Positions 1 through 64,000 of a DNA stretch of 64,000 nucleotides are shown here, one piece after another. The position numbers and the translations under genes are program-made. Position 1 is the first letter of the stretch. Every line of letters begins with the position of its first letter. The notes beneath the pieces are model-generated. The model did no database searches. It was not told where the DNA came from and was given only the letters and a program-made list of their open reading frames with translations. The stretch lies in NCBI GenBank assembly GCA_964351905.1, contig CAYGPG010000002.1, positions 49,320 through 113,319 on the forward strand. Direction: 5' to 3'. Source of the stretch: an uncultured Micavibrio sp. GTDB taxonomy: Bacteria > Pseudomonadota > Alphaproteobacteria > Micavibrionales > Micavibrionaceae.

Positions 1-840
1 TACAAAATAATATAATATATGAATAGTAGGGCGTTCAGATATCATTAATGAATATGTATAAAGGGCCCCGCCGACCACAAATACAATAAAACCAACATAG
101 AAAGTTGAAGCCCAGTGAATGGAGCTAAAATCAAACTGATCACCAACAAATATAAATGCGACTGTCATAAGGATCATACTGATAAGCCTACTGTAAATTT
201 CACTGATGAGAACGGCACCTGTATTATCATCTAATTCTGAAAAATATTCAGCAAAAACACCCTTAGTGACTACTAATATGGCGCACATATATCCCCCTGC
301 AAAAGCAAGTATATAGCCCCCAAGGCTTACTATATTCAACCCGCTATTTTGTAAATCATTTTGATTGCGAGTTATTTGAATAGATTCATCAGACAAAATA
401 ATAATGGCCACGCCAGCCAATGCAACGAGACTAATTATAAATTCTTGTAAGTTGACTTCTTTCCATCTTTTACGCATAAGAAATGGTGTTGCGACGACGG
501 CAATAACAGGCCAGGATTCATATAAAAGAGATACCCCCCCTTTATTTGCCATTGTTAATGAAACAATAAAAAAGCCATGACAAAGGACACCTGCAATACC
601 GGAAATAATGATGCTGACATAGGCCTGCTTCGTTAGATTTTTGTGAGAATCTTTTACTTTTTCAATAAGCTTGTTTTGCCATAGGTAATGCCCTCCCAAA
701 AGCAAGGCGCCAAAACCGGAAAAGAAATAGACAACTAGTATCATTTCCAAAGAGCCCATTGTTTGTAGGCCTATGGTTGCCGCTAGAGGATATAGACTCC
801 AGATAAGCACTGCCAGGCTCATGGAAATTAATGCATTCAT
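1..840 (-). CDS. DMT/EamA-like permease; start codon in window, C-terminal end cut by the window edge
   Basis: The reverse-strand frame is open from ATG at 840-838 to base 1. It is absent from the ORF track because it has no stop. Hand translation of the first ~140 and last 20 codons gives MNALISMSLAVLIWSLYPLAATIGLQTMGSLEMILVVYFFSGFGALLLGG...; the middle was read more loosely. It has many hydrophobic helices. The family call is tentative. Confidence 0.5.
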   Translation of the reverse strand, partial: MNALISMSLAVLIWSLYPLAATIGLQTMGSLEMILVVYFFSGFGALLLGGHYLWQNKLIEKVKDSHKNLTKQAYVSIIISGIAGVLCHGFFIVSLTMANKGGVSLLYESWPVIAVVATPFLMRKRWKEVNLQEFIISLVALAGVAIIILSDESIQITRNQNDLQNSGLNIVSLGGYILAFAGGYMCAILVVTKGVFAEYFSELDDNTGAVLISEIYSRLISMILMTVAFIFVGDQFDFSSIHWASTFYVGFIVFVVGGALYTYSLMISERPTIHILYYFV

Positions 841-967
841 ATTTTAAGAGTCCTTAGACATAAAAGAGTAGAAAATAATAACTTCAGAAGATCATACCTT
901 AAATTATTTTTATTGGAAAGGTCAGTGAATTTGTTGTGCTTCGGCGTAAAGCGCGTTAAAAGATTTT

Positions 968-1951
968 ATGCCTCGCATTGTAATTGCCAATGATCAATCC
1001 ATAAAAGAAGCCGCCAATATTATAAAAAGTGGTGAGGTGGTCGTGTTGCCAACAGAAACGGTTTATGGGCTTGGCGCAAATGCCCTGAATGACGCGGCGG
1101 TAGCGAAGATTTTTAAGGCGAAAAATCGGCCCAATCATAATCCATTGATTGTTCATGTGAGCGACATTGAAAAGGCTAGTGCTTTGGTGGAAATGGATGC
1201 GCGTGCGCTCAAAATAGCGAATGCGTTTTGGCCAGGGGCTTTGACTCTTATACTGCCCGCACGCAAAGGTAATAGTGTGAGTAAATTGGTGAGTGCGGGT
1301 TTAGATACTTTAGCGGTACGCGTGCCTGCGCATAAAGTGATGCGTCAAGTAATGGCGGCGGCGGCTGTGCCGATTGCGGCGCCAAGTGCCAATGCCTCGG
1401 GCGAGCCGAGTGCGACCACGCCTAAACATGCGGCGCAAAGTCTAGGTGATGCGGTTGATTATATTTTGGGCGCGGGGGCGTGCGATGTGGGGCTTGAATC
1501 TACCGTATTGGATTTAAGCACAGACGTGGCGATGATTTTACGGGCAGGGGCGATTACAGCCGAAGATTTAGAGCCTTATTTGGGCGCGTTGCAAACCGAA
1601 ACCAAAACGAGCGCAAAGCCAAAATCACCGGGGCTTTTATTAAAGCATTATGCGCCTTCTATCCCCCTACGTTTAAAGGCAGTGGATGTGAAACAAGGTG
1701 AGGCTTTATTGGCGTTTGGATCCGTGAAATTTATGGGTGTTGTTGGTGGTGGTAATGCCAAAGATTTACCAGATCATGCGTTTCGCAATTTGAGCGAAGA
1801 CGGTGATTTGGAAGAAGCCGCCAAGAATTTATTTATGATGTTGCGCGATTTGGATCATGCTCAAAACAAGGCCATTGCGGTGATGGATATTCCTGAGAGG
1901 GGTATTGGCGTTGCGATCAATGACCGTCTGCGCCGCGCAGCAGAAGCTTAA
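968..1951 (+). CDS. tsaC: L-threonylcarbamoyladenylate synthase, long Sua5/YwlC type
   Basis: 327 aa. YrdC-domain motifs VVLPTETVYGLGANA, KNRPNHNPLIVHV and SANASGEPSATT, followed by a C-terminal Sua5 domain. Confidence 0.85.
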   Translation: MPRIVIANDQSIKEAANIIKSGEVVVLPTETVYGLGANALNDAAVAKIFKAKNRPNHNPLIVHVSDIEKASALVEMDARALKIANAFWPGALTLILPARKGNSVSKLVSAGLDTLAVRVPAHKVMRQVMAAAAVPIAAPSANASGEPSATTPKHAAQSLGDAVDYILGAGACDVGLESTVLDLSTDVAMILRAGAITAEDLEPYLGALQTETKTSAKPKSPGLLLKHYAPSIPLRLKAVDVKQGEALLAFGSVKFMGVVGGGNAKDLPDHAFRNLSEDGDLEEAAKNLFMMLRDLDHAQNKAIAVMDIPERGIGVAINDRLRRAAEA

Positions 1952-1952
1952 T

Positions 1953-2834
1953 TTACTTTAGAATATCTAACAGCGAAGACGTTGGACTTTTTAGGCTGCC
2001 GTAGATTGAGGCGGCTAAGTTTCTCTCTCTTAAACTTGTTGGGGTTGAGAAGAAGGCATCAAGTTGATTTTGAATTTGATAAAGGGAATTCATACTCGCA
2101 TTATACTGCGCTTGGTGTTGAACCTGTCTTATTTCAATCGGGTTTTTTAGAGAGAACGGAATATGCTGATAGCCGCCTTCGGGACGGTTTTTAGGTTTAT
2201 GGGCTTTGGTTGCAGGGGCTTCGGCAATTTGTGTATCATCAGAAAATTTCTTATCGAAGAAATCATAAACTTGTTGCATCGTGCGGGGTGCGCCCGTTGC
2301 GCGATCGTAAAATACGCCTTTATTGGCGCGCGCTTCTTTAGGAAAGATATCGGCGGCAATATTAAGGGGATTTTTCTTGAGTTGAGATAGAAAAGCGTTT
2401 GACCCACCTGCACCCATGAAATGGGCAAAATAGAGTTCAGTATTGCCTATTTCACCACCAACATTTTGCTCAAGATATGATTTGTTGTCTTCGGCAAATT
2501 CGGCGGCCATGAAGCTGGCGATTTCAGGGTCCTTGCGTAGGTTTAAAAGCTCGCTTTTGGACGCGTTTTTATCAATGCCGTATTTTGCGCCATGCTTATC
2601 AACCATGTCCATCCATGTGCTTTCGATGAATTGAAACAGGCCCGTCGCGCTGCTGGTTTTGGCTTTAATGGTGGGGTTGAAATTGCTTTCAGCGGCGGCC
2701 TTTTCCATGAGATAGGAAAAACTTACCCCTGTTTTAGCGCTTGCGGTCTTAATGGCATTGACGATATGACTCGGCGCGCGGTTGGTCAGCGCGGCTAAGG
2801 CATTGTTTTCTAATGATTTTAAGGCATTATTCAT
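1953..2834 (-). CDS. SLT-domain (lytic transglycosylase-like) protein
   Basis: 293 aa. SLT-like catalytic region AAAESNFNP...SSATGLFQFIESTW. Convergent with tsaC with a 1-nt gap. Confidence 0.6.
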   Translation of the reverse strand: MNNALKSLENNALAALTNRAPSHIVNAIKTASAKTGVSFSYLMEKAAAESNFNPTIKAKTSSATGLFQFIESTWMDMVDKHGAKYGIDKNASKSELLNLRKDPEIASFMAAEFAEDNKSYLEQNVGGEIGNTELYFAHFMGAGGSNAFLSQLKKNPLNIAADIFPKEARANKGVFYDRATGAPRTMQQVYDFFDKKFSDDTQIAEAPATKAHKPKNRPEGGYQHIPFSLKNPIEIRQVQHQAQYNASMNSLYQIQNQLDAFFSTPTSLRERNLAASIYGSLKSPTSSLLDILK

Positions 2835-2903
2835 AGTGTTGCGTTATATTTAGTTATTTATACTAATTATAATATTGCGAACACTGTGCCAGTTTGCTCA
2901 GGC

Positions 2904-2992
2904 GTCATTGCGAGAGAGCGGAGCGAACGCGGCAATCCAGAGCTTAATGGAAGCATTCTGGATTGCTTCGTCATTTCATTCCTCGCAATGAC
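2904..2992. repeat. Hairpin MITE-like repeat, copy A (GTCATTGCGAG...CTCGCAATGAC family)
   Basis: 89 bp with 11-bp terminal inverted repeats and internal GGCAATCCAGA/TCTGGATTGC arms. About 85% identical by eye to the reverse complement of copy B at 15724-15812. Confidence 0.8.
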
Positions 2993-3040
2993 AGTATATA
3001 ATTTTCGAATAATTTTTAAAAAAAAACCTAAGGAATTTCA

Positions 3041-4792
3041 ATGTCAGATTATAATGCCCCTTTAGATGATATGCGTTTTGTTTTGGATCATGTTGTGGGA
3101 TTGAACCAATTGCCCGAGCATGAAGAGTTGGGCACGTTGGATATTGAGATGGTGGAGAGTGTTTTGACCCCCGCCGCAAAATTGGCGAGTGAAGTTTTGG
3201 CACCCTTAAATTGGTCAGGGGATCAAGACGGCACGCAGTTAAAAGACGGTGTTGTGACAACGGCAAAAGGGTTTAAAGAAGCCTACGCGCAATATCGCGA
3301 TGGCGGATGGAATGCGGTACCGTTTGATAGTGGATATGGCGGACAAAATTTACCGTGGTTGGTCGCGTTTCCTATCCAAGAAATGTGGCAAGGGGCAAAT
3401 ATGTCTTTTGGGCTTTGCCCACTCTTAAACCAAGGTGCGGTTGAAGCGATTCATCATCATGGATCACAAGAACAGAAAGATTATTATCTTGAAAAATTGA
3501 TTTCAGGGGAATGGACAGGAACAATGAATTTGACTGAACCGCAGGCAGGGTCAGACTTAGCGGCGATACGCTCCAAAGCAGAACCAAGTGGTGAGCACTA
3601 CAAAATTTCTGGTCAGAAGATTTATATTACCTATGGTGAGCATGATTTGGCGGAGAATATTATTCATCTGGTTTTGGCGCGTTTGCCAAATGCGCCAGAA
3701 GGGGTGAAAGGCATTTCGCTTTTTATCGTGCCTAAAATTTTAGAAGATGGCACGCGTAATGATGTGAAATGCACGGGGATTGAACATAAGCTGGGTATTC
3801 ATGCCTCCCCTACTTGTACGATGCAATTTGGAGATGATGGCGGCGCGATTGGGTATTTGGTTGGCGAAGAAAATCAGGGGCTGAAATATATGTTTACCAT
3901 GATGAACAACGCGCGTTTATCTGTTGGCCTTCAGGGTGTGGCGATTGCGGAAGCGTCTTATCAGCACGCGTTGGCGTATGCAAAAGATCGCGAGCAGGGA
4001 TATGATATTTCCGCTAAAAGTAAAAACCGTGTGAGCATTGATAAGCATGCAGATGTGAAGAGGATGTTGCTTTCTATGAAGGCGCAAATTGAAGCGTATC
4101 GTGCGTTAAGTTACGAAGCCGCACTGAATTTAGACCTTGCCGCCAAGGGTGATAAAATGGCGCAGGCGCGTGTAGATATTTTAACGCCACTGGTCAAGGC
4201 AGGTGGAACGGATATGTCATTGGATGTGACATCCACGGGTATACAAGTGCATGGTGGTATGGGTTTTGTGGAAGAAACAGGCGCGGCACAATTTTATCGC
4301 GATGCGCGCATTTTGACGATTTATGAAGGCACGAATGGTATTCAGGCAGCGGATTTATTGTTCCGCAAAACATTGCGTGATGGCGGTGAGATGACCAAGG
4401 CCTATATCAATGAAATTAAAAACAACGTTCAAAATATTCAAAGCCAGAATGATAAAGTTTTGTTCATGAAGGAAGCGTTAGAAGGATCATTAGAAGCGTT
4501 AGAAGATGCGATTGCTGAAATTTTGGTGCAGGCGGGTGAAAATTTGGATAAGGCCGCGGCATCGTCCGTTCCTTATTTGAAATGTTATGCGACTATTGCG
4601 GCGGCGGGCATGATGGTGTGTAGCGCGTCCGTGGCAGAAAAATTATTAAATGATGGGGCGAAAAATAAAACGTTTTTAGAGCAGAAAATAAATACGGCTT
4701 ATTTCTTTATCGCGCATATTTTACCGCAAGCGGATGCGGCGTCTATCGTTGTTCAACAAGGCGCAGACAGTGTTTTAGAAGCTCAGTTTTAA
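3041..4792 (+). CDS. Acyl-CoA dehydrogenase, long (~580 aa) type
   Basis: 583 aa. ACAD architecture with LTEPQAGSDL, the YEGTNGIQAADL C-terminal helical domain, and an extra C-terminal extension. Confidence 0.85.
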   Translation: MSDYNAPLDDMRFVLDHVVGLNQLPEHEELGTLDIEMVESVLTPAAKLASEVLAPLNWSGDQDGTQLKDGVVTTAKGFKEAYAQYRDGGWNAVPFDSGYGGQNLPWLVAFPIQEMWQGANMSFGLCPLLNQGAVEAIHHHGSQEQKDYYLEKLISGEWTGTMNLTEPQAGSDLAAIRSKAEPSGEHYKISGQKIYITYGEHDLAENIIHLVLARLPNAPEGVKGISLFIVPKILEDGTRNDVKCTGIEHKLGIHASPTCTMQFGDDGGAIGYLVGEENQGLKYMFTMMNNARLSVGLQGVAIAEASYQHALAYAKDREQGYDISAKSKNRVSIDKHADVKRMLLSMKAQIEAYRALSYEAALNLDLAAKGDKMAQARVDILTPLVKAGGTDMSLDVTSTGIQVHGGMGFVEETGAAQFYRDARILTIYEGTNGIQAADLLFRKTLRDGGEMTKAYINEIKNNVQNIQSQNDKVLFMKEALEGSLEALEDAIAEILVQAGENLDKAAASSVPYLKCYATIAAAGMMVCSASVAEKLLNDGAKNKTFLEQKINTAYFFIAHILPQADAASIVVQQGADSVLEAQF

Positions 4793-4798
4793 AGATTA

Positions 4799-5317
4799 TT
4801 AATTGGGTGGTGACGTGTAAGTTCTAGCGCAACTAACCATTGCGTTGCTACGAATTTTTTCGATATTTTTTAATCGTAAATCTGGTTTCGCCCTAAAATC
4901 TCTGGCGGCGCGATTTGCACTACATTCGCAGTAATCAACATTGTTATTGGCACGCGATCTAAAAGTTTGTGAGTATTCCATACAGTCTTTAAAAGTATCA
5001 CCTGCGATAGAGGTTGTATTGATACACTCAGGTCTTGGGTTGTCGGTAATTTCTGAATAAATTTCACCTTGTGGTATTAAAAGTTCGGATTCACGTTGGT
5101 TACGAAAATCACCTGCAATACAGGCGCAGTCAAAATAAATTTTTTGAAAATTATTATTTTCACAGACTTGGTATATATATTGAGCCTCTTCATCTTTTTC
5201 TTCATCAGAAAAAATTCCGTCATCTTTCATAAAATAAAAGCTGTCTTTTATTTCGGCTTGTGCGATCTGCGGGAGGCTAAAGGCCAAAAATGTTAGTATT
5301 AAAATTTGTTTTATCAT
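4799..5317 (-). CDS. Secreted Cys-rich hypothetical protein
   Basis: 172 aa. Signal peptide MIKQILILTFLAFSLPQIAQA and 9 Cys in the mature part. AT-rich. No recognisable family. Confidence 0.5.
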   Translation of the reverse strand: MIKQILILTFLAFSLPQIAQAEIKDSFYFMKDDGIFSDEEKDEEAQYIYQVCENNNFQKIYFDCACIAGDFRNQRESELLIPQGEIYSEITDNPRPECINTTSIAGDTFKDCMEYSQTFRSRANNNVDYCECSANRAARDFRAKPDLRLKNIEKIRSNAMVSCARTYTSPPN

Positions 5318-5342
5318 TGTTTTATAATAGCATAATGGTAGC

Positions 5343-5376
5343 CAAAAAGAAAAAAGACAGGGTTTAAGCCCTGTCC
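5343..5376 (-). terminator. Rho-independent terminator downstream of the 5410-6018 gene
   Basis: On the minus strand, stem GACAGGG / CCCTGTC with loop CTTAAA, followed by TTTTTTCTTTTT. Confidence 0.6.
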
Positions 5377-5409
5377 TTTAATTTATATTTATCAAATGTT
5401 TAGTATGAC

Positions 5410-6018
5410 TTAGGCGGCTTTATCGCCTTTAATCTTTTTCCAAAGACCTTGGAAGTTTAAGCCTGCATTTTCAGTTTCTTTCGCTTTTTCTTCTGTTAGG
5501 CGGCGTTCTGCAGAGCCGTTTTGTTTGTTTTGGTTTTGTGCTTTTTGCTGTTCGATTTTTTTCATGCGCTCTGCCATTATTTGCTCGCGACGTTTACGTG
5601 CTTTCTCTTCACGGCTTTTTAATTCTGCCTTGTAATCTTCAGCTTGTTTTTGACTATATTGGCTAGTGATCAGAACTTGTTGGGCTTGTTTTTGCCATTG
5701 ATCACGTTGCGCTTTGAGGTCTTCAACCGTGCCTTGTGATGTTTCTAATTGATCTTCGAGCATTTTGATTTTCATCTTCATGCGTTCCATTTCAATCATG
5801 TCTGTGGCTTTTTTCAATTCTGCTTCGACAGAAGAAGGCGCGTTATCTTTAGCTGGTGATTTTAATCCAAACACACGTTCTATTTCAGACACGTCGATAA
5901 TGCGGCGGTCATTGGAGTCCATTTCATAGGACAACTTGCCGCTGTTCATCGCGCGTTGGATGGTTGATTTTGATTTGCCTGCTAATTCTGCTGCACGTTG
6001 TGCGCCTACTTTTGCCAT
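5410..6018 (-). CDS. HTH DNA-binding protein with long charged coiled-coil tail
   Basis: 202 aa. N-terminal excisionase/MerR-like HTH AAELAGKSKSTIQRAMNSGKLSY...IDVSEIERVFG, followed by a K/E/Q-rich heptad region. Confidence 0.55.
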   Translation of the reverse strand: MAKVGAQRAAELAGKSKSTIQRAMNSGKLSYEMDSNDRRIIDVSEIERVFGLKSPAKDNAPSSVEAELKKATDMIEMERMKMKIKMLEDQLETSQGTVEDLKAQRDQWQKQAQQVLITSQYSQKQAEDYKAELKSREEKARKRREQIMAERMKKIEQQKAQNQNKQNGSAERRLTEEKAKETENAGLNFQGLWKKIKGDKAA

Positions 6019-6095
6019 AACTTTACCTCTTTAAAATCAGATATTGGCTTATTTTTTCAAATAATTCAAATAATATTTTACTTAATCACCAGTTT

Positions 6096-6905
6096 TTACT
6101 TTTCTGTCTCTAGAATGTTATTTAGCAGACGTGTAAGGCGTTGCCATTGCGCGCCAGAAAACAGATGTGCGTACAAGAAAGGAAGATATCCTTTTGCACG
6201 CCATTCTAAGAAGGTTTTATCGTCTAATTCAGCTAATTTCTTCTCATCAATTATGCGGAAACCTGCAAAATTGATCTTTTTACCATTACCAATGTTAATT
6301 TCCGCTTGGCGTTCAACCAATAGACCAGAAGCTTCTAAAGCCTGTCCAAATTGAACAGTCTGCTGGGCGGCGGCATGGTATGATTTACAAAATTCTAAAG
6401 CATTTTTAGAAAGTTCAGATGGTTTTCCATCTTCATTGAAGAAAGGCTGTGAGCCCTTTGATTCAATGACGTCTTTATCAAGGTCAACACAAAGTGAGAG
6501 TTGATCGTTATTTGGCATTTCGCTGAAGATAAAGGGATAGCGACGGATGTAAGCTGGGATATAGGTGTCTTCTAACCATTGGTTTTTACCGTTTAAGAAC
6601 AGGTTTTCATTGTCACGCAGGCCGATAATGGCGACAGGTGTGGCGGATTTATCAGGGGCAAAGCCGATGGGGTAGAAATGACAGATTTGCGGCATTTCAA
6701 TCATATTAATCGGTACGGCATTCACGTTTTTTGTGAATTTAAGCCCAAAGTTAGGCTTTAATCCTAAATCTTTGTGCTCTTTTGCATCAAGAGGTATAGG
6801 GCTGTCGTAAAAAAGTGGCATTGGCGGCTTACTTGCCCCATTTGCTTTTGAGTCCTTCTTTTGGGATTCTGCTTTTTTCGCTGTTTTGTTTTCTTTTTGA
6901 GCCAT
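6096..6905 (-). CDS. SapC family protein
   Basis: 269 aa. The pattern PINMIEMPQICHFYPIGF ... YIPAYIRRYPFIF ... LCVD matches my recollection of the SapC family signature (YIPAYxRRYPF). Confidence 0.65.
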   Translation of the reverse strand: MAQKENKTAKKAESQKKDSKANGASKPPMPLFYDSPIPLDAKEHKDLGLKPNFGLKFTKNVNAVPINMIEMPQICHFYPIGFAPDKSATPVAIIGLRDNENLFLNGKNQWLEDTYIPAYIRRYPFIFSEMPNNDQLSLCVDLDKDVIESKGSQPFFNEDGKPSELSKNALEFCKSYHAAAQQTVQFGQALEASGLLVERQAEINIGNGKKINFAGFRIIDEKKLAELDDKTFLEWRAKGYLPFLYAHLFSGAQWQRLTRLLNNILETEK

Positions 6906-7100
6906 TGGCTAGCCTTCCTTGATGATTACTGTAATGCATAAATTAAAAATTCTTAGCTACTTAAGCAAAAATGGAGGTTAAAGGCAATTCCTCATCATTG
7001 GATAGTTGTAATTATAACCATTAAAACACTTGTTTTTTGACGGTTAAATCGCTTTATTAAGGCCAAATATCATCAATTTTTGTAAAAGAAGCATAATATT

Positions 7101-8447
7101 ATGAAATTAGCAGTTATTGGCACTGGTTACGTTGGTTTGGTTTCAGGGGCGTGTTTTTCTCAAATAGGGCATGATGTTGTCTGTGTTGATAATAATGAAG
7201 TTAAAATAAAGACTATCAACAAAGGTCAAATGCCAATTTTTGAACTAGGTTTGGAAGAATTGGTCACGCAACAAGTTAATGCAGGGCGTTTAAGTTTTAC
7301 AACAAATCTGGTTGAAGCGGTAAAGGGTGCAGATGCTGTTTTTATTGGGGTGGGAACGCCGCCGCGCGTGGAAGATGGTCATGCGGATTTAACCTATGTT
7401 TATCAAGCAGCAAAAGAAATCTCGCAAGCGGTTGAGGGCTATACGGTTTTGGTGACAAAATCGACGGTGCCGGTTGGAACAGCGCGTGAGATTGAAAAGA
7501 TTGTGGCGGAGCATAAGCAGGCGAGCGCGATAATTGATGTGGCATCGAACCCAGAATTTTTACGTGAGGGTGTGGCGATTGATGATTTTCTCAACCCAGA
7601 TCGTGTTGTTTATGGGGCGAGTGCAGAGCGTGCGTTGGATGTATTACGAGCGATTTACAAACCTTTAGCGGATAACAATGTACCTATGGTGGAGGCTACG
7701 CCGGAGACATCTGAAATAATAAAATATGCAGGAAATGCGTTTTTGGCGACGAAGATTACATTTATCAATGAAATTGCGAATTTGTGCGAAGCCGCAGGGG
7801 GTAATGTTGAAGATGTTGCCCGCGGTATCGGGCTTGATGATCGTATTGGTAAAAAATTCTTACGTGCAGGGCCTGGTTATGGTGGATCATGCTTTCCAAA
7901 AGACACTCTGGCATTGGTACAAACAGGGCATTTGAAAAATGCGCGGCAATATCTGGTAGAAGCCGTTGTTGAATCGAACGATAACCGTCAAAAACAAATG
8001 GCGCAGCGCATTATACAAGCCTGTGGTGGGTCAGTTCAGGGCAAGAAAATTGGAATTCTTGGTGTGGCGTTCAAGGCGAATACAGATGATGTGCGTGGTG
8101 CGCCCGCGTTGACCATTATACAGGCTTTGATTGAGGCGGGAGCAGAGGTACATGCGCATGACCCTCAAGCACAGAAAGAAGCGCAAGAATTGATACAGGA
8201 CGTATCGTGGTGCGATAATCCTTTGCAGGTGGCTCAAAATGCAGATGCACTCGCGATTATTACAGAATGGGATGAGTATAAAGAGCTGGACATGCAAGTC
8301 GTTTACGATTCCATGGCAAATAAAAATCTGATTGATATGCGCAATATTTATGATCCCGCAAAAATGCAAAATTTAGGATTCAATTATATTTCTATTGGGC
8401 GTCTAGCCGAAAATCAGGCTGACCATAAATTAAAAGCGGTGTCTTGA
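7101..8447 (+). CDS. ugd: UDP-glucose 6-dehydrogenase
   Basis: 448 aa. Rossmann IGTGYVGL, catalytic GGSCFPKD and the C-terminal UDP-binding domain. Confidence 0.9.
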   Translation: MKLAVIGTGYVGLVSGACFSQIGHDVVCVDNNEVKIKTINKGQMPIFELGLEELVTQQVNAGRLSFTTNLVEAVKGADAVFIGVGTPPRVEDGHADLTYVYQAAKEISQAVEGYTVLVTKSTVPVGTAREIEKIVAEHKQASAIIDVASNPEFLREGVAIDDFLNPDRVVYGASAERALDVLRAIYKPLADNNVPMVEATPETSEIIKYAGNAFLATKITFINEIANLCEAAGGNVEDVARGIGLDDRIGKKFLRAGPGYGGSCFPKDTLALVQTGHLKNARQYLVEAVVESNDNRQKQMAQRIIQACGGSVQGKKIGILGVAFKANTDDVRGAPALTIIQALIEAGAEVHAHDPQAQKEAQELIQDVSWCDNPLQVAQNADALAIITEWDEYKELDMQVVYDSMANKNLIDMRNIYDPAKMQNLGFNYISIGRLAENQADHKLKAVS

Positions 8448-8448
8448 T

Positions 8449-9060
8449 ATGAAGAAGATGCTTCTTGTTTCTACGTTTGAAGGATTTGAGTCAAAATTAG
8501 ATGCTTTTTTAAAAGAAGAGTTACTCAGTAAAAAAATTGTTTGTATTCCGACGGCAGCCTATGTCGAAAAAGGTTATGAAGATTGGTTGCCTGCGGAAAT
8601 GTTACCATTGCAAAAACGTATGGTTGATTTTCAGATATTAGATATTAAGGGCAAATCATTTGAAGAAGTTGATACAGCCACAAAGGATGCTGATATCATT
8701 TATGTGACGGGGGGCAATACGTATCATTTATTAGAGCAAGCACAGGCCTGTAATCTAAAAAAATGTATTGAGAAATGTTTTGAACGCGGCGGTCTATATT
8801 TTGGGAGTAGTGCGGGGGGCGTTGTACCCAGCCCAAGGATTGATTTTGTTGAAGATATAGATGTGAATATCAACAATATCAATGATTTTGAAGGATTGAA
8901 TTTAATTGATTTTCTTTTTCTACCCCATTTAGACCATAAGCATTATGGCCCTATTGTTTCTAAAATGGCAGAAAAGCTTAAGCTTGAAAAAGAAAATGTT
9001 GTAGGTTTAAACGATGACCAAGGCCTCTATATTGAAGGCTCTTATATAAGGATTATTTAA
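8449..9060 (+). CDS. Peptidase S51 (dipeptidase E / cyanophycinase-like) family protein
   Basis: 203 aa. IIYVTGGNTYHLL and nucleophile elbow FGSSAGG, as in PepE. Starts 2 nt after the ugd stop. Confidence 0.7.
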   Translation: MKKMLLVSTFEGFESKLDAFLKEELLSKKIVCIPTAAYVEKGYEDWLPAEMLPLQKRMVDFQILDIKGKSFEEVDTATKDADIIYVTGGNTYHLLEQAQACNLKKCIEKCFERGGLYFGSSAGGVVPSPRIDFVEDIDVNINNINDFEGLNLIDFLFLPHLDHKHYGPIVSKMAEKLKLEKENVVGLNDDQGLYIEGSYIRII

Positions 9061-9061
9061 C

Positions 9062-9871
9062 ATGTCAGATCAACATTCACCTTACCTTGATGAGCTTGAG
9101 GCGCGTTCTATTTATATTATTCGTGAGGCTTATGCGCGGATTGATAATATGGCGATGCTTTGGTCAATTGGTAAAGATTCAACCGCGATGCTTTGGTTGG
9201 TGCGTAAGGCATTTTTTGGCCGTGTGCCATTTCCGCTTGTATTGTTGGACACAGAACAAGAAATGGATGAAGTTTATGCATTCCGCGACAACTTGACCAA
9301 AGAGTGGGATTTACCTGTCATTAGCCATCTTTGCCCGCCAGAAGAAGAGATGGATCAAACCTTGCCGCCCGCAACCCGTGCGGCGATGCGTAAGACAGAA
9401 GGACTTAAAAGCCTTTTGAAAGAACATCAATATAAAGGTGTGATTTGTGGTATTCGCCGTGATGAGCAAGGTTTGCGCGCGAAAGAGCGTGTGTTCTCTC
9501 CGCGTTCGCTTGATGGCTCATGGGATTTTAAAGATCAACCGGCTGAATTTTGGGATCAATATAAAACGGAGACTCCAGAAAATTGCCACATGCGTATCCA
9601 CCCGATTTTGCATTGGACGGAGTTGGATATTTGGCGTTATACGCGCCGTGAGAATATTCCACTATGTGATTTATATTATGCACGTGATGGCATGCGTTAT
9701 CGCTCGCTGGGGGAGAAAAATATCACCAAGCCTGTGCCGAGTGATGCGGATACGATTGATAAAATTATCGAAGAATTAGAAACGACCAATACGTCAGAAC
9801 GCGAAGGCCGTGCGATGGACAAAGAAACAGAAGATAGTTTTGAGAAGTTGAGAACGCAGGGGTATATGTGA
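9062..9871 (+). CDS. cysD: Sulfate adenylyltransferase subunit 2
   Basis: 269 aa. PAPS-reductase/ATP-PPase fold with WSIGKDS and CGIRRDE. Starts 2 nt after the preceding stop. Confidence 0.9.
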   Translation: MSDQHSPYLDELEARSIYIIREAYARIDNMAMLWSIGKDSTAMLWLVRKAFFGRVPFPLVLLDTEQEMDEVYAFRDNLTKEWDLPVISHLCPPEEEMDQTLPPATRAAMRKTEGLKSLLKEHQYKGVICGIRRDEQGLRAKERVFSPRSLDGSWDFKDQPAEFWDQYKTETPENCHMRIHPILHWTELDIWRYTRRENIPLCDLYYARDGMRYRSLGEKNITKPVPSDADTIDKIIEELETTNTSEREGRAMDKETEDSFEKLRTQGYM

Positions 9872-9912
9872 CAGAAATCTTGGTGTTCACATCTTTGAAT
9901 ACCTTAGATGAT

Positions 9913-9960
9913 GTCATTCTTGCGAAAGCGGAGATCTATTTATTTTAACTGCAAGGACGC
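9913..9960. repeat. Degenerate fragment of a hairpin MITE-like repeat
   Basis: GTCATTCTTGCGAAAGCGGAGATC...; the terminus resembles the GTCATT(G/C)CGA family. No matching right end was found. Confidence 0.4.
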
Positions 9961-9995
9961 AGAGTTTTTAAGAGTAAAACGAATTGAACTAAGCC

Positions 9996-10313
9996 GTCAT
10001 ACTGAGTGTGACTGAGGATACAGAAAAAGAACAAAATGAAAAAATATACAATATTAATGGTAGCTGTATTTTTGTTAATGTCTGGGTGTAAAAAGCAAAC
10101 TTGGGATGGTTATGTTTATCCCAATCGTCATGATCTAAGTAAATCAGATTTTGTTGGAACGTTTAATTCAGAAGATGAATGTTATGGATATGCTGAAGAT
10201 TACTTAGCAAGAAAGTACTTTGATGGTCACGTTAATGAAGCCGTTTATCATGGTGATATGGAATGTGTGAAGAGGTAGTATTATTGCTGTATCCTCGCAT
10301 ATGCAGAGATAAC
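9996..10313. mobile_element. Possible inverted-repeat-bounded insertion carrying a small lipoprotein gene
   Basis: Left end GTCATACTGAGTGTGACTGAGGATACAG and right end CTGTATCCTCGCATATGCAGAGATAAC. The 10-bp perfect IR GAGGATACAG/CTGTATCCTC lies at 10014-10023 and 10287-10296. The segment sits between cysD and cysNC, which are normally adjacent. Confidence 0.3.
10036..10278 (+). CDS. Small lipoprotein, hypothetical
   Basis: 80 aa. Signal plus lipobox LLMSGC. Confidence 0.5.
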   Translation: MKKYTILMVAVFLLMSGCKKQTWDGYVYPNRHDLSKSDFVGTFNSEDECYGYAEDYLARKYFDGHVNEAVYHGDMECVKR

Positions 10314-10348
10314 AAGTTATATTTATTAATGGTTAAAGAAAAAATAAA

Positions 10349-12262
10349 ATGAAACAGATCAATAAATCATCAAATCTATCTTTGAGCGTGGTAATTGTAG
10401 GACACGTGGATCATGGGAAGTCGAGCCTGATAGGTCGGTTGCTTCATGATACGGATAGCTTGCCCGCGGGGAAACGTGAAGAATTAGAAGCAATTTGTGA
10501 AAAGCGTGGCGTGCCGTTTGAATGGTCGTTCTTGCTTGATGCGTTTCAGGCGGAGCGTGATCAGGCGGTAACGATTGATACAACGCAGATTTTCTTTTCA
10601 ACGGCGGCGCGTAACTATGTGATTATTGATGCGCCAGGCCATCGTGAGTTTTTGAAAAATATGATTTCAGGTGCGGCGCAGGCTGATGCAGCGGTCTTGG
10701 TGGTGGATGCGTCTGAAGGGGTGCGTGAACAAACAAAACGTCATGCTTATATGCTTTATTTGCTTGGCATGCGCCAAATTTGTGTTGTTGTCAATAAAAT
10801 GGACAAGATGAATTATGATGCAGAAGTTTTTAATGACGTATCGAAACAGACGACTGATTATTTAGAATCTTTAGGCTTGCAAGCGTCTTATATTATACCG
10901 ATTTCCGCGCGTGAAGGGGACATGATGGCGACCCGTGGCGGGGCAATGTCATGGTATAAAGGTAAAACCTTGATTGAGGTTTTGGATGCGTTTGATGTCT
11001 CTAGCCCGCCAGTGGCGCAGCCGTTGCGTTTCCCTGTTCAGGACGTTTATCGTTATGAAGAAGAACGTATTTTGGTCGGACGGATTGAAACGGGTATTTT
11101 ACGCACAGGGGATACATTATTTTTCTCCCCCACCAATGAAAAAGCGGTGATTACATCGATTAAAAGCTGGCCAGAAGATGAAGGGTTGGTGCAGGCCAAT
11201 GCAGGAGATTCAGTCGGGATTACGTTGGATGATCGTATCTTTGTGGAGCGCGGTCATGTGGGTAGCCATGAGAAAAACTTGCCGATGTTATCGAACGTGT
11301 TTCAGGCCAATATTTTCTGGTTGTCTCATACGCCGTTGAAGGTGGGTAACACGTACAAGGTACGTTTTGGCACAACAGAAGCCACGGTGAGTGTACAATC
11401 TATTGACACACTGATTGATACAGGCGATCTTCAAAAGCAAGATAATCCAAGTGAAGTCGGGCGTAATGCCGTCGCAGAAGTGACGTTCCGCGCGCGTGAA
11501 ATGTTGCCGATTGATCCGCATGAAGATAACGCCAAGATGGGGCGTGTTGTTCTTTATGAAGGATATGATGTTGCGGGTGGTGGTTTGATGAATATGGATG
11601 GTTATGCCGACCAACGTCAGTCTGCGGAGCCGAAATCTAAGAATATTTATAAAGTGTCACATTCTGTGACGCCAGAAATGCGGGCAGAACGTTTTGGTCA
11701 TTTTGGCGGCGTGTTTTGGTTTACGGGATTGTCGGGATCAGGGAAATCAACCTTGGCCGTGGCGGTGGAGCAGGAAATTTTTGAACGTGGTATGAATGCT
11801 TATGTGCTTGATGGGGATAATGTACGTTATGGATTGAATTCAGACCTTGGGTTTTCACCAGAAGATCGCACGGAAAATATCCGTCGCGTAGGCGAGGTGG
11901 CGGCATTGCAAGCGACCGCAGGTGCGGTAACGTTATCGGCATTTATTTCACCTTATCAGGCTGACCGCGAAAAAGCGCGTGCCGCTGCGCCGCATATTTT
12001 CCATGAAATTTATGTGAAGGCAGATTTGGCCACCTGCGAAAGCCGTGATCCGAAGGGGCTTTATAAGAAAGCGCGTCAGGGGGAAATTAAAGAATTTACA
12101 GGAATTGATAGCCCGTATGAGCCACCGACCAACCCAGATTTGGTGGTCGACACACAAGGCAATGACATTGAAACCTGCGTGAAGCAGATTGTGAATTATA
12201 TCGAAGCCGCCGTTAAAGCCGAGCAGAAAAATAGTAAAGAAAAAGTTGTGGCGATTAAATGA
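10349..12262 (+). CDS. cysNC: Bifunctional sulfate adenylyltransferase subunit 1 / adenylylsulfate kinase (NodQ-type fusion)
   Basis: 637 aa. GTPase motifs [14 protein letters not shown] and NKMD, then an APS kinase P-loop GLSGSGKST. Confidence 0.9.
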
Positions 12263-13131
12263 GTAAAATTTTACAGCATCTTCCTGCGTTGTTGAACCAA
12301 GTGCGTCGTGTGGCGGTTGAGGCGGGGAATCTCACGCTCGATTATTTTGACGAGAGTGGTTTTGAAGGGGCGGATGCGAAGTCTGATGGATCGCCCGTGA
12401 CGGTTGCAGATCAAAAAGCAGAAGAATTAATTGAAAAAGCCTTAAAAGAAATTACGCCTGATGTCTTGATTGTAGGAGAAGAGGCGGCGAGCGAAGGGTA
12501 TCGTCCTGATCTGACAAAACATGAATATTTTTGGCTGGTTGATCCGTTGGATGGCACGAAAGAATTTATTTCTGGCAGTGGTGATTATACGGTCAATATT
12601 GCGCTTATTCAGCGTCCCCCCCTTACATCTCCCCCGCCTGCGGGGGGGAGTTTGAGGGGGGGTAAACCTGTCCTTGGTGTTGTCTATGCCCCCGTGCATG
12701 GCGAGCTTTATGCAGCATGTGGCGAGGGCACAGCAATCCGTTGGATGGAAGATACGGATAAAGAGCGCGCGATTTCTGTGCGTCCTGTGCCAAATGAGGG
12801 GCTGACGATTGTATCGAGTAAGTCGCATGGTAAGGGCGATAAGTTGGATGCGTTTTTAGAAAATTATAAAATCAAAAAACAAATTCAACGCGGAAGCTCT
12901 TTAAAAATGTGTTCCATTGCGGCGGGTAAGGCCGATATGTATCCGCGTTTTGGATTAACATGTGAATGGGATACAGCCGCCGCGCATGCGGTTTTAAATG
13001 CGGCGGGCGGTGTGATAACAGATATTCATGGCAATGAATTGACCTATGGTGGGGCTGATCCGAAATTTCTTAATCCAGAATTTATTGCGCGCAGTGCGGA
13101 GATTGATTTGCCTGAGAGCGTAGCGGCATAG
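12259..13131 (+). CDS. cysQ: 3'(2'),5'-bisphosphate nucleotidase, with an in-frame repeat-derived insertion
   Basis: 290 aa. IMPase-family motifs [12 protein letters not shown] and [10 protein letters not shown]. 4-nt ATGA overlap with cysNC. Confidence 0.85.
12616..12663. repeat. G/C-homopolymer palindromic module inside cysQ
   Basis: CCCCCCCTTACATCTCCCCCGCCTGCGGGGGGGAGTTTGAGGGGGGG, translated in frame as [17 protein letters not shown] second copy lies in alaS. Confidence 0.7.
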
Positions 13132-13137
13132 GCACTG

Positions 13138-14082
13138 ATGAAAAATAATCTTAAAATTGCTGTCACAGGTGGATCAGGTTTTATCGGTACGCGTCTGATC
13201 AAAACGCTCAACGATGAAGGGCATGAAACCAATATCATTGATATCGCCGATAAGGCGCCGATTGATATTTTAGATCAGGACGCGCTGGATCAAGCAGTGT
13301 CTGGCAAGGATGTTATTTACCATTTAGCGGCGGAGCATCGGGATGATGTTTTTCCGCGCGCGCGTTATTATGATGTGAATGGTGAAGGTACGCAAAATGT
13401 TGTCAACGCGGCGGAGAAAGCGGGTGTGAATAAAATTATCTTTACCAGTTCGGTTGCCGTTTATGCGTTGGGTCAGGGCGCAAAATCAGAAGACAGCCCC
13501 GTTGCGCCGTTTAATGATTACGGCAAAAGTAAATTAGAGGCCGAAGAAATTTTAATAAAATGGGCAAGAGCAGATAAAGAGCGTTCGCTTATTATTATTC
13601 GCCCTGCGGTTGTGTTTGGTGAAAATAATCGTGGTAATGTCTATAATTTAATCAATCAAATTGCCAAAGGGCGGTTCTTGATGATTGGGCGCGGGCAAAA
13701 TAAAAAATCCATGGGTTATGTTGGCAATGTGGCGGCCTTTTTAAAATATAGTGTTAGTTTAAATGAGAATGTTGGCATTTATAATTATGCGGATAAGCCT
13801 GATTTAACCACCCAAGAATTGATTGGCACGATTTATCAGAGCTTTAATAAAACAAAGCCTAAATTTCATATTCCCTACATTATTGGCATTGTCGCCGGGA
13901 TGACGTTTGATGTGCTGGCGAAGATAACCGGTAAGACATTCCCGATTAGTGCGATCCGCGTTAAAAAGTTTTGCTCCGATACGGTTGTCGATGCCGATAA
14001 GGTCATGAAAAGTGGCTTTACGCCCCTATATACTATGCGTGAAGGTGTGGAGCGTATGATCAAACATGACTTTAAGAATTAA
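13138..14082 (+). CDS. NAD-dependent epimerase/dehydratase (extended SDR)
   Basis: 314 aa. VTGGSGFIG and catalytic YGKSK. Confidence 0.8.
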   Translation: MKNNLKIAVTGGSGFIGTRLIKTLNDEGHETNIIDIADKAPIDILDQDALDQAVSGKDVIYHLAAEHRDDVFPRARYYDVNGEGTQNVVNAAEKAGVNKIIFTSSVAVYALGQGAKSEDSPVAPFNDYGKSKLEAEEILIKWARADKERSLIIIRPAVVFGENNRGNVYNLINQIAKGRFLMIGRGQNKKSMGYVGNVAAFLKYSVSLNENVGIYNYADKPDLTTQELIGTIYQSFNKTKPKFHIPYIIGIVAGMTFDVLAKITGKTFPISAIRVKKFCSDTVVDADKVMKSGFTPLYTMREGVERMIKHDFKN

Positions 14083-14119
14083 TATAGCAATTTACCTTCA
14101 AATTCGTTAAAACGCACCC

Positions 14120-15715
14120 ATGAGCACCGTTATTTCAAAAGAAGCAGATTATCAAACCCGTCGCACGTTCGCGATTATTTCGCATCCTGATGCGGGTAAA
14201 ACGACGCTGACGGAAAAGCTGTTGCTGTTTGGGGGTGCGATCCATTTAGCAGGAGATGTGAAGGCGAAGGGAAATCGCCGCCGTGCCCATTCTGACTGGA
14301 TGAAAATTGAGCAAGCCCGTGGAATTTCGGTGACGACGTCTGTGATGACATTCGAATATGATGACGTCACGTTTAATTTGCTTGATACGCCAGGGCACGA
14401 AGATTTTTCTGATGATACTTATAGAACGCTGACCGCGGTGGATAGTGCGGTGATGGTGATTGATGCCGCCAAGGGGATTGAGGCACAAACGCGTAAACTT
14501 TTTGAGGTATGTCGTATGCGCGATGTGCCAATTATTACGTTTATCAATAAAATGGATCGTGAAACGCGTGACCCGTTTGAACTCCTCGATGAAATTGGTG
14601 AGATGTTGGCGTTGGATACGGTGCCGATGACATGGCCTGTGGATCAGGGAAAGCAGTTCCAAGGATGTTACGATATTCAAAAAGATCAGATGATTTTATT
14701 TGGTGATGGTAAGAAAGGTGCGCTACCTGATATTATGCCGTGTAAAGGGGTCGATGATCAAAAACTGCAAGATCATTTGAGCGCGGAGCAACATCAAAAA
14801 TTAAAAGAGGATGTTGAAATGGTCAAAGGGCTTTGTCCTGAATTTGACCATGAAAGCTATGCCCAAGGGCATTTAAGCCCTGTCTATTTCGGCTCTGCGT
14901 TAAAAGATTTTGGTGTGAAGGATTTGTTAGAGGGCATTAAAAATTTTGCACCGCCGCCGCGCTCCCAAACCACAGAAACGCGTGAAGTGACCCCAGACGA
15001 AAATAAGGTCACGGGTTTTGTGTTTAAGGTGCAGGCCAATATGGATCCCAACCACCGTGACCGCATTGCCTTTATGCGGGTGTGTTCGGGCACGTTTAAA
15101 CGCGGTATGAAATTATTGAATACAGCGTCTAAAAAGACATTCAGTGTTTCTAACCCTATCTTCTTTTTCTCCCAGGGGCGTGAATTGGCAGAAAGCTGTG
15201 TGGCGGGAGATATCATTGGTATTCCCAATCATGGGACATTACGGGTCGGGGATAGTTTAAGCGAAGGTGAGAATATTATCTTTACGGGTATTCCTGATTT
15301 TGCGCCCGAAATATTGCGTCGTGTGCGCCTTGGTGATCCGATGAAGGCAAAGCATTTGGAGCGTGCTCTACATTCATTAGCCGAAGAAGGCGTGACACAA
15401 GTGTTCCGCCCAATGATGGGGGCAGACTGGATTGTGGGTGTTGTTGGAACATTGCAATTGGATGTTTTGAAAGACCGTTTAGAAGCCGAATATAATTTAG
15501 AAGTTAATTTTGAAGCCACCCAATATGTGACGGCGCGTTGGGTTTCAGGCGCAAATGACGATATGAAAAAATTTGTGGATGGCAACCGTATGTCATTGGG
15601 CGAAGACCGCGATAAAACCCCTGTTTATTTAGCGCGTAACGCATGGGATTTAGACCGCGCGCAGCAGGACTGGAAAGATTTGAAGTTTAGCAAAGTCAGA
15701 GAAAGAGGCAGATAA
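14120..15715 (+). CDS. prfC: Peptide chain release factor 3
   Basis: 531 aa. AIISHPDAGKTTLTEK, DTPGHEDF and NKMD, with RF3-specific C-terminal domains. Confidence 0.95.
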   Translation: MSTVISKEADYQTRRTFAIISHPDAGKTTLTEKLLLFGGAIHLAGDVKAKGNRRRAHSDWMKIEQARGISVTTSVMTFEYDDVTFNLLDTPGHEDFSDDTYRTLTAVDSAVMVIDAAKGIEAQTRKLFEVCRMRDVPIITFINKMDRETRDPFELLDEIGEMLALDTVPMTWPVDQGKQFQGCYDIQKDQMILFGDGKKGALPDIMPCKGVDDQKLQDHLSAEQHQKLKEDVEMVKGLCPEFDHESYAQGHLSPVYFGSALKDFGVKDLLEGIKNFAPPPRSQTTETREVTPDENKVTGFVFKVQANMDPNHRDRIAFMRVCSGTFKRGMKLLNTASKKTFSVSNPIFFFSQGRELAESCVAGDIIGIPNHGTLRVGDSLSEGENIIFTGIPDFAPEILRRVRLGDPMKAKHLERALHSLAEEGVTQVFRPMMGADWIVGVVGTLQLDVLKDRLEAEYNLEVNFEATQYVTARWVSGANDDMKKFVDGNRMSLGEDRDKTPVYLARNAWDLDRAQQDWKDLKFSKVRERGR

Positions 15716-15723
15716 TCTCTTTT

Positions 15724-15812
15724 GTCATTGCGAGGAATGTAATGACGAAGCAATCCAGAATGTATCCTTTAAGCTCTGGATTGCCGCGTCGGCTTTGCCT
15801 CCTCGCAATGAC
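15724..15812. repeat. Hairpin MITE-like repeat, copy B (inverted relative to copy A)
   Basis: 89 bp, GTCATTGCGAGGAATGTAATGACGAAGCAATCCAGA...TCTGGATTGCCGCG...CCTCGCAATGAC. Lies between convergent prfC and slyX. Confidence 0.8.
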
Positions 15813-15823
15813 GGTATTAAATA

Positions 15824-16054
15824 TCAATAATGTGGTGGTTTGTTTAGGGCGGCTTCTTCTGTTGCGCTTAAGGGTTCGCTGTTTCCTAATTCGCCGATGT
15901 TATTTTCAAGTTCTTGCAGTTTTGATTTTTGGGCTTGGACGTATTTCTTGAGAGCATCAATTTCTTTACCTTGCACGATGACAACATCGTTCAATTCTTG
16001 AATTTGTTTATCTTGATGCGCCATCATTGTTTCTAATTTTGAAAAATCTGTCAT
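15824..16054 (-). CDS. slyX: SlyX family coiled-coil protein
   Basis: 76 aa. Typical SlyX layout LETMMAHQDKQIQELNDVV. 4-nt overlap with the upstream MFS gene. Confidence 0.7.
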   Translation of the reverse strand: MTDFSKLETMMAHQDKQIQELNDVVIVQGKEIDALKKYVQAQKSKLQELENNIGELGNSEPLSATEEAALNKPPHY

Positions 16055-17310
16055 GGTTTATTACTCTCTTCCATTTCTTTTAAGATGGCGTGCCCTTCTT
16101 CCGTGATGGTCATGCTGATAGGGGTGGGGCGCAGGGGCATATGCGCGTGATCGCCTTGATCTTTCATTGGTACGGCTTCGCGTTTTTGTGTTCTATAAAT
16201 ACCATACCCAAATAGCGCCAAGAACACCACGCCGATAAGCGGGAAGTAAACCTGTGTGCCAAAAATTGACATCAGAACGGAAATGACTAAAGGCCCAATG
16301 GCCGCACCAACGCCGTTAACGAGAATAGCTGATGCGCTTGCTCCGACATATTGGCGTGGTGTGAGGTGGTCATTAATGTGCGCCATAGAAAGGCCATAGA
16401 CAGGGAGGCTTAAAGCCCCCAGGAGGAAGATCACAAGGTTCAGCAAATAAGGTTGCCCTGACACAAAGAAGCACAGTATTGAAATTATTGCCGTTATAAG
16501 AGCAACGGCCAAAATAACGATACGGCGATCATAACGATCAGAAAGCCAACCAATAGGAATTTGAGAGGCAACGCCACCCGCAATATAGAGTGCCATGAAT
16601 GTTGAAATTTGAGGCACAGTCATGCCAATTTCGCTGGCGTAAACTGCGCCTAATCCAAATATTGCAGCAGTTCCAACCCCTGTCATAAAACATCCTGCAA
16701 GTCCTAAGGGGGAGATCACAAAGAGGCGTTTTAAGGATAATGTATCTGGTTCATCAAAGGAAGGTGCAGGGCGCGAACTTAGGGCAATAGGGAGTAGTGC
16801 AATAGATACTAAAATTGAGGACATCACAAAGAGGTCAATTTCACCAGGGTCGGCAATGTTCAGGGCAAATTGCCCTAACATCATCCCGCCATAGCTGACG
16901 ATTTGGTAAAGACCAAACATTTTGCCACGGGTTTTATTGGTGGAGGCGTTGTTAATCCAACTTTCCACGACAATGTAAAGTCCTGCGTAGGCAAAACCCG
17001 TAAAGCCGCGAATGATGGCCCAAAGCCAAGGCTCAGGATAGAGGCCATGAAGCAGAACAGTTGAAGAGGCAAGCGATGCAAGGGCGGTAAAAACGCGGAT
17101 GTGACCTACTTTTGATATGAGTTTTGGAACGTAATAAGAGCCACCCAAAAACCCAAAATAATAAAGCGACATAATGATACCGATGGTTGCGGTATCAAAC
17201 CCTTCGATAGAGGCACGAATTCCTAGTAACGTCCCTTGTAGGCCGTTGCCCAACATGATAAGGCCTAGGCCAAAGAACAGAGGCCATGAATTGGTGAGGG
17301 CGCGGTACAT
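16051..17310 (-). CDS. MFS transporter
   Basis: 419 aa with about 12 predicted TM helices. MFS loop motif LSDRYDRR. Confidence 0.8.
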   Translation of the reverse strand: MYRALTNSWPLFFGLGLIMLGNGLQGTLLGIRASIEGFDTATIGIIMSLYYFGFLGGSYYVPKLISKVGHIRVFTALASLASSTVLLHGLYPEPWLWAIIRGFTGFAYAGLYIVVESWINNASTNKTRGKMFGLYQIVSYGGMMLGQFALNIADPGEIDLFVMSSILVSIALLPIALSSRPAPSFDEPDTLSLKRLFVISPLGLAGCFMTGVGTAAIFGLGAVYASEIGMTVPQISTFMALYIAGGVASQIPIGWLSDRYDRRIVILAVALITAIISILCFFVSGQPYLLNLVIFLLGALSLPVYGLSMAHINDHLTPRQYVGASASAILVNGVGAAIGPLVISVLMSIFGTQVYFPLIGVVFLALFGYGIYRTQKREAVPMKDQGDHAHMPLRPTPISMTITEEGHAILKEMEESNKP

Positions 17311-17453
17311 CAGGAGGGCTTTCTTATGCGTGTTAAATTTATATAAAACCTAGCGAGGTATCTCAATTTAAGGTAGCATGGTTTAGGCTGTTTCGGCCAT
17401 CAAAAGCAAGTTATTTTTTACCAAAATCTCTAGAAAAAAATAAGGAAAATAAG

Positions 17454-18395
17454 ATGGATAAAGATCTGAACGTTCTATTGGCTGGATCGGCTTGGGGGCA
17501 GAATTTTTCTGGTGTTGAAAAAGGCCCTAAAGCTATTTGGGATAAAAGTGACTTAGCAGAAAAGATTGAAAATTTAGGGTGGAACCTTCAAGACGTAAAG
17601 CGTCATCAAGTGCCGTTTAAGCCTCATAAAAAAATAAAGCCTGTCAAAGGTGTTATTAATAATAGTGAAGAGGTTGCACAGGCTTTGCACCAGATAAATC
17701 AAAGCGCTCAAGCTTTAAGTGCAGAGAATTCTTTTCTACTGACATTAGGGGGCGATCATTCTATTGCGTTTGCGACAATTGTGGCGGCCTTGATTGAAAC
17801 CAAGGGAGAGCTTTGTGTGTTTTGGGTTGATGCCCATGAAGATTTTAATACGCCTGAAACTTCTCGCACGGGAAAGTTTCACGGCATGCCGTTGGCGGCG
17901 TTGACGCATGAATTTGATATTCGTGATCATGCGGGGTTTGAAAATTTTCCTGAATTTCCACCGCTTAAATCTGAAAATTTAGCTCTCATTGGCATTCGTG
18001 ATCTTGATGGTGGTGCGCAGAATAAAATTCATGAGAGTAAGGCTAAAATCTATACAATGGCCGAAATTGACCAGTATGGAATAGGGCAGGTTATGGAGCA
18101 CGCATTTCAGGCCGTGAACCCCAATGGAAAGCTTCCCCTTCATCTTTCTTATGATATCGATGCTCTTGACCCATCCGTTGCGCCCGCAACCGGAACCCGT
18201 GTTAAAGGGGGATTGACGTATCGAGAAGCCAATTTTATTGCGCAATATTTGGCGGAAACAGGGAAGATAAAATCTATGGATATGGTTGAGGTGAATCCAG
18301 ATCTGCTGGGTGCTGATATAACTATTGAGGCCGCCAATAAGATTATTTTGTTATCTTTAGGACAGCGAATTGCGCCTAAATGGTTGAAAATCTAA
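17454..18395 (+). CDS. rocF: Arginase
   Basis: 313 aa. GGDHSIAF, VDAHEDFNTP and SYDIDALDPSVAPATGTRVKGGLTYRE...MVEVNP closely follow the arginase signature. Confidence 0.85.
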   Translation: MDKDLNVLLAGSAWGQNFSGVEKGPKAIWDKSDLAEKIENLGWNLQDVKRHQVPFKPHKKIKPVKGVINNSEEVAQALHQINQSAQALSAENSFLLTLGGDHSIAFATIVAALIETKGELCVFWVDAHEDFNTPETSRTGKFHGMPLAALTHEFDIRDHAGFENFPEFPPLKSENLALIGIRDLDGGAQNKIHESKAKIYTMAEIDQYGIGQVMEHAFQAVNPNGKLPLHLSYDIDALDPSVAPATGTRVKGGLTYREANFIAQYLAETGKIKSMDMVEVNPDLLGADITIEAANKIILLSLGQRIAPKWLKI

Positions 18396-18403
18396 TTCTT
18401 ATT

Positions 18404-18955
18404 TTAAGTCACGACATTATATTGTGTACCGCGAACGGCATCAAAAGGATTTGGTGGGCGTTCAGTTGGTGATGGCGGTAATCCAAAAAGCTGTGATGAA
18501 TTTTGGCTATTTACATTAAATTTAATATTGGTCGATGTCTCGCCCGCTTCATCAGTAAAGCGTTGTGTTTGACGGAAAGTGCCATCGCCTTGGCGGTCTA
18601 AAATATTTTCTAAAATTGTTGTATTGCCACTGTCATTTTGTTGAATGACGAGACGTTTAGATCTGTCCGCCGTATTGGTTTGTTCTTCAATGCGGGTAAA
18701 GGTGGAGCCATTGGCTGTTTCAAAAGTTTGTGTGCGGCGGAAACCATTTTCTAACTTTTCAATTTCCTCATTCACAAGTTTTGAGGCTTTGCTATTGAGT
18801 GAGGTGTTAATATTTTCTGGTACGCGGACAACATCACGCGTTTCAGAAGTTTGTGGCGGTGGCGGCGCGGGGCGCGTATTGTTGCCTTGCGCGCCAGCGT
18901 TATTCGCACGGGCAAGTAAGCTCTCAATAAGGCTTAAGTTATTTTTAATATCCAT
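18404..18955 (-). CDS. Hypothetical protein with Pro-rich linker and internal repeats
   Basis: 183 aa with no signal peptide. Contains PAPPPPQ. Repeated units are GFRRTQTFETANGSTF and GTFRQTQRFTDEAGETS. Confidence 0.45.
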   Translation of the reverse strand: MDIKNNLSLIESLLARANNAGAQGNNTRPAPPPPQTSETRDVVRVPENINTSLNSKASKLVNEEIEKLENGFRRTQTFETANGSTFTRIEEQTNTADRSKRLVIQQNDSGNTTILENILDRQGDGTFRQTQRFTDEAGETSTNIKFNVNSQNSSQLFGLPPSPTERPPNPFDAVRGTQYNVVT

Positions 18956-19204
18956 GATGATCTTAAATTCGTCTGTTTAAATTTTTTGTTACAATAACAA
19001 CCAGAAATACGCCACAACATACCAATAGAACCAATATGAATATTGATTTTACACTATCGGTTACTTGGCATTCCTTGCTTTGTAACACGGGAAAAAACTA
19101 GACTTAAGATTGAATTTATAGAGTTATCGCGATATTTTCAAGTTTGAGGGATTAAAATTTTAATATTTATCCCAATGACATAATTTTATGAAAGCATTCT
19201 GCGA

Positions 19205-20230
19205 GTGACTAAAAAAGCTCTTATTACAGGGATTACAGGCCAAGATGGCGCTATTTTAGCTGAAATTTTGCTCAATAAAGAGTATGACGTGCATGGTATG
19301 CGGGAATATTCCGCCGTGCCTGATGAGGAACGCTTAAGCCATTTAGAGGATTTAAATCTGCATTATGGTGATATGACGGATTCCTCAAGTTTGTTGCGAT
19401 TGATTGATAAAACACAGCCTGATGAAATTTATAATTTAGCAGCGTTGAGTCATGTTCATGCCAGTTTTGATTTACCTGAAGTGACCGCCAATACGAATGC
19501 GTTAGGGCCGTTAAGGATTTTGGAAGTGCTACGCAATATGAGCGCGACAAAAGAAATTAAATTTTATCAGGCCTCCAGTTCTGAAATGTTTGGGCGTACG
19601 CCTACACCGCAAAATGAGGACAGTGTTTTTGAACCGTGCAGTCCATATGGCACGGCGAAACTTTATGCGTATTGGATGGTTAAAAATTATCGCGACACTT
19701 ATGGATTGTTTGCCTGTAATGGCATTTTATTTAATCATGAAAGCGCGACACGCGGTGAGAATTTTGTAACGCGTAAAATCACCAAAGCAGTGTGTGAAAT
19801 TGAAGCAGGAATGCGTGACAATATCACGTTGGGAAATTTAGAATCCCAAAGAGATTGGGGGCATGCCAAAGATTATATGGAAGGCGCGTGGAAAATGCTG
19901 CAACGCGAAACGCCCGGTGACTATGTGTTGGCAACAGGAAAATCTTATAGCGTTAGGGATTTTGTCAATAGTGCCTTTAAGCATATCGGTCGTGAAATTA
20001 TGTGGGATGGGCAGGGTTTAGAAGAGGTTGGGCGCGATAAAATTTCTGGCCAAATACTTGTTAAAATAGATCCTGATCTTTTTCGTCCTAAGGAAGTTCA
20101 TCATTTATTGGGCGATGCCTCAAAAGCGCAAAAAGAATTAGGGTGGAGCCCTAAAATTTCTTTTGAGCAGATGATTTCAGAAATGATTGACGCAGATCGT
20201 TTAGTCTCAAAAAAATATAATGCCGCTTAA
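19205..20230 (+). CDS. gmd: GDP-mannose 4,6-dehydratase
   Basis: 341 aa with a GTG start. ITGITGQDG, SSSEMFG and YGTAKLYAYW. Confidence 0.9.
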   Translation: MTKKALITGITGQDGAILAEILLNKEYDVHGMREYSAVPDEERLSHLEDLNLHYGDMTDSSSLLRLIDKTQPDEIYNLAALSHVHASFDLPEVTANTNALGPLRILEVLRNMSATKEIKFYQASSSEMFGRTPTPQNEDSVFEPCSPYGTAKLYAYWMVKNYRDTYGLFACNGILFNHESATRGENFVTRKITKAVCEIEAGMRDNITLGNLESQRDWGHAKDYMEGAWKMLQRETPGDYVLATGKSYSVRDFVNSAFKHIGREIMWDGQGLEEVGRDKISGQILVKIDPDLFRPKEVHHLLGDASKAQKELGWSPKISFEQMISEMIDADRLVSKKYNAA

Positions 20231-21161
20231 AGATTTAAAAAACAAACGCGTTTGGGTCGCAGGCGAAACAGGCTTGGTTGGGCGCGCTGTTACATCTCGT
20301 TTAAAATCAGAGAATTGTGAAATTATTTCTGCAGCGCATGATGTTTTAGATTTAACAGATCAACGACAAACTTATGATTGGATGGCGAAACATAAGCCCG
20401 ATGTAATCATCATGGCGGCGGGTAAGGTTGGCGGTATTGGCGCGAACAGTCAAAATCAGGCTGAGTTTTTGTTCCAAAACCTCTCAATGGCGCAAAATGT
20501 TATCCATGGGGCATTTCAGGCAGGTGTTGAGAATTTATTATATTTAGGATCGTCGTGCATTTACCCCAAAATGGCGGAGCAACCTATCAAAGAAGACGCG
20601 TTATTGACGAGGGAGTTAGAGCCGACCAATGAAGGATATGCGTTGGCAAAAATTATGGGATTAAAATTGTGTCAGTATTATAAAGCGCAATATAGTGTGA
20701 ATTATATATCCGCTATGCCAACAAACTTATACGGGCCGTTTGACCGTTTTGACGAAGAAATATCACACGTTATTGCTTCGCTCATTTTAAAAATCCATAA
20801 AGCGAAAATTGAAAATAAAGAAAACGTGACGTTGTGGGGAACAGGTGCGCCGTTACGAGAATTTTTATATAATTATGATTTGGCGGAAGGGTTAATTCAT
20901 CTTTTGAAAAATTATGATGGTGATACGCCTGTCAATATTGGAAGTGGGAAAGAGATTTCGATTCAAGAGCTGGCGCAGAAAATATCATCTATTGTTGGTT
21001 ATGAAGGACGCATTGAATTTGATACGTCAAAACCTGATGGAACGCCGCGTAAATTATTGGACTCATCAAAAATTAATCAGATAGGTTGGCGAGCGAAAAC
21101 GCCTTTGGATATAGGTCTGCAAAGAACGTATGATTGGTTTTTGGAAAACGTAAAGTTTTAA
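20220..21161 (+). CDS. fcl: GDP-L-fucose synthase
   Basis: 313 aa. VAGETGLVGRA, GSSCIYP and YALAK. Overlaps gmd by 11 nt. Confidence 0.9.
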   Translation: MPLKDLKNKRVWVAGETGLVGRAVTSRLKSENCEIISAAHDVLDLTDQRQTYDWMAKHKPDVIIMAAGKVGGIGANSQNQAEFLFQNLSMAQNVIHGAFQAGVENLLYLGSSCIYPKMAEQPIKEDALLTRELEPTNEGYALAKIMGLKLCQYYKAQYSVNYISAMPTNLYGPFDRFDEEISHVIASLILKIHKAKIENKENVTLWGTGAPLREFLYNYDLAEGLIHLLKNYDGDTPVNIGSGKEISIQELAQKISSIVGYEGRIEFDTSKPDGTPRKLLDSSKINQIGWRAKTPLDIGLQRTYDWFLENVKF

Positions 21162-21165
21162 TTTC

Positions 21166-21220
21166 ACAACACATCCCAGCGAAAGCTGGGATCTAGATTC
21201 CTGCCTACGCAGGAATGTGG
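21166..21220. repeat. Double-hairpin palindromic repeat
   Basis: CACATCCCAGCGAAAGCTGGGATCTAGATTCCTGCCTACGCAGGAATGTG. Two stem-loops are arranged as an inverted duplication around ATCTAGAT, between convergent genes. Confidence 0.6.
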
Positions 21221-21228
21221 CAATTTTG

Positions 21229-21600
21229 TTAAGATATTTTACGCATGGTCAGTAACGTAACATCGTTATCATATTCAACCTGACCAGACATTTGAAGTTT
21301 ATCGCCTTTACGCGCTAATTTAAGAATGGCTTTGTAGGTGACAGGTTCCCGCGTCGGAGACCCATCAGGTTTTGTTAGGGAGAAATCACCATCGGCATCA
21401 GATGGATCAGCGACAGAAATCATTTCCACTTCGGCTTCATTTAAAATCGTAAAGGTGCTTGTCCAAAGACAGTTTGCACCATCGCGGCGCTTTGTTTGAC
21501 CGTTTTTAATTTCTGTTACACCATCACTTTTTTTGGCCAAAGGGCCATTGTAGCTTGTTGTGCTACTGACTTGATATGTGCCGTCTAATTCATGAGTCAT
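21229..21600 (-). CDS. Hypothetical small protein, apparently beta-rich by eye
   Basis: 123 aa with no signal peptide. Its ATG lies 1 nt after the stop of the upstream M3 peptidase gene. Confidence 0.5.
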   Translation of the reverse strand: MTHELDGTYQVSSTTSYNGPLAKKSDGVTEIKNGQTKRRDGANCLWTSTFTILNEAEVEMISVADPSDADGDFSLTKPDGSPTREPVTYKAILKLARKGDKLQMSGQVEYDNDVTLLTMRKIS

Positions 21601-21601
21601 T

Positions 21602-23641
21602 TTAGGCCGCCTTTAATAAACCTTCACGGCGTAAGAGCGCATCAGGGTCTGCATCACGACCGCGGAAGCGTTTATAAAGCACTTCGGGTGGCTCACTACC
21701 GCCGCGTGAGAGGATGTTATCAATATAATTTTGTGCGGTTTCTTTATCATATAGGCCGCGTTCTTCGAAGAGTTCGAAGGTGTCGGCATCTAAAACTTCT
21801 GCCCATTTGTAAGAGTAATAGCCCGCGGCATAGCCGCCTGCAAAAATGTGGCTGAAAGAGGTGGACATAGGCCCTGCATAACGCGGGAACAGGCGTGTGT
21901 CTTCCGTTGCTTCGTCTTCAAATTCAGCAACATCTTTAATGGATGATGGATCAGCCGTGTGCCAGCGCATATCCATCAAACCAAAGCTGGCTTGGCGAAG
22001 GCCGCCCATGCCGATCATAAAGTTTTTGGCTTTGTTTACTTTTTCAATGAGTTCTTCAGGAATTTTTTCGCCTGTTTCATAATGTGCTGCAAAGAGATCG
22101 AGCGTTTCTTTTTTATATGCCCAATTTTCTTGTGCCTGAGAGGGGAGTTCTACAAAGTCCCAAAGCACGGAGGTTCCCGCGTGTGACGAATATGTAACGT
22201 TGGATAAAAGTGCGTGAGTCGCGTGTCCCATTTCATGGAATAGGGTTGTGACTTCGCCAAAACTTAAAAGTGAGGGCGCGTCTTTGGTTGGTTTTGTAAA
22301 GTTGCAAACGATGGCAACGATGGGTTGTTTAATTTCTCCACCTTGCAAGCCTTGATCACGATAACTGGTTTTCCAGGCTCCTGATTTTTTACCTGTACGC
22401 GGGTAAAAATCAGCATAGAGCAAGCCAATGAAATCATTGGTATCACGGTGGCGAACCTCATACGCTGTGACGTCTTTGTGCCATGTTGGCACGTTGGCGG
22501 CGGGGGTGAATTTCAGGGCGAACAGGCGACTGAAATGTTCAAACACACCATCTAAAACATTTTCGAGGGGGAAGTAAGGGCGCAGTTCTTCGCTTGAATA
22601 ATCAAACAGTTTTTGCTTCATCTTCTCGCTATAATATCCAACATCCCACGGCTTCAGGTCGCCGTTAAAACCATTTTCATTAGCAAATTCTTGAAGGTCT
22701 TTAAGTTCTTGTTCTGCGGCGGGTTTATAAGCATCGCGTAATTGTTCAAGAAAGCTTATGACATTGGTAGGTAATTTTGCCATGCGGCGCTCGAGTACAA
22801 AATCCGCGTGTGTGTTATATCCAAGTAATTTTGCCTTTTCATTACGTAGTGCCACAATTTTTTTGATGTTGTCACAGTTATCAAAGTCATCTTCATAGGC
22901 ACGGTTTGAAAAGGCGCGCCAAACATGTTCGCGCAATTTACGATTGTCAGCGTACGTTACAAAAGGCCCAAAGCTTGGGTAATCAAGGGTGATAAGCCAT
23001 TTTCCATCATACCCTTTTTCTTCTGCGGCGGCCTTTGCGCCCGCAATAGCAGTGTCAGGTAAACCTGCCAAATCATCTTCATCCTCAATAATTAGTTCAA
23101 ACTGTTCAGCAGATTTTGTCGCATTGTTCATGAAGGTTGGACCCATCGTGGACATTTCTTTTGAAATTTCACGTAAACGCTCTTTTTTCTTTTCATCAAG
23201 CAATGCACCGCTGCGGACAAAGCCGATATAGGTGTCTTCGAGTAGCGTTGTTTCTTCGACGTTTAAATCAAGATCATCTTTTTGGTCGTAAACGGCTTTA
23301 ATTTTTTTAAAGAGGTCTGCGTCCAAAGACACATCGCTTGAGAAATTAGCACTCAAGGGACCAATTTCTTGGGCAAGGTCTTCGAGCTTATCATTACCTG
23401 CGGCAGAAAGTTGGTTATAGAAGATTGATGTGATGGTGCCTAAGCACTCTGATGCGCTTTCTAAGGAAACGATAGTATTTTCAAAAGTTGGCGCGTCTGT
23501 GTTGGCTTTGATGGCGTCAATATTGGCGCGGGCTTCTTTGATCGCGGATTCCACGGCGGGGAAGTAATTTTCTTCCTTAATTTTGTCAAAAGGCGGTGCC
23601 TGATAAGGGGTGGTAAATTCTTCTAGTAAAATATTGGTCAT
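21602..23641 (-). CDS. M3 family zinc metallopeptidase (oligopeptidase A / peptidyl-dipeptidase Dcp type)
   Basis: 680 aa counted from the internal ATG at 23641 (MTNILLEEFTTPYQAPPFDKI). Zinc motif LFHEMGHATH and C-terminal FSHIFAGGYAAGYYSYKW. Confidence 0.85.
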   Translation of the reverse strand: MTNILLEEFTTPYQAPPFDKIKEENYFPAVESAIKEARANIDAIKANTDAPTFENTIVSLESASECLGTITSIFYNQLSAAGNDKLEDLAQEIGPLSANFSSDVSLDADLFKKIKAVYDQKDDLDLNVEETTLLEDTYIGFVRSGALLDEKKKERLREISKEMSTMGPTFMNNATKSAEQFELIIEDEDDLAGLPDTAIAGAKAAAEEKGYDGKWLITLDYPSFGPFVTYADNRKLREHVWRAFSNRAYEDDFDNCDNIKKIVALRNEKAKLLGYNTHADFVLERRMAKLPTNVISFLEQLRDAYKPAAEQELKDLQEFANENGFNGDLKPWDVGYYSEKMKQKLFDYSSEELRPYFPLENVLDGVFEHFSRLFALKFTPAANVPTWHKDVTAYEVRHRDTNDFIGLLYADFYPRTGKKSGAWKTSYRDQGLQGGEIKQPIVAIVCNFTKPTKDAPSLLSFGEVTTLFHEMGHATHALLSNVTYSSHAGTSVLWDFVELPSQAQENWAYKKETLDLFAAHYETGEKIPEELIEKVNKAKNFMIGMGGLRQASFGLMDMRWHTADPSSIKDVAEFEDEATEDTRLFPRYAGPMSTSFSHIFAGGYAAGYYSYKWAEVLDADTFELFEERGLYDKETAQNYIDNILSRGGSEPPEVLYKRFRGRDADPDALLRREGLLKAA

Positions 23642-23698
23642 TGTTGCTTTGCATCTTTGTTGTTTGAAAATCTTATAAAGGTGATTATAACCATTTTT

Positions 23699-25492
23699 AT
23701 GAAAGGTGCACCCCGTTCCGACCAATTTGATGATATTTATTTTTCGACCAACGATGGTTTGGCGGAAACAAAGCACGTGTTTTTGGATGGGAATGACTTG
23801 CCCGCTGCGTGGCAGGGACGTGATAGCTTTGTTATTGCCGAGACAGGCTTTGGCACGGGGTTGAATTTTTTGAGTGCTTGGAAGTTGTTTGAGCAAAATT
23901 CTAAGCCGCATCAGACGCTAGATTTTATCTCCGTTGAAAAATATCCTTTAACGCCTGACTTTATACATGACGCATTGCAGCCTTGGGCGGATTATTTTGA
24001 CGGACGTTTAGACATTTTAGTAAAAAAATATCCCTTGCGCATTGCTGGATTTCATCGCGTGAAGATTAATTCTCAAATTACGTTGACGCTTCTTTTTGAT
24101 GATGTGGAAGATGCTTTAACTGAATTAGACGCATCAGTTGATTGTTGGTTTTTGGATGGTTTTACACCCACCAAAAATCCACAAATGTGGAGCAATCAAG
24201 TTTTTGAGCAAATGGCACGATTGTCGAAAAAGGATGCAAGCGTAGCGACATTTACGGCGGCAGGTGATGTGCGTCGTGGATTGGAAACTGTTGGCTTTGA
24301 TGTTCAAAAAATAAAAGGCTTTGGGCAAAAGCGTGAAATGATTGTTGGGCGTTTTTCTAAGGATACGGTCACGCCAGAGAAGAAGAAAGTTAAAACGGTT
24401 GCGATTATTGGGGGTGGTTTGTCGGGGACGGCCTGTGCCTATACATTGAAACAATATGGATTTGAACCAGTTATCTATGAAGCGGCAGATCATTTGGCAG
24501 CGGGGGCGTCAGGCAATTCGACTGGCTTTTACAATCCGCGTTTTACGGCGCAACGTGATCCTATTTCGAATTTCTTTGCCCCTGCTTATGCGCAGTTTGC
24601 GAGGTTAGCGGAAGAAGTTGGCGAGAAAATTCAACATCATGGTTGTGGTGCTTTGCATTTGATCAATACGCCAGAAAAAGAAAAACGGTTTAAAGGTTTA
24701 ATTGAAAAATGGGGGTGGCATGAAGATTATGCCAAAATTTTGATACCTGAAGAGACGAGTGAGATTGCAGGTATAGAGATTGAAACGAGTGCCTTATATT
24801 TGCAAAATTCTGGTGGTGTTAATCCACAACAAGTATGTGAATTTTATGCGAAAGATATTGAGGTTCGTTATAACGCAAAAATTGAAAGCCTTGATGATTT
24901 AAAAGAAGATGCGGTTATTATTTGTAACGCGGCGGCGGCAAAAGAATTTGATGTTTTAGATTGGCTACCGCTAGAAACAGTGCGGGGGCAGGTGAGTATT
25001 TTAGGCTCAACGGCAAAAACCGAAAACTTAAAATGTAATATTCATTATGGCGGTTATTTATCAGCGAACCAAAATGGTGAGCATATGTGTGGTGCGACAT
25101 TTCAAAAATGGCATGACCATACGGATGTGATTGAAGACGATCATGCGCGTAATATTGAGGTTTTAAAATCAAATCTGCCTTTGTTAAAAGAGAGCGATTT
25201 AAACGCTCATTCGGGGTGGGCGGGTTTACGAACGGCATCACAAGATCGCTTTCCGGCTATTGGTCCTGTGCCTGACACGGATAATACCTATGTTGCGACG
25301 GCTTTTGGCTCGCATGGACTAGTGGGGTCAATCATGGGGGCGCATTATTTGGCAGATTGCCTGCGCGGCGGCCCAAAATGCCTACCCATAATGAGTGTTA
25401 ACGCATTGAAACCACAACGTTTTTTGGATCGGGCGCGCAAGAAAGAGCAAAAGAAAGGTCAAATTCGTACAAAAACTGCGTCATCAGAATAA
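23699..25492 (+). CDS. mnmC: Bifunctional tRNA mnm5s2U34 methyltransferase / FAD-dependent cmnm5s2U34 oxidoreductase
   Basis: N-terminal PRSDQFDDIYFS...ETGFGTGLNF (MnmD domain), then FAD-binding VAIIGGGLSGTACA (DAO domain). The start is uncertain, 23657 or 23699. Confidence 0.8.
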   Translation: MKGAPRSDQFDDIYFSTNDGLAETKHVFLDGNDLPAAWQGRDSFVIAETGFGTGLNFLSAWKLFEQNSKPHQTLDFISVEKYPLTPDFIHDALQPWADYFDGRLDILVKKYPLRIAGFHRVKINSQITLTLLFDDVEDALTELDASVDCWFLDGFTPTKNPQMWSNQVFEQMARLSKKDASVATFTAAGDVRRGLETVGFDVQKIKGFGQKREMIVGRFSKDTVTPEKKKVKTVAIIGGGLSGTACAYTLKQYGFEPVIYEAADHLAAGASGNSTGFYNPRFTAQRDPISNFFAPAYAQFARLAEEVGEKIQHHGCGALHLINTPEKEKRFKGLIEKWGWHEDYAKILIPEETSEIAGIEIETSALYLQNSGGVNPQQVCEFYAKDIEVRYNAKIESLDDLKEDAVIICNAAAAKEFDVLDWLPLETVRGQVSILGSTAKTENLKCNIHYGGYLSANQNGEHMCGATFQKWHDHTDVIEDDHARNIEVLKSNLPLLKESDLNAHSGWAGLRTASQDRFPAIGPVPDTDNTYVATAFGSHGLVGSIMGAHYLADCLRGGPKCLPIMSVNALKPQRFLDRARKKEQKKGQIRTKTASSE

Positions 25493-25529
25493 AAACTCGT
25501 GATATAATCAAAAGAAACGGGTTCTTTTC

Positions 25530-25691
25530 ATGAAAATAAAACACTTCTTAAAATCAGAAAATGGCGCAACAGCCATAGAATATGCGCTAATTGCCACTGG
25601 GATATCCCTTGCCATTGTTCTTGTTGTTTTTGCGTTCGGTGAACAGATTGCTGATCTGTATGACGGTCTTGCAACTTTGCTTGCGGGCTAA
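25530..25691 (+). CDS. flp: Flp family type IVb pilin
   Basis: 53 aa, below the ORF-track cutoff. MKIKHFLKSENG|ATAIEYALIATGISLAIVLVVF contains the Flp prepilin motif G/ATAIEYALI followed by a hydrophobic helix. Confidence 0.7.
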   Translation: MKIKHFLKSENGATAIEYALIATGISLAIVLVVFAFGEQIADLYDGLATLLAG

Positions 25692-25703
25692 TAGATTTAA
25701 TTC

Positions 25704-26762
25704 ATGATGGAATCACAATTCTTAGCGATCTTTCTGGTCGGCTTTATCATTTCTCTATTTCTTATGCCTGTGGGTATTTGGTTGGGTCATAAGTTTGGCT
25801 TGGTGGATACGCCAGGGGGGAGAAAAAAGCATAAGGGACCTGTTCCGTTGGTCGGCGGATTAATCATTATCCCCATCTTTTCTTTGCTTGTTTATTTTTC
25901 AGGTCTTTATCAGATAATGCCACTTTTCCCTTTATTAGGAGGGATATTCTTTCTTCTTATGATGGGGGCCGTGGATGATAAATACCATATTCCACCATGG
26001 GGACGGTTTGTTACGCAAATTTGGCTGGCTTGTTACATCGTTATTTTTTCAGGGGCAGAGATTGAAAATTTAGGTAATCTTTTTGGTTTTGGTGATGTGC
26101 ATTTAGGATGGTTTGCCAAAGCCTTTTCTGTCACCTGTTTAGTGCTACTCATGAACGCTCTCAACATGATGGATGGCCTTGATGGGCTAGCCAGTGGATT
26201 TTCTTGTGTCGCCTTAGGATGGTTGATGGTTGCGGCTTTACAATCGGGGTTAATGCCTTCCTTTTGGGCGATGGCTTTTTTGATAGCGCCGTTATTTGGC
26301 TTTCTTGCCTATAATATTCGCCATCCTTTGAGGCAAAAAGCGAGCATTTTTTTAGGTGATGCAGGATCGTTATCTTTGGCGTTATTGTTAGGATGGTTTG
26401 CTATTCACATGGCGCAAGATACAGATCAACCTGCGGCGATTCCTGCGGTAGTGATTATCTGGATTATGACGGTGCCGATCATGGATACGTTTGCGATTTT
26501 CTTTACCCGCATGCGACAAGGGCGAAGCCCGTTTGAAGCAGATCGTTTGCACCTTCATCACAAATTAATTGACCGTGGTATTGAAACAAAATATGCAACG
26601 CCTTTAATTCTAGCAGCTGCTGCTGTGACAGGTGGTATTGGATATTTGGGGATACAAATTGGTATTCCAGAATATGTTTTGCTTTATAGCTGGTCAGCTA
26701 TTTTAGCGGTTTATACGGCGTATCGTTTGAAATATGCAAAACAAAATATACCGCAAAATTGA
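25704..26762 (+). CDS. Undecaprenyl-phosphate N-acetylhexosamine-1-phosphate transferase (glycosyltransferase family 4, WecA/MraY-like)
   Basis: 352 aa with about 10 TM helices. Motifs VDDKYHI, NMMDGLDGLA and LGDAGS. Confidence 0.8.
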   Translation: MMESQFLAIFLVGFIISLFLMPVGIWLGHKFGLVDTPGGRKKHKGPVPLVGGLIIIPIFSLLVYFSGLYQIMPLFPLLGGIFFLLMMGAVDDKYHIPPWGRFVTQIWLACYIVIFSGAEIENLGNLFGFGDVHLGWFAKAFSVTCLVLLMNALNMMDGLDGLASGFSCVALGWLMVAALQSGLMPSFWAMAFLIAPLFGFLAYNIRHPLRQKASIFLGDAGSLSLALLLGWFAIHMAQDTDQPAAIPAVVIIWIMTVPIMDTFAIFFTRMRQGRSPFEADRLHLHHKLIDRGIETKYATPLILAAAAVTGGIGYLGIQIGIPEYVLLYSWSAILAVYTAYRLKYAKQNIPQN

Positions 26763-26872
26763 TTATTCTTTATAAAAACAAAATTTCTTCACTTTTAGGT
26801 GAACATTCTGACATGGTTGGTTGTTATAGTGTTGTAGAGTAAGAAATTAACATTAACGAAAAAGGAAATACT

Positions 26873-27187
26873 ATGAAGAAATTATTATTATTAGCTGCGT
26901 TTGGTGTTGCTGTATCTACTGCGCCTGCAATTGCGGGTCACCATGAAGGTATGGGCGATAAAAAACATAAAATGTTTGAGAAACATGACACAAACGGTGA
27001 TGGCATGATTTCCATGGATGAATATATGGCCAAAGCAAAAGCAAAATTTGCTGAAAAAGATGTAAATGGCGATGGCATGATTTCTCAAGAAGAAGCCAAG
27101 GAAGCTAAATCTGAAAAGCGTGAGAAGTGGAAAGAAAAGCGCGAAAAAATGAAGGAAATGAAAACGGAAATGAAAGATTCTGAATAA
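26873..27187 (+). CDS. Secreted EF-hand calcium-binding protein
   Basis: 104 aa with a signal peptide. Two canonical EF loops, DTNGDGMISMDE and DVNGDGMISQEE, and a K/E-rich tail. Confidence 0.7.
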   Translation: MKKLLLLAAFGVAVSTAPAIAGHHEGMGDKKHKMFEKHDTNGDGMISMDEYMAKAKAKFAEKDVNGDGMISQEEAKEAKSEKREKWKEKREKMKEMKTEMKDSE

Positions 27188-27213
27188 TCTTTTTTTAATA
27201 TTATAATTTATAA

Positions 27214-27241
27214 AAAGCCTGACAATGTTCAGGCTTTTTTA
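27214..27241. terminator. Bidirectional rho-independent terminator between convergent genes
   Basis: AAAAAGCCTGACAATGTTCAGGCTTTTTT. 8-bp stem AAGCCTGA/TCAGGCTT flanked by A and T runs. Overlaps the trhO stop codon. Confidence 0.6.
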
Positions 27242-28171
27242 TTGGTCTCCAGGAATGGTTTCGCCCGCTTGTTTCATTTGTTCGTGACGCATACGAAAAG
27301 ATCTTGCACGTTCTGGTGTTAGCTTGTCGATACAATGGGGGCAAGACACACCTTTTTCGTAAGAGGAGGCTTCCGCGTCTTCTTGCGTTAAAGGAAAGCG
27401 GCAACCATAGCAAATTTGATAGGGGGCTTCTTTTAAATCTTGCCCGACGGCGACGCGGCGGTCGAAGACAAAACAATCCCCATCCCATTGGCTTTGCTCT
27501 GCAGGGACTTCTTCTAAATATTTTAAAATACCACCTTGTAGGTGATAAACTTCTTCAAATCCATGGGCGAGCATATAGCTTGAGGCTTTTTCACAGCGGA
27601 TACCGCCTGTGCAAAACATAGCGACTTTCTTTTGCTTTTTAGGATCCATGTTTTTGTGAACATAATCTTTAAATTCAGTGAAGGTTTCAATTTTAGGATC
27701 AATCGCGCCTTTAAAAATGCCGACAGCTGTTTCGTATGTGTTACGGGTATCAATGAGAGTGACTTCTGGATCAGCGATAAGATCGTTCCAGTCTTCGGGC
27801 GTAACATAATCGCCTACAAGCTCCGTTGGGTTCGCCTCTGGTGCCTTCATCGTGATGATTTCTTTTTTCAAACGTACTTTGATACGACGAAAAGGGCGTT
27901 CGGACGCGTGAGAATATTTCAATTCACCTTTTGAAATACCCGCAATCTCATCGAGAAGTTTTATGAGTTTAGGAATGGCTTCCCCTTGCCCTGCAACGGT
28001 GCCGTTAATGCCCTCAGTAGCAATAAGGAGTGTGCCGCAAATGTCATTCTCATCACAGAGAGCTTTAATACGTTTTTGTAATTTGGGTAAGTCTTCAAGT
28101 GCCACAAAGCGGTAGAGTGCTGCAACAGTCCATTCTTCTTCCAATGCGGCATTTAATTCCTTATTTTCCAT
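27239..28171 (-). CDS. trhO: Rhodanese-domain tRNA U34 hydroxylase (UPF0176/YceA family)
   Basis: 310 aa. Rhodanese active loop FCTGGIRCEKAS and C-terminal Cys cluster CYGCRFP...CPHC. Confidence 0.8.
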   Translation of the reverse strand: MENKELNAALEEEWTVAALYRFVALEDLPKLQKRIKALCDENDICGTLLIATEGINGTVAGQGEAIPKLIKLLDEIAGISKGELKYSHASERPFRRIKVRLKKEIITMKAPEANPTELVGDYVTPEDWNDLIADPEVTLIDTRNTYETAVGIFKGAIDPKIETFTEFKDYVHKNMDPKKQKKVAMFCTGGIRCEKASSYMLAHGFEEVYHLQGGILKYLEEVPAEQSQWDGDCFVFDRRVAVGQDLKEAPYQICYGCRFPLTQEDAEASSYEKGVSCPHCIDKLTPERARSFRMRHEQMKQAGETIPGDQ

Positions 28172-28414
28172 GTGCCTTTATATACGGTGAATTCCTGCCA
28201 AATTCAATAAAAACTGTTTGAGGCACTATTTTGCAAAAAATAAACGATTAAGGTATTGATTTAATTTAGTTTTATTATGAATATGCTTATTCGTTAATAT
28301 GTTAATATTTTCCTCATGAATAATTAATAAAATCGTTGTATAATAGGGTTTGGAGCAACATATTGTAATATTATTACACTGCCAGATTTTAATATGAAGG
28401 AACTATCTTAAAAC

Positions 28415-28430
28415 TGGTATGAATATTGCA
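28415..28430 (+). promoter_or_regulatory. Candidate sigma-54 (-24/-12) promoter of the flagellin-like gene
   Basis: TGGTATGAATATTGCA has GG and GC at the spacing of the TGGCAC-N5-TTGCW consensus. It lies 31 nt upstream of the ATG, with a GGAAGG Shine-Dalgarno in between and a long AT-rich tract upstream. Confidence 0.4.
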
Positions 28431-28460
28431 AATTTTACCTATCATTGCGGGAAGGCATAA

Positions 28461-30050
28461 ATGGTAAGAGAAGTAGTCGTAGGCGCAGCAATCAAGAGTA
28501 CGTTGACAAGCATTCAACGTAGTCGTGAACGCTTGGACGCGACATCAGAGCGTCTTGCCACAGGTTTGAAGGTAAATCGCCCTATCGATCAACCTCAAAA
28601 CTTTTTTCAAGCGTCTTACCTTCAAAATACAGCGACTGATTATACCAAGCTTTTGGATAAGATGGCGTTGGGTGTGCGTACCATTCAAAACGCAATCACG
28701 GGTGTTGAAACAATTGAAAGTATTTTAAGGCTTGCTGAGAATAAGGCTCTCGAAGCGAAAAGAGAATTAGAGCAAACAAGCTCTGCATTGCCGGATGCGA
28801 TTTTAGCAAACGAGCCAGTTGGTTATTTCCGCCTGAATGATGCCAATGAGGCCGAGGCTGTAAATTTAGGAACTCTAGGCGCAGGAGGTAATGGTGTTTA
28901 CACGAATGGTGTGACACAAGGTGATGAAATTTTATTTTATGGGGCAGGGGGATTGCCTGCAAAATTTGATGGTAACGGACAATATATTGCAGTACCCAAT
29001 GATGACTCTATCAATACAAACGGACCATTTCCTGAGAGAACTGTTGAGCTTATATTCAATGCTGAAACTGTTGGTGGACGTCAAGTTTTGTGGGAAGAAG
29101 GCGGGACAGTTAACAGCTTAAATATTTATATCGATAACGGGCAACTCCGCGTGAACGGTCGTACAACGAATGGTGGTGGATATGGGCCTTTTGACATTGC
29201 TGTTCCTATTCAAGCGGGTGTTTCTTACCATGTAGCTTTCACGCAAGATGGGCCTAGCGTCGCTAATGGTTTTAATGGAACTTTTAAGGGGTTCATTAAT
29301 GGCGAACAATTTGGCGATACGCAAACAATCAATACGATTATAGGGAACCATCCAAATGAAAACGGAATTGGCGCTGTAAATAATAATGTTTATTTCCATG
29401 ATGATGGTCCAGGCAATGCTCCGAGTCGTGGAGATGGGACATTCTCTTTTCATGGGCAAATATCTGATGTTGCAATTTATAATTCAATCTTAACGAATGA
29501 TGAAATTGAATTGCGCTATACAGCAACGTCCTTACCTATTTCAGAAGCGTTTCGTTTAGATACTGTTGAGTTTTTAGAACAGATAGATAGCTTGGTTGAA
29601 GATACACAGTTTCGCGGTATCAATTTACTAGAGAATGAAGAACTGATTGTTGATTTCAATCGTGATAACCGTAACAAATTGAAAGTTCAAGGATCTTCTT
29701 TCTCTGTTGAATCTTTGGGGTTAGACGATATTAATTACCAAAAGCCATCACAAGTTGAAGCGGCGATTCGTAATATTCAAAAAGCAATTAATCAGGTGCG
29801 AGAATTTGGGAGTTCTTTGGCGAATGATTTAAACATTATCCAAACACGTCAAGATTTTACACGGAATACGATTAATATTGCACAGTCTGGCGCGGATGAT
29901 TTAATCGTTGCCGATCAAAATGAAGAGGGTGCAAATCTACTTGCAGAACAAACACGTCTGTCCCTTGCGACAACATCGTTAAGCCTTGCTAGCCAAAGCC
30001 AGCAGGCTGTTTTAACGATTTTTAATGCACCGGGGTTTGGTGGGTTTTAA
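28461..30050 (+). CDS. Flagellin-family protein with a central LamG/ConA-like lectin domain
   Basis: 529 aa. The N-terminal (SERLATGLKVNRPIDQPQNFF...) and C-terminal (LIVADQNEEGANLLAEQTRLSLATTSLSLASQSQQAVLTIF) helices follow the Caulobacter-type flagellin pattern. The middle ~200 aa follow the Laminin_G_3 pattern and end FHGQISDVAIYNSILTNDEIELRY. Confidence 0.7.
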   Translation: MVREVVVGAAIKSTLTSIQRSRERLDATSERLATGLKVNRPIDQPQNFFQASYLQNTATDYTKLLDKMALGVRTIQNAITGVETIESILRLAENKALEAKRELEQTSSALPDAILANEPVGYFRLNDANEAEAVNLGTLGAGGNGVYTNGVTQGDEILFYGAGGLPAKFDGNGQYIAVPNDDSINTNGPFPERTVELIFNAETVGGRQVLWEEGGTVNSLNIYIDNGQLRVNGRTTNGGGYGPFDIAVPIQAGVSYHVAFTQDGPSVANGFNGTFKGFINGEQFGDTQTINTIIGNHPNENGIGAVNNNVYFHDDGPGNAPSRGDGTFSFHGQISDVAIYNSILTNDEIELRYTATSLPISEAFRLDTVEFLEQIDSLVEDTQFRGINLLENEELIVDFNRDNRNKLKVQGSSFSVESLGLDDINYQKPSQVEAAIRNIQKAINQVREFGSSLANDLNIIQTRQDFTRNTINIAQSGADDLIVADQNEEGANLLAEQTRLSLATTSLSLASQSQQAVLTIFNAPGFGGF

Positions 30051-31888
30051 GACGCTTTTTTAACGGCGCGCTTTGCAGCATTCTTCTTTGCTTTTCCACC
30101 AGCATAAGGTTTTTTACCTTTTTGTGGTGCGCCTTTAGGTTTGCCGCGTTGTGGTTTAAAAGCAGAACCTGTTTTCTTTTCGCCAAATTTAGGTTTGGAT
30201 TTTCCTGCAGGCTTGCCTGATTTTGAAAATGGCTTATCTGAAGATTTTCCCTCTGGTTTTTTGCCCTCAAATTTCTTAAAGGGTTTCTTTCCACGGCTTA
30301 AAGGTTGCTCACCAGAAGCATCTTTTTTCTTGGTAAAATCTGTTCTTGGCTTGCTGGTTTTAAAGGGGCTTTTCTTATTGGTGTCTTTTTCTTCACGATA
30401 TCCACGATCTTCACGTTGTGGATTTTGTGCAGAAAATTCGCCCTCTTGTTTTGGTGTACCATCCCATTTGTGGTTACGGTTTGGGTTGCCTTGTTTTGGC
30501 TTATTATCATTATTGTATGATTTTTTCTTATCACCAAATGGCTTCTTTTTTTCACCGTAAGCAGGTTTATCGCCAAAGGTTTTCTTTTTACCCGCATAAG
30601 CAGGCTTATCACCAAAAGATTTTTTCTTTTCGCCGTAGGCTGGCTTATCACCATAATCTGGTTTATCACCAAATTTACCTTTATTTGCGCCGCCTGAACG
30701 AGGCTTGCCTTTAAAGTGTGCGGCGCCGCCACGGCTTGATTTACCACCGCCCATGCGCTTACCTTTACCCTTCTTCTCAGGCGCAAAGCGGGGCTTCATA
30801 TCTGGGTTCATGAGCAATTCAATCGCGTGCCATTTGCGTTCTTCTGTTGGTGTCACAAGCGATAACGCTTGGCCTTTTGCGCCTGCACGGGCGGTACGGC
30901 CAATACGGTGAATGAAGTCTTCTGGCACTTGTGGAAGATCATAGTTAATTACGTGTTCAATGTGTGGAATATCCAAACCACGCGCCACAACATCCGTTGC
31001 GACAAGGATTTTAAATTTCATGTCACGGAATGTTTGGATAACGCGGGCACGACGGCTTTGTTTCATATCACCATTGATGGCTTGGGCTTCATGTCCTGCT
31101 TTTTGTAGACGTTTGGCCATGCGCTCCGTTCCGTGTTTTGTTTTCACAAAGATAATGATGGAACCCATACGCTTATCAAGCTCTTCCAAAAGCACATCGC
31201 CTTTTTCACCATCGGTGATACGCAAAATTTGCTGATCGATGTTATCAGAAGGATTAATTGTTGATCCCACGGCAATACGCTCTGGATTTTCAAGATACGC
31301 TTGTGACATACGCAAAATTTCTTTGGGTAGGGTGGCTGAGAACATCAATGTCTGACGCGTCTCTGGCAAGTAGGCGAAAATACGATCAAGCTGAACGCTG
31401 AATCCCATATCCAACATACGGTCTGTTTCGTCCAAAACAAGGAAGTCAGTTTGTCTTAGTTTTAATGTGCCGCGATCAAGGTGGTCATTAATACGACCAG
31501 GCGTCCCAACGACAAGGCGCGGACGTTTTTTAATTTGGTTGAGTTGTTTTTGCATGGAATCGCCACCAATAAGGAAGGCTGTATTGATCTCTCCGCCTTT
31601 GCCCAAAAGTTGGTGCATGATGTCCATGATCTGTTTACCCAATTCACGCGTTGGCGTTAGAACAAGGGCACAGGCTTCTGGGTTGTTCATTAAGTGTTGA
31701 ACAAGCGGAATGGCAAACGCGGCAGTCTTACCAGTTCCTGTTTGGGCTGTTCCCATAATGTCACGACCATCAAGGGCGAAGGGGATCGCTTGGGCTTGGA
31801 TTGGTGTAGGCGTGTCATATTTCATGATCTCAAGTGATTTATTTAAGATCGGGTGTAGATTTAATTCGTTAAAGCTTTTCATAGTCAT
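30047..31888 (-). CDS. rhlE: DEAD-box ATP-dependent RNA helicase with long basic repeat tail
   Basis: 613 aa. Q motif, AQTGTGKT, DEADR-like LDETDRM, SAT and HRIGRTARAG. About 240 aa K/G/P-rich C-terminal extension. Confidence 0.9.
   Translation of the reverse strand: MTMKSFNELNLHPILNKSLEIMKYDTPTPIQAQAIPFALDGRDIMGTAQTGTGKTAAFAIPLVQHLMNNPEACALVLTPTRELGKQIMDIMHQLLGKGGEINTAFLIGGDSMQKQLNQIKKRPRLVVGTPGRINDHLDRGTLKLRQTDFLVLDETDRMLDMGFSVQLDRIFAYLPETRQTLMFSATLPKEILRMSQAYLENPERIAVGSTINPSDNIDQQILRITDGEKGDVLLEELDKRMGSIIIFVKTKHGTERMAKRLQKAGHEAQAINGDMKQSRRARVIQTFRDMKFKILVATDVVARGLDIPHIEHVINYDLPQVPEDFIHRIGRTARAGAKGQALSLVTPTEERKWHAIELLMNPDMKPRFAPEKKGKGKRMGGGKSSRGGAAHFKGKPRSGGANKGKFGDKPDYGDKPAYGEKKKSFGDKPAYAGKKKTFGDKPAYGEKKKPFGDKKKSYNNDNKPKQGNPNRNHKWDGTPKQEGEFSAQNPQREDRGYREEKDTNKKSPFKTSKPRTDFTKKKDASGEQPLSRGKKPFKKFEGKKPEGKSSDKPFSKSGKPAGKSKPKFGEKKTGSAFKPQRGKPKGAPQKGKKPYAGGKAKKNAAKRAVKKAS
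30521..30682 (-). repeat. 39-nt tandem coding repeat in the helicase tail
   Basis: TTATC(A/G)CCAAA recurs at 30528, 30567, 30606 and 30645 with an exact 39-nt period. It encodes (F)GDKPAYGEKKK(S/T/P) units. Confidence 0.7.
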
Positions 31889-32238
31889 ATCTTTCCATCC
31901 GCCCGTTTCAAGGGAGCAGATTGTAAATACGGATCACAATTTTTTGAGATGTGTTCCGAAAGGTTCATTTGGTTAAGCCACATGGCTTAATACTTCGATT
32001 GCATAATGATTTTCGAATAATGAACTTTTCAGGAAAGAGAGTCTAAAAACTCGTTTAATTTCCAAAGACTTCGTTTGTAGCAGGTAAGTCTTAAAAGCTC
32101 TATATAATGAGCATCATGTCAAACTAAGGCGGGTTATACAGGGGGCTGTGGATAAATGTCAAGGTAAATAAGTAAAATAGTCATTATACGTCATTGAAGC
32201 AGTACGAATATTTACATTTCTTCTGTACGCTACTAGTT

Positions 32239-32305
32239 GTCAACCTGAACTTGTTTCAGGGTCTATGGTTGAGGTGAAAAGATCCTGAAATAAATTCAGG
32301 ATGAC
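32239..32305. repeat. Hairpin MITE-like repeat, CCTGAA variant
   Basis: GTCAACCTGAACTTGTTTCAGGGTC...GATCCTGAAATAAATTCAGGATGAC. Two stem-loops within GTCA...TGAC termini. Confidence 0.6.
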
Positions 32306-32334
32306 AGAATTGAGCCTCTTAAACCTCATCAAAC

Positions 32335-32399
32335 GTCATTGCAAGGTTTATCCATGCAATCCAAATACCATAGATTACACGGACAAGCCGTGTAATGAC
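32335..32399. repeat. Degenerate hairpin MITE-like repeat, copy D
   Basis: GTCATTGCAAGG...ATGCAATCCAAA...TTACACGGACAAGCCGTGTAATGAC. Lies directly downstream of the ABC-F gene stop. Confidence 0.55.
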
Positions 32400-32402
32400 G
32401 GT

Positions 32403-34250
32403 TTAATGATTTTGCTTCATCTCTTCTAGCTCTAACCAACGGTTTTCGTAGCGTTCTAGTTTGGATTGTGCTTCTTTTAGGTTTTTGACGGTGTCGTGGA
32501 AACCTTCGGGGTCGCGGTTGTAATAATCGCCATCTGATAGCTTCTCGTTCAATTCTACAATGACTGTTTCCACGCTTTTTATTTTATCAGGAAGCTGTCT
32601 TAATTCGCGTTCGAATTTATAGGATAATTTAACGGCGGGTTTCGATTCCGCTTTCGGTTCTTCTGTTGTCTTCGATGGTTCTTTTTTCTTTGTTGGCCCA
32701 GACGAAGGTTTTGGATTTTCTAATGATTTTTTCTTTTCTAAATAATCACTATAGCCGCCAACGCAACTGACAATTTTTCCATTGCCTTCAAAGGCGAGGG
32801 TTTTGGTGACGGTTTGGTCAAGGAAGTCACGGTCATGCGACACCACAAGTAAGGTGCCTTTATATTGCATCAAAATTTCTTCGAGCATGTCGAGCGTGTC
32901 CATATCCAAATCATTTGTTGGCTCATCAAGGATAAGACAGGTTTTTGGATTGGCCAAAATTTTAGCAAGCATTAGGCGGTTTTTTTGTCCTCCAGAAAGC
33001 ATAGACACCTTGTCATAGGCGCGGGAGGGATCAAACATGAAATCTTTAAGATAGCCGCAGACGTGGCGCTCTTTACCCATCACATCAATGTAATCCCCAC
33101 CACCGGGGGAGAGGATTTTGCGTAAAGTATGTTCGGGGTCAAGGTCACTTCGTTTTTGATCGAAGTAGGAAAATTCTAATTCTTTACGGGTTTTGACGCG
33201 CCCTTGGTCGGGCTCAATTTCACCGAGGAGCATTTTAAGAAAGGTTGTTTTGCCTGAGCCATTTTTGCCCAATATGCCGATACGATCACCGCGTTGAATA
33301 CGATAAGAAAATTTATCGAGGACAGTGAGGGTCTTATCGCCATTTTCAAATTTCTTAGAGGTATTATAAAATTCGGCGACGATCTTGGATGATTTATCCA
33401 TGTCGCCAATAGGCTCCATTTTAATTTTACGCGTAGCTTTACGATAGGCACTTTCATCGGCTTTCAGTTGGTCGCGCATTTCACGCACCAAGGCCAAACG
33501 TCTGACGTTACGTTTACGGCGTGCTTTGACACCGCGGCTGGCCCATTCCACTTCTTGGCCAACAATTTGTTTGCGGTTGTGAAGTTCGCGCTCTTCTTGT
33601 TCCAAAAGCTCTGTTGACCAATCTTCAAAATAACGAAAGCCCTTAGGACTGACGCGGATTTTACCACGATCGAGCCAGAAGACTTTATCTGTGACGTTGG
33701 CGAGGAAGGTTCTATCGTGGCTAATCACCATTAATGTGCCGCGATAGTTTTTAAGATAAACTTCAAGCCATTCTATGGCTTCTAAATCCAAATGGTTGGT
33801 AGGCTCGTCAAGGAGCAAGATGTCAGGTTCTTCAACCAATGCACGTGCCAACCCTGCGCGGCGGAGTTGCCCCCCAGACAATTTGGTCATTAACGCATCG
33901 CGGTCTAACTGTAAAGCTTCGGTGACGATATCGACCTTATACATGTGCAGGTCTTTTTCATCGTCTTTGATTTCTTGGAAGATATAGTCAAAAACGGTTT
34001 CGCCTTCTTTGGGCTTAATATCTTGTTTGAGGTAGCCGATGGTGGTGCCAAATTCTTCCCAACGCTCACCATCATCTAAATCTTGGGTGCCTGTGATGAT
34101 ATTCATAAGTGTGGTTTTACCCGCGCCATTCTTCCCGACGAGCGCGATACGGCTGCCTTGATGGATGTTAAAAGACAGTCCTTCGAACACGGGAACTTCC
34201 GTGTAGCGAACAAGAGCGTCTTTAACTGATAAGAGGAGAGGTGGTGGCAT
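32403..34250 (-). CDS. uup: ABC-F family ATPase (Uup-like)
   Basis: About 616 aa counted from the ATG at 34250 (MPPPLLLSVKDALVRY). Two ABC cassettes (GKNGAGKTT, LSGGQ twice) and a C-terminal coiled coil. Confidence 0.85.
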   Translation of the reverse strand: MPPPLLLSVKDALVRYTEVPVFEGLSFNIHQGSRIALVGKNGAGKTTLMNIITGTQDLDDGERWEEFGTTIGYLKQDIKPKEGETVFDYIFQEIKDDEKDLHMYKVDIVTEALQLDRDALMTKLSGGQLRRAGLARALVEEPDILLLDEPTNHLDLEAIEWLEVYLKNYRGTLMVISHDRTFLANVTDKVFWLDRGKIRVSPKGFRYFEDWSTELLEQEERELHNRKQIVGQEVEWASRGVKARRKRNVRRLALVREMRDQLKADESAYRKATRKIKMEPIGDMDKSSKIVAEFYNTSKKFENGDKTLTVLDKFSYRIQRGDRIGILGKNGSGKTTFLKMLLGEIEPDQGRVKTRKELEFSYFDQKRSDLDPEHTLRKILSPGGGDYIDVMGKERHVCGYLKDFMFDPSRAYDKVSMLSGGQKNRLMLAKILANPKTCLILDEPTNDLDMDTLDMLEEILMQYKGTLLVVSHDRDFLDQTVTKTLAFEGNGKIVSCVGGYSDYLEKKKSLENPKPSSGPTKKKEPSKTTEEPKAESKPAVKLSYKFERELRQLPDKIKSVETVIVELNEKLSDGDYYNRDPEGFHDTVKNLKEAQSKLERYENRWLELEEMKQNH

Positions 34251-34314
34251 GGGGCATCTTATAACGCGAAGTTTAATGAAGCACAATTCTTTAAATATCT
34301 TATCAAACGTCATT

Positions 34315-34366
34315 CGCCCTCTCTTTCCCTCTCCCTCAGGGAGAGGGGGAAGATAGAGGGGGATTT
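34315..34366. repeat. C-rich/G-rich near-perfect palindrome between adhC and the ABC-F gene
   Basis: CCCTCTCTTTCCCTCTCCCTCAGGGAGAGGGGGAAGATAGAGGGGG. The architecture (C-rich arm, central palindrome, G-rich arm) resembles the cysQ and alaS modules. Confidence 0.6.
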
Positions 34367-34379
34367 TGTGAGGTTGGGG

Positions 34380-35498
<1,119 letters not shown>

Positions 35499-35660
35499 TT
35501 ACTTTGTTGATTTAATTGCCTTTAGACCATAATCGTGGGAGCGAATATTTCAAGGGATTTTGATAAAAAAGCGCCGAATGCATTGATATGTGGGAAAAAT
35601 GAGATTTTCCTTGGTTTTTATGACTCGTTTGCGCTATGTTATGGTTATTCAAAAGTACTA

Positions 35661-37751
35661 ATGGGGAATTTATCTATGAAATCCAAGCGCGTTCCTGATC
35701 GTGTCCATGTTGTTCGCACGCCAGAGCAAGATTCAGGCATGACCACACAAAGTCAAAGTATTGAGATTGTCCGTATGCTGGCGCAAATAAGCGACAAGCT
35801 TAAACGTAGTGAAGCGGAACGTTATGAGCTTTTGAATGAGCTACGCGAATATCGTAAATCTTTGCGCGATTTAGAAGATAAATCAGAGACTTCTGAAAAG
35901 GCATATCTTGCTCTTGAAAATAAAGTAAAAACCAAAGGCAATATTGATACTGAAAGCCTGCAACGTCAGGCTAAGTTAGAAAAAACGCTTAAAGAAGCTG
36001 AAGAACAAATTCTAAAAACTGTCGCAGGGCAGGCGATGATGGATAAACGTCTGTCAGATACCGAAAGTAAACAAGTTGCCATTGACCAACGTCTTGATGC
36101 ATCCGTAGCCGAACAAGCACGCCTTGATCGTCAATTAGAATTAACCGCACAAGATAAATCACGTCTTTTAAGAAAAGTGGAACGTTTAGAAGATGTAGTC
36201 ACTGAAACGCAAGAAACGTTGCGATCAAAAGCGATGGTTTTATTAACGGATCAAAGTGCAGCAAAGGGCGCAAGCCTTGCTGCTCCTGCATGGAGTGAGA
36301 ATTCAGCAAAGCCACAATCTATTGAAAGTTCAGAGCAAGGCTCCTTATGGGCACGTGCTACATCGCTGCAAACATTAAGCATTAGTGCGCTTATTATTGC
36401 CGCGCTGTTGGGCGGATATGCCATTAATCAAATTCAACAACCTAAAATGCCAAGTTTGACGATGTCTGATAGTTTGAGAAGTTCAGACTCAACGATGGCG
36501 CCATCTTCTATTGGAGATGTCAATAATATTGAACAGCAAAAAATTGAAAACCGTTTAAACGATACATTTGGAAATACTACGCCTGCGTCTTCAGCAACAG
36601 AAACGCTGCCAGACAATGTCTTGGATTATAGTGATGATCAATTGATTGAGGCGTTGAACAATGATCCTGAAGCGTTGGCGTCACAGTTAAATAATATTGA
36701 GCCGTCGGCGGCGAACGCGTTGGTGGATTCAACACCGCCAGAAGATATGTCACAAGACCAAGCAGGGGCGGCAGCGAGCCCGTTGGAAAATCCACAAATT
36801 ACACAGCCGATGAAAAACTTTGAGGCGTTGGCTTTTAAACAAGATCCGTCAGTTGCAAAAGCGATTGCGAATGAAAAGTCTGATGCGCCGTTGAGTGAGC
36901 GTGGACAGCCAGATGCGAGCCTTCCTGCGGCGGTTCAGAACATTGAAAAGCAAGCTTTTGCGGGTAATGCTGAAGCGCAACATGATTTGGCTGCAATCTA
37001 TACGGCAGGTCAGGGCGGCGTTGCCCAAAATTTTGAAAAAGCGGCTTTTTGGTTTAAAGAAGCATCAGCGCAAAATATTGGTAATGCGCGTTATAATTTA
37101 GGGGTGCTAAACCATCAAGGGTTGGGCACAGAACGTGATTTGGACAAGGCTTTATATTGGTATAGAGAGGCTGCAAAATTAGGTCATGCCGAAGCACAAT
37201 ATAATTTAGGTATCGCGCATATTGAAGGCATTGGCACAGATTATGATCCAAAATTGGCAGCGGCCTTTTTTGAACGTGCAGCCAATAACGGAATCATGGA
37301 AGCGGCCTATAACCTTGGTCTTATATATGAGAACGGTTTATTAGGTGAACCTAAGGCGGATGAAGCGTTACTTTGGTATAGCATTGCGGCCAAACAGGGC
37401 AGTAGTGATGCGCAATCTGCGATGGAGCAATTGGCAAAAACCCTACAAATTGGCATGGATGATATTGATAATTTGGTTGAGCGTATGCAACAGATTAATC
37501 AATCTGTTAAAGGTCGTCGTGCAGGACCGCAAGGAGAGGAAAATTCTGCCTCTGTTTCTGTCAATTCCAATCAGGCGATGGTCGCGCAAATTCAAGAATA
37601 TTTGATGCTTACGGGCAGTTACTCAGGCCCAGCAGACGGCATTAACGGCCCACAAACTGAACAAGCAATCAAAGAATTTCAGGCGGCGAATAATTTACCT
37701 GTAACGGGTAAGCCGACATCGGCTTTGCTTAATCAAATGGTCAGCAATTAA
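35661..37751 (+). CDS. PodJ-like polarity factor: coiled coil, TM segment, Sel1 repeats and C-terminal peptidoglycan-binding domain
   Basis: About 696 aa. Cytoplasmic heptad region, hydrophobic segment LSISALIIAALLGGYAI, at least 4 Sel1 repeats (AEAQHDLAAIY, ARYNLGVL, AEAQYNLGIA, AAYNLGLIY), and a PG_binding_1-like end GPADGINGPQTEQAIKEFQAANNLPVTG. The start is uncertain (35661 or 35676; the GTG at 35535 is unlikely). Confidence 0.6.
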   Translation: MGNLSMKSKRVPDRVHVVRTPEQDSGMTTQSQSIEIVRMLAQISDKLKRSEAERYELLNELREYRKSLRDLEDKSETSEKAYLALENKVKTKGNIDTESLQRQAKLEKTLKEAEEQILKTVAGQAMMDKRLSDTESKQVAIDQRLDASVAEQARLDRQLELTAQDKSRLLRKVERLEDVVTETQETLRSKAMVLLTDQSAAKGASLAAPAWSENSAKPQSIESSEQGSLWARATSLQTLSISALIIAALLGGYAINQIQQPKMPSLTMSDSLRSSDSTMAPSSIGDVNNIEQQKIENRLNDTFGNTTPASSATETLPDNVLDYSDDQLIEALNNDPEALASQLNNIEPSAANALVDSTPPEDMSQDQAGAAASPLENPQITQPMKNFEALAFKQDPSVAKAIANEKSDAPLSERGQPDASLPAAVQNIEKQAFAGNAEAQHDLAAIYTAGQGGVAQNFEKAAFWFKEASAQNIGNARYNLGVLNHQGLGTERDLDKALYWYREAAKLGHAEAQYNLGIAHIEGIGTDYDPKLAAAFFERAANNGIMEAAYNLGLIYENGLLGEPKADEALLWYSIAAKQGSSDAQSAMEQLAKTLQIGMDDIDNLVERMQQINQSVKGRRAGPQGEENSASVSVNSNQAMVAQIQEYLMLTGSYSGPADGINGPQTEQAIKEFQAANNLPVTGKPTSALLNQMVSN

Positions 37752-37760
37752 ATTTAATTT

Positions 37761-38627
37761 TTACCGTTTGTTACCCATTGCTATTACCGATTTTACCCAG
37801 CAACTAGGATTTACATTTTGGATATGATGCGCGGCTTCATCTGCATCGTGCTTTGAAGGATATAAACCAAAGCAGCATGAACCGCTTCCTGTCATTCTGG
37901 TGACCATAGAATTTTTAGTGTTTGTTAAAGCGTCTAAAACATCTTTTATGGTTGGTGTTTTTTCAATTGCTGCGTCTGTTAAATCATTTCTTCCTTCTAA
38001 AATATATTTCAAAATATCGAAATTTTCTTCTATGATAGGAGTATGAAATTGAGAGATTTTTAAATTTTTAAAAACCTCAATTGTTGATGTTGATATGTTT
38101 GGGTGAACCAAAACCAAATACAGGTTCGGTGCGTTTTCTAAGGGTTCGATAATCTCACCTATGCCAGAGAAGAGGCAAGGTTGCGCGTGATAGCAGACGG
38201 GTATGTCCGCGCCTAATTCTAGTAGAAGGGCGTTTAATTCATTTTGGTTGGGCTGGATATTCCAAAATTTTAGTAGTGCTTTTGCTGTTGCCGCGGCGTC
38301 GCTAGAGCCGCCTCCTAAGCCTGCGCCAGAGGGAATACGCTTATTTAAATGAATATGGCAGTTCAAAGATTGATTATAGTGAGAGGCTAATTTTTGCGCC
38401 ATTTGCACAACTAAATTCTGATTATCTGTGGGGATATTTTTAAATTCACTTTCAAGCGTGAACTTAAATTTGGGATGAGGGGTAAGAGTGATTTCGTCTC
38501 CAAAATCTGAAAAATATGTAAGGGAGTGTAAGAGGTGATAACCATCTTCCCTTTTTCCTGTCACATTTAATGTCAGATTTATTTTAGCAGGAGCTTTAAT
38601 TTTTATATGACTACTGCTAGACGCCAT
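37761..38627 (-). CDS. ispE: 4-(cytidine 5'-diphospho)-2-C-methyl-D-erythritol kinase
   Basis: 288 aa. GHMP kinase motif IPSGAGLGGGSSDAAA and N-terminal APAKINL. Confidence 0.9.
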   Translation of the reverse strand: MASSSSHIKIKAPAKINLTLNVTGKREDGYHLLHSLTYFSDFGDEITLTPHPKFKFTLESEFKNIPTDNQNLVVQMAQKLASHYNQSLNCHIHLNKRIPSGAGLGGGSSDAAATAKALLKFWNIQPNQNELNALLLELGADIPVCYHAQPCLFSGIGEIIEPLENAPNLYLVLVHPNISTSTIEVFKNLKISQFHTPIIEENFDILKYILEGRNDLTDAAIEKTPTIKDVLDALTNTKNSMVTRMTGSGSCCFGLYPSKHDADEAAHHIQNVNPSCWVKSVIAMGNKR

Positions 38628-49377: not shown

Positions 49378-49577
49378 AATTTATGAACCTCTTTTATTTT
49401 AATAAATGTAACTTTATTTCCTATTTTTTAACAAGTTAATAATATCATTATCAAGAGAAAAATAACATAAAATTATGTAAATTACAATAATTTATTCTTT
49501 TATTTCACTCTTGCCCTTTTTGATCAGCCTGTTATAAACGCCTCGAAATTAATTTTTATAGTGAAAAGAGGCACATA

Positions 49578-50000
49578 ATGGCTACACAACAAACATTTTC
49601 GATACTTAAACCTGATGCGACGCGTCGTAATTTGACGGGGGCGATTAACCAGAAATTTGAAGAGAATGGTCTTCGCAATGTGGCGCAAAAGCGTATTCAT
49701 ATGACACGTGAGCAAGCGGAGAAATTCTACGCCGTTCATGCAGAGCGTCCATTTTTTGGTGAGTTGGTTGATTTCATGATTTCTGAGCCTGTTGTGGTTC
49801 AGGTTTTGGAAGGCGAAAACGCCGTTGCAAAGAATCGTGAGATCATGGGCGCAACAAACCCAGAAGACGCCGATGCAGGTACTATTCGTAAAGAATTTGC
49901 ACTCAGCATTGGTGAAAATTCAGTTCACGGATCTGACAGCGATGAAAATGCAGCGATTGAAATTGCGCATTTCTTTAGCAAAGATGAGATTGTTGGGTAA
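49578..50000 (+). CDS. ndk: Nucleoside-diphosphate kinase
   Basis: 140 aa. TFSILKPDA and active-site NSVHGSDS. Confidence 0.95.
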
Positions 50001-50010
50001 TCAGTAATTT

Positions 50011-50091
50011 GTCATTGCGAGCGAAGCGCGGCAATCTATAGTTTAACGGAAATATTCTGGATTGCTTCGTCACTTCGTTCCTCGCAATGAC
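50011..50091. repeat. Hairpin MITE-like repeat, copy C
   Basis: 81 bp, GTCATTGCGAGCGAAGCGCGGCAATC...TCTGGATTGCTTCGTCACTTCGTTCCTCGCAATGAC. Lies between convergent ndk and the sensor kinase gene. Confidence 0.8.
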
Positions 50092-50103
50092 GGTTTGAAA
50101 GAC

Positions 50104-53100
50104 TTAATCCTTATTCTTTTCTATCCACGCATCGAGAGCCTTTTTGGCTCTCTTTTGCATTTCGGGTAAGGGCTCGACCAATGCGGTTAAAACGATAATG
50201 GCTTCGTCGCCTTTGGCTTTGACTTCAATTTTGGCGGCTTGCTCGCTCAGTTCCATGAGACCAAAGTTACCAGCCATGCCTTTCATTTCATGAGCACGAG
50301 CGGCCAAGTCATTCATTTTATTGTCTTTTACGGCTACGTTGATAGATGTAATAATTTCATCGTTCTTTTTTGTGACATCATCAAGCATTTCTTGAATATC
50401 TTTAATTTTTAAATGTGTTTTTAAGGTATCCAATGTTTCGCTTTTTAAGGTGTTCTCGAGATTTTCTTCTTCAGAATCTTTAATTTCTTCTGCAGGTTTT
50501 TGCTTTACCGAAACTTCAGAACCTTCAAATGTAGGTTTTTTCTTGTTTGTTTCTTTCTCTTGATCTTTTGCATTCTGTACATTTTGTATAATAGCTGTGT
50601 CCAGTAAATTATCAAAGATTCCTTCTCCTGCTTTATTGATTTTACTTTTGAGGATATCGATATCAATAGGTTTTGAGATAATGCCGTTCATGCCACATTC
50701 ATAATAATGCTTAATATCCTTAGGCATTGTGTTTCCTGTTAGTGCGATAATAGGGATATCTTTAATTTTAGCATCATCTGATTGTCTAATAAGTTTTGTT
50801 GCTTCATCTCCTTTAAGTGCAGGCATTTCAATGTCCATGAGGATGAGATCAAAGTTTTCTTTTTCCAAGCGGTTAATAGCTATTTGTGCGCTGTCGATCA
50901 TTGTGACTTTATGTTGTGTTTTATTTAAAAATCCTTCGACAACCTTTTGGTTAATTTTATTGTCATCAACCACCATGATTTTAAGTGATTTTGATTTTTC
51001 AGGGCGTTTCTGGGCGATAAATTTATTACCGCTACTATCATTATCTGCTACAGGCATATTGAGAGTGAAAAAGAAGGTGCTCCCTTCCCCTTCTTTACTA
51101 TTAATATTAATTGTGCTGCCCATGCCCTCAACAAGACCTTTACTTATTGCAAGTCCGAGGCCTGTGCCGCCAAATTTTCTAGAGATTGACGTATCAGCTT
51201 GTGAAAAAGGGCTGAATAAATTCTTTTGCGACTCTTTAGGTATACCAACACCACTATCACTTACTCCAAAATAGATTTCACATGTTCCGTCTTTTTTATC
51301 ACGCATGAGTTCTGCGGTGATGGTCACGCCACCTTCATTCGTAAATTTGATGGCGTTACCCGCTAAGTTTAAAAGAACTTGGCGTAACCTTGTGGGATCT
51401 CCATAAACATATTTAGTAAGATTATCGCCAATTTTTGTATTGAGCCTAATATTCTTTTGCGCGGCATGTCCTTTCATTAATGTAGAAACACCATTAATGA
51501 GGCGGTGAAGATCAAAGCTGATATTTTCAAGAACCATTTTGCCTTGTTCAATTTTTTCAAAGTCCAAAATATCATTCAAGAGGGCGAGCATGGCATCGCT
51601 AGAATCTTGAACTGTTTGAGCGTATTCTTTTTGCTCTTTTGTAAGGTTGCTGTCTAACAACAGACGGATCATACCCATAATTCCTGTCATGGGTGTTCTG
51701 ATTTCGTGACTAACCACAGCTAGAAATGCAGATTTCGCTTTGTTCGCTTGATCGGCGTCATCTTTGGCAATACGCATCTCTTCTGTGCGGCGAGCTTCAC
51801 TTTTTCTAAGCTCTCCCAAGACTTTACGCTCCTGTTCAATCACTTTTAGTAAGCGGTCTTGCTCGGTATTTTCTTTTGTCTTTCTGAGGCGCGTAACATT
51901 TTCTGTTTCATCAATTTCTAATTTTTGTGAGAGCTTGACGTCCTCATAATCATTTTCAAATTTGATTTTAGAAGCCATAACGAAAAAGAACATTTGAGGT
52001 ATGATTGAAAACCAAACAGAATTTATTGCTGTTGAAACAGTTGGAAGCATATTGCCTAAAGCCATGATGCTTATGATTGTACCCAAAATTAAAATGAGCC
52101 AACCAAAGATAAAAGTAGAGAGTTCACCTTCACCGCGCTGCATTTGCAATACTGAAATGAGGGGAATGAGTATGATTAAAAATAAACTAGGGCCGTAATA
52201 AAGTGCGTATTTTGCAGCAGCAATATCAATAGGTAAAAATAAGCCTAGTAAGTAAGAAAGAATACTTAGCCCTATCACGCCAATAAAAGCGCCGTTTATT
52301 AATTTTGATTTTGTATCCATCTCCCAAAAAATGCGAGAAAGTAAAAAACCAGAGATAGAGATGAGAAGGAAGTAAAAGGGAATAACGGCACTGCCCAGTA
52401 AAGAGATAGGGCTTATTGCGAAACTATTTTGCATTAAGAAAAGTAAGCTTAAAAGCACATAGTAAAGTGTAAAGTAAAAATAATAATATTGGCTTCGCAT
52501 AAAGCCGATGGCTGTAAAAAAGAAGCCCATTCCTATGAGTAGAATACTCATTATATGGACATGAAGGCTTCCATCTGTTGAGAGGTGCTTATCATATCGA
52601 ACAAGTTGTAAAGGAACTGCAGTCGGGAGGCCTTTTTTAAAATCAAGTTTTAAGATGATCTTGGTTTTTTTATTACGCTCAAAGTTAAAAAGCGTAGAAC
52701 CATTAGCCTGCACTTCGAATTTTTGAAGCTTGTTCGTTGATAAATTGTAGCTGTAGGCTTCGATACTATCAAAAAAACCATATCGACCCATGAGGCTATT
52801 ACCAAAATCAATTTTCCATTTCTCTTCTTTTGACCGGTTCATTACATCGAAGCTAAGCCAGTTTGTGTGACCATCTAGCCCTAACGTTACAATGCTTCCT
52901 GAACCACTATACATTTCTCCATTTAAAAAAAGTCCTGAGATAATATCTTTGGCTGTGATGTTACCGTCTTCATCTTCGTATTTTATAAGATAAGGCGATA
53001 GATAATGCTCTTTTGTCTTATCGTTTAAGATAAGAGTATGTTGTGATCCATTTGAAACAGGTTGGGCACTTGCTGTGCTTATTGCAACAGTTTGCATCAA

Positions 53101-53163
53101 AAGCCATAAGCAAATAATAGCTGTAAATAATATTTTTTGATTGGCTAAGCGCATGAAGGACAT
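50104..53163 (-). CDS. Hybrid sensor histidine kinase / response regulator with 7TMR-DISM sensor and C-terminal HPt
   Basis: About 1019 aa counted from the ATG at 53163. Signal peptide, periplasmic 7TMR-DISMED2-like domain, 7 TM helices, coiled coil, H-box VSHEIRTPM, HATPase GGTGLGLAI, REC domain (MVVDDNKINQ, DIEMP) and HPt (HEMKGMAGNFG). Confidence 0.85.
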   Translation of the reverse strand: MSFMRLANQKILFTAIICLWLLMQTVAISTASAQPVSNGSQHTLILNDKTKEHYLSPYLIKYEDEDGNITAKDIISGLFLNGEMYSGSGSIVTLGLDGHTNWLSFDVMNRSKEEKWKIDFGNSLMGRYGFFDSIEAYSYNLSTNKLQKFEVQANGSTLFNFERNKKTKIILKLDFKKGLPTAVPLQLVRYDKHLSTDGSLHVHIMSILLIGMGFFFTAIGFMRSQYYYFYFTLYYVLLSLLFLMQNSFAISPISLLGSAVIPFYFLLISISGFLLSRIFWEMDTKSKLINGAFIGVIGLSILSYLLGLFLPIDIAAAKYALYYGPSLFLIILIPLISVLQMQRGEGELSTFIFGWLILILGTIISIMALGNMLPTVSTAINSVWFSIIPQMFFFVMASKIKFENDYEDVKLSQKLEIDETENVTRLRKTKENTEQDRLLKVIEQERKVLGELRKSEARRTEEMRIAKDDADQANKAKSAFLAVVSHEIRTPMTGIMGMIRLLLDSNLTKEQKEYAQTVQDSSDAMLALLNDILDFEKIEQGKMVLENISFDLHRLINGVSTLMKGHAAQKNIRLNTKIGDNLTKYVYGDPTRLRQVLLNLAGNAIKFTNEGGVTITAELMRDKKDGTCEIYFGVSDSGVGIPKESQKNLFSPFSQADTSISRKFGGTGLGLAISKGLVEGMGSTININSKEGEGSTFFFTLNMPVADNDSSGNKFIAQKRPEKSKSLKIMVVDDNKINQKVVEGFLNKTQHKVTMIDSAQIAINRLEKENFDLILMDIEMPALKGDEATKLIRQSDDAKIKDIPIIALTGNTMPKDIKHYYECGMNGIISKPIDIDILKSKINKAGEGIFDNLLDTAIIQNVQNAKDQEKETNKKKPTFEGSEVSVKQKPAEEIKDSEEENLENTLKSETLDTLKTHLKIKDIQEMLDDVTKKNDEIITSINVAVKDNKMNDLAARAHEMKGMAGNFGLMELSEQAAKIEVKAKGDEAIIVLTALVEPLPEMQKRAKKALDAWIEKNKD

Positions 53164-53336
53164 AAAATTAATATTATCAATGAAAAGAGCGATACTCGGT
53201 AAGAACAGCATAAAGTAGCATTATTATGCCATCATATTTCTTACGAAAATATGAATATATTGATAAAAAATGTCTTAATACTGCAAATCTCGCTATATGT
53301 AAAATTTATAGCGAAGTTATTTGAAGATAACGGCGT

Positions 53337-53480
53337 TTACAGGGTAATGAGCGCCAAAAGTATAACGCAAGCAATTGTGGCAATTGTCCCGTATTTTAAA
53401 AGCTTTGTAAAACCGATCCATAGGTTTTCTGCACGCTCAGTTTGTTCTTTTGAACATTCTGTTTTATTTGTGTGACCCAT
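53337..53480 (-). CDS. Small membrane protein resembling bacterial aa3-type cytochrome oxidase subunit IV (COX4_pro_2-like)
   Basis: 47 aa, not in the ORF track. MGHTNKTECSKEQTERAENLWIGFTKLLKYGTIATIACVILLALITL has a charged N-terminus, an F-x-K-x-x-K/W-G-T region and one TM helix. Starts 14 nt after the purM stop. Confidence 0.45.
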   Translation of the reverse strand: MGHTNKTECSKEQTERAENLWIGFTKLLKYGTIATIACVILLALITL

Positions 53481-53494
53481 TTAGAAATTCCTTC

Positions 53495-54592
53495 TTAAAC
53501 ATTCCATGAAGATTGGGTGTTTTGTATTTCTACCTCACTCAACCCATCTGTTCGTTTAATATACCCAATCTCAAAAACAGTTTCACCATTTTCTTTTAAA
53601 GTTTTCGTTATTTTATACACCTCTTCAGGGGCACAAATGACAACCATACCGATACCGCAATTTAAGGTCACAGCCATATCTTCCGCACTTAGGCCGCCTG
53701 CTTGAGCAAGCCATTTGAACAAAGGTGGTAATTTCCATTTTGAAGCATCAATAGTTGCGCTCATATTCTCTGGCAATACACGGGGGATGTTCTCAATTAA
53801 TCCGCCACCTGTAATATTGGCAATGCCTTTAATGGCCTGATGTCCTTCTGAATTGTTAAGCTTAAGCGCTGCTAGAATAGATTTCACGTAGAGCTTGGTT
53901 GGCGTGAGAAGCAAATCGCCTAAATTACCGCCGCCTGCAAAAGTGGCGTCGCTGTCATAATTATAACCTTGTGTACTGCCGACAATTTTACGCACCAATG
54001 AGAAGCCGTTTGAATGTAGGCCGCTCGCGGCTAACCCAAGAATGACGTCGCCCTCACAAATACGCTCACCCGTCACAATTTTGTCGCGCTCTACCGCGCC
54101 AACGGTAAAGCCAGCCAAGTCATAATCTTCTTGGGCATACATACCAGGCATTTCAGCAGTTTCACCACCGATTAAGGCGCAGCCTGATTCTTTACAACCT
54201 TTGGCAATGCCTTTGATGACGGCTTCGGCATGATCAATATTGAGTTTTCCGGTGGCAAAGTAATCTAAGAAAAATAGGGGTTCTGCGCCTTGCACGACCA
54301 AGTCATTTACGCACATGGCAACTAGATCAATCCCAACGGTTTCATGTTTGCCCGTATCAATAGCGACTTTTAATTTAGTGCCAACGCCATCTGTGGCAGA
54401 AACAAGGATAGGGTCATCATAGCCAGCGGCTTTTGGGTCAAATAAAGCACCAAAACCACCAATATTAGACATCATTCCGCTACGTTTTGTTGCTTTAACT
54501 GCGGGCTTTATACGCTCAACAAGAGCATTTCCTGCATCAATATCCACACCTGCATCTTTGTAAGCACTTTGTTTCATTGTTATTTGATCCAT
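53495..54592 (-). CDS. purM: Phosphoribosylformylglycinamidine cyclo-ligase (AIR synthetase)
   Basis: 365 aa. [19 protein letters not shown] and GGETAEMPG. The start may be the internal ATG at 54577. Confidence 0.95.
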
Positions 54593-54673
54593 TTTTGCGT
54601 TATAAAATAGCCATCTTCTTTACACATATTATGTTTAGCTTAAATGCTGAACATTAATTAGGGACAATTAAGT

Positions 54674-55996
54674 ATGGCCATTATTAAAAATATTTCTTTT
54701 TATAAGCCGAATAACGTAAGGCGTATAGCCCTTTATATCGTTTTTTCTTTTGTTTTTCTTGTTCCTTTTCTATCTCAAGCCCAAGAAATTGTTGTTAAGC
54801 CGTTAGCCGAGCAAGATATCGACCAATTCACTGTAAAAAATATTGAGGTTGATATTACCGCAGATAATGCAGTGCAAGCCCGAGAAGAAGCGTTTGAGGT
54901 TGCCCAAATCAAAGCGTATGAAGCATTGGCGCGCCGTTTATTGGACGGCCCTTCTTATAAGGAGTTTGAAACGCCAGACATTAATACCGTTTCATTATAT
55001 GTTCAGAATTATGAAGTGCAGAATGAGAAATTATCCGCTGTTCGTTATAATGGAATCTATGAAATTCGCTTTAGCCCCCGTGTTGAAGGGCAGATTAAGC
55101 AAAGTGTGATGCAAGAAACAGGTGAGGGAAGCTTGCTTACCGTGAATCAGGCTGGTGATACTCTTATTTTGCCCTTTTATCAGAGAGCAGGACGCTCCTT
55201 CCTCTGGCAGGCTAATCCATTTATGCAGGCTTGGGTGAGGGCACGTGATAATGAGGCGGCGCGCAATGCGATTATACCCGTTGGTGATATAAACGACATT
55301 CGCCAAGTACGTGATGGCCAGGGACTAAACTATGATCCTGCACGTCTTAACGCGATGCGCCTTCGATATAATGCCAGACAAGTCATGTTACTCACTGTTG
55401 AACCGACGTTACAGACTAATGGTCGAAAAACAGTCATGCTCAAAATATACGAAGCAAAACCTTATGGCCCTGAACTTCTCTCTCAATCAGTTTTACCAGC
55501 CTATCCTGGTGAGATAGAGGATCAGCTTTACAATCGAATGGTCAGGGAATCATTAAACAAACTTTCTCAACCCAACCCAAATAATCCAACAGATGTTATA
55601 GAGGTGAAAGATATAAGAGAGGGGCAAGCGCAGAATATTCCTTCTAATTCTTATGCTGGTGTAGAGGCCAATATTACGACACAAGTTAATTTTTCATCTG
55701 TTCAAGAATGGGTTGAAACAAAGAAAACAATAGAAAATTTACCAAACGTATCTAATGTATTGGTTCAATCCATGAGCCCACGCGCAGCAATTTTAAACGT
55801 AAAATTTACAGGCGGAGAAGAGGCGTTACGTCAGGGGCTTTCACAACGTGGATTGGTTTTAAATAATGCGCCGCAAGGTCAAATTTATCAAATTATGCGT
55901 GGTCAACGCCAACCTGTATACCAACCAAAGCCAACGTGGCAGCAAGCACCACAGACCCAAAATAATATAAATAATAATTTTGAAGCAACTTTTTAA
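54674..55996 (+). CDS. Secreted hypothetical protein (possibly DUF2066-like)
   Basis: 440 aa with a signal peptide ending SQAQE. The position between purM and the AI-2E permease/hda matches a synteny I recall for DUF2066 proteins. The domain call is unverified. Confidence 0.45.
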   Translation: MAIIKNISFYKPNNVRRIALYIVFSFVFLVPFLSQAQEIVVKPLAEQDIDQFTVKNIEVDITADNAVQAREEAFEVAQIKAYEALARRLLDGPSYKEFETPDINTVSLYVQNYEVQNEKLSAVRYNGIYEIRFSPRVEGQIKQSVMQETGEGSLLTVNQAGDTLILPFYQRAGRSFLWQANPFMQAWVRARDNEAARNAIIPVGDINDIRQVRDGQGLNYDPARLNAMRLRYNARQVMLLTVEPTLQTNGRKTVMLKIYEAKPYGPELLSQSVLPAYPGEIEDQLYNRMVRESLNKLSQPNPNNPTDVIEVKDIREGQAQNIPSNSYAGVEANITTQVNFSSVQEWVETKKTIENLPNVSNVLVQSMSPRAAILNVKFTGGEEALRQGLSQRGLVLNNAPQGQIYQIMRGQRQPVYQPKPTWQQAPQTQNNINNNFEATF

Positions 55997-56022
55997 AAAA
56001 CGTTTAGGGGGATTAAAAAAAA

Positions 56023-57126
56023 ATGGAAATTTCACCAAGAGCACAGCTTATATTTTGGAGCGTTACGTCTGCGCTACTTATCAGTTTTGTCTGGATATTT
56101 AAAGCCGTTTTAACGCCGTTTGTGCTTGGGGTTGTCATTGCCTACCTTTTAAATCCTTTGGTGAAAAGATTTTCAACGAAGGGCATTAAGAGAACAACGA
56201 GCACGATTTTTATTCTATCTATTTTCTTTGTTGCGATAACGGCGGTTATCATCGTTGTTTCTCCCATCATTGCAAAAGAAAGCGCGGAGTTAATTAAAGC
56301 GCTCCCTGATTATCTGGATAAAATTATTGCCTATATTCAACCTTATATTATTTGGTTTCAGGAAATGACAGGTGCGGGCGGTATTGAAGATGCCAAAACG
56401 TTCTTAAAAGAAAATATTTCGAAAATCTTAAGTATAACTGGTGGCGTCGCTGGCGGTTTGGCCGCAGGTGGGCAGGCTGTTATTGGTATGATTTCTACAA
56501 TCGTGATAACACCTTTGGTGGCCTTCTTTATGATGAAAGAATGGCCCGCAATAACGGATTGGGTTGAAGATCTTATTCCAAGGCACAGAGAGAAAATGAT
56601 CAAAGATCTCATTGAAAAAATAGATATGAAGCTTTCTGGTTTTATTCGCGGTCAATTAACAGTCGCTTTTTTCTTAGGTCTTATTTATGCGATCGCGTTG
56701 ACGATTGCAGGTTTAAATTATGGATTCCTTATCGGGCTTACAGCAGGATTTTTATCCATCATACCACTGGTTGGCTCAACTATTGGTCTGCTCGTCAGCG
56801 TCATTGTGGCGTGGTTTCAGGCAGGGGAAATTGATTATGTTTTGATTATTGCCGCCATCTTTGTCGTGGGACAAATTGTTGAAGGGAATATTTTATCCCC
56901 TAAATTATTAGGTGATAGTGTTGGCTTGCATCCTTTATGGATTTTGTTTGCTTTGATGGCTGGTGGAAGTCTTTTTGGTATTTTAGGAATGTTGATCGCT
57001 GTTCCTGTTGCTGCATCTATTGGCGTGCTTGTTGGTTTTGCCATTACGCAATATAAAGCAAGTTCAATTTATAAAAAAAAGAGCAGTAAAAAACCTGCTA
57101 AAAAATCAGTAAAGAAAAAAGCATAA
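56023..57126 (+). CDS. AI-2E family transporter (PerM-like permease)
   Basis: 367 aa with about 8 TM helices. Conserved C-terminal half IVEGNILSPKLLGDSVGLHPL. Confidence 0.85.
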   Translation: MEISPRAQLIFWSVTSALLISFVWIFKAVLTPFVLGVVIAYLLNPLVKRFSTKGIKRTTSTIFILSIFFVAITAVIIVVSPIIAKESAELIKALPDYLDKIIAYIQPYIIWFQEMTGAGGIEDAKTFLKENISKILSITGGVAGGLAAGGQAVIGMISTIVITPLVAFFMMKEWPAITDWVEDLIPRHREKMIKDLIEKIDMKLSGFIRGQLTVAFFLGLIYAIALTIAGLNYGFLIGLTAGFLSIIPLVGSTIGLLVSVIVAWFQAGEIDYVLIIAAIFVVGQIVEGNILSPKLLGDSVGLHPLWILFALMAGGSLFGILGMLIAVPVAASIGVLVGFAITQYKASSIYKKKSSKKPAKKSVKKKA

Positions 57127-57825
57127 ATGAGCAACGCTTTAGAGCAAATACCGTTGGATTTGGGTCATCGTAATGCCTTGGGGCGCGATGATTTCATGGT
57201 GGCGCCGAACAATCAAGATGCGGTGGCATGGATTGATTTATGGCCTGAATGGCCTGCGCCGTGTCTTATTCTTTATGGTCCTGTCGCCAGTGGTAAAACA
57301 CATATTGGTGCGGTGTGGTCCGAAAAATCGAGCGCGATTTGTATTAAGGCGTCGAACATTAACGAAAACGTTATTCGTGACATTGCAGAGATGAACCATC
57401 ATGTGATTATCGAAGATGCGGATAATTTAATCGGTAATCTGGATGGTGAAAAAGGATTGTTTCACCTTTATAATATTTTCAAAGAAGATCAACGTTCTGT
57501 TCTGATTACGCTCCAAGAGCCTCCCGTACGCCGCAGTTTTGCGCTTCCTGATTTGGCGTCTCGTTTACGCGCCGCGCCGTCTGTGGCCATTCGAGAGCCT
57601 GATGAGCAATTGATTGCCGCCGTGTTGGTAAAATTATTTAATGACCGCCAAATCCGTATTGGGGCAGATGTTTTACATTATATTTTGCCTCGCCTAGAGC
57701 GTTCTTTTGAAGCGGCAAATAGGCTTGTTGAACAAGCAGACCGCAAAGCGATGATTGAGAAACGGAATATTTCAATTCCGCTGGTGCGTGAAATTTTAAA
57801 TGCTTGTCATTCCGAAAGGGCATAG
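57127..57825 (+). CDS. hda: DnaA regulatory inactivator Hda-like protein
   Basis: 232 aa. DnaA-type AAA+ module without a DNA-binding domain, with Walker A LILYGPVASGKTHIG. Starts immediately after the permease stop. The last 7 codons lie in a MITE-like repeat. Confidence 0.75.
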   Translation: MSNALEQIPLDLGHRNALGRDDFMVAPNNQDAVAWIDLWPEWPAPCLILYGPVASGKTHIGAVWSEKSSAICIKASNINENVIRDIAEMNHHVIIEDADNLIGNLDGEKGLFHLYNIFKEDQRSVLITLQEPPVRRSFALPDLASRLRAAPSVAIREPDEQLIAAVLVKLFNDRQIRIGADVLHYILPRLERSFEAANRLVEQADRKAMIEKRNISIPLVREILNACHSERA

Positions 57826-57877
57826 CGACGAGGAATCGCAAAGTTATATAAGATCTCTCACGTTCGTTCGAGATGAC
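57806..57877. repeat. Hairpin MITE-like repeat, copy F, overlapping the hda 3' end
   Basis: GTCATTCCGAAAGGGCATAGCGACGAGGAATCGC...CTCTCACGTTCGTTCGAGATGAC. GTCATT...ATGAC termini, with the hda stop codon inside the element. Confidence 0.55.
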
Positions 57878-57879
57878 AG

Positions 57880-58368
57880 TTATGAATCAGGAATAATCAA
57901 ATCAACCAATTTATTTTGATTGGGTTGAATGTCTTTCCAATCGTTTATCGGGCAATCTAAAATAATTAAGGTCGCAGGATTATAAAATAATCGTAATTTT
58001 TCACGCGATGGGTTATCACTTTCTTCGCAGAGCATATTAGCCAGAGCATGAATGCCTGGGTTATGGGCGATAATCAAAATCGTTTCTGACTGTGCGTTTT
58101 GTAGCGCGTTTAAAAGCACGCCAGCAGGAGCGTTATATAATTCTTCAAGGTATTTAATTTTACCAATCTGTGCGCCAGCTTCAATCACGGCTTCGCACGT
58201 CATTTTGGTACGAACGGCATCGGAGCATAAAACTGTATCGATAGTCTGAATTTTTGATCCAATATATTTTGCTTGGTTTATGCCAATATTACTAATAGGT
58301 CGATCTTTATCAATAACATCATAGGCCATCGGTGCATCCGCATGGCGCATTAAATAGAGTTTACGCAT
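57880..58368 (-). CDS. sixA: Phosphohistidine phosphatase SixA-like (histidine phosphatase superfamily)
   Basis: About 162 aa counted from the ATG at 58368. LYLMRHADA (RHG motif) and IIAHNPG. Confidence 0.7.
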   Translation of the reverse strand: MRKLYLMRHADAPMAYDVIDKDRPISNIGINQAKYIGSKIQTIDTVLCSDAVRTKMTCEAVIEAGAQIGKIKYLEELYNAPAGVLLNALQNAQSETILIIAHNPGIHALANMLCEESDNPSREKLRLFYNPATLIILDCPINDWKDIQPNQNKLVDLIIPDS

Positions 58369-59518
58369 TTTTATTCTCATACTTATGCATATGACCGTCT
58401 TTTAAACCGAGGGTTATTTTGCCTTCTTTTAAGGCTATAGCGTCCGATCCAAAAACTTCAAAACGCCAGCCTTTCATAGCAAGGCAGTCAGGTTTGTCTT
58501 TGGTCGCAATTTCTTCCAAATCACTGACATTTGCAATGAGTTTGGGCGCAACATGTGCCTCAGAACTATTTATTTTTAAAAGCAATTTTAGCATTTCTAA
58601 AATTGGCACATTTTCGCGAGGAAACGGCTTTCCACGTTTAACCTCCGGCCATTGGGCTTTATCACTTTTTCGTGCTTTGGCGACTAATTTTATAAGCGTT
58701 TCACCAATATGATTTTTGGCCGCGTCTTTTGGCACATTTCGAATGCGGGTTAATCCCCCAATATCTTTAGGCATATACATCGCCACATCAGCCAAAGCTT
58801 CGTCCTTCATAATGCGATTACGCGGAATATCTTTTCTACGCGCCAATTCTTCGCGCCAAATGGCAAGTTCACGCAAGATCGTCATGACTTCAGGCTTATC
58901 ACTGCGAATTTTAATGCGTTTCCACATATCTTCCACAGGCATCTCGTACGTATCAGGGCTGGTCAATATTTCCATTTCTTGTTCCACCCAATGATGACGC
59001 TTTTGTTTTTTTAGACGCTTTTCTAAACTTTCATAAACATCACGTAAATGCGTCACATCACCCAGCGCATAGGTGAGTTGTTTTTCTGTTAAAGGGCGAC
59101 GTGACCAATCGGTAAATTGGGCATTTTTCTCAATCGTATTGCCCGTAATATCTTGCACCAATTTACTGTAGGCGATTGAATCACCATATCCACAAACCAT
59201 GGCGGCGACTTGGGTGTCAAAAATAGGGTGAGGAATTTTATTATTCATTTGATAAAAAATTTCCAAATCCTGACGCGCGGCATGAAATACTTTTAAAACT
59301 TTTTCATTATGCATGAGGTCGTTAAACGGCGTAAGGTCTAGGTCAAATTCAATCGGGTCAATCGCCACAGGCTCCATATCCGGCGCGCAAAGTTGAACAA
59401 GGCACAAACACGAATAAAAGGTCTTATCCCTCAAAAATTCGGTATCAATCGTAATATAAGACTGTTTGGATAATTCAGCACAAATGTCATTGAGCTGTTC
59501 TTGGGTTTTAATAATCAT
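58361..59518 (-). CDS. rnd: Ribonuclease D
   Basis: About 385 aa. DEDDy exonuclease motifs ITIDTEF, FHAARQDLE and YALGDV, plus an HRDC region. Alternative start at 59533. Confidence 0.85.
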   Translation of the reverse strand: MIIKTQEQLNDICAELSKQSYITIDTEFLRDKTFYSCLCLVQLCAPDMEPVAIDPIEFDLDLTPFNDLMHNEKVLKVFHAARQDLEIFYQMNNKIPHPIFDTQVAAMVCGYGDSIAYSKLVQDITGNTIEKNAQFTDWSRRPLTEKQLTYALGDVTHLRDVYESLEKRLKKQKRHHWVEQEMEILTSPDTYEMPVEDMWKRIKIRSDKPEVMTILRELAIWREELARRKDIPRNRIMKDEALADVAMYMPKDIGGLTRIRNVPKDAAKNHIGETLIKLVAKARKSDKAQWPEVKRGKPFPRENVPILEMLKLLLKINSSEAHVAPKLIANVSDLEEIATKDKPDCLAMKGWRFEVFGSDAIALKEGKITLGLKDGHMHKYENKNA

Positions 59519-59602
59519 TACAAAGTCATACACGCGCGCATGCCCAATTAAAAGAAAAATTAAAGCATTGACTTATGAAAATAATAAATTTAAATAACTA
59601 AT

Positions 59603-64000: not shown

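Follow-up and report, generated by a model that had tools for sequence, protein, structure and literature searches.

How does a block of C and G runs come to lie in frame inside a housekeeping gene? The question is raised by cysQ in a 64,000-nt stretch of DNA from an uncultured Micavibrio sp. (hereafter the window). The initial annotation had described a 48-bp palindromic G/C-homopolymer module in this gene, adding 16-17 residues to its product, and had interpreted it as selfish DNA with a second copy in alaS. We wondered what these segments are, how they are related to known repeats and by what means they might have spread.

Two copies of a nested hairpin in the window

The product of the first host gene has CysQ 3b8b as its top solved-structure match (E 1e-34), and its homologues carry the name CysQ. 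The module within it is real, and the reading frame is clean on both sides. Its layout, read in frame, is C7-TTACATCT-C5-GCCTGC-G7-AGTTTGA-G7, which gives 47 nt instead of 48, base 12663 being the T of a host GGT codon (Table 1). The final GG of the module can be read as part of this pre-existing Gly codon. Codon-level comparison of filled and empty sites yields 45 nt of net inserted DNA (12616-12660); extra residues are thus present at the junction as proposed, although they number 15 and not 16-17. The contrast in base composition also stands in part: G+C content is 74% in the module and 42% in the whole window, but the rest of cysQ, with 47%, is not strongly AT-rich. As single-stranded DNA the module is predicted to fold with -18.8 kcal/mol (z -3.5), in line with the hairpin originally postulated.

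The second copy was recovered in alaS, in the same frame as had been claimed. The alaS product matches E. coli AlaRS 3hxu (E 5e-173) and contains the Pfam domains tRNA-synt_2c/tRNA_SAD/DHHA1. With 55 nt, this copy is a long-spacer variant, its second spacer (AAGCGACTGGAAGGAGTA) being 18 nt in length; another long-spacer variant is found at locus L071. The predicted fold of copy 2 has -21.0 kcal/mol (z -3.0), and its loop is the reverse complement of the GCCTGC loop of copy 1. The first C7 of either copy begins at codon position 1, hence the common reading frame, and is followed by TTAC, as it also is in the cysQ copy of a different locus (L002). In this L002 copy, which sits at the same codon, the 3' spacer is AGAATGA.

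Table 1. Positions of host genes, element copies and their parts in the window
Feature	Positions	Strand	Evidence or details
cysQ host gene (3'(2'),5'-bisphosphate nucleotidase), 290 aa	12259..13131	+	ORF; Pfam Inositol_P; 3b8b match; homologue names
Element copy 1, nested hairpin, 47 nt	12616..12662	+	Sequence, fold, shuffles
Outer 5' arm, C7	12616..12622	+	Predicted pairing with 12656-12662
5' internal spacer TTACATCT, with family-wide TTAC motif	12623..12630	+	
Inner hairpin, copy 1	12631..12648	+	C5 arm 12631-12635, loop GCCTGC 12636-12641, G7 arm 12642-12648
3' internal spacer AGTTTGA	12649..12655	+	
Outer 3' arm, G7	12656..12662	+	Sequence and predicted fold
alaS host gene (alanine--tRNA ligase), 908 aa	45887..48613	+	ORF; 3hxu match; Pfam; source names
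Element copy 2, long-spacer variant	47324..47378	+	C7-TTA-C7-GCAGGC-G7-AAGCGACTGGAAGGAGTA-G7
Whole extra coding segment in alaS	47321..47392	+	Alignments of 120 AlaRS; DNA alignment against the empty-site orthologue L124

A 30-nt core is common to cysQ and alaS, two unrelated genes. The pattern C7-N2-10-C5-N3-10-G7 matches exactly these two sites in the window, compared with 0.00 matches in 100 dinucleotide-preserving shuffles, and clusters of 7-nt G/C runs are confined to the same two sites. No further copy was found in 6.4 kb added upstream of the window; clear copies number 2 in about 70 kb of the source genome examined. Search of the whole window for known RNA families gave 0 Rfam matches at the gathering threshold.

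The module had been thought unable to introduce a stop codon easily. The runs indeed encode none, but the spacers can, and in either window copy 2 of the 6 frames contain a stop. The idea of a stop-proof design was rejected, since on average 4.2 of 6 frames are open in family members and 4.3 in random host DNA of equal length.

Insertion sites and their occupancy

Alignment with orthologues identifies the cysQ segment as a lineage-specific indel: 117 of the 120 closest CysQ homologues, about 90%-identical ones included, lack it and have a tight N/D-G turn instead. In the protein alignment of 120 AlaRS, the alaS segment is present in none of the 119 closest other sequences. The net gain of alaS over insert-free orthologues is 23 aa (69 nt), with boundaries uncertain by about one codon. 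Judging from these alignments, both window copies are lineage-specific insertions and not ancestral. Unrelated short inserts occur at the same place in some other AlaRS.

In AlphaFold models, CysQ residues 119-134 form a coil between strands 111-118 and 135-144, and AlaRS residues 480-500 (pLDDT <50 at 482-498) form one between strands 467-479 and 501-505. Alignment to the solved CysQ 3b8b gaps exactly the 15 inserted residues. Both insertions are therefore predicted by the models to occupy a surface turn linking two beta-strands.

Empty sites read GAT-GGT, AAT-GGC and GAT-GGT in two cysQ lineages and alaS, and CTT-GG in polA (the dash marks the insertion point). No duplicated flank, and hence no target-site duplication, was seen when filled cysQ sites (two lineages) and the filled alaS site were compared with empty ones. 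At the filled cysQ sites of the window and L002, the codon preceding the insert specifies Arg (CGT, AGA), not Asn/Asp. The insertions appear to be placed at an Asn/Asp-Gly codon boundary, the exact cysQ junction being blurred by this Arg codon. The apparent target RAT-GG rests on four sites and could equally result from selection for N/D-G turns. Where measurable, added lengths are 45, 45, 45, 69 and 42 nt, those of the window being 45 and 69. Since in the window the added length is a multiple of three and the frame used is stop-free, cysQ and alaS stay open.

Insert-bearing CysQ proteins (n=3) are distributed over three clades of a neighbour-joining tree, among about 57 insert-free sequences. 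Two of them, P0001 and P0004, each have an insert-free nearest relative with 90% identity, and the third carrier is likewise placed among insert-free sequences. All three lineages carry their copy at the same codon, suggesting either a hot spot or precise losses that happened more than once. C7/G7/G7 runs are still perfect in the window copy and in that of L002, although the genes around them are only 74% identical at DNA level. Because a third copy (L003) is still 45 nt long and in frame with its runs broken (GCTCCTCCCC...GGGGGGTGGA), old copies, by this comparison, decay by point mutation into ordinary coding sequence; the internal layout of the L003 copy differs as well. Presence/absence was also observed in aconitase and DNA polymerase I of other lineages.

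Could the cysQ copies instead descend from a single ancient insertion, inherited vertically and erased by many precise deletions, with neither a hot spot nor recent mobility at this site? In favour of this, palindromes are easily deleted, and the window and L002 copies share TTACATC, a 7-nt AGNNTGA spacer, an eroded inner C-run and the preceding Arg codon. The scatter of carriers would, however, require many independent exact losses, every one of which must restore the N/D-G turn. Long neutral drift would hardly have left the C7/G7/G7 runs of both copies perfect (0.74^21, about 0.002 by our own estimate), and the divergent layout of the L003 copy also argues against common descent. We regard a single ancient insertion as improbable, though it deserves to be taken seriously.

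A wider family of C7/G7 elements

Many other genomes and metagenomes contain the motif, which forms a defined family of repeats. The phenomenon extends well beyond a single genome. The canonical form, C7-TTACnT-C7-GCNNGC-G7-AnAGA-G7 (type A), is 45 nt long and is accompanied by a 42-nt form; total length in metagenomes peaks at these two values. Among metagenome copies, the 5-nt AAAGA is the commonest 3' spacer. The same architecture was found in other alphaproteobacterial MAGs (loci L005, L024, L062, L065 and L071), and at some loci more than one copy is present in a stretch of 8 kb. Several types of loop are seen in either orientation among family members. Copies were found in all frames and both orientations, with the reading frame uninterrupted in about half of the other copies examined. 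Judged by eye, host ORFs elsewhere would encode PolA, ValRS, ProRS, PurL, CobN, AroE, a thiolase and RarA. Peptides encoded by the elements would be Pro/Gly-rich, with signatures PPLTSPP.AGG..GG, PPLTKGGLGG and PPYQGGARGG.

A shorter form (type B), C7-TTACNAA-G7-nn-G7, was found in Microcoleus, Patescibacteria and Nitrospirota, where it lies in frame within housekeeping genes. Two Microcoleus genomes have a type-B copy at one and the same codon of ProRS, but oriented oppositely. At Planctomycetota loci L016, L030, L041, L047, L063 and L079, the short form is present as inverted doublets.

Distribution of the elements relative to genes differs between hosts. Of the clusters at low-GC loci, 56% are found within ORFs that stay open for 100 codons or more in both directions, compared with 36% of random positions, whereas in high-GC Planctomycetota only 19% of clusters lie in long ORFs, against 48% of random positions.

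The link between types A and B consists of shared motifs that are partly imposed by the search pattern, about 500 chance matches being expected in the 596-Gb collection by our own estimate. Several features were not forced by the pattern, namely the second G7, AAG and a run length of exactly 7 (84 of 96 copies), and these sequence features argue for a real type A/type B family. Viral contigs gave 28 loose-pattern matches, mostly simple C7-TTAC-C7-loop-G7 hairpins, indistinguishable from chance or unrelated hairpins. A peptide census with a synthetic query of five frame-0 peptide variants returned 141 word-sharing candidates, none of them at E <= 10.

Since the module occurs in two unrelated window genes and its architecture recurs in other MAGs and in metagenomes, it is a repeat and not a one-off. 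The segment is probably a copy of a very small, non-coding, G+C-rich nested-hairpin repeat, a selfish REP/RPE-like in-frame element filtered by selection. The original proposal of selfish palindromic DNA living inside coding genes is supported by lineage-specific insertion, by the repeat family and by the loop position. A bolder proposition would extend to a cross-phylum superfamily of 30-45-nt hairpins, with C/G runs of exactly seven around TTAC, in Alphaproteobacteria, Cyanobacteria, Planctomycetota, Nitrospirota and Patescibacteria. Its members would enter coding DNA site-specifically 5' of GG at ...RAT-GG..., re-invade the same codon in separate lineages and be moved within and between genomes by machinery not yet recognised. 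The G7-N-G7 / C7-N-C7 layout, which follows the G3N1G3...G3N1G3 quadruplex / i-motif pattern, could be part of their recognition or insertion mechanism. Taken jointly, these statements are tentative and, as a whole, rather doubtful.

Other explanations of the insert

GC-rich hairpins in Magnusiomyces mitochondrial genes are bypassed by the ribosome. By analogy with these byp elements, the hairpin might remain untranslated, or it might be removed from mRNA. Against this, the frame is uninterrupted at both window insertions and in about half of the other copies examined, the added lengths are as listed above and even the decayed L003 copy is in frame. Bypass is thus unneeded, and we consider it very unlikely.

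Ordinary loop extension selected by the host, arising by local duplication or slippage, would suit a site that is a variable turn and that holds unrelated short inserts in some AlaRS. It would not account for the same 30-nt core in two unrelated genes, for modules of 74-76% G+C in a 42% G+C window or for identical architecture in many genes of many taxa. Occurrence in all frames and both orientations is also unlike that of a selected peptide. This explanation is close to refuted.

Homopolymers of at least 7 bases slip at high rates, and the G7/C7 tracts might accordingly be viewed as a phase-variation device switching cysQ and alaS on and off. Contingency loci, however, involve dispensable genes, whereas the hosts here are housekeeping genes and alaS is essential; each insert has four tracts in mid-gene, independent assemblies encode identical protein and the same module resides in dozens of unrelated housekeeping genes. 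Phase variation is highly implausible.

An assembly or sequencing artefact such as poly-G noise can practically be dismissed: four 7-nt homopolymers in a metagenome-assembled genome do invite errors, but the frame is intact, an identical CysQ is encoded in the independent Logan assembly of run ERR3534970, an identical AlaRS is on record from NCBI and Logan alike, a different MAG (GCA_964352765.1) has a diverged copy at the same cysQ codon, and carriers of the family include assemblies named as Microcoleus strains (not MAGs) and multi-megabase MAG contigs.

Comparison with known elements

Rickettsia palindromic elements (RPEs), reportedly described by Ogata et al. in 2000, had been named as the precedent. 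Like the present elements, they are selfish palindromic repeats of alphaproteobacteria, inserted in frame in housekeeping ORFs, with the peptide at the protein surface, lineage-specific and decaying. RPEs are about 100-150 bp long, whereas the window units measure 47 and 55 nt (net insertions of 45 and 69 nt) and lengths in the family are commonest at 45 and 42 nt. RPEs are known only from Rickettsia, whereas the present family is found in several phyla. To our knowledge, RPEs are devoid of C7/G7 runs and TTAC, and their sequence is unrelated to that of our family, as the initial annotation had noted. RPEs end in CGTC (PMC3733652), an end-tag not conserved here: it arises only by overlap at the cysQ junction (CAGCGTC), and the alaS copy (AACTC), L002 (AAGAC) and the other copies lack it. 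With size, sequence and end-tag all different, the RPE precedent would hold as an analogy but not as membership.

Intragenic REPs tagged with GTAG/CGTC are short G+C-rich stem-loops of high copy number (Di Nocera et al. 2013, PMC3733652). Some of them are located inside genes, including those for DNA polymerase I and tRNA synthetases, at insertion sites that differ between species (PMC3733652). In contrast, neither a GTAG nor a CGTC tag is present in our elements, in which the conserved tetranucleotide is the internal TTAC (GTAA on the other strand). Their stems are homopolymer runs of exactly 7, and low-GC hosts show no ORF depletion.

REPs and REPINs resemble the present elements as short G+C-rich imperfect palindromes with multiple copies per locus or genome, the latter seen in other MAGs. 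They are predominantly extragenic, whereas both window copies are intragenic and extragenic bias is limited to high-GC Planctomycetota. REPINs are hairpin repeats without target-site duplication, and their mobilisation by a single-copy HUH/Y1 enzyme, RAYT, has been proposed (Bertels & Rainey 2011, PMC3116915; PMC5581495). Absence of target-site duplication and the inverted doublets of Planctomycetota are points of likeness, but the window copies are single units, not doublets. No RAYT (Y1 transposase) was found among 10 small window ORFs or near about 270 loci, the motif screen being crude.

For MITEs of the type with terminal inverted repeats and target-site duplication, the duplication is not seen here, while the C7/G7 ends are inverted repeats of each other. 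No parent IS for such ends was found. TTAC is the cleavage and target tetranucleotide of IS608, whereas here it is situated inside the element and is absent from empty sites. Hairpins, lack of target-site duplication and lack of terminal inverted repeats are shared with IS200/IS605 (IS608) elements, which are recognised through hairpins (PMC6006769). Unlike these, the present elements form a single nested hairpin without distinct left and right ends, and no TnpA was identified. As regards a fixed left flank of the IS200/IS605 kind, empty sites have GAT, AAT, GAT and, in polA, CTT before GG, and filled cysQ sites have CGT or AGA. Precise excision of the IS200/IS605 type would explain the patchy distribution.

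Short G+C-rich palindromes that spread in a lower-GC genome, sometimes in coding sequence, are also represented by yeast mitochondrial GC clusters, Allomyces double-hairpin elements and Magnusiomyces byp. These elements are organellar and have different sequences, whereas the present hosts are free-living or predatory bacteria. Moreover, byp elements break the frame and are bypassed, whereas here the frame is kept and the one used is stop-free.

Possible mode of spread

One copy entered cysQ and another alaS of a Micavibrio-like alphaproteobacterium, each apparently at an Asn/Asp-Gly codon boundary in a tight turn between two beta-strands and without target-site duplication. As frame conservation suggests, the repeat would be translated into a Pro/Gly-rich coil, an extra loop that the enzymes presumably tolerate. 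Selection would then sort the insertions, only in-frame, stop-free ones in loops surviving. Spread would need a trans-acting activity encoded elsewhere.

Scattered CysQ carriers, intact runs at 74% identity, both loop orientations and opposite-orientation ProRS copies suggest mobility-like dynamics. "Peel-and-paste" mobilisation of single strands by an enzyme of the HUH/Y1 type (IS200/IS605 TnpA or RAYT-like) fits because of the hairpin, the lack of target-site duplication and of IS-like terminal repeats, the conserved TTAC beside the hairpin foot, re-use of sites and flip-flop of loops; we put it forward as a conceivable candidate, with considerable reservation. Pfam search detected no transposase among 10 small or unannotated window ORFs, and no mobilising gene emerged as a recurrent neighbour at the approximately 270 element-bearing loci. 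When 7,098 ORFs of these loci were clustered by all-against-all BLAST, the recurrent neighbours were large paralogous families only (by reading of representatives, kinases, ABC transporters and aconitase), and a crude regular-expression screen of the ORFs for HUH/Y1 motifs gave two non-credible matches.

Significance

Palindromic repeats lying in frame within essential genes have been regarded as a curiosity ever since the Rickettsia elements of 2000, and the mode of movement of REP-like sequences is still unsettled. A search of the literature accessible without subscription turned up no account of C7/G7 elements; the family seems to be new to that literature, its kind (REP/RPE-like) being already known. 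It is unusually small, stereotyped and widespread, residing in aminoacyl-tRNA synthetases, DNA polymerase I, aconitase and other core enzymes of several phyla. Four 7-nt homopolymers in an essential gene constitute a frameshift hazard, and MAGs containing such homopolymer modules are liable to errors of annotation and assembly. The Pro/Gly-rich signature makes the elements recognisable in protein databases. Owing to the repeated occupancy of one codon in separate lineages, comparative genomics and simple in vitro assays can be applied directly to the questions of target choice, excision and decay.

In-frame modules in cysQ and alaS

According to the initial annotation, a G/C-homopolymer module resides in frame in cysQ, can fold as a hairpin, is far richer in G+C than its surroundings and has a second copy, read in the same frame, in alaS. 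All these points were confirmed for the source organism, an uncultured alphaproteobacterium. The opening C7 of the cysQ module lies at a codon boundary, the reading frame runs uninterrupted through the module, and the phase of the alaS copy is identical. G+C content is 74-76% in the modules, compared with 47% in the remainder of cysQ and 42% in the window. Clusters of 7-nt G/C runs are found in the window only at these modules, which are also its only matches to C7-N2-10-C5-N3-10-G7; 100 dinucleotide-preserving shuffles of the window gave 0.00 matches. As single-stranded DNA, both copies fold into nested hairpins (cysQ: -18.8 kcal/mol, z about -3.5; alaS: -21.0 kcal/mol, z about -3.0). Rfam yielded 0 matches across the whole window.

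The cysN/cysC fusion ORF and cysQ share 4 nt (ATGA) at the cysQ start and a PAPS_reduct gene lies upstream, an arrangement indicative of a sulfate-activation operon with translational coupling. Four 7-nt homopolymers represent a frameshift hazard in the essential alaS. An intergenic hairpin between two minus-strand ORFs (-16.8 kcal/mol, z -4.0) shares its two-tiered stem layout with the C7/G7 element, of which it may be a related or degenerate copy in intergenic DNA; alternatively, the two structures may be unrelated.

Features of the window and of element-bearing loci from other genomes (L-numbers)
Feature	Position	Strand	Description
cysN/cysC fusion ORF	window 10349-12262		637 aa; GTP_EFTU and APS_kinase domains
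cysQ ORF	window 12259-13131	+	290 codons; CysQ-type 3'(2'),5'-bisphosphate nucleotidase
Element copy 1	window 12616-12662	+ (gene)	C7-TTACATCT-C5-GCCTGC-G7-AGTTTGA-G7, read directly from the window
Inner loop, copy 1	window 12636-12641		GCCTGC
ORF beside hairpin	window 32403-34313	-	
Intergenic hairpin	window 34316-34363	+	CT-rich/GA-rich, nested; GCCCTCTCTTTCCCTCTCCCTCAGGGAGAGGGGGAAGATAGAGGGGG
ORF beside hairpin	window 34380-35486	-	
alaS ORF	window 45887-48613	+	Alanyl-tRNA synthetase
Element copy 2	window 47324-47378	+ (gene)	C7-TTA-C7-GCAGGC-G7-AAGCGACTGGAAGGAGTA-G7, within alaS
Inner loop, copy 2	window 47341-47346		GCAGGC
Tandem array	L061 3769-3942		Cyanobacterial, in frame
Tandem array	L021 4611-4755		Cyanobacterial, in frame
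Tandem array	L110 2385-2482		Cyanobacterial, in frame
ProRS ORF	L026 5162-7082	+	Microcoleus, type B
ProRS ORF	L117 409-2338	-	Microcoleus, type B

Position of the inserts

The cysQ segment behaves as the suspected lineage-specific indel: the 120 nearest CysQ homologues (64-100% identity) include 117 with a tight turn, ALI-x-[N/D]-[G/N]-xPV, in its place. Empty sites (insertion point marked by a slash) read CGT GAT/GGT AAG in L277, nearest relative of the window CysQ (90% identical), and AAA AAT/GGC GAG in L278. Codon-level comparison revealed exactly 45 extra bases ahead of the Gly codon and no duplicated flank at filled cysQ sites. HMMER alignment with the solved CysQ 3b8b leaves a 15-residue gap at the insert, so that the 16-17 extra residues originally counted must be corrected. 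The alaS segment is missing from all 119 of the AlaRS proteins closest to the window's own (68-88% identity; the nearest are named Micavibrio in some sources). Almost all of these have ...LVK-D-G-xxVE... at a position where the window protein is 23 residues longer, and the empty-site orthologue L124 confirms the insertion at the DNA level.

In the AlphaFold model of CysQ (mean pLDDT 87), residues 119-134 form coil between strands 111-118 and 135-144, in accordance with the supposed loop location. In the AlaRS model, coil spans residues 480-500, flanked by strands 467-479 and 501-505, and pLDDT is <50 at residues 482-498. By alignment and coil placement, both inserts extend an Asn/Asp-Gly beta-turn. 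At all four sites with a known empty allele the insert lies directly 5' of GG of a Gly codon (GAT/GG, AAT/GG, GAT/GG, CTT/GG), which may reflect target preference or selection for turns.

Related repeats in other genomes

Scanning of 185,579 species genomes (596 Gb) with C7TTAC-N5-35-G7 retrieved at least 120 loci. Since by our own estimate some 500 matches are expected by chance, single matches mean little; the informative part is structure left unforced by the search pattern. Type A, the architecture of the window, recurs among the genome matches listed, for example as C7-TTACGT-C7-GCTCGC-G7-ATGAA-G7 in L005, with loop GCTAGC and spacer ATCAA in L065, and further in L024, L062, L071, L048 and L118. 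Its source MAGs are labelled Rickettsiales, Rhodospirillaceae, Pseudomonadota or Alphaproteobacteria. The type-A pattern retrieved at least 120 loci from metagenomes, and the canonical form among those listed is C7-TTAC[ACG]T-C7-GCNNGC-G7-A[ACG]AGA-G7. Among listed matches, lengths peak at 45 nt (8 copies) and at 42 nt (6 copies), each divisible by three. The shorter type B, [C7-nn-]C7-TTACNAA-G7-nn(n)-G7, predominates in listed matches from Microcoleus and other Oscillatoriales, Planctomycetota, Nitrospirota and Patescibacteria, often in many copies per genome; in 84 of 96 listed copies, the G-run left free by the search pattern has a length of exactly 7. The motif thus extends beyond cysQ, to alaS and to other genomes and metagenomes, and on sequence grounds the C7/G7 module belongs to a repeat family.

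G7-N5-G7 fits the minimal G-quadruplex motif G3N1G3-N5-G3N1G3 and C7-N6-C7 an i-motif, a potential that might account for runs being strictly seven long. Simple C7-TTAC(T)-C7-loop-G7 hairpins are present in several copies on the predicted viral contig IMGVR_UViG_3300035698_034795 (L248/L273) and in single copies on other viral contigs (L254-L269).

Genomic placement

A cluster was scored as genic if its frame remained open for 100 codons or more in each direction; random positions drawn from the same loci served as control. Among the loci listed, 50/89 clusters (56%) lie in long open frames in hosts below 50% G+C (random positions 36%), compared with 13/69 (19%; random 48%) in hosts above 60% G+C, mostly Planctomycetota. 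Elements in high-GC hosts act like ordinary extragenic REPs and are often inverted doublets. In Planctomycetota MAGs L016, L030, L041, L047, L063 and L079, closely spaced inverted type-B doublets lie mostly outside long ORFs; these are REPIN-like, in contrast to the single or tandem intragenic units of low-GC hosts.

By eye, ORFs spanning elements are genuine core genes, encoding DNA polymerase I (L005, L024), ValRS (L013, L022), ProRS (L026, L117), PurL, CobN, AroE, SbcC, thiolase, RarA, aconitase and a histidine kinase. Encoded peptides include PPLTSPPLAGGMKGG, PPLTKGGLGGV, PPYQGGARGG and PPQPPLGKGG. Where the ORF stays open for 80 codons or more either side of a canonical type-A copy (20 copies), every frame and both orientations are used, most frequently the window's (sense, phase 0; 8/20). 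The idea that the module is stop-proof was not upheld: on average 4.2 of six frames are open, compared with 4.3 in equal-length random host DNA, and 4 in each window copy. Since elements are no more stop-free than host DNA, their survival in genes probably reflects filtering, not design. Cyanobacterial arrays of short hairpin plus spacer (L061, L021, L110) encode 10-11-residue repeats, e.g. PPLSQGERNLA, in long ORFs including an SbcC-like ATPase.

Turnover and history

A neighbour-joining tree constructed from 60 CysQ proteins with insert columns removed assigns the three insert carriers to three different clades. The window protein P0001 and P0004 (L002) have insert-free nearest relatives, P0003 and P0025, with 90% identity; P0039 (L003) is placed among insert-free CysQ. 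The C7, G7 and G7 runs are perfect in the window and L002 copies, in genes 74% identical at the DNA level, and the L003 copy (45 nt, in frame) has another internal layout and eroded runs (GCTCCTCCCC...GGGGGGTGGA). Because of this distribution, the perfect runs and the eroded copy, we favour one hot spot that would have been invaded repeatedly, with subsequent decay of copies; a single old insertion followed by many exact losses seems improbable. Assembly artefact is unlikely, as a separate Logan assembly of run ERR3534970 encodes identical CysQ, identical AlaRS is recorded in both NCBI and Logan, and a diverged module occupies the same cysQ codon in a different MAG, GCA_964352765.1 (L002).

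Other genes vary likewise. The polA site filled in L024 is empty in L005, which carries a copy at a different polA site; the aconitase site holds an element in L184 and is empty in both L177 and L246; AroE copy number differs among Microcoleus species. ProRS of two Microcoleus genomes (L026, L117) has type B at one shared codon, but the elements are oppositely oriented and differ in tandem number (NPPQPPLGKGG(QQDSNPPLGKGG)x2QGGV versus NPPLTKGGQGGV). The inner loops of the two window copies are reverse complements, and among type-A copies in L005-L246 several GCNNGC loop types are seen in either orientation (AA/TT 8:4, CT/AG 3:2, GA/TC 2:1), a pattern suggestive of flip-flop inversion of this loop. 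We read this variation, together with loop orientation, as signs of element turnover.

Mechanism and relation to known elements

The element is a repeat that inserts without target-site duplication, keeps the frame, lies in coil at turns and decays. We infer that the insert is translated and tolerated and that the element is mobilised in trans. Single-strand HUH/Y1 transposition (IS200/IS605 TnpA or RAYT) would be a possible, rather doubtful, way of moving it. It fits better than cut-and-paste MITE transposition, given the hairpin, lack of target-site duplication and of IS-like ends, a conserved TTAC beside the inner hairpin and re-use of the same site. TTAC is the IS608 cleavage tetranucleotide; its location inside the element, not in the target, counts against this mechanism. 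No mobilising gene was found among 10 small window ORFs tested, no gene family recurs near the about 270 loci so as to suggest a mobiliser, and a crude HUH/Y1 motif screen gave nothing credible.

Rickettsia palindromic elements (RPEs) are 100-150 bp long, and MITEs generate target-site duplications. RPEs are CGTC-tagged and REPs carry GTAG or CGTC tags (PMC3733652). The C7/G7 element has neither the size and tag of RPEs, nor the tags of REPs, nor the duplication of MITEs, and so lacks defining features of all three groups. By analogy, its behaviour matches that of RPEs and of intragenic REPs, which were catalogued by Di Nocera et al., some of them located in genes for DNA polymerase I and tRNA synthetases (PMC3733652). 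The searched literature, comprising sources available without subscription, contained no description of C7/G7-run elements or their peptides.

The proposal that selfish palindromic repeats reside in frame within genes, with RPEs as precedent, is thus supported with minor corrections, the behaviour being RPE-like and the RPE size and tag absent. The finding is notable for the extremely small, stereotyped homopolymer architecture of the element, the distribution of the family over several phyla, its residence in essential enzymes and the recurrent use of the same codon.

Follow-up and report, generated by a model that had tools for sequence, protein, structure and literature searches.

The outer domains of flagellins tend to be hypervariable and are commonly regarded as mere decoration that the filament can dispense with, and only for a few (e.g., flagellinolysin) is an added biochemical function known. 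In flagellinolysins, the HExxH metallopeptidase flagellins such as FliA(H) of Clostridium haemolyticum, a functional fold takes the place of the hypervariable region. The same is true of the Micavibrio flagellin described here, although the flagellinolysin outer domain is an enzyme, whereas that of the present protein is a LamG/ConA-like jelly-roll. The protein was rejected as a flagellinolysin itself, since NCBIfam flagella_HExxH (NF033876) gave 20.7 bits against a cut-off of 205 and matched the core (aa 403-451), not the middle. A catalogue of 682 structural clusters of flagellin outer domains includes examples that are peptidase-like, pectate-lyase-like, or WD40 (PMC11532411), and the words 'laminin', 'concanavalin', 'lectin', and 'jelly' are all absent from its text. 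The author of the preliminary description of this DNA was not aware of any LamG-bearing flagellin. Searches of the literature on Micavibrio flagellin, and on flagellin in combination with 'LamG' or 'concanavalin A-like', brought up no relevant paper and no description of such a protein.

In Helicobacter and Campylobacter (FlaB) and in Vibrio (FlaA), the second flagellin gene has a sigma-54 promoter and the main one a promoter of another class, an arrangement also predicted here. The sigma-54-dependent minor flagellin of these systems forms a spatially distinct filament segment, which in the case of the Helicobacter and Campylobacter FlaB is the hook-proximal one. FlaB and Vibrio FlaA resemble the major flagellin in architecture, however, while the outer domain of the Micavibrio protein (hereafter, the LamG flagellin) is wholly different. 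Campylobacter FlaC, likewise a divergent flagellin paralogue, leaves the cell through the flagellum without being incorporated into the filament, and the LamG flagellin may share with it flagellar export for a non-propeller role; FlaC lacks any central domain, whereas that of the LamG flagellin is large and conserved. Among solved structures, the best relatives of the LamG flagellin's D0/D1 core are FljJ-O of Caulobacter crescentus. Caulobacter flagellins are ~273 aa long without an outer domain, whereas the LamG flagellin carries a 250-aa module and an 8-aa tail. Some of them are driven by sigma-54 promoters, and the FlbD/FliX/sigma-54 and FlbT/FlaF control of C. crescentus is matched in the flagellar cluster of related genomes by the same regulatory set (FliX, a sigma-54 activator, FlbT, and FlaF). 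As in C. crescentus, there are several flagellin paralogues per genome, some of them away from the main cluster. The best NCBIfam matches were the Bradyrhizobium-type large flagellins PRK12688 (147 bits, 5e-43) and PRK14708 (139 bits, 2e-40), in two stretches over the termini, and a 'D-PxNFF' N-terminal motif is common to these and the LamG flagellin. Membership in either subfamily was rejected, as the scores fall far below the cut-offs (614 and 1384) and the middle region is unrelated.

The LamG flagellin gene lies within the 64,000-nucleotide stretch of DNA that was analysed (the window), and its features are as follows.

28415..28430, + strand: putative sigma-54-type -24/-12 promoter element TGGTATGAATATTGCA (consensus TGGCAC-N5-TTGCA), 30 nt 5' of the ATG
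28449..28455, + strand: Shine-Dalgarno-like GGGAAGG, 5 nt ahead of the ATG, read from the sequence
28461..30050, + strand: LamG flagellin gene, an open reading frame of 529 aa plus stop with an ATG start
28461..28775, + strand: N-terminal flagellin core, aa 1-105 (ND0 helix 9-34, ND1 helix 45-104)
28788..29528, + strand: LamG/ConA-like jelly-roll module, aa 110-356, between ND1 and CD1
29532..30023, + strand: C-terminal flagellin core, aa 358-521 (CD1 helix 358-380, D1 beta-hairpin 394-410, continuous CD1/CD0 helix from 429)
30024..30047, + strand: 8-aa C-terminal extension NAPGFGGF, past the usual flagellin end ...LTIF
30047..30050, no strand assigned: TTAA, 4-bp overlap of the convergent stops of the LamG flagellin gene (+) and a DEAD-box helicase gene (-)

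The reading frame was as first described. M1 is kept in at least 90% of 61 orthologues, and the block TTGCGGGAAGGCATAAATG at the Shine-Dalgarno-like site is kept in the closest ones. The three-part layout also stood, but its limits had to be moved, with the C-terminal flagellin part beginning at ~aa 358 and not 440, and the LamG pattern spanning ~aa 110-356 and not 150-350; the N-terminal 'PVGYFRLND...' belongs to the module. We likewise recovered the reported stop overlap with the convergent neighbour, a DEAD-box helicase by Pfam, and the absence of any other flagellar gene, as none of the window's other ORFs of 150 aa or more matched a flagellar family. GC content is 39.4% at 28-30 kb, compared with ~37-48% over the window. 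Horizontal transfer of the gene into this region was considered and rejected, since GC shows no anomaly and synteny with the nearest relative (L004) is kept. Consensus scans around the gene found sigma-70-like sites (8, shuffled expectation 5.8±2.5) and terminator-like sites (2, expectation 2.1) at numbers not above expectation.

The protein encoded at 28461-30050 is a true member of the flagellin family with a complete D0/D1 core, in which a LamG/ConA-like jelly-roll takes the place of the usual outer domains; on this central claim of the preliminary description, Pfam, PDB profile searches, AlphaFold2, and Foldseek agree. Pfam Flagellin_N (PF00669) matched aa 12-104 at 35.0 bits, passing its cut-off of 26.6, and the subfamily motif LATGLKVNRPIDQPQNFF is present in the N-terminal core. 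Flagellin_C (PF00700) matched aa 437-519 at 12.3 bits, below its cut-off of 23, which some orthologues pass. Despite this, the C-terminal core can be considered secure on the basis of sequence comparisons. Residues 362-522 align to Caulobacter FljL/K/M/N (phmmer against the PDB); the family profile of LamG flagellins matches Caulobacter FljM/N/K/L chains at 7e-24 over its positions 333-509 and S. meliloti FlaA at 4e-16. A second flagellin (type B) is encoded in related genomes, and comparison with this adjoining family by hhalign gave a probability of 100% (E=7e-93), with the N-termini confidently aligned. The full-length AlphaFold2 model (pLDDT 86.8, pTM 0.73) contains canonical D0/D1 helices (9-34, 45-104, 358-380, and 429-522) and a canonical D1 hairpin (394-410), and a beta-sandwich (121-340) is placed between helices 45-104 and 358-380, i.e., between ND1 and CD1.

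The module itself was matched by Pfam Laminin_G_3 (PF13385) at aa 170-349 with 40.5 bits, above the cut-off of 27.6, and an orthologue from a sister genome (L014) scored 55.2 bits. Modelled alone, it formed a two-sheet jelly-roll beta-sandwich of ~14 strands (pLDDT 91.4, pTM 0.91). Foldseek assigned it (probability 1.00) to trans-sialidase lectin-like domains, tetanus and botulinum (TeNT/BoNT) HCN, and NTNH at TMq 0.58-0.68, with lower matches (TMq 0.44-0.49) to pentraxin (CRP) and CBM40. Its closest known counterparts are the Laminin_G_3 modules of secreted bacterial proteins, CBM40, trans-sialidase lectin domains, and HCN, with fold matches up to TMq 0.68; those secreted proteins are Sec- or T1SS-secreted and multidomain, whereas the LamG flagellin holds a single copy inside a flagellin core. 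A word-index search with the module alone returned eight fragmentary family members and nothing informative. An exhaustive search of representative sequences identified homologous modules outside flagellins, in RTX, subtilase, Big_7, and PEP-CTERM proteins (2-6 repeats, 29-47% identity). Larger single-copy LamG matches (659-1349 aa, 44-47% identity) were examined as bigger LamG flagellins and rejected, as none had flagellin termini. Homology of the module to the type-B middle was also rejected, since hhalign was confident at the termini only. Conservation across 61 orthologues identified E196, R207, and D314 as invariant polar residues of the module and E212, E213, H257, H297, H313, and D336 as near-invariant.

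LamG flagellins form a large, undescribed, monophyletic family in Micavibrio-like alphaproteobacteria. We counted over 100 clusters of orthologues (37-85% identity, 505-535 aa) in uncultured members of this group, with length and architecture tightly kept. The preliminary description had left room for the fusion to be common and already annotated; it is common within one lineage, and its database names go no further than its domains ('LamG-like jellyroll fold domain-containing protein', 'flagellin-like hook-associated protein FlgL', or 'hypothetical'). In nine related genomes (L013, L014, L015, L020, L021, L024, L025, L049, and L067), the LamG gene is directly 5' of the second (~555-aa) flagellin gene and FlbT-FlaF, and it comes after flgE wherever the upstream flank is covered; the L014 cluster also encodes FlgA, FlgH, FliX, FlgI, MotA, and a sigma-54 activator. 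At least five genomes (OFTM75, OZ244161, CAYGUV, CALHAW, and JALZUF) carry an orphan copy of the window's clade together with a full flagellar cluster and second flagellin, so that related genomes keep a conventional flagellin alongside the LamG flagellin. The family arose beside the main flagellin gene in a Caulobacter-type flagellar cluster (FliX, FlbD-like sigma-54 activator, FlbT, and FlaF), and in the window's clade the gene moved to a housekeeping neighbourhood. The term 'orphan', as first applied to this gene, holds for its position in the window; it is positional only, as relatives have the gene either inside the flagellar cluster, between flgE and the main flagellin in the sister clade, or as an orphan copy in addition to a cluster.

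To compare the two flagellins, we calculated pairwise identities over the same 14 genomes (91 genome pairs). Mean identities for the N-terminal, middle, and C-terminal parts were 0.49, 0.46, and 0.49 for the LamG flagellin and 0.79, 0.39, and 0.71 for type B. The LamG flagellin's termini were less conserved than those of type B in all 91 pairs, while its middle was more conserved in 77, and a further comparison of the two types gave the same contrast. Type B thus follows the classical pattern, in which the termini are conserved and the middle varies. In the LamG flagellin this pattern is inverted: the termini evolve fast, and the middle is conserved to at least the same degree. Within the LamG family, constraint is strongest in the outer domain, and a conventional flagellin is retained, as would be expected of a subunit maintained for the sake of its surface domain.

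The promoter regions of the two genes also differ. The window contains two matches to TGGYAYN5TTGCW, compared with 0.37 expected in 64 kb, and one of these is the element at 28415..28430. The same sigma-54-type element is found 29-43 nt 5' of eight orthologous LamG flagellin genes, which account for 8/27 strict sigma-54 matches in 2.77 Mnt of collected loci. It is conserved 5' of orphan LamG genes and missing 5' of type B, where a different conserved promoter and hairpins in the 5'-UTR are found instead; in some relatives, the hook gene flgD is also preceded by a promoter of the sigma-54 type. A sigma-28-like element (CGA[TA]A[AT]) gave no consistent match upstream of either flagellin type. 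The sigma-54-type promoter of the orphan LamG genes is a prediction, a motif match backed by conservation, and the LamG flagellin is probably regulated separately from the main flagellin. With unlike promoters and opposite conservation patterns, the paired flagellins are well suited to a clean analysis of how flagellin paralogues divide labour.

The reading that we favour, with a probability of roughly 0.6, is that the LamG flagellin is a specialised, probably minor, filament subunit that shows a ligand-binding module and is a separately regulated paralogue of the lineage's main flagellin. It would be exported by the flagellar type III apparatus and co-assemble into the single polar filament, either as a minor subunit or as one specific to a segment. 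On the filament surface, the module would either bind a ligand, for which a glycan of prey or of another surface is the most plausible candidate, or stabilise the filament. The sigma-54/FlbD-type promoter would time synthesis apart from that of the main flagellin, most likely earlier, which would place the subunit in a hook-proximal segment, as for FlaB. Cultured members of the Micavibrio lineage are obligate, epibiotic predators. Since carbohydrate receptors have been implicated in the attachment of Micavibrio to prey (PMC3189940), the LamG family is a concrete candidate for flagellum-mediated recognition. The flagellum table in the supplements of the same report lists one flagellin for the cultured M. 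aeruginosavorus, which is FlbT/FlaF-linked and whose expression values far exceed those of the listed neighbouring genes (PMC3189940), and this fits type B as the major subunit. It is a speculation, and rather an improbable one, that the single polar flagellum of Micavibrio-like bacteria includes a segment decorated with lectin, or that a lectin-flagellin is secreted through it; either way, the motility organelle would double as a carbohydrate-recognising device for prey or surfaces, with the sigma-54 promoter confining the lectin subunit to a particular time or zone of the filament. The LamG flagellin could also be used as a natural framework for presenting binding modules on filaments.

Three other explanations were weighed against a ligand-binding minor subunit. 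The protein may be structural, with the LamG module lacking a ligand and acting only as an outer-domain scaffold whose dimerising or sheath-like packing adjusts filament stiffness or motility in viscous media, and we consider this a real if doubtful possibility. Outer-domain packing that modulates motility is documented in accounts of other flagellins (PMC8931119, PMC10256154), lattice contacts would also give high LamG conservation, and the closest structural neighbours include the clostridial neurotoxin HCN, a jelly-roll without an established ligand. However, the same module family recurs in extracellular adhesin-like and RTX proteins, the module resembles the carbohydrate-binding CBM40 and trans-sialidase lectin domains, and a purely mechanical role leaves the retained conventional flagellin unexplained. 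The fast evolution of the D0/D1 termini relative to those of the main flagellin, seen in 91/91 genome pairs, is a point against the favoured reading, as it could equally mean that the protein has been freed from fitting the filament lattice. The Flagellin_C score below the Pfam cut-off and the disordered C-terminal tail also weigh against that reading. Fast-evolving termini would suit a secreted, non-polymerising flagellin-like protein that leaves via the flagellar type III apparatus and acts as a soluble or loosely attached lectin-like factor, comparable to Campylobacter FlaC. The concentration of functional constraint in the LamG module, the atypical C-terminal tail, a promoter unlike that of the main flagellin, and the closely related LamG modules of secreted RTX, subtilase, and PEP-CTERM proteins point the same way. 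We nevertheless think this unlikely, since D0 and D1 are both complete and confidently modelled, D1 beta-hairpin included, length and architecture are tightly kept over more than 100 clusters, the ancestral position directly adjoins the main flagellin, and minor filament flagellins of other bacteria are likewise divergent.

A role as the hook-filament junction protein FlgL (HAP3) is very improbable. Several members are so named by JGI, under the label 'flagellin-like hook-associated protein FlgL', which we take to be a generic name common to flagellin and FlgL. The position of the gene after flgE in the nine genomes agrees with such a role, as does a search with flagellin-termini HMMs of the ~10-kb flanks (~1.4 Mb of collected loci), which found only the two flagellin types and no separate FlgL-like ORF; however, flgK and flgL are usually elsewhere in alphaproteobacteria, and the loci span only ~20 kb. 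Against FlgL, NCBIfam returned flagellin models only (PRK12688, PRK14708, PRK12687, flagella_HExxH, and PRK12802) and no FlgL model at E<1, and the best PDB matches of the family profile are filament flagellins. The ~50% identity of the C-terminal core to the co-resident flagellin and the hhalign result given above argue in the same direction.

The extra NAPGFGGF noted in the preliminary description is a genuine C-terminal extension, and pLDDT falls below 50 at its end (aa 525-529). Poorly conserved tails of 6-10 aa, often G[TS]GS[ND]LF-like, are found in the window's clade; the ~40% clade largely lacks them, and the type-B sequence stops at ...LF. Judging from flagellin filament structures, polymerisation of the protein would leave the 8-aa disordered tail protruding into the narrow channel at the filament's centre.

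The window gene and the element that precedes it are as follows:

28461-30050 (+): LamG flagellin, a single unbroken ORF of 529 aa
28415-28430: sigma-54 -24/-12-type element TGGTATGAATATTGCA, 30 nt upstream of the ATG, a close consensus match

Of 61 aligned orthologues, at least 90% keep the start Met, which supports the start call. The preliminary description placed conserved flagellin helices at both ends of the protein, and this was confirmed by Pfam Flagellin_N (aa 12-104; 35.0 bits vs. a cut-off of 26.6), alignments to PDB sequences and AlphaFold2 helices; Flagellin_C (aa 437-519, 12.3 bits) was sub-threshold. The top NCBIfam models, PRK12688 (5e-43) and PRK14708 (2e-40), both large-flagellin subfamilies, aligned through the termini only and scored far under their family cut-offs. 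Searches of PDB sequences with phmmer aligned aa 15-101 and 362-522 with the ~273-aa Caulobacter filament flagellins, and a profile of the LamG-flagellin family improved this match to 7e-24 and also matched S. meliloti FlaA (4e-16) and Salmonella FliC. Two details remarked on earlier proved real: the 8-residue tail NAPGFGGF beyond the usual C-terminus, and the 4-bp TTAA shared by the convergent stop codons of this gene and the DEAD-box helicase gene. A full-length AlphaFold2 model computed from 61 sequences (pLDDT 86.8, pTM 0.73) contained the following elements.

Elements of the AlphaFold2 model
aa 1-5, 525-529: disordered ends
aa 9-34: ND0 helix
aa 45-104: ND1 helix
aa 121-340: beta-sandwich
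aa 358-380: CD1 helix
aa 394-410: flagellin-typical D1 beta-hairpin
aa 429-522: long CD1/CD0 helix

These elements define a flagellin core of aa 1-105 plus 358-521 (~270 aa), the size of Caulobacter flagellin, and the LamG insert is predicted to sit exactly at the usual exit point of outer domains D2/D3. Pfam Laminin_G_3 matched aa 170-349 (40.5 bits vs. a cut-off of 27.6), and the isolated domain (aa 110-356), modelled alone, reached pLDDT 91.4 and pTM 0.91. Its closest solved folds by Foldseek were ConA-like lectin jelly-rolls, namely the trypanosomal trans-sialidase lectin-like domain, tetanus/botulinum HCN and NTNH (probability 1.00, TMq 0.58-0.68), with pentraxins (CRP) and the CBM40 sialic-acid-binding modules of NanA/NanJ at lower TMq (0.44-0.49) and no flagellin among the top 50 matches. 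The family's sequence profile further reached the NanB lectin domain, one pentraxin and one S-layer-domain protein. Conserved polar residues in the module are E196, R207, E212/E213, H257, H297, H313/D314 and D336. The above-threshold Laminin_G_3 match, jelly-roll model and Foldseek lectin folds bear out the proposal that a LamG/ConA-like domain replaces the variable region; the Pfam, AlphaFold and Foldseek checks together recovered the D0/D1 helices, the D1 hairpin and the inserted beta-sandwich.

More than 100 full-length relatives (90%-identity clusters; 505-541 aa; 39-85% identity), nearly all annotated with Flagellin_N and Laminin_G_3, were found in metagenome-assembled Alphaproteobacteria, frequently labelled Micavibrio sp. 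or Rhodospirillales, under the database names 'LamG-like jellyroll fold domain-containing protein', 'flagellin-like hook-associated protein FlgL' or 'hypothetical'. In an exhaustive search of 1.84 billion cluster representatives with the module alone, ~21 of the best 150 matches were flagellin-LamG proteins of 505-532 aa, whose termini were verified by HMMs for both flagellin ends (N and C); the remainder were proteins of 280-3950 aa, mostly with 2-6 module copies, and the ten non-flagellin matches scanned were RTX, subtilase, PEP-CTERM, Big_7 or InlB-B-repeat proteins. The module, carried by RTX/subtilase/PEP-CTERM-type proteins, is thus widely used in the construction of extracellular proteins and was recruited into flagellin a single time. 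M. aeruginosavorus has been reported to possess an RTX protein bearing a lectin domain, proposed for prey recognition (PMC3189940), and such an RTX protein may have been the source of the flagellin's module. P0133, P0134 and P0137, all from the module search, are RTX (HemolysinCabind) proteins with two LamG modules 42-45% identical to the flagellin's.

Among species-representative genomes, 78 loci were found, and classification of their ORFs by BLAST and Pfam distinguished two flagellin types in the lineage: the LamG flagellin and a conventional flagellin, type B (~545-590 aa), whose middle is unrelated to LamG, hhalign aligning termini only. Where neighbours were recognised, the type-B cluster read FlgA-FlgH-DksA-FliX-FlgI-...-FliK-FlgD-FlgE-[B]-FlbT-FlaF-...-FliF-FliG-...-MotA-sigma-54 activator, a Caulobacter-type layout. 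In nine genomes (loci L013, L014, L015, L020, L021, L024, L025, L049 and L067) type B is immediately preceded by the LamG flagellin, which follows FlgE wherever the upstream flank was covered. The LamG gene has been relocated in the other genomes, those of the window's clade (57-85% identity) among them; the related locus L004 has the same neighbourhood as the window (GT4, EF-hand protein, rhodanese, LamG flagellin, DEAD helicase, ABC-F). Both a flagellar gene set and a conventional flagellin were found in five relatives with window-clade orphan copies: OFTM75 (L011+L057), OZ244161 (L012+L073), CAYGUV (L008+L064), CALHAW (L006+L066) and JALZUF (L007+L063). A sixth genome, CAVPYZ (L022+L075), has both flagellin types, with recognised flagellar neighbours at neither locus. 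LamG flagellins were monophyletic relative to type B in a rough neighbour-joining tree. Given the cluster-linked copies, the genomes with both types and this monophyly, 'orphan' describes position only: the gene stands apart in the window, where, as had been stated, no other flagellar family occurs among ORFs of at least 150 aa across 64 kb, but relatives carry the flagellar cluster, nine with the LamG gene inside it. One genome has two LamG flagellin paralogues in tandem (L019:8216-9799 and L019:9980-11569); type B and flagellar genes were not found in the pair's 10-kb flanks.

Two sigma-54-type matches were observed in the whole window vs. 0.37 expected by chance, and the TGGTATGAATATTGCA element aligns across the upstream regions of LamG flagellin orthologues. 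The loci analysed (2.77 Mnt) contain only 27 strict matches: eight of them are found 29-43 nt before LamG flagellin genes, and five more are upstream of flgD (three loci), fliF and flbT. The element was absent upstream of type-B genes in these loci, which have their own conserved upstream block, two conserved 5'-UTR hairpins and an invariant AACCTAGGAAAGGAG ribosome-binding region; a conserved leader of this kind is absent upstream of the window's LamG flagellin. Since the motif is conserved and the flagellar cluster of relatives encodes FliX and a sigma-54 activator, the orphan LamG flagellin gene is probably of the sigma-54/FlbD class and controlled apart from the main flagellin by a candidate promoter of that class. 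Type-B leaders, e.g., those of the ~555-aa main flagellin genes at L013:6967-7126, L014:11635-11794 and L057:9841-10000, run from a TTAAC...TATATTAT-type promoter block through the hairpins (e.g., GCCCAAGTATTGGGC, TGCAGGATGCA) to the AACCTAGGAAAGGAG region, and this 5'-UTR is a candidate target of the adjacent translational regulators FlbT/FlaF. The window's only other sigma-54-type motif, TGGTATTTGGATTGCA at 32355-32370 (-), falls ~467 nt before the start of the DEAD-box helicase gene, within the 514 nt that separate this gene from the ABC-F gene; ORFs in the gap have at most 42 aa.

Across the LamG family, conservation of the module equals or exceeds that of the termini. The two types were compared in the same 14 genomes (91 genome pairs).

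Mean pairwise identity
LamG flagellin: N-terminus 0.49, middle 0.46, C-terminus 0.49
Type B: N-terminus 0.79, middle 0.39, C-terminus 0.71

The LamG flagellin was less conserved than type B at the termini in 91/91 pairs and more conserved in the middle in 77/91. Type B behaves like a classical major flagellin; the LamG paralogue behaves as if kept for its surface domain, its polymerisation core relaxed yet intact. The flagellum table of M. aeruginosavorus ARL-13 lists one flagellin (1752 nt) adjoining FlbT/FlaF, whose expression values far exceed those listed for neighbouring genes (PMC3189940 supplements); this matches type B as main subunit. Micavibrio spp. are described as having a single polar, sheathless flagellum (PMC3189940).

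We consider the LamG flagellin to be a specialised filament subunit, probably minor or segment-specific (probability roughly 0.6). The flagellar type III apparatus would export it, and assembly would put the LamG module on the filament surface. The sigma-54-dependent minor flagellins of Helicobacter and Campylobacter (FlaB), which make up a separate filament segment, offer an analogy, as does flagellinolysin, which can assemble with a functional fold in place of its variable region. The fast-evolving termini, and an 8-aa C-terminal tail that would project into the channel, would also suit a secreted, non-polymerising, FlaC-like protein, which we regard as unlikely; that the protein is FlgL is contradicted by every profile comparison and highly improbable.

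For a module on a filament subunit, the most plausible guess at a ligand is a glycan on prey or surface, given the RTX/adhesin-like use of the module, its likeness to CBM40/sialidase lectins and the carbohydrate receptors implicated in Micavibrio-prey attachment (PMC3189940); predation is established for cultured Micavibrio only and extended to these MAGs by extrapolation. A purely structural outer domain without a ligand, which would also be compatible with filament incorporation, seems somewhat doubtful.

Literature searches found no paper on LamG flagellins, in keeping with the earlier remark that such a protein was unfamiliar, but the fusion is widespread in one lineage (>100 clusters). 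The terms 'laminin', 'concanavalin', 'lectin' and 'jelly' do not occur in the main text of a catalogue of flagellin outer-domain structural clusters (PMC11532411), and database records label members by domain only. Functional outer domains that can be recognised as such are already known from other flagellins, so the LamG flagellin is not categorically new; what is new is a family of flagellin paralogues that spans the lineage and combines a LamG outer domain with inverted conservation and a putative sigma-54 promoter of its own.

Other genes of the window were also observed:

7101-14082 (+) and 19205-21161 (+): several cell-surface and sulfation genes
~25530-25691 (+) (L001:4354-4515): 53-aa pilin gene (Pfam Flp_Fap), 2.8 kb upstream of the LamG flagellin, flanked on one side by an MnmC-like gene and on the other by a GT4 glycosyltransferase; no genes for tad/cpa assembly lie in the vicinity
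26873-27187 (+): 104-aa secreted-looking protein with a signal-peptide-like N-terminus, EF-hand Ca2+-binding motifs and a Lys/Glu-rich tail, beside a rhodanese gene, an arrangement kept in L004
30047-31888 (-): DEAD-box helicase with a ~250-aa C-terminal extension, extremely Lys/Gly/Pro-rich, with GDKPAYGEKKK-like repeats

The cell-surface and sulfation genes include those for GDP-6-deoxyhexose synthesis (GDP-mannose 4,6-dehydratase and an epimerase/reductase), UDP-glucose dehydrogenase, a CysN/CysC-type sulfate-activation fusion, a PAPS reductase-domain protein and a further NAD-dependent sugar epimerase.
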